Source: Mytilus californianus
Taxonomy: Eukaryota
Assembly (NCBI RefSeq): GCF_021869535.1
Contig: NW_026262668.1
Coordinates: 85,622,001 to 85,686,000, forward strand
Direction of reading: 5' to 3'
DNA: 64,000 nt
Shown in pieces: positions 1 through 64,000 of this stretch (the stretch's first letter is position 1; the number at the start of each line of letters is the position of its first letter). The notes under the pieces were generated by a model. It worked only from the letters and a program-made list of their open reading frames with translations. It did not search any database and was not told where the DNA came from. The translations under genes and the position numbers were made by a program.

Positions 1-140
1 AGTAATTTTATAGGGTTGTAAAAGTGTTGATCGTGCGCACATTTCTAGAATGAAGCGCTTCCGCGCTTCATACAAAATGTGCTTCGGTCCACACTTTTAC
101 ACCCCAATAAAATTACAAAAAGAAGCATTCAATTCTTTAA
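1..140. mobile_element. Right end of a non-autonomous DNA transposon (TTAA-flanked, Kolobok/piggyBac-like), cut by the window start
   Basis: Internal hairpin TGAAGCGC-ttcc-GCGCTTCA (51-70); terminus ...AAAGAAGCATTCAATTCT followed by TTAA. The left end is not visible. Confidence 0.35.
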
Positions 141-372
141 GTTATTTAACCTAACCTAAAGGTGATCTACTTAACTTTTCAGTATATTTACTGTTTTAAA
201 AACCAATGTCTTTTGTTTGTTACATAATGATTGATTCGTGATCTTACAATTATACAATTTTTATTTCACAACTTCATTTTTAGTATCAAATATAAAAACT
301 GTAGAAAAAAAATGATTATGTAAGTAAATATTAATTCTAGGAAACTAGTAAGTGCAACATATTAGTACTCAC

Positions 373-551
373 CTTGGTCGCCCTACAATTGCGTAAAAAT
401 CATTTAATTCTTTTAAATATCGTCTAAGTTGTTTTGGATTTTGGAAGTAATCTGGTTTTGAGGGTGGTCTCAGCATAGCATCGTGTCCAGTTACCTCGTT
501 GATAACCAGTAAAGTTACAAGGAGATATATGGCTATAATGTGTTTTTGCAT
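373..551 (-). CDS. NPF: Neuropeptide F/Y (NPF) precursor, first coding exon: signal peptide plus mature peptide up to RPR; downstream exon(s) lie beyond position 1
   Basis: Acceptor tttcag at 558-557, ATG at 551. Translation MQKHIIAIYLLVTLLVINEVTG-HDAMLRPPSKPDYFQNPKQLRRYLKELNDFYAIVGRPR matches the molluscan NPF pattern (PP..P..F.NP..LR.YL..LN.YYAIVGRPRF). The phase-2 donor AG|GTGAGT at 372 splits the last Arg codon, the conserved NPY/NPF intron position. Confidence 0.95.
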
Positions 552-847
552 ATTATCTGAAATAGATAACACACATATACAGTATTCTACCAAACTTTAC
601 ATTAATCGATTTCTAGACAAAATATGAAGCTTGATTTACATGTTATATTATTTTTACCAAATGACCCCAAGGATTTGTATATATGTCTTACTGAACAAAT
701 CCTTGATCACGTTATGTTTATGATTTCTGACAGCTCTGATTCATTACATTGATGATGATTGACCATAATCATGATTTATTTAAATAAGCAGAACTACAAC
801 GTTATCTTTCAATATGTAAAATAATGTTAGTTCTTCTACATGCGTAT

Positions 848-1176
848 AAAAATAAGAAGATGTGGTATGATTGCCAACGAGACAACTCTTCAACAGAGAC
901 CAAATGACATAGAAGTTAACAATAATAGGACACCGTACGGCCTCCAACAATGGGCAAAACCCATACCGCATAGTCAGTTATAAAAAGCCCCGAAATGACA
1001 AATGTAAAACAATTCAAACGAGAAAACTACTGAATTACAGGTTCCTGTCTTTGGACAGGAACATACAGAATTTGGCGGGGTTAAAAATGTTTGCGGGCGC
1101 CAAACCCTCCTCCTAACCTGGGACAGTGGTGTAACAACATATGAACAAACTATAAAAATCAGTTGAAAAGGGCTTG
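848..1176 (-). repeat. Dispersed repeat family D (3' UTR/pseudo-LTR of a Penelope-like element)
   Basis: Reverse complement of the block at 34480-35035 (...ATGCGGTATGGGTTTTGCTCATTGTTGAAGGCCGTACGG...TTGTCTCATTGGCAATCATACCACATCTTCTT). Further copies at ~1410-1530, 2770-3108, 26795-27050 and 43696-43775. Confidence 0.8.
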
Positions 1177-2769
1177 GGGTGCATGTATTGAAACTATCTT
1201 ATATAAAGATGTGGCTATATATATGTAATACTAAATCCTATGCTATATTTTTTTTTCCGTTTACAAAACTTGAAGTCTAATTCAAGTTTATCATTTACAA
1301 TAAAATTATGTGGCACTGCAGGAGAGAGCATTTTTAAAATAAAAATCCACGTATGAGTGGAACAATTTTTAATGGCAGCTCCGGGGAAAGGGATACCACC
1401 TTTTCGGTACCTTTTACAGTTTATTATACGGTATGGGTTTTGCTCATTATTGAAGGCCGTATGGTGACATATAGTTGATTTCATCCACGTCATTTGTTCT
1501 CCGGTGATTAGTTGTCTCGTTGGTTCTTAATTATACATGTACAAATCTTATTACTGTGGTCAAGTAATCTCGTTAATTGATAATAAACAAAATTAAACCA
1601 TATAACATAAATTTCTGAACAATCCGACAATCGCGATAGTGTTAAGAAGTAACAGAAACTTGATGGAAAACGATGATAATCTCAATATTAAAACATGACA
1701 CATTTTGTCTTTTCAAGTTTTGAAAAAAGATGTATATTTTCATTTAAATTATGAGCTAGGTAGGTTGGATACATTCTTGTTTTGTTTTCAATCGAAAGAG
1801 AACAGAAATGAGGTTCTAGTATATGTGGTATATAGTTTATTGTATACATTAGAATTACTTCATATACATAAGTCTTACATAACTTAAGTATCGGACGTTT
1901 AAGGCGATGCCACATGATTCAAGTTGGATTATCTCCCATTTTCCAGAAAAATCTCCGCTAAAATACCTCTATAGTGTAATTATATGTATGTCTGAAATGT
2001 ATGTAAAGTATAACTGATGTCGAAAGTCTGGACGTATCTAGTATTAGATAGTGTACAACCAACAAAACTAAAAAGTTACGTTTTAAATATGTCTCCGATT
2101 CTCTGTTATCAATATATGTCTGAACAAGCGACGAAACATATAGCTGTATACATCCAAAAGACATGTGTATAATGTAATTACAATGTAAAAAGATTAAACA
2201 TCAGTGTTTGCTTCCTCCTACACCATGTACCAAAAATAATAAAAACACAATAAGATAAGCGTGTATCAAAAATTTTCTGACAAAGGATGGTTTGATAAAA
2301 TAAAATAACGTCAGAAGAATTATTGCTTTTTTATTCTAATTCCTCAGAAGAGAATGTGTAAATGAAACACAAGACATTTTATTGGTTCTAAAGCATTCTA
2401 TTTCGCAAGGATTAACACATAATGAAACCATTCACTCAGCCGTCCACTGGATTCATCTAAAACCCATAAAAAGTAATACAAGATGGCTATGCCATTTTTC
2501 CAGTCAACATCACTCATTTAACAAAATCTAGTTGGATTACTATGCATGACAATACATGCAAACAAAAGAAATTATATGCCAAAGAGTTCGTAGAAATACA
2601 TATGCAGAAAGTCTCAAAACCGTTTTTACTAGAGTCGGATTAAATGAATATCTATTTAATTATATATATATATTCAAACGAAATGACCATATGGAGAGTA
2701 AACACGGATTATTATCAATGTATAACAAAACACATAACATAAAGATGAAATCAACTGATACTTAGATAC

Positions 2770-3108
2770 TGGGGAGAGGGGGTAAGGAACCCGCAAACAT
2801 GTTTAACTCCGCCGTATTCTGTAACTGCCCGTCCCAAGTCAGGAGCCTGTAATTCAGAGGTTGTCGTTTGTTGATTTATAACATATTTGTTTTTTGTTTA
2901 TTATTTGGTACATAATCTGGCCGTTAGTATTCTCGTTTGAATTGTTTTACATTCGTCATTTCGAAGCCTTTTATAGCTTACTATGCGGTATGTGTTTTGC
3001 TCATTGATGAAGACCGGATGGTGAACTATAAATTCTAACTTCTGTGTCATTTGGTCTCTGGTAAAGCGTTGTCTTATTGGCAACCATACAACACCTTCTT
3101 ATTTTTAA
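2770..3108 (+). repeat. Dispersed repeat family D copy
   Basis: CCCGTCCCAAGTCAGGAGCCTGT...GGTTGTCGTTTG...TATGCGGTATG...TTGGCAACCATAC..CACCTTCTTATTTT, collinear with 34700-35035. Confidence 0.8.
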
Positions 3109-4479
3109 GATACTTAGTATATGTTTATCCTATTAAGTCTTCCATCCTGTACTTCTAATGCCGTCGCTAAATATTTAAATTTACTTGAGGTAAAACAAAT
3201 GGATAGAAAATTCGAATTTGTATTCTGTGTAACAGTATATACACGTATGCTAGTATCCTCCGTTTATGTTTAATCAGATCCGGTAAGAGCTCATACATGA
3301 ACCATTGGAATTTATAAATACCGTGTACAATGTTTCGTTATTTAAAACACTATTTTTCCAGATTTTTTTTTCTTGGTCTATCTGCAGTCATAATATTCTT
3401 TATTGTCTTATTATTTATACAGAAAACAAGTATTCGGGAATATATCTAAAATTAATTTAAATTGAACTCATGTTCATATAAAAGGCTACTTATTAATTTT
3501 GTTGCAAACTATTAAATTAAAAAGTAGTAAAATGTCTGTATTCAAAACGCATTGAAGCCGCCTTTTCTTAAAATGCTAGGTATAAATTTTCAAGAAGCGG
3601 GAATTTCAGAAGCAAAGTTTCATAAAAATAGATATAATTGCAATGTAAAGATATAAATTTCCTTACCTATATGTAATTGTCGTGGATACCTGTCTCTCCA
3701 ATCTGTAACGCTGACCTCTGTGGCCAATGTTATGTCTATATTCACTTATATATCGAATAATTCTTTTAGCATCTGTCAAACGCAGGGTCCGGAGGTTTTC
3801 TCTCAGAAATACTAAACGTTTATTTTAATTGTTGCAAGTGGTTTGACAATTAGCTCATACTTGTATTACTTGATATTCAATTTTCGTAGATTGGAAATTG
3901 TATTTTAAAGGAAGCGATAATAATGGGTGTGGGAAACTAATTTCCATCTATTGTTCTGTATGTTGTAAACAGATGTTGATAGAAAGATCGACTGTGGCGA
4001 GCACAATTTTCATTCGTTCGTTTCTTAATTATTGCATAGAATCCACAAAACTGATTGGCAAGAAAATGTCCTGTGCAGATTCACTCCATAGAAATGGTCG
4101 CCATTGCAACCTTAGGCCTGACGTAAGAACAAGGAATATATTTCACATAAATACAAATTATCAATTGTTTTTTTTTATTGTTTGTTTATATTCTTTTTCT
4201 TCCTTTTTTAATCGATTTCTTTGTTTTTGTTTTCGTTTTGTTTTGTTTTTTTGTTTTTTTTATTTTTCCTACTGTTGTTTTTTCAAATTGGTTTCTGATT
4301 TATCAAGAGTCATTTTAACGAACACGATATATGTTTGGAATTTTCTTCAATATTAATTCAATTGTGCAAGTCAGATTGAAACAATGATTGTGACTGTAAC
4401 TAAAGCCAAAACAGACAGGGCGGAGGGAGTCTTTTGACTGTTTAAGCATGATATTTTTTTCTAAATATATTGTTAAATG

Positions 4480-5030
4480 ATCAAAACTATGTTAAACTTC
4501 TTAAACACTTTTTTTTAGACAAACCGAACAATGCATTTGTACGCATGAGCGAGTGGATAGCGGATAAATACCGAGACGAAATTGCGTAAATTTGAAAACG
4601 AGTATAGGCGAAAACGCAAAACATGAAGCAAAAATCATTTTGTGCTGTCGTCTTTTCGCTCAATGGAATATCAAATCGAAACCGAGAAATGACCTTTTCT
4701 GACGACCATCAATTTGGAGTCCTTCCTATGTCGTATGCCTCAATTAATGTATTTTGATAATTAAAATTTAGGATATAACGGTATTGTATTCAAAACTATG
4801 TCAAATTTCTTACCACTTTAAAAAAAAAACGAATAATGCAGTTAACGCATGTGTGAGTTGATAACTTCCTAGACAAAAACGCGAAAAGGCGAAAACGCGT
4901 AATCTAAAACATGAAGTGAAAACCATTTTGTATTTTCGTCTTTTTGCTCTATGGAGATGTCAAACGCGAAAACGCGAAATGACTGCGTTTTACCACCAAA
5001 CATTTGTAGTGCTTCATATTTCGTATGCAC
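4480..5030. repeat. Degenerate tandem duplication, period ~310 bp
   Basis: TCAAAACTATGT at 4481 and 4791. Both units carry GGCGAAAACGC, AAAACATGAAG, CATTTTGT..T.TCGTCTTTT and GAAATGAC in the same order. Confidence 0.6.
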
Positions 5031-5948
5031 CAATGAACTTGTTCTGAAAATTAAAATTTAGGAATTTGTGATTGACCTGCATAAAACGCAGGTTTTACCG
5101 TCGCAAATTGAGTTACCCAGCAACGCGAACTAAGTGGGGAATAACACAGTATGTGGGTTCCTAGTTCACCAAACTCCAAACTTCGGAATCTTGGGTAAAA
5201 TTCACGGGTTATGGGCTCCATACACAAGAGCTCCAAACTATAACTTCGATATGAAACCGATTTTATTTCCTTAGTACGAAAACTAAATATAATGGTTGAA
5301 ATAATCTGAAATTATATTATGAGGAATTATAATTGTCAGCTTTTTTACACATTTACGAACATAAAAATATATTCTTTGCAAACAGCAACGAAAGAAAGAT
5401 TACACAAAAACATGAAATTAAAAGTCGAATATTTAAGATACATGTGTAAAAAATAAATTGAATACATAAAGTCGTACTATTGTTTAAGTTTAAAAACCAA
5501 TTAAATGTCATGATTTGAATTTTACATTGTATTTGTTCATACGATTTACTGGGCAGAAGAACTAAAAAGTAAAAAAAAATGTCGTATCGTTTCAATGAAT
5601 CCCTGCTATATACGGGCACTTCAAGGGACTGATTATTATAAAATTAATATGTCTTGTTTTAAAAATCTTGTAGTCACTTTTTTAAGCTCTTTTTTTTCAT
5701 CAGCACTACGGGAGAAGAACAAAAATAATATAAATAGATAAAATAAAAGACAAATGGTTGACTGAGTCCTTAGAGTGGCCCCACGTTATTGCTAGATAAA
5801 CAAACAAAAGACAATGACAAATCTAAACATTTTGTTTTCTTTCTTCAAACAGTCCTTTAAAATGCGTATTGAAATAAATAAGAATTATTTGTGACATTAT
5901 GATAACAGTGAGCGAAACGACTGATGTGAGTGAAGAGAACATTTTAAA

Positions 5949-6603
5949 ATGATGTCCTCCTTATCCGAAAGATCTGAGAAGTCCGATTCGGCGAATTCGT
6001 CACAGATAAGAACGCCTAAACCAGTTTACGTTTGTTCTGTTTGTACAGATGAAGTAAAAGCCAAATATCTATGTCAACCTTGTAAAAAGTACTTTTGTGA
6101 AAAGTGTAAGAGCAGTCATACAAGTAATGTTCAAAACGCTAAACACAAATTCACAGAGATTTTGGAAACGGAATCAGAGACACCGGATTTGTCACTTGAT
6201 TTGGCGAAAGTGAGTTCACCTGAAATGCAGAAAACACCTCCAAGAGTAGTTACATCGTCGCCCAAAAATACTGGTCGAAGTACTGGTAGAGCTAAAAATC
6301 ACAATGATCATACGGTACACATAGATTACGGTAATACTCCTCGAGGAAAGTACAGCAAATGTCAAAGGCATCCTACTAAAGACATACAACTTCATTGTGT
6401 CGAGTGCAACAAAATTGTATGCAGTGAATGTATTGTCGAAATACACCAACGCCATCAGTTTGTCAGCATAGAGGAAGCGGGGACAAGATTGAAGGGTCAT
6501 TTCCATACCATTCTTGCTCCGGTAAAAACATTTTATCATGATGAGCTTGAGACGGCGTATAATAATTTGGAAGTTGCTGAAGAACAGTACAGTGTTAAAA
6601 CAG
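5949..6603 (+). CDS. RING-less TRIM-like protein (B-box1, B-box2, coiled coil, NHL/beta-propeller), exon 1 of 2; join(5949..6603,8729..10008) = 644 aa
   Basis: B-box1 CSVCTDEVKAKYLCQPCKKYFCEKCKSSH...H and B-box2 CQRHPTKDIQLHCVECNKIVCSECIVEIHQRH. Donor AG|GTACAT at 6604, phase 1 (655 nt). Confidence 0.9.
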
Positions 6604-8728
6604 GTACATGCTTTACATAGTATTTGGTTTTTTATGTATCTTAATTTTTACCTAAATTTTCGACAGTGAAAAAAGGTCTGTTATTTGATCATTGATATTC
6701 TCGGGAAAGCGCCCCACTTCAATTATCTTGGGGGGCACAACTTGTAGTGAGTGTTTTTGCTCCACCAAAACCTCACTGTAACTATAATATGAAGAACAGT
6801 AATAAAAACGCTGCGCTTTTGTTTGTTTTTTTTTACGTGCACGTAGTGATCATTTCGATTCGTGAATTGGTGCATCACATTCTCTCTTTTTCATGACTAA
6901 GTTATGCTAGCTATTCTCGATGAAGTCGAACAAATGCAAATGTACATTAACTTAAATGAAATAAAGTGATAAAGTGTGAGGGGGACGATTTCGGCATTTT
7001 AAAAAGAGTCACACAAAGCGCAAATTTCAATATGAATATTGTGAAGCCCATTATAATTGCCATATAGCAGAATAGGAAATGAAGATTTTTGAAAACTTCT
7101 CACTTTGCGCAGTATTTTTATTTTTATTACTAATACATATTTGTTTTACTTTTGAAAACCATCAATGTCTTTCTTTTCAATGTGCACAAGCAACGTTTTA
7201 TCTTGAAACTGCATTAACATACCCTATGCCGATTGCTTCCATCAATTGTCGGTATGAAACAAACTACGAAGTAAGTATAAATGCAGGTATAGTAAATCAT
7301 CAGCTTTGAAATGAACAACATGCGTATACAATTTCATGGCTATTAAATACTGACCGAATGAACCCAACTTAAAATTAGGTTTCTGGCTTTCTTGTAACTA
7401 AATGTGCGTCATTATCATTCGCTCCTTGCGGAAAAAAATGAGACGTGTATATGATTGACCTGTGCACCAGGTTACGTCCTTTGTGCAATTAACCATCATT
7501 ATGGTTATTTTATACAAAATCTAATTCTTGATCGTTTAGAACTGATTCTCCATTGTCAATAAAATTGTCTTCTATGCTGGTATTTTATTAGTTTTTCTTA
7601 CTATTGTGCAAAATGATAGAGCCATTATCAATAGATCCAAATTACTTGATAGCATTTTGTGGATCTGTTGACGAACGGTAAATTGGGTAGTAAATTAGAT
7701 CAATAAATAACAGTGACCGAGACTGAGGCTTTCCTGAAGCGGAAAATCAGAATAAGACGAGCTATATAAGATACATGCCTAGACTTCTGAAGTTCTGTCA
7801 TTATTTTCCTTTTCGTTAATTTACAAATATGTTTTTCGCATATACGCCAGGTCAACATAAAATCATATCATATATATAAACAGCCACCCTTTATGGAGCG
7901 AATACAATAGTCAAGCTTTCTGGGCGAAGGGTTAAAAAAAGTACATACTAAGTACGTGTTTGCAATTATTATGATGTAACTCATACATTTTTTCTATTGG
8001 AGATAGACCATAGATTTTTAAATTCCGTAATATCTCCAATTCTTCAATGCTTGATAAGCTGAGATTTACACATAGATTGAGCAAAAATATTTGAAAAATA
8101 GTGGAGATATAATACTATAAAATATTTTCTCGTAGAATGGAATGTAGAAATCTCGTATAATTATAGTTTTAATGGGAGATAGACAATCCCCCCCCCCCCC
8201 CCCCCTCCAAAAAAAAAAGACATAGAACACCATAAGAATCACACGGCAATATCCATTGTTATCATTCATGAATATTAAATTCTGATTAAAAAGAAATAAA
8301 ACAAAGAGGACACTAACGCGTAACAAGCTCTGAAAATAGCATATTAGGTATTGCAAATTCAAACTGTAAAAAGTTTTAAGTAATCTGAGTTTTCAGAGAA
8401 ATGCTATAGAAAATGAGATCATTAAGTTTCAAGCTAGTTGAATAAACAAACGAAAAATTAAATTCTGATCCCACAAAGAGATCCTCTGTTTATGTTGGTG
8501 ACTGCCCATTCAAGATATTTACAACCGGGGAGTATGATTAGGAATCAGTTTGATATTTTAACATCTGCAGGATGCTATACAATAAACATGCAGAATTTTA
8601 ACTGTCTATTATATACCAAAGAATCGCACGGCGAATAAATTTCTCGAGATCTACATAAAACTGTGTCTTAAATGCTTACTAACGATACCTTAAGTTATCT
8701 TAAATCTATATGAATATTTTCTTTTCAG

Positions 8729-10008
8729 AACAAACTATTGACGAGATACATAAAAGGGCTAGTCAGCTCCATGATGACATAGACCGTATACGAGACAGCA
8801 TTATATCTTCTATAGAAACTAAACAGAAGCAAGACATGGATGAATTTGTAACAACGAAAGAACTTCTTAGTGATAGACTTGCTCATACAGGTGACGTCAT
8901 TAGTCGCGTAGAGAACGCAATCGAGAACGACAACGACACATCAATGCTTAGATCAGAGCATGAATACACAACACTTATTACCAATGTTGATAGAAATTTA
9001 TCTCTCCGAGAACCAAAACCATCACGATTTGCTGCAGGATTGTCTACTGAAGAACGCGTAAAAGATCTTTTTGGTAATACAGTTCAGATTGATGAACCGG
9101 ACAATACAATGGCGACTTGGCGCATGCGTGGCGAGGACAAATTAGAAATTAGCAAAGATCTTGATCTCTCTCGTGTTCTCTCCGTACCAGTCGGAGATGG
9201 TCAGCCAATTCATACCATGGTAGCCCTAGGACATGCAGAAGTTTGGTTTTCAACTTTATCAAATTCTAAACAAGCACAGCTATTTGGAATAGATGGTCGA
9301 ATTGAAAAACCGTTGGAGTTAGAATTTAGTGTGAAAGATCTATCTGTTTCTCGTCCAGGTGATCTGTTCTTATCTTGCTTTGACACGCGCTGCGTTAAAC
9401 GCATCCGCTTAAATGGAACAGTTGAGACATTTTTCAATACATCACCACTTCATCCTTTAGGAATTCATGTATTGAGAAGTGGATCGGTAATGGTGTGTGT
9501 TGTAGATCAGATTTCAACTAATATGAAACAGATGAAACCATACAGCAAGCGTCAACTTGTCAAGGTATCGAAAACAGGCAAGGTTATTAAACGCATGGCT
9601 TATAACCTTGACCTAAGGTTGTTCACCCTTCCATTCAAAGTCAATGAATCAGTCGATGAAGAGCTTGTTGTGTTGGATAAATCCAGTAAGGATAAGGGTA
9701 GACTAATCATGTTTACCCGAAATGAGCAAATTAAATTCGTATACAATGGTCCACAATCAATTCGAACCGAATATCCATTCTGTCCTATGGACCTAGTGTG
9801 TGATAATTTTGGTCATACTATTGTTGTCGATTCAAACAACAATGCAATTCACATGTTAGATAAATTCGGAAAGGTTTTAAGATTTCATCAGATAGGTCGA
9901 GACTGGATTGATATTCCATGGTCAGTTGCTGTTGACAATAGGGGACTTATGCTCGTTGGTGATTCTGCAGGGACAATGCATATTATGCGTTATCTACTTA
10001 ATAGTTAA
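8729..10008 (+). CDS. RING-less TRIM-like protein, exon 2 of 2 (coiled coil plus NHL-like propeller)
   Basis: Acceptor ttttcag at 8727-8728; G|AA gives Glu in frame with exon 1. Heptad-rich coiled coil, then propeller-blade motifs (PLGIHVLRSGSVMV, PMDLVCDNFGHTIVVD, PWSVAVDNRGLMLVGD). Stop at 10008. Confidence 0.9.
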
Positions 10009-10859
10009 ATTCTAAACGTGAGTTGAAGACCTTTTGTGAAAACAAAACACAATTTTATGATATAAATGTAAAACTTATTAATATATATCGATATCCGTTT
10101 TCTAGTGTATCCATTTCCCTTTCGCTTGGTCAAATATTTCTTACTTTCATATTAATGTACTAAGTGTTATCTCATTATTCTAATAAAGAGGTTTTTGTGT
10201 GCAACTCTTCCTTTTAATGACACTTTTATTGTACTATTCAAAGTATATGCGTGAGTAATTATACGTGTACATGTTATATTAGCCCGTGTATTGTAAATCA
10301 AAATCACACTTTTTAAATTTCGTGCATCTGAAGAGCTTTTCTGGTTTTCACTTCGACCTAAATCATTTAAAATTAAAGAAAAGTAAATCATATTGCTAGA
10401 TACCATATGAAAATGAACCCGTTCTTCCTTTGGAAAGAGTGCGAAATCAACAATACATCAAGTAATTCGTTCTTCACACTAATACTTTACAAATGAGGAA
10501 ATTTTAAAATGAATCTTTATTTTTCTCCTTGGATATGATATCAAAGAAGAGGATATGTCGATTCTCTCTCTTTACAGTCAAGTATACATATTTTATTCAA
10601 GAATCCATACAAGGAAATTTTAATCCTGGTATCGATCTATGATGAGTTTATTAATATACATTTAAGATGTAACAACTATTATTGATACAGTCAAAAACTC
10701 CATTTAAAATAATGTTATAAGGCATATATACTGCTATTGATGTCATTCAGATGGGGATTAAAAAAAACATTATAAAGGTCTAATAAAAGGACTGTGAGCA
10801 TAGAGTTTTTAGTTTGAATCGCGCTTATAAATTCATGTAATTGAAAATAATACTTATAA

Positions 10860-11340
10860 TGTCAGTGCGTTTGGAGTATTTAACCTCAGCATGATCGTTT
10901 AAACCGAACAATTTGAAAGACAAGGATGTATAACCTTCTGAATACATGAGGAGCGTATGCCCTATAGGGAACCAAAAAGAGAATAAGTCGAAACACTACT
11001 AGTATTCCTTTGTAGAACGTTTACACCACAAGACCTTTATGGATTCAAGCCAGGAATTGCATTCGGAAGAAAAAGTGGTATTTTTGGCTTTTACCAAAAC
11101 CAACAAACACGCACAAAAGGTAATATTTCACCTTAAATTTTAACCGAGTTCTGCACATTTGTTGAAAAAATCTGGCAGATACAATTGATTGTTACTCATT
11201 TCACGGCACAAAAGGCGTTTCAAAAAAATCAACAGGTTATTTTGTTTTGCATTGCTGATCGGTATCAAACATGTTACCACCTCTACATGAGAGTTTAATT
11301 GATTTGAACAATTTCTACATTGAGTTATCACTCTTTGTAT
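10860..11340 (-). mobile_element. Highly degraded Penelope-like element 3' end (RT C-terminus plus tail)
   Basis: Minus-strand translation ...RLLCREMSNNQLYLPDFFNKCAELG weakly resembles the PLE RT C-terminus. It is followed by a tail (TCTTTCAAATTGTTCGGTTT..) similar to family E at 28760-28830. Confidence 0.35.
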
Positions 11341-12895
11341 GGAAAAATGTCGAGGATTTAGACGCGTACTGGAGCTTCTTCAAAATGTCGTAAACGAAGA
11401 TGTTGATGTGAGTGACGTATTTTTTGTGGAAAGGCTGTGTTTAATATTCGATTCTGGTATTAATCACAATTCGATACTTTTCTTCATATAACATCTATAA
11501 AAGCTAAAACGAAGCACCATTATTTTTTAAGAATATTTGGAAATATTTCGACGATTTTTTTCCTGTAAATAATCCTGCAAATGAAAATTATCCACCACAA
11601 CTCCCTCTAGCTTAATTCCAATGTTAATAGAAACAGGTGTCTTTCTTTAGAACCTTGGTATTAAAATTTCTCATGATAATCTTCATTCCAAATTTGTAAT
11701 ACTAATAAACGTGACGACATTTGCTATTGTTTTTCTTATTTTTTCTTTTCATGATGATGTTCCTTTGGCTCCTTCAAATCTTGTGAAGTGTACATTTTTG
11801 TTTGCAGTTCTTGAATCACATTAATAAATTTTCCTTAAAGATCAAGATTATTGGTTTTTTTCCACAAAACCTTCAAATTCCTGATCGACGTAAACCGAAC
11901 GGCCCTCTACAAAAGTCATCTTTTTTTTAGTTTACTATTTACCGGTTTTCTCTATCCATTATTGTTGTACTTTTTTCAAGATTATATAATAAAAATCACC
12001 ATTGAAGGGCTTTATTTATCTCCAATAAACAGTCAATTGAAGAAAAAAAAATAAATGCAGGTACATGTAACTTATTTATATATCTTGCCTTAATTATCAT
12101 TTGTTTTCATTACCTTTCTAAGTAGAACAGTTTCCTACATAAGATGATTTAACTATACAATTTATATAATATATCGTAATTTCAGAAATTCTAATAAAGA
12201 TTCCGTTGATGGTTTAAGTCATTTCAATAGATATTGTCTTGATGATCATTTATACTGTTTACAATGTATGTATTTCTATTTCATTATTCAAAAGCAAGAT
12301 AATGAGCAAAAACATGTTAAATGTTAAAATCTTCAGCAAGCAAGGCTACGATATAAAAGAAAATGAAAAACGCATTATTATGAACAAATGGAGGTGGATG
12401 TGAACGTCAATGAGATAGCAACCATCGTACCTAAAAATCTAAAGATATATAGAGTTAAACAACAGAAAGATGTTTATACCATATGTCAAGCTCTATACCC
12501 TTAGTTTAGCTATATATAGACTAGTAGGGAATACATTGAACAGAAACAAGATTCTTACGTCGTAGCAAAATGTCCAACTCCGTTGTATACTGTGGAATAC
12601 AGTCATAAGTATGCTGCAATAGGCTGAGGATAGTCAGAATCCCATAACTGAACCAGAAAACATCGACATGGTTGTAAAGTTTGGTCACTGACATATTATG
12701 ACAAACAATATAATAATCCTACCAAGAATGACAGCTTTCTGTCAAATGGTATCAGAAGAGTTGGATTTACAAGGCATCATTGTGTAAGAGCAATTATAAA
12801 AAATGTCAAAGTGTCAAAAGTCGTGCAAAAATTGTTAAATCAAAATGAATGGAGAACATGTTCAATACACATTATGATAAACAATTTTACCAAGT

Positions 12896-13192
12896 AACAA
12901 GAATGTGTCCATAGTACACGGATGCCCCACTCGCACTATCATTTTTTATGTTCAGTGGACCGTGAATCTGGGGTCAAACTCTAATTTGGCATTAAAATTA
13001 GAAAGATCATATCACAGGGAACATGTGTACTAAGTTTCATGTTGATTGGACTTCAACTTCATCAAAAACTACCTTGACCAAAAACTTTAACCTGAAGCGG
13101 GACAGACTGACGAACGGACGGACGGACGAACGAACGGACACACAGACCGAAAAACATAATGCCCCTCTACTATCGTAGGTCGGGCATAAAAA
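12896..13192 (-). mobile_element. Short Helentron-associated non-autonomous element (HINE; MgE/pearl/DTC84-type)
   Basis: On the minus strand: 5' TTTTTATGCCC...GGGGCAT hairpin, (GTCC/GTTC)n microsatellite, single core, then 3' GGGGCATC subterminal inverted repeat and the stem-loop GTGT..ATGGACACA. Confidence 0.8.
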
Positions 13193-14286
13193 GTTTTCTT
13201 GCGAACGGTCTCAGAAGTGTTGCGTTCATAAAGTGTCGATGTCGTTGTGGTACAATAGCCCCCAAATGGTCAAAGTCGCATAGCGTATGAACAAACTGTC
13301 AAATCAAAATGGGGTATAGTATGGTCAACAACACATGTTAAAAAACAATCCTACCAAATATGAGAGCTGTCTGTAAAAAATTTCTCCGAGTATTTTTGTG
13401 ATACAGACTGACGGATGACACCATTACCATGTCTCGCGCGTGCGTGCGCGGGACAATTACCAAATATCTTCCATCAAAACCAGATTCCCTAAAGAACAAT
13501 ATTTTTAGGTTGATGAGTTGAAGTATTACAAACATCAACTTTAAATCAAATATATATATTAACTAAAAAACAAAAACCGACAAGGATCTTGACTGGACAG
13601 GCTCATGAATATGTTTTGTTTTAGTAATCGGTCATCATCTTTTTAATTTTGAACAGTGGAAAAGGGATAGGTATGGATTTAATTCAAAAGATTTAAATTC
13701 GATAACAACACCGACATTGTGCAAATTGGGTATAGAATGTTTCTTTGCAAAATAAAAAGTTGAAGTATGTATACATGAATAACAAACATAACATTATTTA
13801 AACTTGTTTATGCCTTTGGTAACTCTAACAGTAAAACAAAAATATACAATACTTTTAAACAATTAACAAAAGACTGAATATTCAAAAATCTTATACAGAT
13901 AATACGTGTAATATGTAAACCTTATTTTACATATTGCATTTGTCAACAAGATTGATGAATTAGGTGGAAACAGTTCAAGCTGAAATATTATAACAAGAAT
14001 TTGTTGTATTGCGTGTTAATATGTATGTATCTTGCACATTTTTATAACCTTTCTAAATAGATAAAAAAAGAATGGCTTTAAATGCGTTAAACTTATAATT
14101 CCGTGTATGATTTGTCTTGGTTAACACTTGTAGTATGTGCACACGACAATCAAAACATGTAAAAGCTTTCAAATTCAGTGTTAGTTAAACTCCTAGGAAT
14201 TGAACTGAACTTTCCTTTCAACTAAATCCTCATTGAAGGTTACGAATCAATAAAGATGCGAACACTTTATGGCAAATGTATATAAC

Positions 14287-14515
14287 TTATCCTCGGAATT
14301 GTTTCATCCTGCAAATTAAATTCACAAATTTAATAACGTCTATTTGTTTTTCATCTCCAGCTGAAGCCTTGATTAACTGTTCAAGTTCTGTCTCTTCAAA
14401 ATTTCTCCCAGAAGAAGTTTTCATGGCTTTTAATTTGTCCCATAATTTTTCAATGTCAACTTGACCAGTCCCATCCTTTTCGATTTCCTTGAATGTTGCA
14501 AGAATATCTTTAATG
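14287..14515 (-). CDS. EF-hand calmodulin-like protein, last coding exon
   Basis: Acceptor atttcag at 14517-14516; GA|C gives Asp in frame with the upstream exon. Translation IKDILATFKEIEKDGTGQVDIEKLWDKLKAMKTSSGRNFEETELEQLIKASAGDEKQIDVIKFVNLICRMKQFRG*. Confidence 0.88.
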
Positions 14516-14856
14516 CTGAAATGAAAATAAAAGTTTCTATATATACTGCATAACAAACAATCTATACTCTTGAATTGATGACATTTTCTATAATAGCCCA
14601 TATCCTTAACAGAATACTTATCATTATAAAACACTCTTAACTGTTCATCACTTTTTTTCTATTTAAAGATTGTCGTATATGCTGAATTTGTGCTTTTTTG
14701 CTAATTTTAATATCTATATGTCCGGATCAGTGGAGGAAGCATAGCTTAATACATCTGAAATAAAATATTACAAATGATAAAAGAGAAAGACCATTGTTCC
14801 GTTACATAACTAATATATGAACATTTTATATCCTACACTAGATGTTAATGACTTAC

Positions 14857-15060
14857 TCTTCACCCACTGTAAAGTAAAACTGTTTATACTCCCAATAACT
14901 GAGTTCTCCGTTGTAATCTTTGTCAAACATGTCGAACACTAGACTTGCTTCTTCTGCACTGAGCTTGTATTCGGTTTCAAACATCGTCAGAGCTTGTGGC
15001 TTGTGAAGACGGCGTACAAAATTTTGTGTGTACTTGTCAAATGCCGCATCTGCTTCTTTC
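14857..15060 (-). CDS. EF-hand calmodulin-like Ca-binding protein, penultimate coding exon (5' exon(s) not located)
   Basis: Acceptor tttacag at 15062-15061, donor GA|GTAAGT at 14856, phase 2/2. Translation KEADAAFDKYTQNFVRRLHKPQALTMFETEYKLSAEEASLVFDMFDKDYNGELSYWEYKQFYFTVGE contains the canonical EF loop DKDYNGELSYWE. Confidence 0.88.
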
Positions 15061-16484
15061 CTGTAAATTTATCAAAACATTATTTTATTGTGTAAAAAAA
15101 ATAACATCACTGTATAGTATATATCGTACAACCATAAGTGCCGAGAGAGCCTATATAATAACTAAACCTTCAGTGAGTGCTTGCATCTCATATATTCCAG
15201 TGTGGGAACTTGAGATTAAGTATACTACTGAAAATAGAAGGTCTGCATGAGACGCTTATCCTGTCGACTGATCTTTATATACTTCATGCGATTCTCTCGG
15301 CTTTTGTTTGTTACCTTGATTTGTCGATTTATGTCATTTGAACATCGTTGACTGTTGTCTAAAATCAAATACGTAAGCAGACCGTGGCATTGATATTAAT
15401 TTTTTTTCATTTCAGAAATGTTAATTTCATCTCATGATAAAAATTACAATTTTATAATTTTGTTGCGTCCAAACCGCTATTCTGGATTTGCATTCATGAG
15501 AAACGATCAAACCCAACATTTTGAAAGTCAAGGCTGTAGAACTACTGGAATACATGAGTAGCAATGACAAGACTTTGAAATATGTTGCTTTTGGTCGAGT
15601 GAAAAAGTAACAATTTTGAATTGATCTTGCCACCTGAAAGATTATGATTATTGATTGTTTTACAACTGCTTATTTTTTGCTGCTTTTAAGTGGTTTCATT
15701 ATTTATGACCTCTTTTGTTCAGAGAAGTATGTAGTCTATCTGGATACTTTAACTGTCAATTAATTCCACATTTATCGCAGTGAATAAAGAACTAGTTATT
15801 AATGGTCATAAATATTCACGTAACCCTCTCATTTAAACACATTTTTCAATAAAGTGTCACCTTTAATCGTCACTGTGTGGTGAGAAATTGTTAACTAATT
15901 ATACCATCATGTCCACCTCGTGGCTATTGGTTTTTCCAGAAATTAAATACAAAATATTCCCACACAACACTACTGTATTGGCTATTATATCTATGATATG
16001 ACCGACATGACATTTCCTTTGAAAAGCTTGGACATTAGAGTCAACGAAAACTGACCGTAGAAATAAAATATGCTGTATAAAGCCAAATGAATGTTTGATG
16101 TACAATCGTCTCGTTTTGATATAAAGCTAGGAAACATTACATTTATTTACATTTGACTATTTCCCGAGAATTATTGGGTTAATTTGGATATCGAGATACT
16201 TTTTAAAAAACTTTCAAGGGTAATTTGTTAAGTCTGAACTTTTTTATTGCTGTCAGAGGGAAAAGATTGTTTCCAGTTTATTATCTGATTGCAGATAATC
16301 GCTTCTGGTCTACCTTTAAACACCTTGTTTGGAGAGCTTTTAAAAAACGCCCGTAATTTATAACGATCTCGAAAAAAGCACAACTTTTATAGTTTTATTG
16401 AGCTACATGGGACGTTCCATATTATATTTTAACTATGTCTACACGGAGTTTATCTAAACACAGTCAGGACAAATATTCATCTTT

Positions 16485-16710
16485 GAATTTGATGCGACTG
16501 TCATACAAGTGAGAGGGTTTAGCTAGCTATAAAACCAGGTTCAATCCACCATTTTCTACATAAGAAAATGCCTGTACCAAGTCAGGAATATGACAGTTGT
16601 TATCCATTCGTTTGATGTGTTTGGTTTTTTTTTTTATTTTGCCATTTGATTGGGGACTTTCCTTTTTGAATTTTCCTCGGAGTTCAGTATTTTTGTGATT
16701 TTACTTTTTT
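16485..16710 (+). repeat. Dispersed repeat family F (3' tail of the Penelope-like RT element at 22555-23665)
   Basis: GCGACTGTCATACAAGTGAGAGG..TAGCTATAAAACCAGG..AATCCACCATTTTCTACATAAGAAAATG.CTGTACCAAGTCAGGAATATGACAGTTG is near-identical to 23455-23665. A third copy lies at ~31955-32190. Confidence 0.85.
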
Positions 16711-17200
16711 CTTAAGATCAAAACAATTCCTAAGGCTAATTGAACAGTTTGTATTGGGTAATCAGCTTGCAACTGGGTCTTTCAAAAACAATACTTAAGT
16801 CATAAATATTCATGATAGATGCAATTGCTTCAAACACCTTAAAAAGTGTAGTCTCCACTGAACTTTAACATTGAATCTGTTTACAAAACTCCCTTTTACA
16901 TATTAATAGCTATCTCATTCATGTGTCAATGTAAGAATACATACATATATTATTTTGAAATAATTTGATAAAACGATATTGTTAAACCATGCACTATCAA
17001 CGTAACTATGTTGAAAATTCAAATCTTCATGGCAAGTGATTTCATTGTACTTTAATTCACGGTCAATAAACTCAAACTAACAGAGAACATCAATATCACC
17101 ATTTCAATCATCTAAATGTTTAATAAATAGCTGACGGGATGAATAAATAAAATAGTAAGTAATAGCTTTATCTCAATCGAAACCTCACATACATTTTTCA

Positions 17201-17422
17201 GGGTCTTCGGTGGCCAATTGGTCTAGATGTTTCACATACAGTGAACACTAGCCTATCATCCCCAAGGTTTTGAGTTCGAACCTCACTCGTTACGAGGCGC
17301 TTTCGACCCGGATCTTTATTGACTAGGACTGCAAGTTTTCCTGTCTTCACCAATAAAAAGTTGTCGGCATGAAAAAGCCAGGAGTGCCGAAAGTGGCGTT
17401 GAACACCAACAATCAATCAATC
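17201..17422 (+). mobile_element. tRNA-derived SINE
   Basis: Pol III A box TGGCCAATTGG (17211) and B box GAGTTCGAACC (17272); tail GGCGTTGAACACCAAC(AATC)n. Confidence 0.75.
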
Positions 17423-18969
17423 ATATATCTTTTGTAATAAGGAATAAAAATGTTCGTTAAAATTAGTTAATATGTATTTAAACTAAAATGTAAATTACTT
17501 GTGAGTTTATCTACATTGCGTTAATGCACATTAAATGGTAGTTATGCTGTCTTCTTGTAATGAAATTCGATTATTAACCATATGTGGCGTCAATTAATAA
17601 GAAAAAATGTTTACTGCACTAAACACGACTCCTATTAAATTGTTATATCAGTGAATCCTGGACGACAAGATGAGACATTTTGTTGTATCAACAGCTTAGT
17701 TTTATGTCAACAGACATTAAGATAATGATAATATGATACATGTAAAGTGTTATTTTAATATATGTGTATTTTAAATCATTTAAGCTGTAGGTATCAAAAT
17801 TATTGACTCATGTTTAAAGTAACTAGAGATATTTGGCATCTTAAGAATTTTGACATTATTTTAAATTTTTTTATTAATATAAATGAGATATGATCATTGT
17901 ATATCTTGAAGCACAGAACAATTGTTATGTCAAACATGATATATATTATAATAAAGACTAATTGTTGGAATCTGTAAGTCAAATGGCAAACTTTAATGAT
18001 TTTTTAACTACATCTGCAACAAATGTATTTTTTGAAGTACACGCCATGGTCAAACTTTAAGACAGTTCATCAGTTTTTACGTTGGATTAACATATGCATA
18101 ATAGAATGGATGCAGTCAGTCCCTGTTCTTTTATACTGAAAATGAAATTAACACAGTTTATCTTTTTGATAATTGTTACTACAAAGCTCCCAGTATGTAC
18201 TGTACACTTTAAATCCTTTCTTTTCCCCATAAATGTCAATAATGACAACTAGACAACAGTGTCTCGCATTCCATTTGACTTATAAGGTTACAAAACCCTC
18301 ACAAATTAATTTTTGTTTTTATTGTGTTACAAAAAGACTTCTGACACACATAGGTATGTCGAACTGTATGCAAATTGTTCCAAGAAGCCTTTTTCTATTT
18401 GTTCAGAAGGTAAAGAATACCAGAAGTATTGAGGGCAAGTGTATTCAGAATACTGTATGCAAGATTTTGGATTACAAATTTAACGGAATATATATAATCT
18501 CAAAAATGGTTTTGTTATAGCAAAAATTCCAACTTTTGATGTCTCTACACTAAACCCATACATTAAGACGAATAACAGCAGGTTGAGTAATTTGAGCTTA
18601 TCAGTACCTGCGAGTATTATTTCATTCGAAAATGTTTATTATTTTATCCTTGTATCTTTACTTTTAAATTTGTTATTATACCGTTAGATTCTAAAAGTTC
18701 AATTATTATTTTTCTGTAATTATTTAAACTGTACATTTTTATTCCCGATTGATCGGGATTAAAAAGGCGATGGTTAAGAAATACAAAAAAAAGCTTCATA
18801 CTCCTCCCCCACCCTAAATCCGTTGATGCATCTTCCCAAAGACAAACCCTCGTTAGTGATTGTCGTTAGTTATAACGAATTTGATTTATTCGTCATTCAG
18901 AGAATTCGGCGTTGTTTGCAGATTGTTAAAATCGATAACTTAACATGACTAAGGTCGATACAGAGCTTA

Positions 18970-19457
18970 ACATATTGTGTATAGACTGTTGTTGAAGACA
19001 GTATGAGTTAGATACATATTGTGTATAGACTGTTGTTGAAGACAGTATGAGTTAGATACATATTGTGTATAGACTGTTGTTGAAGACAGTATGAGTTAGA
19101 TACATATTGTGTATAGACTGTTGTTGAAGACAGTATGAGTTAGATACATATTGTGTATAGACTTTTGTTGAAGACAACTGAGTTAGATACACATTGTGTA
19201 TAGACTGTTGTTGAAGACAGTATGCGTTAGATACATATTGTGTATAGACTGTTGTTGAAGACAGTATGAGTTAGATACATATTGTGTATAGACTGTTTGT
19301 TGAAGACAGTATGAGTTAGATACATATTGTGTATAGACTGTTGTTAAAGACAGTATGAGTTAGATACATATTGTGTATAGACTGTTGTTAAAGACAGTAT
19401 GAGTTTGATACATATTGTGTATAGACTGTTGTTGAAGACAGTATGAGTTAGGTACAC
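18970..19457. repeat. 44-bp minisatellite, ~11 copies
   Basis: Unit ACATATTGTGTATAGACTGTTGTTGAAGACAGTATGAGTTAGAT repeated head-to-tail with no spacers (CATATT at 18971, 19015, ...). Confidence 0.97.
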
Positions 19458-22400
19458 CCATGAGGGCGTTAGCTCGATTGGTTATATATAATTTACACCA
19501 AGATATTACTGTCAATGCAGAATGATAGTTTTCCATAATTTAGGATGGGGAAGGGTCTTTCAGCGATTTGACCATATTTTATTGAAAAGCATGGTAAGTG
19601 CAGGGTCTCCAATTTCAGGTAACGACATCTTGTTGTAATTGACTTGTAGATGTCTTTTAATGTATTGTCGTTTGTGTGTGTGTTTTCTTTTCTTTTTTTT
19701 ATGGGGTTTTCCACTTATATCCTTGTAATTATTGTTGATAAATAATCATGATTTAAAGTAAAGTTTATATCATAGAACCAAGATTACCCTCTGGAGATTA
19801 CCCAAATAAACCTTTTACTTAAATTTGACTTATTTGGTATGCGCTTTCATTATAAAGGCGGTATTTTAATGAATAGTTTACTTTCGTGATAAAGTGAACA
19901 CAAAATTTAATCTGACGGAAATAACAAACACTGTCAAACGATTTAAAATTAATGAAGAATGCACGTATTGATTTGAATCATGTGAAGTATAACGGAAGTC
20001 ACAAACTTTAAAAGCATTTCACCTTCATATTTGTGGTATATGATTATGTAGCCGCATTCGTTACAGAACAAAAACAATGCAGTAACTGTAGTATGTTATA
20101 ATTTTTATTACCTTAAATGTCCAATTGTTTCATTAAAAAAACAGACTACCAGTGACTATATCAGAACAAGTATGTATGTGTGTGTGTTCGTACGCTTTAT
20201 TGTTTACCACTAATGAATACAAGCTGATAAATGTATCGTATGAATTATAAGAAACATTAAGTTTGACGTGTGTAGTGAAAGTGTCAAATGTGTCACCTCT
20301 TCTCATTCATTATTGATGAACAAGTAAACCCCCCTTAAACTGGCCTCTCCATCTGCTAGTAGATTAGATAATTTTATTTGTCATCTGTCCTGTATCGCGA
20401 ATGAGAATACTAATCTTATTAACGATAATAAAAACAACTATTTTCTTAAATAAACTTGTTAAGGTGTATAGATAATATTTTTTGGTACATATGTAAATAC
20501 CTAGGGCTCAACACCTTGTCGATCAAACGATGCTGTCATAACTTAACTATTTAAATAATTAGAAAAGAGCTTAAAAATGTCATGACGTATACATGGTTTA
20601 CAGACACTCTTCTCGATTACCCATATCTGGATGAAATGAAAATTAATGAATAAAACTTTCCGAGTACTTACGGCAGTTTCTTTCCCGCCATGATGTTATA
20701 TTTCTAATATTGTATATATGCGTTGTAAAAAATTGATGGCAACTTTCACATGTATAATCCAGGTAACATTTGGTGAAAAATGAAAAGGTTAATAGTTGAA
20801 TTAGTATAAATGCCGTAGGAAACCAGTCATTTATATGCTACTATAAAATGATGCGCATGGGCACTTTAAACAGTAGCACACGACAGGTCCAAAATATAGT
20901 CCGCGCATCAAAGCACACCTGATTAATAAATATACTACTACCTTGAGTCATATGTATCACAGAAAAACGTCAAAAAATCAATAAATTCTCCATTTGTTTG
21001 TCGCTTAACAACATAAGATTAGGATGACTATATTAGGTAATATTGGGAAATATCTTACGTAATAGATCGTTTATATTTCGTTCAAAATATACAAATAACT
21101 TTAAGCAATTTTACAAAAATGAATTAATAAATACTTGCATATGTAATGATGTATTTCAAAATCGTTCGTATTATGTTCTGGCAATATTTTTTTTAATAAT
21201 TGGTTGTACATGCATATGGTAATGTAAACCGATTGCAGTGTTTGCTGCTTATGCAATGGTGCAACAGCAAGATGTTTTTTGTTGGGATTAAAACGATTAA
21301 GGCGTGAAAGGCAGGTTTTCCAAAAAGAACATCTCCTTGTTTTGATTTATATAGTATAGTCATTATTTCCTTAAGCCGTTCCCCATTTAAAACTTTTTAT
21401 TGTGTCCTATCAGGAAATGTTTTTCCAAAGAGCAGTGGTAGCAGGAAGGAGATTAAATCGCTCGGCTTCCCAATCCTCTGAGAAAAAATGAAAATCCCTG
21501 CCCGCTTTACCCAATCTGGTTGCATTTAATGACTGGAAGATGTGACATGAGCTTGCAGCAACCAAATATCGAATTTTTATATTAAAGCCAAGTTTTATAT
21601 AAGATTTACAAAACGTTAACTTTATTCGTCAAGTGAAAGTTTACCATCGAAAATTATTATACTTAAACATAGCAACATAGTGAACATTTTCATTATTGGG
21701 ACAGACTGGGGGAAAACACACTGGGCTTTCGAAACATATAATAAATCCAGTTTATCATTAGTAATGTAAAAGTATTACACTAATTTCAGTTTGTCCGACA
21801 CGTTTTTAGAAGGTGAGGGGTAAATATCACCAGGTAGGTCGAATGTTTGGTACGCCAAATACATTAGAAATTGAAGAGAACCAACGCAAACGGGACTTGT
21901 ATAAAACAATCGTAAATGACGAAGGTTATTGTTGCCTGAGGACGCTGTAACCTAGTTAAAGAATTGTTGTTGAGTAACATACTTAACATTTATTTAATAT
22001 ATTTAGTATAGATTGTGAAATAATGAAAGCAAGCACCGTTTTTTGAACGTATTGTACTTCAGCAACAAATAGATTTATTTTTACTTTAATGGTAGAAAAA
22101 AACTATCAGATTCCTTATAAACATACGAGACTGGTTGATTAGTACAACATAGACATGATCTCTCTAAATAATCCCTGATGTGTCTATATGTCTCACATTA
22201 ATTACACCCACCTTCACTTTCACTTACAATAAAAAACAGTCAATATGAAGTTATTTAAACTTTTCTCATGGAAGTTTTCCTGCTAAAATATGACAGACGC
22301 AACGACTTTTCTTGTCCTATTATTACTTGCACTCTACTTGATTTTGATGCTCTGTTGGTTTGTTCTAATAAATTGTACTTTTCTCGGTTGGTTTCATATA

Positions 22401-22554
22401 GGCTGTTTGTATTGACATCAAATTGTTTAAAGATAATGTGGGGTATATTTCAAAGGGACAGCAGCCTAATAACACGAAGAAGTCAAAAACATCTAGTTGC
22501 CAGCAGTCAGACGTGAGCGGTAGATTATAAGTGTAAATACAATATGTGTCAATC

Positions 22555-23665
22555 TCCCAATTGCCGACCTCTTCTGATTTTCATATGAGTCGGAGTTCCT
22601 TCAGACACTTGTCAAAAACAAGAAGATCAAAAAGCCAGATCATTTAATTTCACATTCAGATATATTGATGATGTTCTTTCCATTAACAATCCAAACTTTT
22701 CTGATTGGGTTCCATTAATATATCCTCCAGAACTAGAATTAAAGAAACAACAGACACGGCTTCCTCTGCCTCATTGTTAGACTTATACCTCGAATTTGAC
22801 ATAAGCGGTCATCTCAGTCCCAGAATCTATGACAAACGAGACGATTTTAATTTTGAAATTATCGATTTCCTCCACCTTAGTAGCAATATACAAACTTCAC
22901 TTGCATATGGGATATACATTTCCCAACTCATTCGGTATTCAAGAGCTTGCAGCTGCTACTCAGACTTTGTAAAACGTCACCAGTGTCTGAGCAGAAAGTT
23001 GATGAACCAAGGGTATGTAAAAGAACGTCTCGTCCTTTTTTAAAAAAAAAGTTTATCGGAAGATACTAAGACCTTGTTGATAAATATTCTGTTTCAACTT
23101 CACAAATAATACATGATGGTCTTGAAGTATAGATTCTAGGTACTGACGTTGTTTATCATTTTAATAAAGTGTTATAGTATTCTTTTATTTGTCTTTGTAA
23201 TTTATTACTTTTACTGTTTAGCCTATTTTTGGCAGTATCCATTTAACGTGGATCGGTACTTGTACATCCCGTATGGTTAATTTTTGTATTCTTGTCTTTC
23301 GTTTTTGCTAATGTGCTTTGTCTTTATGCCTTTTTGTTTGTCTTTGTTGATATATTTGCTTGGTTTTGTAGTGACTAAGATTATAACACAATGTTGACTT
23401 ATTATGTCGGTTTGTTTTGTTCACACATCGTTGTCAATATAATGGAATTTTATGCGACTGTCATACAAGTGAGAGGTTTAGCAAGCTATAAAACCAGGTT
23501 TAATCCACCATTTTCTACATAAGAAAATGTCTGTACCAAGTCAGGAATATGACAGTTGTCATCCATTCGTTTGATGTGTTTGAGCTTTTGATTTTGCCAT
23601 TTGCTTAGGGACTTTCCGTTTAGAATTTTCCTCGGGGTTCGGTATTTTTGTTATTTTACTTTTTA
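22555..23665 (+). mobile_element. 5'-truncated Penelope-like retroelement: degraded RT C-terminal half plus 3' UTR
   Basis: ARSFNFTFRYIDDVLSINNP (YxDD at ~22661-22672), then KETTDTASSASLLDLYLEFD...IYDKRDDFNFEI...YGIYISQLIRYSRAC...KLMNQGYVKERL. Stops and frameshifts are present. The family F tail follows. Confidence 0.85.
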
Positions 23666-23880
23666 CTTCGTGTAAAAGAGGTTGAGAAAATATTACCGTG
23701 GACTACCAACATTTTTCGTGAACATTTAAATCTCAAAATGACAAAAACATTTACGTGTTGTAAAGCAGAGCAAAAACATGTGTATCCGTAATTGTAGAAA
23801 TGGGCTGTGTCTTGTTATATAAGAACGCATTTGACACTCATGAATAGCAATACTATTGTATTTTATTAGTTTAAATACTA

Positions 23881-23969
23881 TTATGTTACTTTCAAACGCA
23901 GTATTAACTGTCCAATAACCTGTCGTCGCATTCTGTCCAACGCTGTGATTTGAAACCCACTTTTCGTAG
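23881..23969 (-). CDS. PHB/PHA depolymerase-like secreted esterase, exon 10 of 10
   Basis: Acceptor ttttag at 23971-23970; G|CT gives Ala. ATKSGFQITALDRMRRQVIGQLILRLKVT*, stop at 23883-23881. Confidence 0.85.
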
Positions 23970-24044
23970 CTAAAAATAAATCCAAATAAATATATTTATT
24001 ATAAAGCAAACACAACTTCTAATCATATACTTATTATTTAATAT

Positions 24045-24225
24045 TTCCGTCCCTATCCACTATACCCGCATTTTCCAGTGGCAGTCCAAATTTCTCCGAC
24101 CTTCATCCCGGACAGCCTCTATTACATGACCTACATATTGTATTCATTGTTAATTTGTTCCCGTCCTGAACACTCATGACATATTTGCCATTGGACGTTA
24201 AACAATCAACCATCAATCAATCAAT
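24045..24225 (+). mobile_element. SINE 3' part (tail GGACGTTAAAC..(AATC)n)
   Basis: CCCGTCCTGAACACTCATGACATATTTGCCATTGGACGTTAAACAATCAACCATCAATCAATC. Related minus-strand tails occur at ~42300-42360 and ~43340-43400. Confidence 0.6.
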
Positions 24226-24389
24226 ATTATTTTTATACGAGAACGAACTGTATTCCTTTTCTCGCCGACTTTTCCCCTCAATCGTATGAAGCATTTTATA
24301 CAGGAGCATAGTTATCAAGCTGTAACTTTACCGATTGTGTCCTGTTTCCGATTGAGACTGAGTGTGAATTCGCAATGCGGGTTATGTAT

Positions 24390-24990
24390 TCATAGCAGGA
24401 GACGTTAACCCTATTGTCACACCCTCTGTCTGGCTCCTTTTTTGTTTGTTACCTTGAAATGTACCTTCTTAATCGTTCTATGAGTTTGAGAAAGCAACTG
24501 TTGCCGAAATTTCCTATTTTGATGTAGCATCATTAGATTATTCCAGCAGCACCTACATATGAAATATAATCGAGTTGTTACGATATCCCCGGGCTTGGGC
24601 TTCTTATAATGATTGAGTTGACGTTAGCAAAGATTTATTTAACCAATGGTACTTTACTGCAAAGTTGGTGTCATTTCTTCGAAATTGTAAATGACGCCAT
24701 GATGTTTTGATTGACCGTTATGGAATATTTGTGTTACAAAGGAAAGCGGTAGAACGTTCCACTTTTCGTCACAATACCGTTCACTTTCCCTACTAATGCG
24801 AGTTATGGATCTATTTGTACTTGACATTATCTAAACGACAGGTGTCACCAGTTGAACAGGAAATGCTAACCCTTCCAGGGCACTTTAGATCACCCAATGT
24901 TGGTGGGATTCGTATTGCTCAATATAAGTCGTATGTGTAGCGCATTGAGGACTACTGTTTGTCTGTTTGCTTTTTTGTTTTCGTTTTTCG
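24390..24990 (+). mobile_element. Degraded Penelope-like RT C-terminus plus 3' tail
   Basis: IPAAPTYE..SSCYDIPG / ELLRYPRAWASY...RHDVLIDRYGIFV resembles the RT C-terminus at 22900-23100. Tail GGTGTCACCAGTTGAACAGGAAATGCTAACCCTTCCAGGGCAC..AGATCACCC. Confidence 0.55.
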
Positions 24991-25053
24991 TTTGGGTTTT
25001 GATTTTTACAGTTGATAACAATTGTGTACGGATACATCAATCAGAAAGGAGGT

Positions 25054-25143
25054 CAATCTAATTAAAATATAGAACTCGGATTTCGTTATACTGCATACGT
25101 ATGCAGTATAACGAAATCCGAGTTCTATATTTTAATTAGATTG
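25054..25143. repeat. Perfect 90-bp palindrome (45-bp arms, no spacer) flanked by a 9-bp direct repeat AAAGGAGGT
   Basis: 25054-25098 is the exact reverse complement of 25099-25143. AAAGGAGGT lies at 25045-25053 and 25144-25152. Confidence 0.95.
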
Positions 25144-25732
25144 AAAGGAGGTGTGAGGTCACAAAGCACAAAAGCGCAGTGGTCCTATCAATAGCAAAAA
25201 CGTCCGGCGCCGATATTTCTTCCCAAAAATATAAATTGAAATTATCAATCCTATTATTTAATACTATACATAGGAAACAAAAAGATAAAAACAAATCTAA
25301 TCGTTTTGAAAAATGATCTATTGATCAACCAATGAACACCAATGAACACTTCTTTGCTTTGAAATTATTGTCAATAATTGTCTATACTCCACTGAAGTGT
25401 TTAGGTTAGGTCATTGCGTACAACTGAACTGCAGAGTGTGTTCACTATGTCTGCTCGCATAAACATTACATGTTCGAGATAGTTTATGTTGCATTTGTTT
25501 TTTTCCGTATTTATCTGCATGTAAGGTAGATGCAATAATACCTTTTTTATAATATCACATTCAATTGTTAAATTTTCAGCTGAAATTATGTTCCATTTCC
25601 CTGTATTTAGCTTAACTGTAACAAGAAATCTTTGTCTGTTTTTTTTTTTTAAATAATGAATGATTGATATACACACAGATATAAATGATTCCGCGATCCC
25701 ACAATTGAGAAAAAGACGAAATACGGATTTAC

Positions 25733-25884
25733 CAAAATATGCGCCAGTGTAACCAAACCAGTCCCAGCAACCATTTAGATTAGTTGGAATCGGTGTAATC
25801 TGTGGATACAATATGATGATATTATTCGCTTCTCCGACTTCATTGTATCCGGCGTGCTTCACATATTCGTCATTAATAAAATGT
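25733..25884 (-). CDS. PHB depolymerase-like, exon 9 of 10
   Basis: Acceptor ttttag at 25886-25885, donor G|GTAAAT at 25732. HFINDEYVKHAGYNEVGEANNIIILYPQITPIPTNLNGCWDWFGYTGAYF carries the family motifs GYNE.A..NNII.LYPQ and GCWDW.GY. Confidence 0.95.
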
Positions 25885-26405
25885 CTAAAACAAAAACAGA
25901 TCTCTGCAGTTATTTTGTATATTTCAGTCAAGTAACAATCAATAGAACAGATTGTTTGTTATTGTGAACTAAACAGCATATATTCATCATAAGCGTTGCT
26001 TTATATGAGACATGATATAATATAAAAAAAAGGATGAAACGAAATGTATTAAAAATTCTTTGTACATAACTTTTGTCCATGTTATAATTTGTCGCTGGAC
26101 GTTTAGCAATCGATAAATTGAATAAATTAATATAAGTACCTCAATGATCTCGATATTTATGTTTTTATGTTACTTATTGACTAAGCATTATTTCTTCTGC
26201 ATTTTTAATAGTTTTCTCTATGATACAGGTTTTTCTTCTTCGATTTCAAACCCTATGTAGTCATTTTTTTCGTGTTGTTTTTCTTTGTTTATTTTTTAGT
26301 TCGTTTTGCCAACCATTATTTTTAAAAGTTTAAAGGCTCCCCATTGTAAACTGAGCTGTTAGCTTTTAATTTTGATAGATGCATCATTTAAAAAGGTAAA
26401 CTAAC

Positions 26406-26448
26406 CTTCCTTGTTGACATCCATGAAGTGCAATGTGAAGTTTGCATT
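26406..26448 (-). CDS. PHB depolymerase-like, exon 8 of 10
   Basis: Acceptor ttttcag at 26450-26449, donor AG|GTTAG at 26405. KCKLHIALHGCQQGR contains the HGC oxyanion motif. Confidence 0.92.
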
Positions 26449-27060
26449 CTGAAAAGAATTCGAAATCATTTTTCAAAGATAGATTTCGTAAGTGTTTCTA
26501 TTAGTAGTTGTGTTAAAACATCATCTTATTCAAAATAATCTGCCTATCAACATCTCAGTATTTTTTTGCATTTTGAGAAAGCAAACTTAGTTTAGAACTT
26601 TATAATCACGATTGTTTAAAAAGAATAAGATTATAGATCTGTATTTTAATTGTTTTTGTTTTGTTTTTTTCATTTTGTTGTTATTTAATTATTATTATTT
26701 TTTTGTGCTTCGTACCAACCAGATGAATCAATGTCATTCCATTTCCAAAATATTTAACTGTCTGTTCATATGTTATGCTGTTTCGCCACTGACTTAGGTT
26801 AGGGAGACTATTGAGCACGTGGAAACATGTTTAACCACGCCACTTTCCATTTGCTGTCTGTCATATTTGTTTTTCATTTATTGTTTTTGCATAGATAATG
26901 TTTCCTCTTTTGAATTTTTTTATTTTGTCATACCGATGCCTTTTACATGAATTATAGCTTACTTAAAGGTACGAGTTTTGCTCATTGTTGAAGTCTGTAC
27001 GGTGATCTCTGGTGGACGGTTGTCTCATTTGGCAATATACCAAATTATCTTTATATAAAT

Positions 27061-27678
27061 AATAAAATGCTCCGCTGGGCGCAGCTTGATACGACCGCAG
27101 TGGTCGAACCCTGAACAGTTGGGGCAAGTATGGACACAACATTCAATCTTGATACAGCTATGAATTTGGATTGTGATTAAATATTTGACACAGCATACGT
27201 TTCAGACACAGAATGAATGTGGTCTTAGAACTTAAAAAGTTTTAATTTACCTATTCAAACCATATCATTATTATTTGCTTTTATATATAAATCAGAAATA
27301 ACCAATTTAAAATGGAAAATTTTAAAGAAAAAAAAAAAGGAAAAAAAAATCCCCCCCCCCAAATTTTTGGAACCCCCTTATGATTCATCCCCCCAAACTC
27401 AATAACAGCCTTCCCTTTGTGGTATGGTACCTTGCAGTACAATTTCAGAGAGATCCATACACTTGAACACAAGTTATTGTCTGGAAACTAGAAAAATGCT
27501 TGTTTTTTTGCCCCTTTTTGGCCCCAAATTCCTAAACGTTTAGGGCAATTACCCCCAAACTCAAAACCTGCTTTCTCTTTGTGATATGGAACCTTGTAGT
27601 ACAATTTACAAAAGACGACGACGACGCCAACATCATACCAATATACGACCACAAAATTTTTTTGCGGTCGTATAAAAA
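27061..27678 (-). mobile_element. HINE family B, short internally deleted copy
   Basis: Same termini as 53596-56380 in reverse orientation (TTTTATACGACCGC...GTGGTCGTATATTGG; ...GCGGTCGTATCAAGCTGCGCCC..CGGAGCATTTT). It lacks the 35-bp and 397-bp arrays. Confidence 0.88.
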
Positions 27679-28749
27679 CTGGAGGAAACTAGTTTCATAT
27701 ATCTGCTATAAATAATTCATGTGGTTATGGGACATATTTATTTCACTAAAGGCGACAAATTAAAATTATAAAGTGTATAGTATTATGTTTTATTACTTTT
27801 TAATTTTTGCTCAAGCATAAACATCTATTTTGAGTACAACCATATAATCGCAAAAATCAATACTAATGTCTGCCAATCGGATGTCTTAAGATCATATTAT
27901 AGAGGATATTGTTTGGCAGATTTATAGTTCTATTTTATTATGAATTTTGAGACCCAAAAAAAGGCCCTATTATACATTTTCCTTTCATTGAAATATCAAC
28001 AAAACACTAACTATACTGACTTATGTTATCTTTATTAAACGTTTTGGGAAGGCGCAACTTATCTCACTGGCATCGCAAGTTGGAAGACGAGAGGATAGGT
28101 CATGCAGTATAATATTTTTCCTCGATTTATTTGTAGCAATCAACTAAGAAATTATAGTTTTATTGTTTATGTATTCTGATTTCACAAAACTATACTTTAC
28201 AACAATTCTAAAATCATAAATAAAATTGTTTTTTTTTATATAATAAACACAACATAAACAAAAATGTAGGTACAAAGGGGAACAAAAACTCGTAGGTCAA
28301 AAATGAACTGACAATACCATGGCACAAAAAACAATGAAGAGAGGAACCCAGCTCAAAAACGGGATTGATTTCACTTGCTTTAGAAGTGTTGGTATGTTAC
28401 CTCGTTATTTGTGTCAGCTTCATTCTGATATGACTCTTTACTAGGTTCAACATAATATCTGGGTTAATGGAAACTGCATTAGCGGAACAATGCATTAAGT
28501 AATATTATAATTATTATAGCAAATTTTTATATTACGATAATAAAATGATATTTTGTACATATGTAAACAAAGATTTCCATGTTTTGTTGGTAGATTGCAT
28601 TCAAAGTAAAGTTTTATGATGTGATCTCTTACCTCATCGTTGACTCATGCTTTTTACAATGAGCGTTAGAAATTGAATTTGAATTTGCATCGAAACTTAA
28701 AGACCAAAGTATTTCACGATTAACTCAATTGCGCTTGACAGTCTTAATC

Positions 28750-29062
28750 TTCATCTTAAAAATGTTTTCTTGGATTTACCTATATTACCTTCATCAGGAA
28801 CGCTCAAAACCGAATATTTGAAAGCCAATGATGTATAAGAACCGAAACAGATGAAAGGCTTTATAAACAAAAAGGACCTAAAAATAATAGTCAGATTAAT
28901 CTAAGGTCAACTTTGCCTGAGGTAGTTGAAACCTTAGTTTCTTAAATATTTTTGAATTTATAAACAGACAACTAAAGAACGGTTTGTTATAAATCATGTC
29001 AGTACCAAAGTACTGACTACTGAGCTGATGATATCCTTGGGGACTGAACACCTTATAATATC
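28750..29062 (-). mobile_element. Family E repeat (Penelope-like 3' end) with a hammerhead-like remnant
   Basis: Reverse complement of 57290-57600 (ATCATCAGCTCAGTAGTCAGT.CTTTGGTACTGACAT; GCGTTCCTGATGAAGGTAA). Confidence 0.7.
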
Positions 29063-29117
29063 AGTTACAGAGTGGATGAAACCACCCTTGACGACGAACA
29101 TTCTGCAGAGGGTGGTC

Positions 29118-30395
29118 CGGAAGCGTATTGGGGACATAGTAAAAATAAAATTGGCAGTGAACTTTTTTTTCTAAGTCGAAAATTTGACATTGAACTCCAA
29201 TTTTTAACATTTCAAGTCTCGAAATTTTGACTTTTTTAAAACTCGAAATTTCCACTTTTCTTAAACTCAAAATTTCCACTTTTTTCAAAATCGAAATTTC
29301 GACTTTTCTTAAACTCGAAATTTCGACTTTTCTTAAACTCGAAATTTCGACTTTTCTCAAACTCAAAATTTTCGACTTTTCTCAAACTCAAAATTTCGAC
29401 TTTTCTTAAATCATATTAATTTCGACAAACTCGAAATTTCAACTTCTTTTAAACTCAAACTTTTAAAATCTCGAAATTTCCTCAGTATTTATACGTTTGT
29501 GATTACATGTATCACATTCACAGTCATTTATACTACATCATAAACTTGATTAGCTTTTTTAATAAACTAAACCATTTAAAAGAGGTTATTTTAGATAGGA
29601 AATATTTTTTGCGGAAGAATAAAAGGAATATGTTTCACGTACACATATCTTCTCTCAAGTCTGGACTTCAGATATGTGTATCAAGACAACCCCGTTATTC
29701 CGACACACCTATATTACGCCATACATTAATTCAACAGTCTAATATATAAAGACATGGGTTAATAGTTGTGGCATAAGAATGCCAACTTGTAGAGTTTAAT
29801 CAATGTTCCAGAAAAAGAACCAACATTTCAAAATTCTAAAACTAGAAAACTGAGCAGCTCATGAGTCGTCATGAATATGCATGGTATATATCTGCCACTT
29901 GATTTACCATTGTTTAAACAAGGAAAAATCAGTGACTTGCTTTTGGGAAACCAAACAGGCCTTTAAAACCAACCATAAAACACGGGATGCTAAATGTCCA
30001 CAGATCTGACGATCCTATGACAGTGTCGTGAAAGCTAAAACATGGAATATGGAAAAACAACATTTTTTTCTGTCAACATGCATGTTCTTTCCGAATGAAA
30101 CTCTTCAATATTAAATGCTTATCCATATCATAATTGAAGAACAAAACCAATTTCTGAAAATACATTGCCAAAAGATTTTGAGTTTAAAGTCGAAATTTCT
30201 ACTTTTTATAAAGTCGAAATTTTGACTTTTTAAAAAGTCGAAATTCCAAGATTTTAGAAATTCAAAATTTCGAGATTTGAAAAGTTAAAATTTGCAGTTA
30301 AAGTCGTAATTTTAAGATTTGAAATGTCAATTTTCGACTTTGAAAAAAAAGTTCACTGTCAATTTTATTTTTACGATGTCCCTAATACGCTTCCG
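29118..30395. mobile_element. Foldback/MITE-type DNA transposon with long TIRs and 24-bp subterminal tandem repeats
   Basis: Left end CGGAAGCGTATTGGGGACATAGTAAAAATAAAATTGGCAGTGAACTTTTTTT; the right end is its near-exact reverse complement, ending ...AATACGCTTCCG|TA. 24-bp units AAACTCGAAATTTCGACTTTTCTT at 29210-29480 and inverted at 30180-30350. Confidence 0.88.
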
Positions 30396-30524
30396 TAGGG
30401 AGGTATCGAACGTCAGTGTGGGTTTCATACAGTGAACTTTATTGCCGAAAAACTTTCAGAAAATTTCAAGATATATAACAATAGAAATTATTTTTATGAA
30501 GAAAAAAAACTTGCCCATACTCAC

Positions 30525-30636
30525 TTGTTTGTTTGTCTGCACAATCAGAAGGAACATAAATATATCCATTATTGTCAAAACTGTATGTTATCGGTACAGA
30601 TAGGTGGAAAAATGTTGACTGGTCAAAGGTCTTCAA
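30525..30636 (-). CDS. PHB depolymerase-like, exon 7 of 10
   Basis: Acceptor catatag at 30638-30637, donor A|GTGAGT at 30524. LKTFDQSTFFHLSVPITYSFDNNGYIYVPSDCADKQT carries the family motifs FDQ and GY.YVP..C. Confidence 0.93.
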
Positions 30637-30866
30637 CTATATGTAGTAATATATTGTATGCAAATATTAAATCATGTGTGCTGCCTTCTCTGAAATAGAT
30701 CTTAGTAAACATGCATAATATAAATCAAATAAGGTCACAAAATCTTTAAACTGCAAAATACTAAATTGTATAGGCATTGGCAAATTTTCTGTACGTTTTT
30801 GAATATATTGTTTAATAAACTTTAAAATATATCAAAACAGCATACAAAACAACACTAAAAACATAC

Positions 30867-30899
30867 CTGTCCAGTTAACGGTTTCCCTGCTTCTGGTAT
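30867..30899 (-). CDS. PHB depolymerase-like, exon 6 of 10 (33-nt microexon)
   Basis: Acceptor ttttcag at 30901-30900, donor CAG|GTATGT at 30866, phase 0/0. IPEAGKPLTGQ. Confidence 0.8.
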
Positions 30900-30959
30900 C
30901 TGAAAATTTAAATTGTTTCATAATTCTATATAATAGAGGATTTTATATTAGTTTCCACT

Positions 30960-31300
30960 TGGTCGATTTCTCTGCTGGTGGACTATAAGTCCCCGAGGGT
31001 ATCACCAGTCCAATGCTAGCATGAAAACACGGATACGGATATTTCTAGATTGAAGTTGTTTTTATAAACATTTCGGAAATAATTTTGAACTAAGTAATAT
31101 GTTTCCCTCATGCAATGGTCTGATTCATTGTCAGGATTTAGCTATACTTTAGGCCCTTATTGGTTTGATCAGCTCTTCAACGTTTTTTGATTGATTTTGG
31201 ATTTTCAAACATTTCGGCATCGAGCATCACTGCACTGAAGAGACATTAATTGTTGGAATGCGCGAATACTAGTGCAGTAAAATTGGCACCGTTAGTGTTA
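30960..31300 (+). mobile_element. Family E-related Penelope-like 3' end with a degenerate hammerhead motif
   Basis: GGTGGACTATAAGTCCCCGAGGGTATCACCAG is shared with 57293 and 29020-29050. GCATCA-CTGAAGA-GACA..TGTT-GGAA-TGCGCG..TAGTGC at 31223-31275. Confidence 0.55.
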
Positions 31301-32426
31301 TTCTTCATGCGACTATTGTCCGATTATATAGATATAAATACATTTACGCATTTAAACATCATGAAATATCGACTACGATAACGCGGAATGGCCGCATCCG
31401 ACTACCATAGGATTTGGGTTATTAAAAGGAACATCTACATCAAAACAAAATCGAACCAAAAAAATACCACGAGATTTTAATATCTGGGTTTCAACAATGA
31501 GCCAGGACCCTGGAAAAATTGACTTTCAGACTGTATAAATCGTTTAACTTTACTTTTCACAATCAATCAATAAGTATGAATTTGAATAAACTTTCAGAGT
31601 TATCTTTCGTTTTCCGTAAAACATCAAACCTTTACTAATAAACTAGATTATAAGTTGTGATACATTTTAATATCTTGTTTGTATATTGTTATATCCTATC
31701 TGATTACTATATATAACTTACATGTATTCTGTCTGTCTTTAATTTTGCTTAGCTATATTTTATGACTGGCTTTTTTCTTTTTTCCCTCGCTTGTTTCGCC
31801 ATGGTCTTGTCTGTTTTTTTTGTTATTGTAGCCGAGGTATATCCTTTTTTTCTTTGTTCTTTAAGTCATGGTGTTGTATATTTTCCTTTATTTTTAGCTG
31901 CTGATCCCAATTAATGTCATATCAACCTGTTTTGGTTGCTCATCCAATCTTGTCAATATAACAGAACTATAAACAACTGTCATAGAAGTGGGAGGTTTAG
32001 CTAGCTATAAAACCAGGTTTTACCCACCATTTTCTTTGGAAAATGCCTGTATCAAGTCAGGAATATGATAGTTGTTTTCCATTCATTACGTTGGTTTGTT
32101 AAGTCTAACGTTTGATTTTTTTCAGTTTTAAAGGACTTCTCCTTTTAGAATCTACCTTGAAGTTCGGTATTTTTGTTATACTTTTTTTGAAGGTGCATAG
32201 AAAAATGTGACAAAGATTTCATTAATGTGCACATCATTTAAACGATATAAGATTTGGAAAGCAGAACGTAGAACATCAAAGTCACTGAAGACGTGTCATA
32301 TGGTACATTGTAAGACATATCAAGTTAAAGCTCGGTGCCACATATCAACTAGCTATATTATTGCTAAGACAAAAGTGTGATGCGGGTAGACGGACTCATG
32401 GATCCACGGAAAAAGAGATGTTTTAC

Positions 32427-32540
32427 CTTTAGGTCGCCATATATCCAGTTAAGAAGTTCAAAAGCAGCGTTATATCCACAGTTGTTCAGATAATTGCTTT
32501 TTGATAGAACGTTACATGTCCCTCCATAATTGTCAGTCGG
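32427..32540 (-). CDS. PHB depolymerase-like, exon 5 of 10
   Basis: Acceptor tttttcag at 32542-32541, donor AAG|GTAAAA at 32426. PTDNYGGTCNVLSKSNYLNNCGYNAAFELLNWIYGDLK. Confidence 0.95.
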
Positions 32541-33036
32541 CTGAAAAAGTATATTGATATGTTTGATAAACCATATTTTCATGTAACATAACCATATATA
32601 GATTATTCTAATGAATAATTGAATTTTCTGTAGTCATTTTACATGGCATATCAGACGATTTTATTGCTTGTAGCATTTCTGTATACTTTCGGCAGTCATA
32701 TCACCTCTTTATAATTGATCCAGAAATATCAAAGTAGTATGATAACAACACTTTTGTAACGTTTAATATCTATATAATCAAGGCTGATCATGAATATTTG
32801 TCAACACGTTTAACGTGTACAGTTGTATATTCGAGTTTATATACTTCACGATCTTGCGTGGTCAATCGATATCGTTCGAGGGAAAACACTCACAATTGAC
32901 AATGCAATAACGCGTATAACGTCATTTCAAAGAGAATTTGAATACGCTGCCTGGAATAATGCTTTGGAACTTTTGGTTGCGTTTACATGGAATATCATGT
33001 GCGTGTGTATTTTTAAGTCAGTTAACAATATATTAC

Positions 33037-33128
33037 CTGACAATGTTCTGCATTTATATTGAATACTGTTTTCACATTAGAATGTAACGTGTAATGGTTG
33101 TAATAACGTTGTATGTTTGGTCCATTTC
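33037..33128 (-). CDS. PHB depolymerase-like, exon 4 of 10 (catalytic His)
   Basis: Acceptor ttgcag at 33130-33129, donor CAG|GTAATA at 33036. GNGPNIQRYYNHYTLHSNVKTVFNINAEHCQ (AEH, His161). Confidence 0.92.
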
Positions 33129-33363
33129 CTGCAATTTAAATATATTTGCCATTTATAACTGTCAACATTTAGTGTTTGATGAGTCGTATACAAATTTCAT
33201 AGAGTGCTAGTCGTAGAATGAAAGATTCTATATGATACTTTTTTCCTTTAAAATATTGCAAAATTTCTGAAAAAAACAAATATTTGAAACTGTTTCTTAA
33301 TTGATTACTTTTACTTATTCAACTTTCTTGTAGAAGATCGAAGTTCATAAATAAATGGCTTAC

Positions 33364-33558
33364 CGGGTTTAACAACGGAGTCGGACTGGCCAGCAAAAAT
33401 GTATACTTTATCGTGTCGCATGTGGTATGTAGAGTCAACATTTCCGAGAAAGGCACCAGAAGATGTCAAAAGTTCAAATGAACTGACAGATTCCAAGTTA
33501 GGTGTTTGCATGCAAGCTGCTGCACCTACCAAATTACCACCAGAGCAAGCAAACGGAA
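33364..33558 (-). CDS. PHB depolymerase-like, exon 3 of 10 (catalytic Asp)
   Basis: Acceptor tttttcag at 33560-33559, donor G|GTAAGC at 33363. VPFACSGGNLVGAAACMQTP...KVYIFAGQSDSVVKP (Asp127). Confidence 0.95.
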
Positions 33559-33809
33559 CTGAAAAAGGAAGTGAAAATGTTCAAAGGCAGCATTTAGTAA
33601 ATTTGGTGTTGATGGTGTGTCTTTGGTAGTCTCTGTTAAATTAATCCACGACTTTTTTTATAACCGGCCAATTTACGCCTGACATATACCAGAAACATAA
33701 TCATTTGTCTATTTCATGCTGACCATGTTTTGTCAATTTTGTCAATATTTTTTTGCATATTCTTTCTTAATTCTCGAGCTGGTGTTTGTATATAAAAGGT
33801 GTGTTCAAA

Positions 33810-35225
33810 CAGGTGTAACACCCTCAAAAACAGGCACATACAGAAGTTGGTGGGGTTAAACTAGTTTGCTGGCGCAAAACCCTCCCCTAACTTGGGACAG
33901 TGGTGTAACAGTACGATATAAGAACAAACTATAAAAATCAGTTGAAAAGGGCTTAACTTATCAGATCGATACAAATCTAACAAAAACACAGACCGGACGT
34001 GGCAGGGTACTTATACATCCCCACAACAAAAAGACACTAAGTACATATCTGAAAGTACTCTCAGTTATTGACAGCTAGTTCAAAGCCAATAACAACTACG
34101 GAATAGCACATCCTAAATTTTACGGTGATGTTGTTTACCGAGCCCTGAAATTTATATACGATCCGGGTAAACTTATCAATCCTTTAAATAAACTTATTCT
34201 AAAAGGTTACCATTTCAACACAGTAATTAGATCTTTGAATATTGTTTTTATTGGTATAAATATTCATTTTGTTATCAGTGAATTAAAATCATACTAATAG
34301 TTTTGTTATACACATATGCACTTTAACGGTACTACAATCTGTCGATCGTTTGACATTTTGGCATTGCACAAGGTCATGTTTTTCTCTGACTGTTAATGAC
34401 GTCTTTATACTTAATTCATTAGATGTTGGTTGTGTACTGATTGATATTTTAGTCTTAGATACATGATTTTTTCTATTAGTTGTTATTGGCTTTGAACTAG
34501 CTGTCAGTAACTGCGAGTACACTCAGATCTGTACTTAGTGTACTTTTTGTTGTTAGGGAAGAGGAATACCCTGCCACGTCTGGTCTGTGTTTATGTTTGA
34601 TGTTTTTTCTGTTTTTTATCAATCTGATTAGTTAAGCCTTTTTCAACTGATTTTTATAGTTTGTTCTTATGTTGTGCTGTTACACCATTGTCCCAGGTTA
34701 GGGGGAGGGTTGAGCGCTCACAAACATGTTTAACCCCGCCACATTCTTTATGTATCCGTCCCAAGTCAGGAGCCTGTAGTTCAGTGGTTGTCGTTTGTTC
34801 ATGTCTGTCATATTTATTTTTCGTTAATTGTTTTGTTTTAAATTAAGCCGTTAGTTTTCTCAATTGAATTGTTTCATATTTTTCATGTCGGGCCTTTTAT
34901 AGCCGACTATACGGTATGGGTTTTTTTCTCATTGTTGAAGGCCGTACGGTTGCCTTTAATTGCTTACATCCACTTTATTTGAACTTTGGTGGATAGTTGT
35001 CTCATTGGCAATCATACCTCATCTCCTTATTTTTATAATAAAAAAAATCATGCATCTAAGACTTAAAATATCAATCAGTACACATCCAACTTCCAACGGA
35101 TATAGTGTAAAGACGTCATTAATAGTCAGAGAAAAACATGACCTTGTGTAATGCCAAGATACAGGTATCAACAGATTGTAGAGCCATGAATGTGCATACG
35201 TACATAACAATAATGTATGCATACA
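33810..35225 (+). mobile_element. Penelope-like element 3' end with inverted flanking copies of its own UTR (family D)
   Basis: 34100-34297 is an open frame GIAHPKFYGDVVYRALKF...KGYHFNTVIRSLNIVF...SY* (PLE RT C-terminus), followed by the UTR at 34298-35035. ~33855-34099 is the reverse complement of ~34477-34740, and 35036-35220 is the reverse complement of ~34300-34470. Confidence 0.75.
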
Positions 35226-35258
35226 AGTATCTTAATTACATTGTTTTAAAAAGTTTAC

Positions 35259-35381
35259 CTCCGGCGATAATCCCAACACCCATAAAATCAGCAGAATGAA
35301 TCACGTGCATTTGTGTTGCCATAGCAGCACCTGACGATATTCCAGATATTGATACCTTTTTCTGGTCAACATTATATGACT
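35259..35381 (-). CDS. PHB depolymerase-like, exon 2 of 10 (catalytic Ser, GISSG)
   Basis: Acceptor atttcag at 35383-35382, donor G|GTAAAC at 35258. SYNVDQKKVSISGISSGAAMATQMHVIHSADFMGVGIIAG. Confidence 0.95.
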
Positions 35382-35815
35382 CTGAAATATGATAGAAAAT
35401 AGAAAAAAATCATATATTTACTATGAAAATGCATTGCTGACTTCTTTGGAAACCCCCATTTCATATGTAGTCGAGAAATCTATTTCATGTTTCTTTTCTA
35501 TTGCCTCTCATTTTTTGAATTCAAATAAATGTGGCATGCTGCACATTTCTGGTAATAAATGGTAACATTGAGTGATTATGCATCATTTAATTTAAGAAAT
35601 AGAAACACAAGCAAATATTTTCCTCATTAATTGACTGTCGTCTACTGCATTCGTAGTACGCCCATCATATGCTTACGATCTGCATCTTAACCTAAATAGT
35701 AAACACAGAACTCAAAATATGTACCTGTATGTAGCCTAACTTATAATTATAACGGAACACACGTTATCTCTTCGGATAATATAAAGAGATAATAATTAAT
35801 GTATTATTACTTTAC

Positions 35816-35894
35816 CCAATCTATCAGCTTTTCCTTCGATAGTTGACAAGGCATGGAGAATCAAAATTATAATGAATAATTTTAGTTGCACCAT
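35816..35894 (-). CDS. PHB depolymerase-like, exon 1 of 10 (signal peptide); the ten exons join to 1032 nt = 343 aa plus stop
   Basis: ATG at 35894. MVQLKLFIIILILHALSTIEGKADRL is a hydrophobic signal peptide. The phase-1 donor G|GTAAAG at 35815 matches the exon 2 phase. Confidence 0.85.
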
Positions 35895-36224
35895 TTTGAA
35901 AAGTTGGCAACCATAATTTGTCAAAACTGATAAAACACGCATCTGTATGTTGACTTTCATATAACAGCTTAGATATTTCTATATTTATCGACAATGTATA
36001 TTTGGATCCACAATCATCTAGATAGTCACGGAATGATGGAAATAAAGCGATGCATGCTTAAGAAGTTTTTAACTCGAATAAAATAGATGTAGAATTTAAG
36101 AAAACATGCGTTTAATGCCGTTTTAATACATGGTAGTGCGCTTGTTCTACCCGAGATTCATGTGTACACAAGACCCGAATTATATATATTAAAAATGCCA
36201 TAGTGTTAGATAAAGATGTAGTTC

Positions 36225-37460
36225 GAATAGACCTTTCAAAGGTTTTCATGATTGCCTACCGCATGAAATTTTGCTCGATAAATTATCAGCATATGGTGTC
36301 TCTTCTCATTTCACTTCTTCAATCTTATTTGTCAAACAGGAAACAGCAAATTAAAATAAATAGTATTCTTAGCACTTGGGCCGACATTCATAAAGGGATT
36401 CCCCAGTGTTCTATCCTGGGCCCTCTACTGTTTAACATTTTTATCAATGATCTTTCATGTGAATCAACTGTTAATCTGTTAATGCTTGGCATTGACATTG
36501 AGTACCAGTTAAATTTTGATACTCATATTAGTAAAATATGCAGAAAGGCATCTCAGCAGCTAAACTATTTTGAAATGTCTGGAAACTGATTTGAAAAAGC
36601 TAAGTAAGCTAACTATATTCCATAATTTATTTCGAGCAATTTCAATGTCTGCCCTTTGGCATGGTATTTCTGTCCTGAGAAAAAAAATTCAAAATTAGAA
36701 AAACTGTGAGAAAGAGCAGTAAGGTTTGCGTATGAAGACCATTCAAGCTCATACCAACAGTTGTATGAAAAGACTTAGATGCCTTAACTGCATATTAAAA
36801 AACAAAGATCAATGGCAATTGACACTTTTGACATAGTTAAGAAATAAGCACCTGTCTGTTTAAATGATCTATTACATGTAAAAGATTGTAAATATTCTTT
36901 CAGATATAGTAATATACTGGATATTCCCAATGTAAAATCCACACAGTTTGGTAAGAAAAGTTTCAGATTTGCAGTTGCTACTCTGTGGAAAAGCCTAACC
37001 TATATACCATTTCAGGATTGAAAATATGTTTTTTTTTCACAATTCAATAGCCTTATACAGTCCTGGAATGGATCGGAATGTCGTCGTTCTGCATGCGGAT
37101 AAGCTTTTCATATAATAATTGTTTGGTTATAGACCTTTACACTTAAACTGATATGCTAAATACTTGCATTATGCCTTCAAATTTTCGATGTTTGCCTTAA
37201 CTTTAGTTGTGCTTTAAATTAGTGTTGATTAATTTTCAGTTGTGCTTAGATTTTATTTGTGCTCTAAATTTAGTTATGCTTCAGTTTTAGCATGTTTAGA
37301 TGTTAGTAGTGCTTTGTGTGTATTTCAATATGTCTGTAATATATGCTGCTTATTTATCTTATCTGCATGCTTGCTCTCTGCTTTAATGTTATGCAGATGT
37401 TATTTATATTCGAAATAATATTATATGTGAACCGAATCAAAATAAAACTTTCGTATTCGT
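36225..37460 (+). mobile_element. 5'-truncated, degraded CR1/L2-type LINE (RT C-terminal half plus 3' UTR)
   Basis: SYLSNRKQQIKI...KGIPQCSILGPLLFNIFINDL...LLGIDI..QLNFDTHISKICRKASQQL...KLEKL.ERAVRF...FGKKSFRFAVATLWKSL...WNGSECRRSAC. Multiple stops, frameshifts and deletions. Confidence 0.85.
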
Positions 37461-38303
37461 AAAAACAAAACGTAAATTAATATACTTATTAATAATAACG
37501 ATGATTATTGTAACGACTGTATGGTTCTGATCCTGCCTGGAAAAAAATGTTCGTTATTTAGATGAAATGAAGAAATATATGAAGTTGTATAACTATGTGA
37601 ACATTTTATATTTCATTTTAGTGTAAACAATTTTATTTTTTTTTTACAAAATCATAGTGTATTGTCTTGTGTCTATAAATGCCATGCTGTCCATCAAGGT
37701 ACTTTAATTGGAATAATAAATATTCTTCTTCTTCCTATTCTTATTCTTATAAACTAAAAAAATATAAACGGAGTAAACAAATGCGTTCAGATACGTTTAT
37801 ATCATAAATCTTGTAAAATATATTCAGATCATACATTCTTCCTCACAAATTGACTCCGCATTAACAGTCTCATTTCATGGCGTAAACATATTTGCATTAA
37901 TGAATATTTTATTAACACGCAGCTGATACATTAGCATTTTCTTCTTATTCTCCGTCATTGATCGTGAATATACATATTTCATAAATTATTGTCACTTGTA
38001 ACTGGACAACATGGTATAGATTGTTCTCTATAAAGAGTATCTTAGAATTGTACATTAAAAGTAATAACAGAAATCGGCACAGTACAAGACATCATCACTT
38101 GACTCCTCCGAAAAAAAACATGATATACAATTAAAGACAATATCAAGCAACAACTAACCATACATAGTCTAGATAGACTGACTTAGTACAGACACACAAT
38201 GTGATGGGCACAAACCTTGAATATGAAAAAGATGTTTGGCACACGTTAATGAGACAGCAATCCAACCACACAAACAGTTAAAAGACGTATAGAGGTCAGT
38301 TAA

Positions 38304-38892
38304 TGGCATACGATACAGTTTTGATCCCATAATGAAAATTTGATGAATATTTGCAAATAGGCTATTTTTTACCTAATTAAATCAAATATGTAATAAAAAA
38401 TATACCTTCATTTTCAGATATTTGCTCAAAATTCGGATTTGTGGACGCATTTTTCCTTCCGACAGAAATGCATAACTTTTTCGTTTTAAAAGATAAACAC
38501 ATGCTGTTTTTTGTTAAATTATTTGTAATTTCTGTTTTATATAAGTATCCTATAAATTTATGAAATCTTTTGTTTAGAAATAACTCAAATTCATCAAATG
38601 TTCATGAATGTAGAAAAAAACGTCATTTTTTGCTATATATTGATCAAATTTAAAAAAAATGCATTATTGACTTTTTCATGAAAATTGGTACAAATAATCT
38701 TCAATCGTAATCAGACCGAATGTAATTTTAAAAAAGAGGGGTCCATGAACTCGTTTTCAAGTTAAATCAGTTTGAATGATAAAAATCAGTCGAAAAATAC
38801 ATCTTTTCCCGATATGTCACAGTTTGACGTCGCCAAAATAACATTTTACGTTAGCAACGTCATTACCTCCCCTGTAACTGTATCGTTTGCCC
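38304..38892. mobile_element. Non-autonomous TTAA-flanked DNA transposon (Kolobok-like)
   Basis: TTAA at 38300-38303 and 38893-38896. Imperfect TIR (T/G)GGCA(T/A)ACGATACAGTT at both ends. No ORF. Confidence 0.65.
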
Positions 38893-39396
38893 TTAAAAGT
38901 CTTCAACAGTGGACAAGACGTTGTCAATACAATATGGAGAGCTCTAAATCACGACGAATCTACAGAAGTTCGACAGTGTTTGCCTTGGAATTTTCTTAAA
39001 ACCCCATCTTGTTTTCTTTCGTCTTTGTATCCTCTGTTCTTTAACTATCAATTTAAAATAGTCATACAGTTGATACCGATAATGTCTGCAACTAGCCTAG
39101 TAGTGCCGAGTGATAAGTTGGTCTAAAATGATTTCAGTAAAGGATATTTTGATGCTCTTATTTTTATCACAGACATTTAGTTAAGACTAGGTTGCAGGTC
39201 CTAGGTCAGACGAGTTTATAGGTTGCAGGTTCCAAGTTAGACGAGTTAATATGTGTGTAGGTTCTTGCTTCTCCTTATCAAAGCAATTCCATTTTTCTGT
39301 ACAACATTTACTGTATTAATTAATTTCCTTTCTAAATGATGTCATTTTGCAAGTTCTTTGTCTTAGAAAAGAAATCGGGATTATACTGATCGAACA

Positions 39397-39633
39397 ACAA
39401 TCCAAGAAAATAAGCAATGATCACACAACACATTCCAAGGAAATAAGCAATGATCACACAACACATGGACAAATAACTATCCAAGAAAATAAGCAATGAT
39501 CACACAACACATGGACAAATAACAATCCAAGGAAATAAGCAATGATCACACAACACATGGGCAAATAACAATCCAAGGAAATAAGCTACGATCACACAAC
39601 ACATGGGCAAATAACAGTCCAAAGAAATAAGCT
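39397..39633. repeat. 46-bp minisatellite, ~5 copies
   Basis: Unit ATCCAAGGAAATAAGCAATGATCACACAACACATGGACAAATAACA; the first unit is shortened. Confidence 0.93.
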
Positions 39634-40643
39634 ATCATATAAAACATGAACATGAAAAGAGTCATTGCATGTATTGATACACTTCACAACTAAGTTCTTA
39701 CACAGCTGTGAATAATCCTCTCTCTTAGACAGATATGTCGTAAGATATTTAATAGATATTATCAAAAATCTAAATACGTTTCCACTTCCAAAGCACCCCC
39801 AACCCCCAAAAATTATGTTGTTCAATTACCAAAAAAAATAAACCCGTATTATACTGAAAATTGCCAAATGAACAGAACTACTGAAGACACTTGTGCTCCA
39901 AACAGGCGTTACTTATATGACTACCACCGAGTTTCCCATCCTGTAAGACCCGTAATGTTTCACTAAAAATACATGTTAAAATTAAGCCAGAATAAGCGGA
40001 TCTTTGGTAACCTTCTCTAAACCATGACAGTCGAGGTGTTGAATTCGTGTTGAAGCTTCCATGACCATAGCAGTGATCAATTCATAAGAAAAACTAGATA
40101 ACAAGCATTGATTTGGGGGTAGCTGGTCCGGTCAGCAGCGAGAGTTTTTATTTCACATATGGGCATTGTTGTAATGGTTCTAGCAATTTACTTAATATCC
40201 TTCAATTATCCCCTCATGGAAATTCCATTACGGTGAAAAGAACCACGAAAATAAAGTTTTGCTATGTACTTAACCTTTTATTTCAGTCAAGTTCACTGAA
40301 ATTGTGTACGATTCAAATGTCAAACATCTTAACAGTGAAACGGTGCTGATTGCCCACATTATATAATTTGAATTTACTAGCCAACATCCCATGCTTGTGC
40401 TTCTGGTAGTGCTTTATTTTTGCATATGCTTCTAGTAGTGTTTTATTTTTGCGTGTACTGTGGTTATATTGATATCTTATGCTTTTATTGCTTGCAAAGG
40501 TTTTATATGAATATGCTAATTTGCTCTTTATATTGCATGTGCTCTATATGTATCTTCTACTTTATAATGCCTGTATGTAGTTAAATAGAATTGGATACCT
40601 TGCATTTATCATGCTTTTCAATAACATAATTTATGGTCAAATC

Positions 40644-41817
40644 GCTGAAAGATCCCCTTCTCTGCATTGACAATAATATCTTGGTGTAAATTAGATACAC
40701 CAATTCGGGCTAACGCCCTCAAGGTGTATCTAATACATATATGTTGCTTTGCTCTCCATATAAATTACATGTGCTTTGTATTTATTGTTATGCTTTGCTT
40801 GTATTGAATGTTATGTGCTGCTTGTATTGATTGTTATATGCTGCTTGTATTGATTATTATATGCTGCTTGTATTGAATGTTATGTGCTGCTTGTATTGAT
40901 TGTTATATGCTGCTTGTATTGATTATTATATGCTGCTTGTATTTATTTGCTGAAAGATCCCCTTCTCTGCATTGACAATAATATCTTGGTGTAAATTAGA
41001 TACTAAATAGTACACCAATTCGGGCTAACGCCCTCAAGGTGTATCTAATACATATATGTTGCTTTGCTCTCCATATAAATTACATGTGCTTTGTATTTAT
41101 TGTTATGTGTTGCTTGTATTGAATGTTATGTGCTGTTCGTATTGATTGTTATATGCTGCTTGTATTGATTGCAATGTGCTGCTTGTATTTATTGTTATAT
41201 AGTTGTTGTGAGCTGCTTGTATTGATCGTTATGTGCTGCTTGTGTTGATTGTTATATGCTGTTGGTATTGATTATTATATGCTTCTTGTATTGGTTTTTT
41301 TATGTGCTACTTGTATTTAGCGTTATGTGCTGCTTGTATTGATTGTTATATGCTGCTTGTATTGATCATTATATGCTGCATGTATTGATTGTTATATGCT
41401 GTTTGTATTGATTGTTATATGCTGTTTGTATGGATTGTTATATGCTGTTTGTATGGATTGTTATATGCTGCTTGTATGCTGTTTGTGTTGATTGTTATAT
41501 GATGCTTGTATTGATCTGTATATGCTGCATGTATTGATTGTTATGTGCTGCCTGTATTGATTGTTATGTGCTGCTTGTATTGATCATTATGTGCTGCTTG
41601 TATTGGTTGTTATATACTGCTTGTATTGATTGTTATGTGCTGCTTGTATTGATCATTATGTGCTGCTTGTATTGATTTTTATGTGCTGCTTGTATTGATC
41701 ATTATATGCTGCTTGTATTGATTGTTATGTTCTGCCTGTATTGATTGTTATATACTGCTTGTATTGATTGTTGTGTGCTGCTTGTATTGATCATTATGTG
41801 CTGCTTGTATTGAATGA
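40644..41817 (+). repeat. Tandemly duplicated ~305-bp head, each copy followed by a 23-bp minisatellite array
   Basis: GCTGAAAGATCCCCTTCTCTGCATTGAC at 40644 and 40949. Unit TGTATTGATTGTTATATGCTGCT at ~40795-40945 (~6 copies) and ~41100-41817 (~30 copies). Confidence 0.93.
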
Positions 41818-42769
41818 GACAATAACCCAATGAAAAGGCCTAAATCGCACAATGTCAAAAAGTAACAGACCCTATCAAAGATATGATATGAACATTATAT
41901 TATATTTTTCAAAGACAAAAATCCTTAACATATATAATGAAACTAACGTTTTATAAATGTGGTGCAACCGACACGCTTATCTTGATTTTCCTTCATCAGG
42001 AACACTCAAAACAAGACTTTAGATAGGAACATAAACATATGGAGAGGTTAAACCTGTTTCTCGAAACTTTAATCCTCCCGTTTTAATGTTGATGAGTGGA
42101 ATGGAAAATCCATTCATGAAAGAACATTATAATAAAATCAATACGAATCAGGAAGATTAGCTTTAACTAATGTGATTATCCTCTTGAAATAAAGATTATT
42201 TATTTTTTTATTTTAAAACAGAAAACACTTTACTGTTAATAATGATGTAATTGATAACTATTAAAGCATAAGTATAAGTATAAATATAAATGACATTGAT
42301 TGATTGATTGTTGGTTATTAACTTCCAGTGGCAAATATTGCATGCATGTTCAAGACGATAAATAATAATTACCAAACACTATATCAAAGATTGCTCTCAG
42401 TTACTAAAAGTAAATTTAAGTTCAAAATACGTAATCTATTGATATGAAAGCGTATCGTCCTTCATTCTAATATCGGTGGATGTACTTCATCATGTTCATA
42501 GTAAACGTTATAAACAGTACATGAAGACACGATTTTGTGAAATGACTAGAACAAATATGTATAAAATTTAAAAGCAGAAAAGCAAGAGGTATATCAGTCA
42601 TTGTTTCAAATAAAAAATTTGAAAATGTATGTAATGATTGACAACAATGGTATAATTGCAATCTTTATTACTTAGTCAATAAAACCAAAAAATTTAAAAA
42701 GAAAGTAAAAGATATTTCCTATAAACTTGCTAGCTATATAAATAAATATTATTGAAATAATTTTGGTAT

Positions 42770-43110
42770 GAAATATCACGTCTTCTTCAATGCCTGTAGT
42801 TGGAAAGAAGATATATGTGTGTTTATCGCTATTTTACGAAATTTTCCTTTGATATTGCTGACTGATAATTTCCTTTCTCAGCGGAGTCGAGTGATATGAA
42901 AAAATATCGCTAGAAACTAAGGGATCCCGTGCCCGTTGTCAATTAAATTAACAACGTCGTCATAGGTAAAATAGCGATAAACAGATTATCATTGATCATC
43001 TCAACTCGATTGCTTTTCTCACTTTCGCCGTACCGGCTCAAGCGAGAAAATCAATCTCGTTGCGATAACCAACGATAATCTATAAATATCGTTCATTGAA
43101 CTCTGAGACG
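42770..43110. mobile_element. Degenerate MITE-like repeat with an internal 18-bp inverted repeat
   Basis: TGTTTATCGCTATTTTAC (42820-42837) and GTAAAATAGCGATAAACA (42966-42983). Boundaries are uncertain. Confidence 0.4.
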
Positions 43111-43427
43111 TCGATTCAAATACGCGGATATTAATCTAAGAGGCAAATGAAGCATCAACTTAAAGGGAATAAAATTAAGAATACGTATGGCACGCACGGA
43201 AATCATACCAAGATACGAAAAAAAATGTTCTGATTGTCACTAAAGTTGCTTTGAAAATTACATGTACATTGAGTAATTCTAATATCAAGACGTTGAATGT
43301 TAATATATTAAGCAAGTTTAGGTGAATACATTTCATGATGAAAACATTATAGATGGATGGCTGCTTAACGTCCAGCGACAAATTAATACGCATATTCTGG
43401 ACGAGAACAGCATAATTTAATATGAAT

Positions 43428-43695
43428 ATCAACCCTGCTTTGTACTAGACTGACACGCTGAGCCGGACTTTTAACGTGCAAGTTCACAAGGTCTGCAGGA
43501 AGACACGTCACCCTACCCGGACACATTATTCTGACTCTGAGTCGACCAGTCTTTGTTCGTACTCCTTAATGCCGCGTGATTAGCGGAGAAGCAGCAAATA
43601 ATAATTAAAAGGATAAGGTATGACCCGGTCAGTGTCCGAACCCACGACCTCACGCACTCGAGGCCAGCACAATACCGCGACACCACCGAGGCGGT
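43428..43695 (-). mobile_element. tRNA-derived SINE, abutting a family D end
   Basis: Minus strand ACCGCCTCGGTGGTGTCGCGGT (A box)...GGTCGTGGGTTCGGAC (B box), followed by a body TTGCTGCTTCTCCGCT..CACGCGGCATTAAGGAGT...AATGTGTCCG...GTCTAGTACAAAGC. A fragment of the same body lies at ~46620-46710. Confidence 0.8.
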
Positions 43696-46600
43696 TATGA
43701 AAATAAGAAGATGTGGTATGAATCGCCAATGAGACAACTATCCACCAGAGACCAAATGACGTAGAAGTATGCAACTAGACACATGCCCATACCACAGTCA
43801 ATAAGTTAAAACGACCCAAATCTAGTCAAGAGATTTTTCAATTGAGACAACCAAATAACTGGCAACAACAACAAAACCAATCGGAGGTAAACTGACAGAA
43901 AGTTACATGACAAATCACAGCCGCCTGAAGTTTACTATTGTTTGAATATATGAGAAAATTCTTGAAATACATGATTTATAAGCTATTTATTATCGTGACA
44001 AAATGTTTTTGGCATCATGAATCCAGTCAATTAACAAGCGACTTAAAATTAGAACAAAAATTAAAGGACAGAAAGTCTCAGTTCAATTTTGGGATAATTT
44101 TTAACAGTTAAATTGGTATTTTCCATACTATTCTATTTAAAACAATTTGTTAGCAAAACTTTTTTCAAAAACTTAATAAACATCAAATGTTTGGAAAGGT
44201 ACTTCACAGATTTGTATATTTCATTATTTGAGTTACAGACTTACTCACATGTACATGCCCGGGAAATATAGTGTAAACGTGTTTAACCATAAAAAATTGT
44301 AAATGAGCGTATATCAAAGAGCTATAAATTCAGCAATTTAAAAGTAATAAATTTAACGATTTTTATTTCATTTTCATAAGTCAGTTGGATCGATCGTGCA
44401 TGCGAGAACTTGATTGCGCAAATTGATGTAATATACATTATACAAGTAAATGTGTATATTTATTGTGTCATTTAGGTTTTAATGACATTTTATACGTATA
44501 ATTACACCTTGTTTAAATGAAGTTTAACATTCACTTAAAAGAAAGGAAATAAATAAGATTAGACAACACCTGAAAAGAAAGCACGGTAAATAGTTTATTA
44601 TGTACAGGTCACGTGATAACTTTAATTACTTCTTTTTACCAAGTCAATAATGCAAGTTTTCAAGGGGGTCGTTAAATTCTTTTCAGGGACGGCCATATAT
44701 CATACCCGTAAAAGTTTATCTCAAGTAATAGGTTATTCGTATAGATTATACAACGTTTATGACACTTTGAGAGTTTATTCCCCCTAACAAAGTATATCTG
44801 CATTGTTTAGCTTGTCAGAACAAATTCCTGTACTCTGATAATAAAGGTTGGTGTCACTTTTCATTTTCTATTAGATGCAGCGTCCAGTCGCTAATTAAAA
44901 TGCATGATATCTATGCGTGTGATTGCAGATAATTTAGATATGGGAAATTTTAATGCCATTACACGATTGGGTACTATAAATTTATACAGATGACTTCATT
45001 TGCAAATTTGATACAGAATTTAAGGTGCGACGCCTTTGTTTTAAATGACAAAGTTCAACAAAATATTGGACTGAGAGGAAGGATGTTTAACTGACGACAA
45101 AGCATTTCTTATTTGGTAAGTCTGTTTTAATTCTATGGAAACTTTCATTTAATTTTGGTGCAAAAACACCTTTATAACTGTTATTTCTTTATATATATAT
45201 AGTTATTACCAAGGAATTATACAATTCCTTGACATTACATACATTTAGTTCGCATACCTGGCTTTTTTTTTTAGTAATTTTGTAATCAAATCCACTAGTA
45301 CTTTTTACTAAGCCTTATTTCATGGACTTCTAAAATATACAGAGCTGCGATGGAAGGCTGGATTTATTCTTTTTTCATATGGGGAGACATCACATTCTTT
45401 GCGTCTCATACATGTTCTTACTGCGATTTAACCGAATCTCCCCCACGTAAACTTTACCATCGATATTATATTGAGTTTGGAATTTGTACATAATTGTGTT
45501 CTAGCTTAATAAAACTTGCCACGCTTTTTTCAGTTTTTCTGTATGGTTGATACAGTTATGATGACACAACAAATCGGAAACATAACTTATTAAAAATGTC
45601 TTACTGTGGGTAAAAACTGTTATGTATTTATGGCTAGATGTCTTTATTTGTTTACCACCTGACCTAAATAGTGCAAGTTGCAATGACGGTATAACTACAA
45701 AAAAGGTTTAGGACCATAATATATATTAGAAACGCCCACATTTCATTCAGTAAGTAGATCCTCTCATGGACGAGAAGGCGGTAATCGAGTTACGTACATG
45801 CGTTTTTAAAACTTCGCGTTCGTTTTGAATGCAATAAAATGATGAACATTTGTCTGCCACCTTCGGCCTTGTAACAAATAGTTTCATGAAGTAAAGATCA
45901 ACAACTCCATGATTCACTGTTTACTATACAAAATTCTGCATGTTTGTATATGACAGCTTTATAGGACGTTTTATAACGTACGCTCCGAGATTTAAGCGCG
46001 TTTTTACAGATATTGCGTTACTGTTATAGTTATAGTGTAGAGAAAACCCCCTGGTACAACATAAGATTGTTTGTATGGTATACACTTATTTAAATAGTTA
46101 TATCTGTATTTAATACTATTTATCCAGTGAATAAAATTATCTATTCCACAAGTGGCCCGGCGAGAACATTTAATTTGTAATGCCTTGCTTCAGAACAATA
46201 AATGTAAATTAAAAACAAATCCTACCTGCTCTTTCTCAAAAAATAATTCTAGTCTATAGTGTAATAATTTTTGGACAATAGTTATAGAAAGTGTACCATC
46301 TCTTATACTAAAGGTATGGACAATTTTGTGTTAAGGGGTTATATTATACCGTTTGATAGCGTCAGACATACTATTTTTTACCCTATTCAGCTATACAACT
46401 TTAAATTCATGACCCATGGATTTTTGTTACAAGAAAATGTCATCCTCCTACTAACTATTTTATGCATAAGATATAAAGAAAGAAATTTGGAGGCGAATAA
46501 AAATAATTTGCAAGTTATACACTGCCTACACTATAGGGACTATATTCGTCGATATCGATAACTGTGTCCCTGCGTGCAGGAGGTTGTTGCTTCAATCACT

Positions 46601-46831
46601 GTCGAATGCTTTACGATTGGTAATTGCTGCTTCTCCGCCAGGAAAGCAACTCTTTGGAATAAGAGAAAAGACGATGTCGGACCGGAGTCTAACTAACGTG
46701 TCTGAGTAGGGAAATAGTGTAGCTTAGGTTAAAGCTTACGTGCAGTATGTTACAAAATATGATATATTTAGAGGTCTTCTTTTTATTTTAGCATAGGTCT
46801 GTGTTTTAATATTGGATAAATAGAAAAATAC

Positions 46832-47340
46832 TTTTTTATGCCCCCGCCGTAGCGGAGGGGGCATTAAGTTTTACCCTTGTCCGTCCGTACGTCTTAAAGT
46901 TGGTTTCCGTTCTCTAACTTAAGTTTGCCTCAACCAAATTTTATGAAACTTATACACAATGCTTATTACCACAAAACACAGATCAAGTTTGAATTTTGGT
47001 GGCGTCACTTTTACCGTTCTAGAGTTATGCCCCTTTACTAATGGAAAAATTGCTGAATTTTTCGTTTCCGTTCTCTAACTTTAGTTTGCCTTAACCAATT
47101 GTTATGAAACTTACACACAATGCTTACTACCACAAAATACAGTACAAGTTTGAATTTTGGTGGTGTCACTTTTACCGTTCTAGAGTTATGCCCGTTTACA
47201 AATGGAAAAATCGCTGAATTTTTCGTTTCCGTTCTTAAGGTAGCCTTAACCAAACGTTATGAAACTTATACACAATGCTTATTACTACAAAATACAGATC
47301 AAGTTTGAATTTTTGTGGTGTCACTTTTACTGTTCTAGAT
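46832..47340 (+). mobile_element. HINE family A (ATGCCCC termini), 3'-truncated, ~3 x 161-bp monomers
   Basis: 5' hairpin GCCCCC-GCCGTAGCGGA-GGGGGC, GTCC microsatellite, monomer ...CCACAAAACACAGATCAAGTTTGAATTTTGGTGGCGTCACTTTTACCGTTCTAGAGTTATGCCCC... with period ~161. Confidence 0.88.
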
Positions 47341-47794
47341 AAATTTAAATGGTTCAGAAATAATACAAATTGCAAGTGTTGCTAATGATTTCTAATAGTT
47401 TTATAATCATATTTGAAAAATAATTGTCATGTCAATAATGGTTCAGCTTGCTTACAGTCTTTTCCGTGATAATGTAAAGTATGATAGTCGTATGGTTTCA
47501 AAAATGCAGTTAATACCTAGGGATGATATCTTAAGGACTGACCATGGAAGTATTATATTTCATTTTACTTCGGCATGCTGAATTTAAAAATGAGAGAAAA
47601 AAGAAAGTATCTATTAGCCACGTGGTACTGTTACAAACTTTCATATCGTATGAAAACCGATTACGATTTTGATCCATGTATCGATATACAATAGGTTAAT
47701 CTGTTCATGATCTGTTGTACTTCAATCGGAGCAATTGATTATTCATTTTTCGATATTTTGTACCATCATATTTACTTATAGTTGTATTAACTTA

Positions 47795-49615
47795 TTTTTA
47801 GCTCACCTGACCTGAAAGGTCAAGTGAGCTTTTCTCATCACTTTGCGTCCGTCGTCCGTCGTCCTTCGTCCGTCGTCCGTCGTCCGTCGTCCGTAAACTT
47901 TTACAAAAATCTTCTCCTCTGAAACTACTTGGCCAAATTTAACCAAACTTGGCCACAATCATCATTGGGGTATCTAGTTTAAAAAATGTGTCCGGTGACC
48001 CGGCCAACCAACCAAGATGGCCGCCATGGCTAAAAATAGAACATAGGGGTAAAATGTAGATTTTGGCTTATATCTCTGAAACCAAAGCATTTAGAGCAAA
48101 TCTGACATGGGGTAAAATTGTTTATCAGGTCAAGATCTATCTGCCCTGAAATTTTCAGATGAATCGGACAATCCTTTGTTGGGTTGCTGCCCCTGAATTG
48201 GTAATTTAATGGAAATTTTGCCGTTTTTGGTTATTATCTTGAATATTATTATAGATAGAGATAAACTGTAAACAGCAATAATGTTCAGCAAAGTAAGATC
48301 TACAAATAAGTCAACTTGACCAAAATGGTCAGTTGACCCCTTAAGGAGTTATTGCCCTTTATAGTCAATTTTTAACCATTTTTCATAAATTTTTGTAATC
48401 TTTTACAAAAATCTTCTCCTCTGAAACTACTGGGCCAAATCTAACCAAACTTGGCCACAATCATCATTAGGGTATCTAGTTTAAAAAATGTGTCCGATGA
48501 CCCAGCCAACCAACCAAGATGGCCACCATGGCTAAAAATAGAACATAGGGGTAAAATGTAGATTTTGGCTTATATCTCTGAAACCAAAGCATTTAGAGCA
48601 AATCTGACGGGGTAAAATTGTTTATCAGGTCAAGATCTATCTGCCCTGAAATTTTCAGATGAATCGGACAACGCGTTGTTGGGTTACTGCCCTTGAATTC
48701 GAATTTAAAGAAAATTTTGCCGTTTTTGGTTATTATCTTGAATATTATTATAGATAGAGATAAACTGTAAACAGCAATAATGTTCAGCAAAGTAAAATCT
48801 ACAAATAAGTCAATTGACCAAAATGGTCAGTTGACCCCTTAAGGAGTTATTGCCCTTTATTGTCAATTTTTAACCATTTTTCGTAAATTTTTGTAATCTT
48901 TTACAAAAATCTTCTCCTCTGAAACTACAAAAACAAATTTAACCAAACTTGTCCACAATCATCATTACGGTATCTAGTTTAAAAAATGTGTCCGATGACC
49001 CCGCCCGCGAACCAAGATGGTCGACATGGCTAAAAAATAGTACATAGGGTAAAATGCAGTTTTTGGCTCATATCTGTGAAACCAAAGCATTTAGAGCAAA
49101 TCTGACGAGGAAAAAATTGTTCATTAGGTCTAGATCTATCTGCCCTGAAATTTTCAGACCAATCAGGCAACACGTTGTTGGGTTGCTGCCCCTGAATTGG
49201 TAATTTTAAGAAAATTTTGCAGCTTTTGGTTATTATCTTGAATATTATTATAGATAGAGATAAACTGTAAACAGCAATAATGTACAGCTAATTAAGATCT
49301 ACAAATAAGTCAACATGACGAAAATTGTCAATTGACCCCTTAAGGAGTTATTGCCCTTTATATTCAATTTTTTACAATTTTCATAAATTTTGTAAATTTT
49401 TGTAAATTTTTACAAAATATTTTCCACTGTAACTACTGGGCCAAGTTCATTATAGATAGAGATAATTGTAAGCAGCAAGAATGTTCAGTAAAGGAAGATC
49501 TACAAACACATCACCATCACCAAAACACAATTTTGTCATGAATCCATCTATGTCCTTTGTTTAATATGCACATAGACCAAGGTGAGCGACACAGGCTCTT
49601 TAGAGCCTCTAGTTT
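47795..49615 (+). mobile_element. HINE family C (AGCTCACC termini), full length, 3 x ~500-bp internal units
   Basis: 5' TTTTTAGCTCACCTGACCTGAAAGGTCAAGTGAGC hairpin and (CGTCCGT)n. CTTCTCCTCTGAAAC at 47911, 48413 and 48911. 3' AGGTGAGC subTIR plus stem-loop AGGCTCT-T-TAGAGCCT. Confidence 0.92.
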
Positions 49616-51068
49616 ATTGTAAATATAAAACTGACCGTATATTTAGGCGATATGAAATATGAAAGCTTGAAGTAAAAAGGTGAACAAGCTTTTAAAATCT
49701 GCATTAATTTCTTATGCAAATGATAAGCGTGGTCAGATTATACCAAAACAGTCGTCCATTATCATAGCTACGGCTGCAGAATCAAACCAATTAATCGCTG
49801 CAGGAGTCTGTGTGAACTTTAAAACTATTATTTATAAATTACATACATTGTTCTTATAGGCGTTGTCTAAACAATATATCAGCAGATTAATTAACTAGGA
49901 TGTTAATAAAACAAAAGCCTTGATAGTGTTGACAGTGATCGCTAACATTGTATATGTCAGTTGGTCATTTAATTTAAAAACCATTTAAAGCATTCCATCA
50001 AAATTCCTTGATGTTGCAGATAGGGATTATTCCCAGTATGTAAACTAAGTATTCTGCAAATCGGTCGAATCTTTTAAAATGTACAAACATCAACATCTTT
50101 CTTTCAGATATTGTTTATCTGTAATTATTATAGAAACAACGGTAATTATATACAGCTATTATTTGAGCATTAAAGATCAAAAGTAAGTACATGTAATTTG
50201 AAATCAATTTAGTATTCAAAGGGCAAAGTCAAAGAGAGGGGAGTAATGTAAAACTAGATTATCAATCCATTATTTAGATTAAGGTGTCTTGTTCACATTA
50301 TTTATGACAAGCGATTTGAAAATTTACAAAAGAATCCTATTATCTTGTAACCTTTGACACGAGCTATATCTGTAAAATTTTAATTTGCATATGCATAGAC
50401 TTTCATGCAAGAATAAAGTCTGAACATATTTATTTCAGGCATTTCGTTTGTTCTGCTTTTCTTTGTTTTAATTATTGCGAAAGTAAAAGACATACAGGTA
50501 TATTGTAAATACTAGTCTAGACCACTGAATATGGATAAAATGTACAATATACATTGTACAAGAATAGGAAATATTTCCAACTGTATCAAGCATACATCTG
50601 ATAAATTATAGATATCGCCATGCTATATGCCCCTGCCATTAGTGGACTTCTACCTTATAAATATTAGTAGCACGAGACACGAAGTGAAATATGTTTAAGA
50701 GAAACAATTTTAACTTCAGGTTTATAGCTTTTTGATAAAGCAAAAACAACTAAAACAGATTTCGGGTATTGTAAAATTAATTTTATATCCTGTTGGAAAT
50801 TTCATATTAGAATGTCGTTAAAGAATTCTAACATCTGGTTCTCTGTATATATGTGTTTTTCATTATTAGTATTGGAATGCCTTTAAAGCCAAAACGTATT
50901 AATTGTTGTTTGTTTAACAGGTGAACAATTTGAATAGGTATATAAAAGGATTAACAACATGTACTTTTACTATCTTAAAACTGTTTCAACAGTAAATAAC
51001 TGACGAAAGACTTCACAATGTTTTGCAAAACATTATTCCTGATCACTTGTTCTCATTAAAAAAAAATG

Positions 51069-51665
51069 TTTATACCCCGCCGTAGCGGAGGGGGCATTAA
51101 GTTTCATCCTTGTCCGTACGTACGTACGTCCCAAAATTGGTTTCCGTTCTCTAACTTTAGTTTGCCTCAACCAAATGTTATGAAACTTATACACAATGCT
51201 TATTACCACAAACCACAGATCAAGTATGAATTTTAGTGGCGTCACTTTTACCGTTCTAGAGTTATGCTCCTTTACAAATGGAAAAATTGATGAAATATTC
51301 GTTTCTGTTCTCTAACTTTAGTTTGCCTCAACCAAAAATTATGAAACTTGTGCACAATGCTAATTACCACAAAACACAGATCAAGTTCGAATTTTGTTGG
51401 CGTCACTTTTACCGTTCTAGAGTTATGCCCCTTTACAAATGGAAAAATTGCTGAATTTTTTCGTTTCCGTTCTCTAACTTAAGTTTGCCTCAACTAAATG
51501 TTATGAAACATATAAACAATGCTAATTACCACAAAACTCAGATCAAGTACAAATTTGGGTAGTGTCACTTTTAAAGTTCTTGAGTTATTTCCCTTTATAA
51601 CGTTATCATGATTATATGCAATCGGGGGCATCATTTGTGTCCCTTGGACACATTCCCCATTTATT
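51069..51665 (+). mobile_element. HINE family A, full length (~3 monomers)
   Basis: 5' hairpin and ACGT microsatellite; 3' CGGGGGCATC subTIR and stem-loop TGTGTCC-CTT-GGACACA. Confidence 0.9.
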
Positions 51666-53170
51666 TATTTTTGTATCTCTGCTATATTAAGAGATGATAA
51701 AATAATATTAAGCATGGACCTTTTTATCTTATTCACTTTCATGGAAGTTCATTGAACATAAATTCCTGCCACCACTGTCCTTCCTATATTTTACATCGTG
51801 AGGGGTAATATTACTTGGAAGAACACCAGCAGGATTGATGTGAAGGACGCCATGGGTTCAAACCAGCGGATCTGACCTAACGATGAAGGGAGCATTCACT
51901 GACCGTCTGAATATAAGCACTGTCATGGAGTTGCTCTCTTTATTGAAGGTCTTTCATCAACACAGAGGACGAGAAAGGTGATGGTTTCCAATGTCCCGTG
52001 CAGTAATCTTCTCAGAGGAATATAAAAACAACAACAGGTATTGCTTGTTATCTTCAAGGAAAAGATCATTTAGTACTTGCAGATTTGTCAGCGAAAGTTT
52101 TAGGCAGTGAATTTTGCAGAATTGAAATCATGCACTTCGAATTCGTCGTCATCGAACCATTTATTTGTGGTTAGATTGCATATTGTATTAAGATGACAGT
52201 GTTCCGATATCACCACTCCATGATGTAATTAATGTACATGTACGGCAACGTTATACTTGATAATATAATAACCTCAATACGGACGAAGTATAGTTTCTGC
52301 AATATAACTTCTGTTAATCAAACTGTACCGAATTGTGATCATATACAACGCATTTTTTTACATAATCTTTATTCTGAATTGCCATAACGTCATTTGAACA
52401 CAATTTATTTCTTGAACTCAATGCGATATTTTTAATATAGACCACCAATAATTGTAACGGTTCTGAATGCAAATGTTCATAAAATTTACTTTTTTATGTG
52501 CATATCTCCCATAAGAAATGGAACCACTTAACTTCGACATAAACAACTGGGAAAGCGATTACAATGCTGGGGTGGACGGGCACTTTATGCCCTCGCTCCG
52601 CCTTCTGACAGGGGACACAATCTGTTTTCGTTTAGAGTACTCATCAAAGTGCTTGTGAGCCCGAATGTGGTTAAGATATCCTTCAATTTGAATAGTGAAC
52701 TAAAAACTATTATTGTATTTAAAAGCAAAGAAACATGCTTAGGCAATATTTTGAATTGAGTTATCTCCGTTTGTTCATAATTAATGATAGAATACATAAA
52801 TATAATAAATTCGTAGTACATGGATTTTTTCAGCAACTTGTGTCTTAGAAAAGGGTTTTCTTTTCAAGTATCAGGGAAAAACATGCTGCATAAATTGCTT
52901 CAAAAGGCCATGGTTAAGATTTAAAAATTGTTCATCTCCGGACCCTGCATTATGTTGTTTGTATTCACGGGCATCATCAAGAATTGGTTGACCGATATGA
53001 AGCGTATGTGTCGAACAAGAAATATATTTTCGCAGTCTTTGATCTTCAGTTAACAGAGAAGTCAAGACTTGAACATCGATACACTATTGCTGCCTCTAGA
53101 GAAGATGACTTAATATAGAAATATACAGCCTTCTCGTATAACATCAATTCTTCTGTATTGGAATTTGAAG

Positions 53171-53575
53171 TTTTTATGCCCCCGTAGCAGCGAAGGGGCA
53201 TCAAGTTTTACCCTTGCCCGTCTGTACGTACGTACGTACGTCCCAAAATTGGTTTCCGTTCTCTAACCTGAGTTTGCCTCAACCAAACGTTATGAAACTT
53301 ATAGACAATGCTTATTACCACAAAACACAGATCAAGTTTGAATTTTGGTGGCGTCACTTATATCGTTCTAGAGTTATGCCCCTTTATAAATGGAAAAATT
53401 GCAAAATTTTTAGTTTTCATTCTCTAACTTAAGTTTGCCTCAACCAAATGTTATGAAACTTATACACCATGCTTATTACCACAAAACACAGATCAAGTTT
53501 GTATTTTGGTGGCGTCACTTTAACCGTTCTAGAGTAATGCCCCTTTATAAATGGAAAAATTGCAAAAATTTTATT
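53171..53575 (+). mobile_element. HINE family A, 5' part (the array resumes at ~56460-57120 after the family B insertion)
   Basis: TTTTTATGCCCCCGTAGCAGCGAAGGGGCATC head plus ~2.3 monomers. No 3' end appears before family B starts. Confidence 0.8.
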
Positions 53576-53595
53576 TTCTTCTAAATATCAAGTAA

Positions 53596-56380
53596 TTTTT
53601 ATACGACCGCAAAAAAATTTTTGTGGTCGTATATTGGTATGACGTTGGCGTCGTCGTCGTCCGGCGTCGTCGTCGTCGTCGTCGTCGTCGTCCGGCGTCG
53701 TCCGGCGTCGTCCGAAGACACATTGGTTTTCGCACTCTAACTTTAGTTTAAGTGAATGGATCTTTATGAAATTTTACCACAAGGTTCAATACCACAAAAG
53801 GAAGGTTGGGATTGATTTTGGGGGTTATGGTAATAACAGTAAAGGAATTAGGGGCCAAAAAGGGTCCAAAATAAGCATTTTTGTAACTTCCAGACATAAC
53901 TTGTGTGTTAGTGTATGGATCTCTCTGACATTGTACCACAAGGTTCCATATCACTAAAGGAATGCTGGGATTGATTTTGGGGGTAATTGCCTCCAAATTT
54001 TAGGAATTAGGGGCCAAAAAAGGGGCAAAAAACAAGCATTTTTCTAGTTTCATGACAATAACTTGTGTGTAAGTGTATGGATCTTTCTGAAATTGTACTA
54101 CAAGGTTCCATATCACAAAGGGAAAGCTGGGTTTGAGTTTGGGGGTAATTGCCCTAAACGTTTAGGAATTTGGGGCCAAAAAGGGGCCAAAAAACACATT
54201 TTTTTCTAGTTTCCAGACAATAACTTGTGTTCAAGTGTATGGATCTCTCTGAAATTGTACTGCAAGGTACCATACCACAAAGGGAAGGCTGGGATTGAGT
54301 TTGGGGGTGATGAATCAAAATGGGGGTTCAAAAAATTTTGGGGGGGGATTTATTTTTTTTTTCCTTTTTTTTCTTTTTTTCCTTTTTTGTTTCTTTTAAA
54401 ATTTTCCATTTTAAGTTGGTTATTTCTGATTTATATTTAAAATCAAATAATAATGATATGGTAGGAGATACACACCAAACAGGATGTGTAAATTATTATA
54501 TAATAAGTATTGTGCAATAGCAAGAAATTTTCAATTGCACAGTATTGCACAATAGCAAGAAATCTTCAATTGCACAGTATTGCGCAATAGCAAGAAATCT
54601 TCAATTGCACAGTATTGCGCAATAGCAAGAAATATCCAATAGCACAATATTGCGCAATAGCAAGAAATTGTCAATTGTACAGTATTGCGCAATAGCAAGA
54701 AATATTTAATAGCACAGGATTGTGCAAAAGAAGATACTTCCTATAAATTGCTTATTTCTTGACCAATTTCAATGGGGTTTTATTCTTGATTTCATGGGGT
54801 TCTTTAATATGCTGAATATGACCGTGTATTTAGTTTTTGGATTTTGGGCCCCGTTTTTAAATTGGTCCACATTGAGGTCCAAAGGGTCCAAAATTAAACT
54901 TTGTTTGATTTCATCAAAAATTGAACTATTGGGGTTCTTTGATATGCCGAATCTAACTGTGTATTTAGATTCTTAAATTTTGGTTCCGTTTTCAAATTGG
55001 TCTACATTAAGGTCCAAAGGGTCCAAAATTAAACTTAGTTTGATTTTAACAAAAATTGAATTCTTAGGGTTCTTTGATATGCTGAATCTAAACATGTATT
55101 TAGATTTTTGATTATGGGCCCAGTTTTCAAGTTGGTCCAAATCGGGGTCCAAAATTAAACTTTGTTTGATTTCAACAAAAATTGAATATATGGGGTTCTT
55201 TGATATGCTGAATCTAACCATGTATTTAGATTTTTGATTTTTGGGCCCCGTTATCAACTTTGTCCACATTGAGGTCAAAAGGGTCCAAAATTAAACTTTG
55301 TTTGATTTCATCAAAAATTGAATTATTGGGGTTCTTTGATATGCCGAATCTAACCGTGTATTTAGATTCTTAATTTTTGGTTCCGTTTTCAAATTGGTCT
55401 ACATTAAGGTCCAAAGGGTCCAAAATTAAACTTAGTTTGATTTTAACAAAAATTGAATTCTTAGGGTTCTTTGATATGCTGAATCTAAACATGTATTTAG
55501 ATTTTTGATTATGGGCCCAGTTTTCAAGTTGGTCCAAATCGGGGTCCAAAATTAAACTTTGTTTGATTTCAACAAAAATTGAATATATGGGGTTCTTTGA
55601 TATGCTGAATCTAACCATGTATTTAGATTTTTGATTTTTGGGCCCCGTTATCAACTTTGTCCACATTGAGGTCAAAAGGGTCCAAAATTAAACTTTGTTT
55701 GATTTCATCAAAAATTGAATTATTGGGGTTCTTTGATATGCCGAATCTAACCGTGTATTTAGATTCTTAATTTTTGGTTCCGTTTTCAAATTGGTCTACA
55801 TTAAGGTCCAAAGGGTCCAAAATTAAACTTAGTTTGATTTTAACAAAAATTGAATTCTTAGGGTTCTTTGATATGCTGAATCTAAACATGTATTTAGATT
55901 TTTGATTATGGGCCCAGTTTTCAAGTTGGTCCAAATCGGGGTCCAAAATTAAACTTTGTTTGATTTCAACAAAAATTGAATATATGGGGTTCTTTGATAT
56001 GCTGAATCTAACCATGTATTTAGATTTTTGATTTTTGGGCCCCGTTATCAACTTTGTCCACATTGAGGTCAAAAGGGTCCGAAATTAAACTTTGTTTGAT
56101 TTCATCAAAAATTGAATTCTTGGGGTTCTTTGATATGCTGAATCTAACCATGTATTTAGATTTTGAATATCGGACCATAATAGGTGAATGTCCAATTTAA
56201 AATTTTTAAGTTCTTAGACCACATTCAATCTGTGTTAGAAACCTATGCTGTGTCAAATATTTAATCACAATCCAAATCCAAAGCTGTATCAAGCTTGAAT
56301 GTTGTGTCCATACTTCCCCCAACTGTTCAGGGTTCGACCTCTGCGGTCGTATCAAGCTGCGCCCTGCGGAGCATTTTATT
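53596..56380 (+). mobile_element. HINE family B (ATACGACC termini), 2.8 kb, carrying 162-bp, 35-bp and 397-bp tandem arrays
   Basis: 5' hairpin ATACGACC..GGTCGTAT and (CGT)n microsatellite. GTGTATGGAT at 53911, 54073 and 54235 (period 162). 35-bp unit at 54507-54735. GGGTCCAAAATTAAAC at 54884, 55019, 55145, 55281... (135+126+136=397). 3' GCGGTCGTAT subTIR plus GC-rich stem-loop. Confidence 0.92.
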
Positions 56381-56459
56381 AAAAATGGAGTTATCTTCCT
56401 TTGTCCATTATTATAGTTAAATCAACTACAATCAATGCTTTATACAATGCAATGTGTAA

Positions 56460-57120
56460 TTTTGACTTCCACTTATAAAACATAGATCAAGTTGAATTTG
56501 GGTAGTGTCACTTTAACCATTATTGAGTTATGCCCCTTTATTAATCGAAAGATTGCAAAATTTTTAGTTTCCATTCTGTAACTTAAGTTTGCCCCAACCA
56601 AACATTATGAAACCTATACACAATATTCATTACCACAAAACAAAGATCAAGTACAAATTTTTTGTTTCCGTTTTCTAACTTTAGTTTGCCTCAACCAAAT
56701 GTTATGAAACTTATACACAATGCTTATTACTACATAATACAGATTAAGTTCGAAATTTGGTGGCGACTCTTTTACCATTCTTGAGTTATGTCCCTTTATA
56801 AACATGAAAATTGCTGAATTTCTCATTTCCGTTCTCTAACTTTAGTTTGTCTCACCCAAATGTTATAAAACTTATACACAACCGTTCTAGAGTTATGCGT
56901 GTTTACAAATAGAAAAATTGATGAATTTTTGGTTTCTGTTCTCTACTTAAGTTAGCCTCAACCAAATGTTATGAGACATACAAGGCTTATTACCACAAAA
57001 CTCAGATCAAGTTCAAATTTGGGTATCTTCACTTTTACCGTTCTTCATTTATGTCCCTTTATAACTATATGATATGCAAGCGGGGGCATCATCTGTGTCC
57101 ACATGTGGACACTATCCACA
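56460..57120 (+). mobile_element. HINE family A, 3' part with terminal structures
   Basis: Diverged monomers, then GCGGGGGCATCATC and TGTGTCCAC-AT-GTGGACAC at ~57080-57112. Confidence 0.8.
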
Positions 57121-57269
57121 TTTTTTATTTTTAGGCCCTTAACAAAATAAAAGCTCAGAATACAACAGTAGGTCAGGATTATCATATAGGCTTCTCTTAT
57201 TAAAACTACATACTATATTCAAGTTCACTTTTACTTAATATTGGATGCGGGCAACAAATATTGCCACCT

Positions 57270-57620
57270 TTTCAGTCGCGTAATTGCTGTTGGTCGACTT
57301 ATAGTCCGCGAATGTATCATCAGCTCAGTAGTCAGTGCTTTGGTACTGACATAATTAATGACAGTCTTTTTTCAAAATTCTCCGTTGATAAATTAAGAAA
57401 TTACAAAGAAAAAAAGTTTCCAGCGCCTTCAGGCGGAGTTGACCTTTACATTAGATGGATTTAGCGATTCTTTTTATGTCTTCTTGCCACAAAGCTCATA
57501 ACATATTCAAGCACTTCACCCTAATTTTTCAAGTTTTTTGGGTTTTAGCGTTCCCGATGAAGGTAAATTATTAAGAAAAGCGCTTTAAGGACGAATAAAA
57601 TTTATAAAGTGTTGTTTTCA
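57270..57620 (+). mobile_element. Family E repeat (Penelope-like 3' end) with a minimal hammerhead-ribozyme-like motif
   Basis: GCGTTC-CCGATGA-AGGTAAATTATTAA-GAAA-AGCGCT-TTAA-GGACG at ~57548-57592. Homologous to 28750-29062. Confidence 0.65.
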
Positions 57621-57948
57621 TTTCTTAGCTACTATCAGACGAGAATTTATAGTTTCAGATATTTATAAAAGAAACATTGGTTCAGTACTTTCAGGATCAG
57701 TGGAAATTATAAATCCACAATTGTGCTGAGAGAACTAGGTAGCTCTGAGAGGTAGCTACGGCACTTTCAAGACATATTTATATTAATCGGGTATCCCATT
57801 GTATTGCAATACCAAGGAGAGAAGAGTAATGTGACTTGATTGGATAATCTTTACGTATTCGAGGAATTGAACGAATTCGTTAACAGGGTACTTCTTGACA
57901 CCAGATTATGTATCAGGTGCACATCTAATGGAAATGACGATGAAATTA

Positions 57949-59270
57949 TTTTTAGCTCACCTGACCTGAAAGGTCAAGTGAGCTTTTCTCATCACTTTGC
58001 GTCCGTCGTCCGTCGTCCTGCGTCCGTCGTCCGTCGTCCGTCGTCCGTAAACTTTTACAAAAATCTTCTCCTCTGAAACTACTTGGCCAAATTTAACCAA
58101 ACTTGGCCACAATCATCATTGGGGTATCTAGTTTAAAAAATGTGTCCGGTGACCCGGCCAACCAACCAAGATGGCCGCCATGGCTAAAAATAGAACATAG
58201 GGGGAAAATGTAGATTTTGGCTTATATCTCTGAAACCAAAGCATTTAGAGCAAATCTGACATGGGGTAAAATTGTTTATCAGGTCTAGATCTATCTGCCC
58301 TGAAATTTTCAGATGAATCGGACAACCCGTTGTTGGGTTGCTGCCCCTGAATTGGTAATTTTAAGGAAATTTTGCTGTTTTTGGTTATTATCTTGAATAT
58401 TATTATAGATAGAGATAAACTGTAAACGGCAATAATGTTCAGCAATGTAAGATCTACAAATAAGTCAACTTGACCAAAATGGTCAGTTGACCCCTTAAGG
58501 AGTTATTGCCCTTTATAGTCAATTTTTAACCATTTTTCGTAAATTTTTGTTATCTTTTACAAAAATCTTCTCCTCTGAAACTACTAAGACAAATTTAACC
58601 AAACTTGTCCACAATCATCATTAGGGTATCTAGTTTTAAAAATGTGTCCGATGACCCCGCCAACCAACCAAGATGGCCGACATGGCTAAAAAATAGTACA
58701 TAGGGTAAAATGCAGTTTTTGGCTCATATCTCTGAAACCAAAGCATTTAGAGCAAATCTGACGAGATAAAATTGTTTATTAGGTCAAGATCTATCTGCTC
58801 TGAAATTTTCAGACCAATCAGGCAACACGTTGTTGGGTTGCTGCCCCTGAATTGGTCATTTTAAGAAAATTTTGCAGTTTTTGATTATTATCTTGAATAT
58901 TATTATAGATAGAGATAAACTGTAAACGGCAATAATGTACAGCAAAGTAAGATCTACAAATTAGTCAACATGATCAAAATTGTCAATTGTACCCTTAAGG
59001 AGTTATTGCCCTTTATAGTCAATTTTTTACAATTTTCATAAATTTTGTAAATTTTTGTAAATTTTTACATAATATTTTCCACTGTAACTACTGGGCCAAG
59101 TTCATTATAGATAGAGATAATAGTAAGGAGCAAGAATGTCCAGTAAAGTAAGATCTACAAACACATCACCATCACCAAAACACAATTTTGTCATGAATCC
59201 ATCTGTGTCCTTTGTTTGATATGCACATAGACCAAGGTGAGCGACACAGGCTCTTTAGAGCCTCTAGTTT
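57949..59270 (+). mobile_element. HINE family C, full length, 2 x ~500-bp internal units
   Basis: Same termini as 47795-49615. CTTCTCCTCTGAAAC at 58065 and 58567. About 500 bp shorter than the first copy. Confidence 0.92.
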
Positions 59271-59620
59271 CTCGTTCACTTCATCTCAAATAATAGAAAT
59301 TGTATGTTATTCAAAGATCAACTCACTCTGTCCAAATCTTAACCACTTGATTTCTTCACACAAGTCATATTTAAGTTTGCAATTTGAAGAAGATACATTT
59401 AGACACGAACCATTCCTCTCTTCAAGCAAATTGCAGAAATTGGATGATCTGTATGACAACTGCCTAATACGGGTAAACACATGTACATGTACATGCAGTT
59501 GTCTCATTTGGAACCTCCTAGCCATCATTATAGTAATAAAAGAGAAAAAAAAACCACATAGGTGACATAACAATATATACCAAATATTTAGTATGCATCA
59601 TCAAATGATTCAGGGTAAAT

Positions 59621-59689
59621 CCATCTTCGCTAGCCAAGGGTTACGATCCAGGAGGGAAGTGGATCGTAACCCTTGGCTAGCGAAGATGG
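59621..59689. repeat. Perfect 30-bp inverted repeat with a 9-nt loop
   Basis: CCATCTTCGCTAGCCAAGGGTTACGATCCA-GGAGGGAAG-TGGATCGTAACCCTTGGCTAGCGAAGATGG. Confidence 0.95.
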
Positions 59690-60123
59690 GGTAAAATGAA
59701 TACTTTGACAATACTCTCTGTAATCTAAGCTTATGTAAACCATTACAAACGTGAGTTAACAAGAGATCCCTATGTTGACAGTGTGTTTATTCTATATCAC
59801 TTCAAAAGAAAAACCCAAAAAAATCCGTTTATACAGTTATGTTAGCTAAAAGATATCTGGATATTTAGTGTATCCTGATACAAATTAATCATGTCAAATC
59901 TTGCAATACACACCCATCTTGTCCAATATATACCATGTGCAGCAACAAATCACGCAAGTAATAAATCTCACTCAATTAAAGTACTATGTTAAGTCTGTCT
60001 AATATGATATCTTAGTAATATAGTAATATCCTGGATTTAAATACATATATTCTGTTCTTGTTGAATATATTATTGATCTGGCTTTCATCAGCTTGATTTA
60101 TAGCACACAATTCAGATGAAAAG

Positions 60124-60700
60124 CTTTGGTTAGCTCCATTACCGTAATCACTTATACGTTCTTTGGTAAGCTCCAGGACTGTAATCACATCCTAGTTCTT
60201 TGGTGAGCTCCAGGACCGTAATCACTTATGCGTTCTTTGGTAAGTTCCAGGACCGTAATCACTTATGCGTTCTTTGGTAAGTTCCAGGACCGTAATCACA
60301 TCTTACTTCTTTGGTAAGCTCCAGGACCGTAATCGAATTTTCTTTTTTGGTAAACTCCAGGACTGTAATTACATCTTCGTTCTTTTGTTAGCATATGGAC
60401 CGTAATCACACATTGGTTCTTTTGTTGCATTTAACTCCAGGACCGTAATCACATATTCGTTCTTTGGTTAGCATAAGAACCGTAATCACATTTTCGTTCT
60501 TAAGTAAGCCCTAGGACCGTAATTACATCTTCATACGTAGCACAAGGACCGCAATCGCATCTTTGTTCTCTTTGTTACATTTAGTTCCAGGACCGTCATC
60601 ACAACTTCTTTCTCTTGTTACATTTAACTCCAGGACCGTAATCACATCTTCGTTCTTTTTTTATATTTAACTCAGGGCCCGTATTCACATCTTCGTCCTT
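60124..60700. repeat. Degenerate 37-bp minisatellite (continues at 62664-63060 and 63655-63810)
   Basis: Unit GTTCTTTGGTAAGCTCCAGGACCGTAATCACATCTTC; CTTTGGT at 60124, 60161, 60198... Confidence 0.9.
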
Positions 60701-62663
60701 TATTATGTCCCCGCCGTAGCGGAGGGGCATTAAGTTTTACCCTTGTCCGTATGTACGACCGTACGTCCCATAATTGGTTTCCGTTCTCTAACTTTAGTTT
60801 GCCTCAACCAAATGTTATGAAACTTATACACAATACTTTATACCACATAACAGACCAAGTTTGAATTTGGGTGGCGTAACTTTTACCGTTCTACAGTTAT
60901 GACCCTTTACAAATGGAAAAATTGCTGAATATTTCGTTTCCGTTTTCTAACTTTAGTTTGCCTCAACCAAATGTTTTGAAACTTATACACAATGCTTATT
61001 ACCACAAAATACAGATCAAGTTTGAATTTGGGTAGCGTCACTTTTACCATTCTAGAGTTATGCCCCTTTACAAATGGAAAAATCAATGTTTCGTTTTATT
61101 CTCCAACTCAAACAAAAGTTATAAAACTTATGTGCAGTGCTAATCACCACAAAACACAGATCAAGTTTGAATTTTGGTGGCCTCACTTTCACTGCTCTAG
61201 AGTTATGCCCCTTAACAAATAGAAAAATTGCCGATTTTTTCGTTTTTGTTCTCTAACTTAATTTTGCCTCAATGAAATGTTATGAAACTTATACACAATG
61301 CTTTATACCACATAACACAGACCAAGTTTGAATTTGGGTGGCGTAACTTTTACCGTTCTACAGTTATGACCCTTTACAAATGGAAAAATTGCTGAATATT
61401 TCGTTTCCGTTTTCTAACTTTAGTTTGCCTCAACCAAGTGTTTTGAAACTTATACACAATGCTTATTACCACAAAATACAGATCAAGTTTGAATTTGGGT
61501 AGCGTCACTTTTACCATTCTAGAGTTATGCCCCTTTACAAATGGAAAATCAATGTTTCGTTTTATTCTCCAACTCAAACAAAAGTTATAAAACTTATGTG
61601 CAGTGCTAATCACCACAAAACACAGATCAAGTTTGAATTTTGGTGGCCTCACTTTCACTGCTCTAGAGTTATGCCCCTTAACAAATAGAAAAATTGCCGA
61701 ATTTTTCGTTTTTGTTCTCTAACTTTATTTTGCCTCAATGAAATGTTATGAAACTTATACACAATGCTTTATACCACAGAACACAGACCAAGTTTGAATT
61801 TGGGTGGCGTAACTTTTACCGTTCTATAGTTATGACCCTTTACAAATGGAAAAATTGCTGAATATTTCGTTTCAATTTTCTAACTTTAGTTTGCATCAAC
61901 CAAGTGTTTTGAAACTTAAACACAATGCTTATTACCACAAAATACAGATCAAGTTTGAATTTGGGTAGCGTCACTTTTACCATTCTAGAGTTATGCCCCT
62001 TTACAAATGGAAAAATCAATGTTTCGTTTTATTCTCCAACTCAAACAAAAGTTATAAAACTTATGTGCAGTGCTAATCACAACAAAACACAGATCAAGTT
62101 TGAATTTTGGTGGCCTCACTTTCACTGCTCTAGAGTTATGCCCCTTAACAAATAGAAAAATTGCCGAATTTTTCGTTATTGTTCTCCAACTTAATTTTGC
62201 CTCAATGAAATGTTATGAAAGTTATACACAATGCTTTATACCACATAACACAGACCAAGTTTGAATTTGGGTGGCGTAACTCTTACCGTTCTACAGTTAT
62301 GACCCTTTACAAATGGAAAAATTGCTGAATATTTCGTTTCCGTCTTCTAACTTTAGTTTGCCTCAACCAAATATTTTGAAACTTATACACAATGCTTATT
62401 GCCACAAAACACAGATCAAGTTTGAATTTGGGTAGCGTCACTTTTTCCGTTCTACAGTTATGCCCCTTTACAAATGGAAAAAAATGCTGAATTTTTCGTT
62501 TCCGTTCTCTTACTTTACTTTGCCTAAACCAAATGTTGTGAAACTTATGTGCAATGCTTATCACCACAAAACACAGATCAAGTTTGAATTTTGGTGGCCT
62601 CACTTTAACTTTCTAGAGTTATGCCCCTTTACAAATGGAAAAATTGCCGATTTTTTTCGTTTC
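60701..62663 (+). mobile_element. HINE family A with a ~12-monomer array organised as a ~466-bp trimer; 3' end missing
   Basis: Family A head. The diagnostic variant AATCAATGTTTCGTTTTATTCTCC lies at 61081, 61547 and 62014. The array runs directly into the 37-bp minisatellite at ...TCGTTTCC|AGGAC. Confidence 0.9.
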
Positions 62664-63060
62664 CAGGACGTAATCATATTTCGTTCTTTGGTAAGCTCAA
62701 GAACCGTAATCACATCTTCGTTCATTAGTAAGCTCCAGGATCTTTATCACGTTTTCGTTAATTCTTTGGTAAGCTCCAGGACCGTAACCACATCTTCGCT
62801 GGTTTATTAAATTTAGCTCCACGAATGTAATCATATCTTCGTTCTTTGGTATGTTCCAGGATCGTTTTCATTTTTTCATTCTTTGGTAAGCTCCAGGATC
62901 TTTTTGACCTTTTTATTCTTTGGTTAGCTCCAGGACCGTATTCACATTTTCGTTCTTTGGTAAGCTCAGGGACCGTAATCACATTTTCGTTCTTTGGTAA
63001 GCTCAAGGACCTTAATCACTTTTTCGTTCTTTGGTAAGCTTATTGACCGTAATCACCTTT

Positions 63061-63655
63061 TTATTTTTATGCCCCCGCCGTAGCGGAGGCCAGTTTTACC
63101 CTTGTCCGTCTGCACGTCTGTCCGTCAGTACGTCCCGAAATTGGTTTCCGTTCTCTAACTTTAATTTGCCTCAACCAAATGTAATGAAACTTATACACAA
63201 TGCTTATTACCACAAAACACAAATCAAGTTTGAATTTGGGTAGCGTCACTCAGTTTACCATTCTAGAGTTATGCCCCTTTTACAAATGGAAAATTGCTGA
63301 GTTTTTCGTTTCCGTTCTCTAATTTTAGTTTGCTTCAACCAAATGTTATGAATCTTATATACAGTGCTTATTACCACAAAACACAGATCAAGTTTGAATT
63401 TTGGTGGCGTCACTTTTATCGTTCTAGAGTTATGCCCCTTTACAAATGAAAAAAAAATGCTGAATTTTTCGTTTCCGTTCTCTAAACTTGTTTGCCTCGA
63501 CCAAATGTTATGGAATGTATACACAATGCTTATTGCCGTAAAACTCACACCAAACACGAATTTGGGTAGCGTCACTTTTACCGTTCTTGAGTTATTCTCA
63601 TTATAACGTTATAAGCATGCGGGGGCATCATGGGACACAGATTCCCCATTTATTT
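63061..63655 (+). mobile_element. HINE family A, near full length (~3 monomers)
   Basis: Head TTTTTATGCCCCCGCCGTAGCGGAGG; 3' GCGGGGGCATCAT..GGACACA..TTCCCCATTT. Confidence 0.88.
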
Positions 63656-64000
63656 GATAAGCTCCAGGATCGTTATTACTTTTTCTTTCTTTGGTAAGCT
63701 TAAGGACCGTAAATACCTTTTTGTTTTTATATTAGCTCCAGTGTTTTTATCACTTTTTCATTTTTTTCGTAAGCTCAAGGACCTTAATCACATCCAGGGC
63801 CGTAACTACATTGAAGCAAATGCCTCATGTTGGAAATTAAAAAAAAAATTAATAAGTTGAAACAAAAGCTTGTCTTCATATCAAATTGTTTTCACGGCAA
63901 GCGTCTTGCAAGAAGCAAGTTTTGTTCACCCTCTGACGTCGCCCCTGTTTTTTTCGAGATCCATGTTTCTCATTTATTTTTAGTTTTCAGTGTTGATTGT

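What the first reader, a model, noticed from the sequence alone, without database searches (positions are those of the whole stretch)
23881..35894. Complete 10-exon animal gene for a secreted PHB (bioplastic) depolymerase-like enzyme with an intact catalytic triad
Seen in the sequence: ten minus-strand exons (35894-35816, 35381-35259, 33558-33364, 33128-33037, 32540-32427, 30899-30867, 30636-30525, 26448-26406, 25884-25733, 23969-23881), all with GT-AG boundaries and matching phases, join into an uninterrupted 343-aa ORF. It has a signal peptide, an N-terminal GISSG nucleophile (Ser42), GQSD (Asp127), AEH (His161), an HGC oxyanion motif and GCWDW.GY. Established: this layout (lipase box near the N-terminus, oxyanion motif C-terminal, Ser39/Asp121/His155) is the circularly permuted extracellular PHB depolymerase of Penicillium funiculosum and type II bacterial PhaZ. 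The Asp-His spacing here is the same (34) and the Ser-Asp spacing is similar (85 vs 82). PHA degradation is classically microbial, although animal homologues have been reported, for example in gutless annelids. Inference: a filter-feeding bivalve secretes its own enzyme to digest the storage polyester of ingested bacteria and could attack PHA bioplastic particles. Nine spliceosomal introns filled with host repeats rule out microbial contamination. The ORF track recovers only fragments, so automated annotation could miss or split the gene.
Basis: partly seen in the sequence, partly recalled or inferred. Interest (0 to 1): 0.88.

Follow-up and report, generated by a model that had tools for sequence, protein, structure and literature searches.

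The report
Mussel PHB depolymerase gene, already known
The window holds a real, intact ten-exon California mussel gene for a secreted enzyme of the family that breaks down the bacterial storage polyester PHB, but this animal enzyme family, bivalves included, was published in 2026, so the gene is an ordinary member.

Summary
Ten minus-strand exons (35894..23881), all with GT-AG borders, splice into a 343-aa ORF. An RNA contig joins exons 2-5 at the predicted borders. The protein is colinear with the circularly permuted Penicillium funiculosum PHB depolymerase (2D80). S42, D127, H161, H258-G259-C260 and W306 lie in invariant or near-invariant family columns. A 97%-identical ortholog folds (pLDDT 96) onto 2D80/2D81 at TM 0.86-0.90. 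Zeidler et al. (Nat Ecol Evol 2026, PMC13642032) describe animal PHA depolymerases in nine phyla, including a bivalve clade, with four further animal enzymes assayed besides Olavius. RefSeq already names the 335-aa orthologs in four Mytilus species "poly(3-hydroxybutyrate) depolymerase-like". The M. californianus RefSeq model (XP_052090783.1, 260 aa, "uncharacterized") starts at Met84 and lacks the signal peptide and catalytic Ser42. All nine introns are shared in position and phase with scallop, amphioxus, frog and acorn worm. dN/dS is 0.09. A TAA>TTA change adds eight C-terminal residues. No mollusc enzyme has been assayed. The scan's notes hold no earlier report of this family.

The parts
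35816..35894 (-). Exon 1: start codon (35894-35892) and residues 1-27. These include the hydrophobic N-terminal signal-like segment (residues 1-21, 35894-35832).
   Evidence: An RNA contig covers 35829-35963. The N-terminus is conserved in four congeners. Mean Kyte-Doolittle hydropathy of residues 5-17 is 2.3.
35259..35381 (-). Exon 2: residues 27-68, holding the lipase box G40-I-S42-S-G44. The Ser42 codon TCG is at 35337-35335.
   Evidence: it aligns to 2D80 chain 6-45, with Ser42 on the residue mutated in 2D81 (S39A); the RNA contig joins it to exon 3.
33364..33558 (-). Exon 3: residues 68-133. It holds Met84 (33511-33509, where the RefSeq model starts) and the catalytic Asp127 (33382-33380).
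33037..33128 (-). Exon 4: residues 133-163, with the catalytic His161 (33045-33043).
32427..32540 (-). Exon 5: residues 164-201.
30867..30899 (-). Exon 6: residues 202-212 (33 nt).
   Evidence: The depth of run X3 in this bin fits the contig. Both flanking introns are conserved in scallop, amphioxus, frog and acorn worm.
30525..30636 (-). Exon 7: residues 213-250.
   Evidence: It is identical to the RefSeq model.
26406..26448 (-). Exon 8: residues 250-264, with the oxyanion-hole motif H258-G259-C260 (26425-26417).
   Evidence: It aligns to H228-G229-C230 of the 2D80 chain, which is Cys250 in the paper's numbering.
25733..25884 (-). Exon 9: residues 264-315, with the NIIILYPQ and GCWDWFGY blocks. 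The Trp306 codon is at 25760-25758.
   Evidence: it matches 2D80 chain 237-293 at E=8e-5 on its own; 1143 library proteins match at E<=0.001, and most of the full-length ones carry the block near the C-terminus.
23881..23969 (-). Exon 10: residues 315-343 and the stop TAA (23883-23881). Codon 336 is TTA (23907-23905) where congeners have the stop TAA, which gives the tail LILRLKVT.
23862..23867 (-). AATAAA polyadenylation signal, 14 nt after the stop codon.
   Evidence: This is sequence only.
35940..35960 (-). Two in-frame upstream ATGs (35960-35958 and 35942-35940) in the 5' leader. They have weak Kozak context and are not conserved in M. galloprovincialis.

Best explanation
This is the Mytilus californianus ortholog (LOC127727708) of the animal polyhydroxyalkanoate depolymerases (PHADs). 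These are single-domain, secreted, circularly permuted alpha/beta-hydrolases of 'domain type 2', in which the lipase box comes before the oxyanion hole, as in the Penicillium funiculosum PHB depolymerase. Shown here: the gene is intact, spliced and transcribed, under strong purifying selection, and inherited vertically with its exon structure from at least the bilaterian ancestor. Its protein keeps every catalytic residue in place: nucleophile Ser42, Asp127, His161, the backbone oxyanion hole at Cys260, and Trp306 next to the active site. Inferred: after cleavage of a signal peptide of about 21 residues, the enzyme is secreted, most likely into the digestive tract or into phagolysosomes. There it hydrolyses the short-chain PHA granules of ingested bacteria to 3-hydroxybutyrate, which enters ketone-body metabolism. 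Ser42 attacks the ester carbonyl, His161 and Asp127 act as the charge relay, and the backbone amides of Ser43 and Cys260 stabilise the oxyanion.
For: The gene model and splice sites are. An RNA contig joins exons 2-5. Exons 2 and 9 alone hit 2D80 at colinear positions. A profile of 38 homologues matches 2D80 over chain 2-314 at E=5e-88, while canonical family members (8IY8, 8DAJ) match in swapped halves. Pfam PF10503 hits the homologues in swapped order. All 16 invariant columns of the family alignment are kept in the window protein, and the nearly invariant ones (Ser42 and Trp306 among them) are kept except Pro>Ser178 and a conservative Ile>Val108. The AlphaFold2 model of the 97%-identical M. 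coruscus ortholog has pLDDT 96.4. Foldseek ranks 2D81 and 2D80 on top at TM 0.86/0.90 and rmsd 1.5 A, and the next hit reaches only TM 0.38. dN/dS against M. galloprovincialis is 0.09. Nine of nine introns are shared in position and phase with scallop, amphioxus, Xenopus and Ptychodera. The tree places the protein in nested Mytilus, pteriomorph bivalve and mollusc clades. Published assays show PHB and PHB/PHV hydrolysis by PHADs of Olavius, a sponge, an earthworm and a springtail, and report a mollusc clade split into bivalves and gastropods (PMC13642032).
Against: No mollusc PHAD has been assayed, and the published activities of the animal enzymes are modest (nmol of monomer per mg of protein). 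The tissue of expression and the secretion were not tested here: run metadata are coded and no signal-peptide predictor was available. RNA depth at the exons is low (word depth about 5). The window protein replaces a nearly invariant Pro (37 of 38 sequences) with Ser178 and carries an extra 8-residue tail. Only the main text of the paper was readable, so I could not confirm whether Mytilus is among its 66 listed species.
Confidence: 0.85

Rival explanations
1. The protein is a secreted carboxylesterase of the same fold whose natural substrate is not PHA. Candidates are feruloyl or other plant and algal cell-wall esters, cutin-like polyesters or small esters. On this reading PHB hydrolysis is only a weak side activity.
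For: The wider PF10503 superfamily mixes PHB depolymerases with feruloyl and acetylxylan esterases (8IY8 and 5X6S). UniProt names one amphioxus homologue 'Feruloyl esterase'. The reported animal PHAD activities are low. The substrate-binding residues are only partly conserved in animal PHADs, at 8-42% identity.
Against: The only whole-chain structural and sequence match is the PHB depolymerase 2D80/2D81. The feruloyl esterases match half of the chain in permuted order, at TM below 0.3. All five animal enzymes of this clade that were tested released HB monomers from PHB (PMC13642032). Trp306, the equivalent of Trp307 beside the 2D80 active site, is kept.
Confidence: 0.1
2. In M. californianus the locus is mainly expressed as a 5'-truncated transcript, the RefSeq 260-aa form starting at Met84. 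That form would lack the signal peptide and the nucleophile, so the gene would be functionally decaying in this species.
For: RefSeq XP_052090783.1 starts at Met84. One low-depth RNA contig runs 60 nt from exon 3 into intron 2, at 33411-33618. The ancestral stop codon is lost.
Against: Exons 1-2 are intact, with perfect splice sites and a conserved sequence. An RNA contig joins exon 2 to exons 3-5 and another covers exon 1. dN/dS is 0.09 over all 335 shared codons.
Confidence: 0.03
3. The gene is microbial contamination or a recent horizontal transfer into mussels.
For: PHA depolymerases are classically bacterial and fungal, and the nearest solved structure is fungal.
Against: The gene has nine GT-AG introns, two of which carry abundant host repeats. 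All nine are shared in position and phase with deuterostome genes. Orthologs are present in five Mytilus species. The gene tree follows mollusc phylogeny. GC content is that of the surrounding window, about 0.31-0.35.
Confidence: 0.01

Closest known systems
Animal PHA depolymerases (PHADs) of Zeidler et al., Nat Ecol Evol 2026 (PMC13642032). The type example is the Olavius algarvensis PHAD.
   Same: Both have the domain-type-2 order with the lipase box before the oxyanion hole, and both have a signal peptide. The sizes are close (333 vs 343 aa). The triad numbering is almost identical (S42, D127, H167, C259 vs S42, D127, H161, C260). Both genes have ten exons and nine introns (19 kb vs 12 kb). 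Molluscs, with a bivalve subclade, are already in their tree.
   Different: The mussel enzyme is not assayed. A mussel is a gut-bearing filter feeder and not a symbiont-digesting worm. I could not read their species table, so I do not know whether this species is listed.
Mytilus orthologs in RefSeq and GenBank: XP_076090184.1 (M. galloprovincialis), XP_071156318.1 (M. edulis), XP_063420049.1 (M. trossulus) and CAC5419973.1 (M. coruscus).
   Same: They are 94.6-97.3% identical over 335 residues. M. galloprovincialis has the same nine introns. Three are named 'poly(3-hydroxybutyrate) depolymerase-like' by RefSeq.
   Different: The window protein runs 8 residues further, because TAA became TTA at codon 336. 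The same-species RefSeq model XP_052090783.1 has only 260 aa and is named 'uncharacterized protein'.
Penicillium funiculosum PHB depolymerase (PDB 2D80, and the S39A mutant with a 3HB trimer, 2D81).
   Same: Both have a single-domain, circularly permuted alpha/beta-hydrolase fold. They are colinear over the whole chain, at 33-34% identity, TM 0.86-0.90 and rmsd 1.5 A (measured on the ortholog). Ser, Asp, His, the HGC motif and the CWDW Trp align, and the Asp-His spacing is the same (34).
   Different: It is fungal and not animal. The fungal enzyme has an insertion of about 11 residues before NGCWDW. The Ser-Asp spacing is 82 vs 85.
Canonical (domain type 1) PF10503 esterases and PHB depolymerases, such as Lihuaxuella thermophila 8DAJ, and feruloyl esterases such as 8IY8.
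   Same: They share the superfamily and the motifs HGC, GxSxG and NxCWxW.
   Different: The order is the opposite, with the oxyanion block first. Only half-chain matches are found, at TM 0.38 or less.

Membership tests
Animal / P. funiculosum-type (domain type 2) extracellular short-chain PHA depolymerase | The lipase box G-x-S-x-G lies N-terminal to the oxyanion-hole H-G-C motif. This is the circular permutation relative to domain type 1. | tested here: met
   GISSG is at residues 40-44 and HGC at 258-260. Exon 2 matches 2D80 chain 6-45 and exon 9 matches chain 237-293. Pfam PF10503 and the canonical PDB members match in swapped order.
Animal / P. funiculosum-type (domain type 2) extracellular short-chain PHA depolymerase | The catalytic triad Ser-Asp-His aligns with Ser39/Asp121/His155 of 2D80, and the oxyanion Cys aligns with Cys250. 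| tested here: met
   Asp127, His161 and Cys260 lie in columns invariant in 38 and in 73 homologues, and Ser42 lies in a nearly invariant one (36 of 38). These are the columns that the profile aligns to chain S19, D101, H135 and C230 of 2D80, which is +20 in the paper's numbering.
Animal / P. funiculosum-type (domain type 2) extracellular short-chain PHA depolymerase | The whole chain folds like 2D80. | tested here: met
   This was tested on the 97%-identical M. coruscus ortholog P0188 and not on the window protein itself. The model has pLDDT 96.4 and pTM 0.92. Foldseek gives 2D81/2D80 at TM 0.86/0.90 and rmsd 1.5 A over 325 columns. Distances within the triad could not be measured, because no coordinates are returned.
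Animal / P. funiculosum-type (domain type 2) extracellular short-chain PHA depolymerase | It is a single catalytic domain without the linker and separate substrate-binding domain of bacterial PhaZ. | tested here: met
   The profile and the fold match cover almost the full 343 aa, leaving no extra domain.
Animal / P. funiculosum-type (domain type 2) extracellular short-chain PHA depolymerase | An N-terminal signal peptide, meaning the enzyme is secreted. | tested here: inconclusive
   Residues 5-17 form a hydrophobic stretch (mean hydropathy 2.3), followed by S-T-I-E-G. The mature N-terminus of 2D80 aligns near residue 25. No signal-peptide predictor was available, and in-frame upstream ATGs exist in this species.
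Animal / P. funiculosum-type (domain type 2) extracellular short-chain PHA depolymerase | It falls inside the animal PHAD clade, in the mollusc and bivalve subclade. | tested here: met
   The ML tree of 49 animal sequences gives Mytilus 100/99, pteriomorph bivalves 100/97 and molluscs 95/83. Cutinase, lipase, bacterial and fungal outgroups were not included here. The paper did include them.
Animal / P. funiculosum-type (domain type 2) extracellular short-chain PHA depolymerase | It hydrolyses PHB or PHBV to 3-hydroxybutyrate. | not testable with these tools
   This is shown for the Olavius, Amphimedon, Lumbricus and Folsomia enzymes (PMC13642032). It has not been shown for any mollusc.
Canonical Pfam Esterase_PHB (PF10503, domain type 1 order) | A colinear match to the model above the gathering score (23 bits). 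| tested here: not met
   Single exons score 13 bits or less. The full-length homologues match in two pieces in reversed order, and several fall below the cut-off. The protein is a permuted relative and not a colinear member.

The most novel reading that the evidence does not exclude
In mussels the family has at least two loci, and this copy is a secreted digestive enzyme. That would give a dominant coastal filter feeder direct access to bacterial PHA and let it erode PHA-bioplastic microparticles. Separately, the gene's nine introns, conserved from molluscs to vertebrates, give evidence independent of the weakly supported published tree that the enzyme was already in the bilaterian ancestor with its present exon structure.
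Probability: 0.4. Interest if true: 0.4.

Novelty: already known. Interest (0 to 1): 0.2.

Why it matters
The biology is the interesting part: animals, and not only microbes, can depolymerise bacterial storage polyester. That was published in August 2026 for nine phyla, including bivalves, so this locus only adds a member. Three things are useful. First, the public M. californianus model is 5'-truncated and unnamed. It lacks the secretion signal and the catalytic serine, so homology-based surveys of this species would score the enzyme as absent or dead, and the ten-exon model corrects that. Second, the complete conservation of intron positions and phases between mussel, scallop, amphioxus, frog and acorn worm supports vertical inheritance. 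I did not find that comparison in the paper's main text. Third, mussels are tractable and ecologically dominant filter feeders, which makes them a sensible place to test whether animal PHADs matter for PHA turnover or for the fate of PHA plastic.

Tried and rejected
The spliced 343-aa protein has no reference and was not pasted into any tool. I used in-frame exon references, local scripts and the ortholog P0188 instead, so Pfam, PDB and structure results for the full-length window protein itself are indirect. Exon 3 alone against PDB gave only chance hits. Pfam on single exons gave only sub-threshold hits, with exon 2 scoring 13 bits on PF10503. tblastn of the protein against the window found no second copy. 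Rfam found nothing in the gene. The paper's supplementary tables are not held, so I could not check whether Mytilus is among its 66 species. Literature searches for a mussel-specific study returned only reviews. The scan's notes have no entry for this family by words. The joints table of read laying was filled by abundant intronic repeats, so the exon junctions had to be read from the contig-piece table. Only 30400-36000 could be laid, so exons 8-10 have no read evidence. I considered an N-terminal extension from the upstream ATGs and rejected it as the conserved start, because M. galloprovincialis has an in-frame TGA at -15 and a 15-nt indel there.

Full report
OBSERVATION. I spliced the ten minus-strand exons as listed. 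Every intron begins with GT and ends with AG, the phases are consistent, and the 1032-nt CDS translates into 343 residues ending in TAA at 23883-23881. An independent exact spliced mapper, given only the protein and the genomic DNA, returned the same unique chain. An AATAAA signal lies 14 nt after the stop. The window holds no second copy. Its GC content is uniform, at about 0.31-0.36.

TRANSCRIPTION. I laid four RNA runs on 30400-36000. A 621-nt contig (run X3, record 17) lies on 35259-35382, 33363-33558, 33037-33127 and 32424-32540 with consecutive record coordinates, so it joins exons 2, 3, 4 and 5 exactly where predicted. Its remaining 75 nt equal exon 6 (33 nt) plus 42 nt of exon 7, and the depth in those bins fits. 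Another contig covers exon 1 and the leader up to 35963. Expression is low (word depth about 5). One low-depth contig runs from exon 3 into intron 2. Introns 1 and 5 carry repeats with enormous RNA-contig depth, which marks them as abundant host repeats.

WHAT THE PROTEIN IS. Exon 9 alone matches the Penicillium funiculosum PHB depolymerase 2D80 at chain 237-293 (E=8e-5). Exon 2 alone matches chain 6-45, and its GISSG falls on the GLSSG whose first Ser is the one mutated in 2D81, S39A. The non-permuted PHB esterase 8DAJ matches the same two exons in the opposite order.

Exon 9 searched against 1.84 billion representatives gave 1143 hits at E<=0.001. Most full-length hits (about 300-360 aa) carry the block near the C-terminus. 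A profile of 38 full-length homologues matches 2D80 colinearly over chain 2-314 at E=5e-88, whereas the feruloyl esterase 8IY8 and 8DAJ match half-profiles in swapped order. Pfam PF10503 hits the homologues in two pieces in reversed order.

I added the window protein to the alignment. It keeps all 16 invariant columns: G40, G44, Q50, S56, D127, H161, C172, P241, H258, G259, C260, G276, P291, C303, D305 and G308. It keeps the nearly invariant columns as well, Ser42 (36 of 38) and Trp306 (36 of 38) among them, except Pro>Ser178 and a conservative Ile>Val108. Counting along the HMMER alignment, the profile's Ser, Asp, His and HGC columns fall on chain S19, D101, H135 and C230 of 2D80. With +20, these are Ser39, Asp121, His155 and Cys250 of the published numbering.

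STRUCTURE. The window's spliced protein has no reference, so I folded its 97%-identical M. coruscus ortholog P0188 with a 73-sequence alignment. The model has pLDDT 96.4 and pTM 0.92. Foldseek against PDB puts 2D81 and 2D80 first (TM 0.86/0.90, rmsd 1.5-1.7 A, 325 columns, 33-34% identity). The next hit, 8DAJ, reaches TM 0.38. With the chains superposable at that level and the catalytic residues aligned, the triad must be assembled as in 2D80. I could not measure the distances directly.

SPECIES AND PUBLIC ANNOTATION. The closest full-length proteins form one 90% cluster. It holds 335-aa proteins of M. coruscus, M. galloprovincialis, M. edulis and M. trossulus (94.6-97.3% identical). The three RefSeq entries are named 'poly(3-hydroxybutyrate) depolymerase-like', and UniRef calls the M. 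coruscus one 'Poly(3-hydroxybutyrate) depolymerase'. The same cluster holds M. californianus XP_052090783.1, 'uncharacterized protein LOC127727708', which has 260 aa and is 100% identical to residues 84-343 of the spliced protein. It confirms exons 3-10. It also shows that the public model of this species starts at an internal Met and lacks exons 1-2, and with them the signal peptide and Ser42.

Two small peculiarities remain. Codon 336 is TTA where M. galloprovincialis has the stop TAA, which adds LILRLKVT. In-frame ATGs at -48 and -66 precede Met1 without an intervening stop. Their context is weak, and M. galloprovincialis has TGA at -15, so Met1 (AAAATGG) is the conserved start.

CONSTRAINT AND ORIGIN. 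Against the M. galloprovincialis CDS, dS is 0.235 and dN is 0.021, so dN/dS is 0.09.

I fetched the genes of seven other animals and mapped their introns exactly. On a common alignment, all nine mussel introns (phases 1,1,1,0,0,0,1,2,1) lie at the same column and phase in scallop, M. galloprovincialis, amphioxus, Xenopus and the hemichordate Ptychodera. Ciona keeps six, with a seventh shifted by one codon, and Daphnia keeps five. The deuterostomes share a tenth intron inside GCWDW. The published Olavius gene also has ten exons and nine introns.

A maximum-likelihood tree of 49 animal sequences nests the window protein with M. coruscus (100/98). That pair lies inside Mytilus (100/99), then pteriomorph bivalves (100/97), then molluscs (95/83). 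A second Mytilus paralog clade lies nearby. Contamination and recent horizontal transfer are excluded.

WHAT IS KNOWN. Zeidler et al., Nat Ecol Evol 2026 (PMC13642032), describe exactly this. They report animal PHADs of domain type 2, with 195 sequences in 66 species of nine phyla, and a monophyletic mollusc group split into bivalves and gastropods. The triad and oxyanion hole are fully conserved relative to 2D81, and about 75% of the sequences have signal peptides. Enzymes from Olavius, a sponge, an earthworm and a springtail release HB monomers from PHB and PHB/PHV. The authors propose that animals feeding on microbe-rich material use the enzyme to reach bacterial carbon stores, and perhaps to degrade PHA plastics. 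No mussel-specific study turned up.

MECHANISM AND CONFIDENCE. Shown: an intact, transcribed, constrained gene encodes a protein with the fold and every catalytic residue of a type-2 PHB depolymerase. Inferred: cleavage of a signal peptide of about 21 residues, secretion into the digestive system, and serine-hydrolase attack on PHA ester bonds (Ser42 as nucleophile, His161 and Asp127 as relay, Ser43 and Cys260 amides as oxyanion hole), yielding 3-hydroxybutyrate. I put family membership at about 0.95 and PHB depolymerase as the main activity at about 0.8. The main rival is a different ester specificity within the same fold (about 0.1).

VERDICT. This is a correct and careful reading of a real gene, but the family and its presence in bivalves are already known. 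The added value is the corrected M. californianus gene model, the cross-phylum intron conservation, the evidence of purifying selection and the lost stop codon.

Noticed in passing
window 51872-51953 (+): Rfam hit to the mir-46/mir-47/mir-281 microRNA precursor family. It covers the full model, at 58.5 bits against a gathering score of 44.7, E=1.6e-9. The host gene was not examined.
   Followed up: no
window 5949-6617 (+) and 8710-10005 (+): A 223-aa ORF has two B-box zinc fingers (PF00643, E=2e-12), so it looks like a TRIM-type gene. A neighbouring 432-aa ORF has no Pfam match.
   Followed up: partly
window 31896-32269 (intron 5) and 33766-35261 (intron 1): Repeats in these introns reach a summed word depth of up to about 5x10^5 in RNA-run contigs, with many variant copies and internal joints. 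They are very abundant, transcribed dispersed repeats of the mussel genome. No Rfam family matched them.
   Followed up: no
window 33509-33511 (Met84), RefSeq XP_052090783.1: The public M. californianus protein model for this gene is 5'-truncated. It has 260 aa, starts at Met84 and is named 'uncharacterized protein'. Congeners have 335-aa named models. The second M. californianus paralog model (XP_052067163.1, 211 aa) is also shorter than its M. edulis counterpart (333 aa).
   Followed up: yes
L001, L004, L005, L002 (amphioxus, Xenopus, Ptychodera, Ciona): The deuterostome PHAD genes share a tenth intron (phase 2) inside the GCWDW motif that mussel and scallop lack. This is either a deuterostome gain or a loss in the mollusc lineage.
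   Followed up: partly
L007:1-898 (+), Daphnia pulicaria: A second gene whose product carries a faint PF10503 hit lies directly upstream of the Daphnia PHAD gene. This suggests a tandem duplicate.
   Followed up: no
P0014 (Mytilus edulis CAG2225172.1, 399 aa): This M. edulis model of the paralogous locus matches the window protein in two separate blocks (residues 27-141 and 212-335) and is longer than its relatives. It is probably a mis-joined gene model.
   Followed up: no
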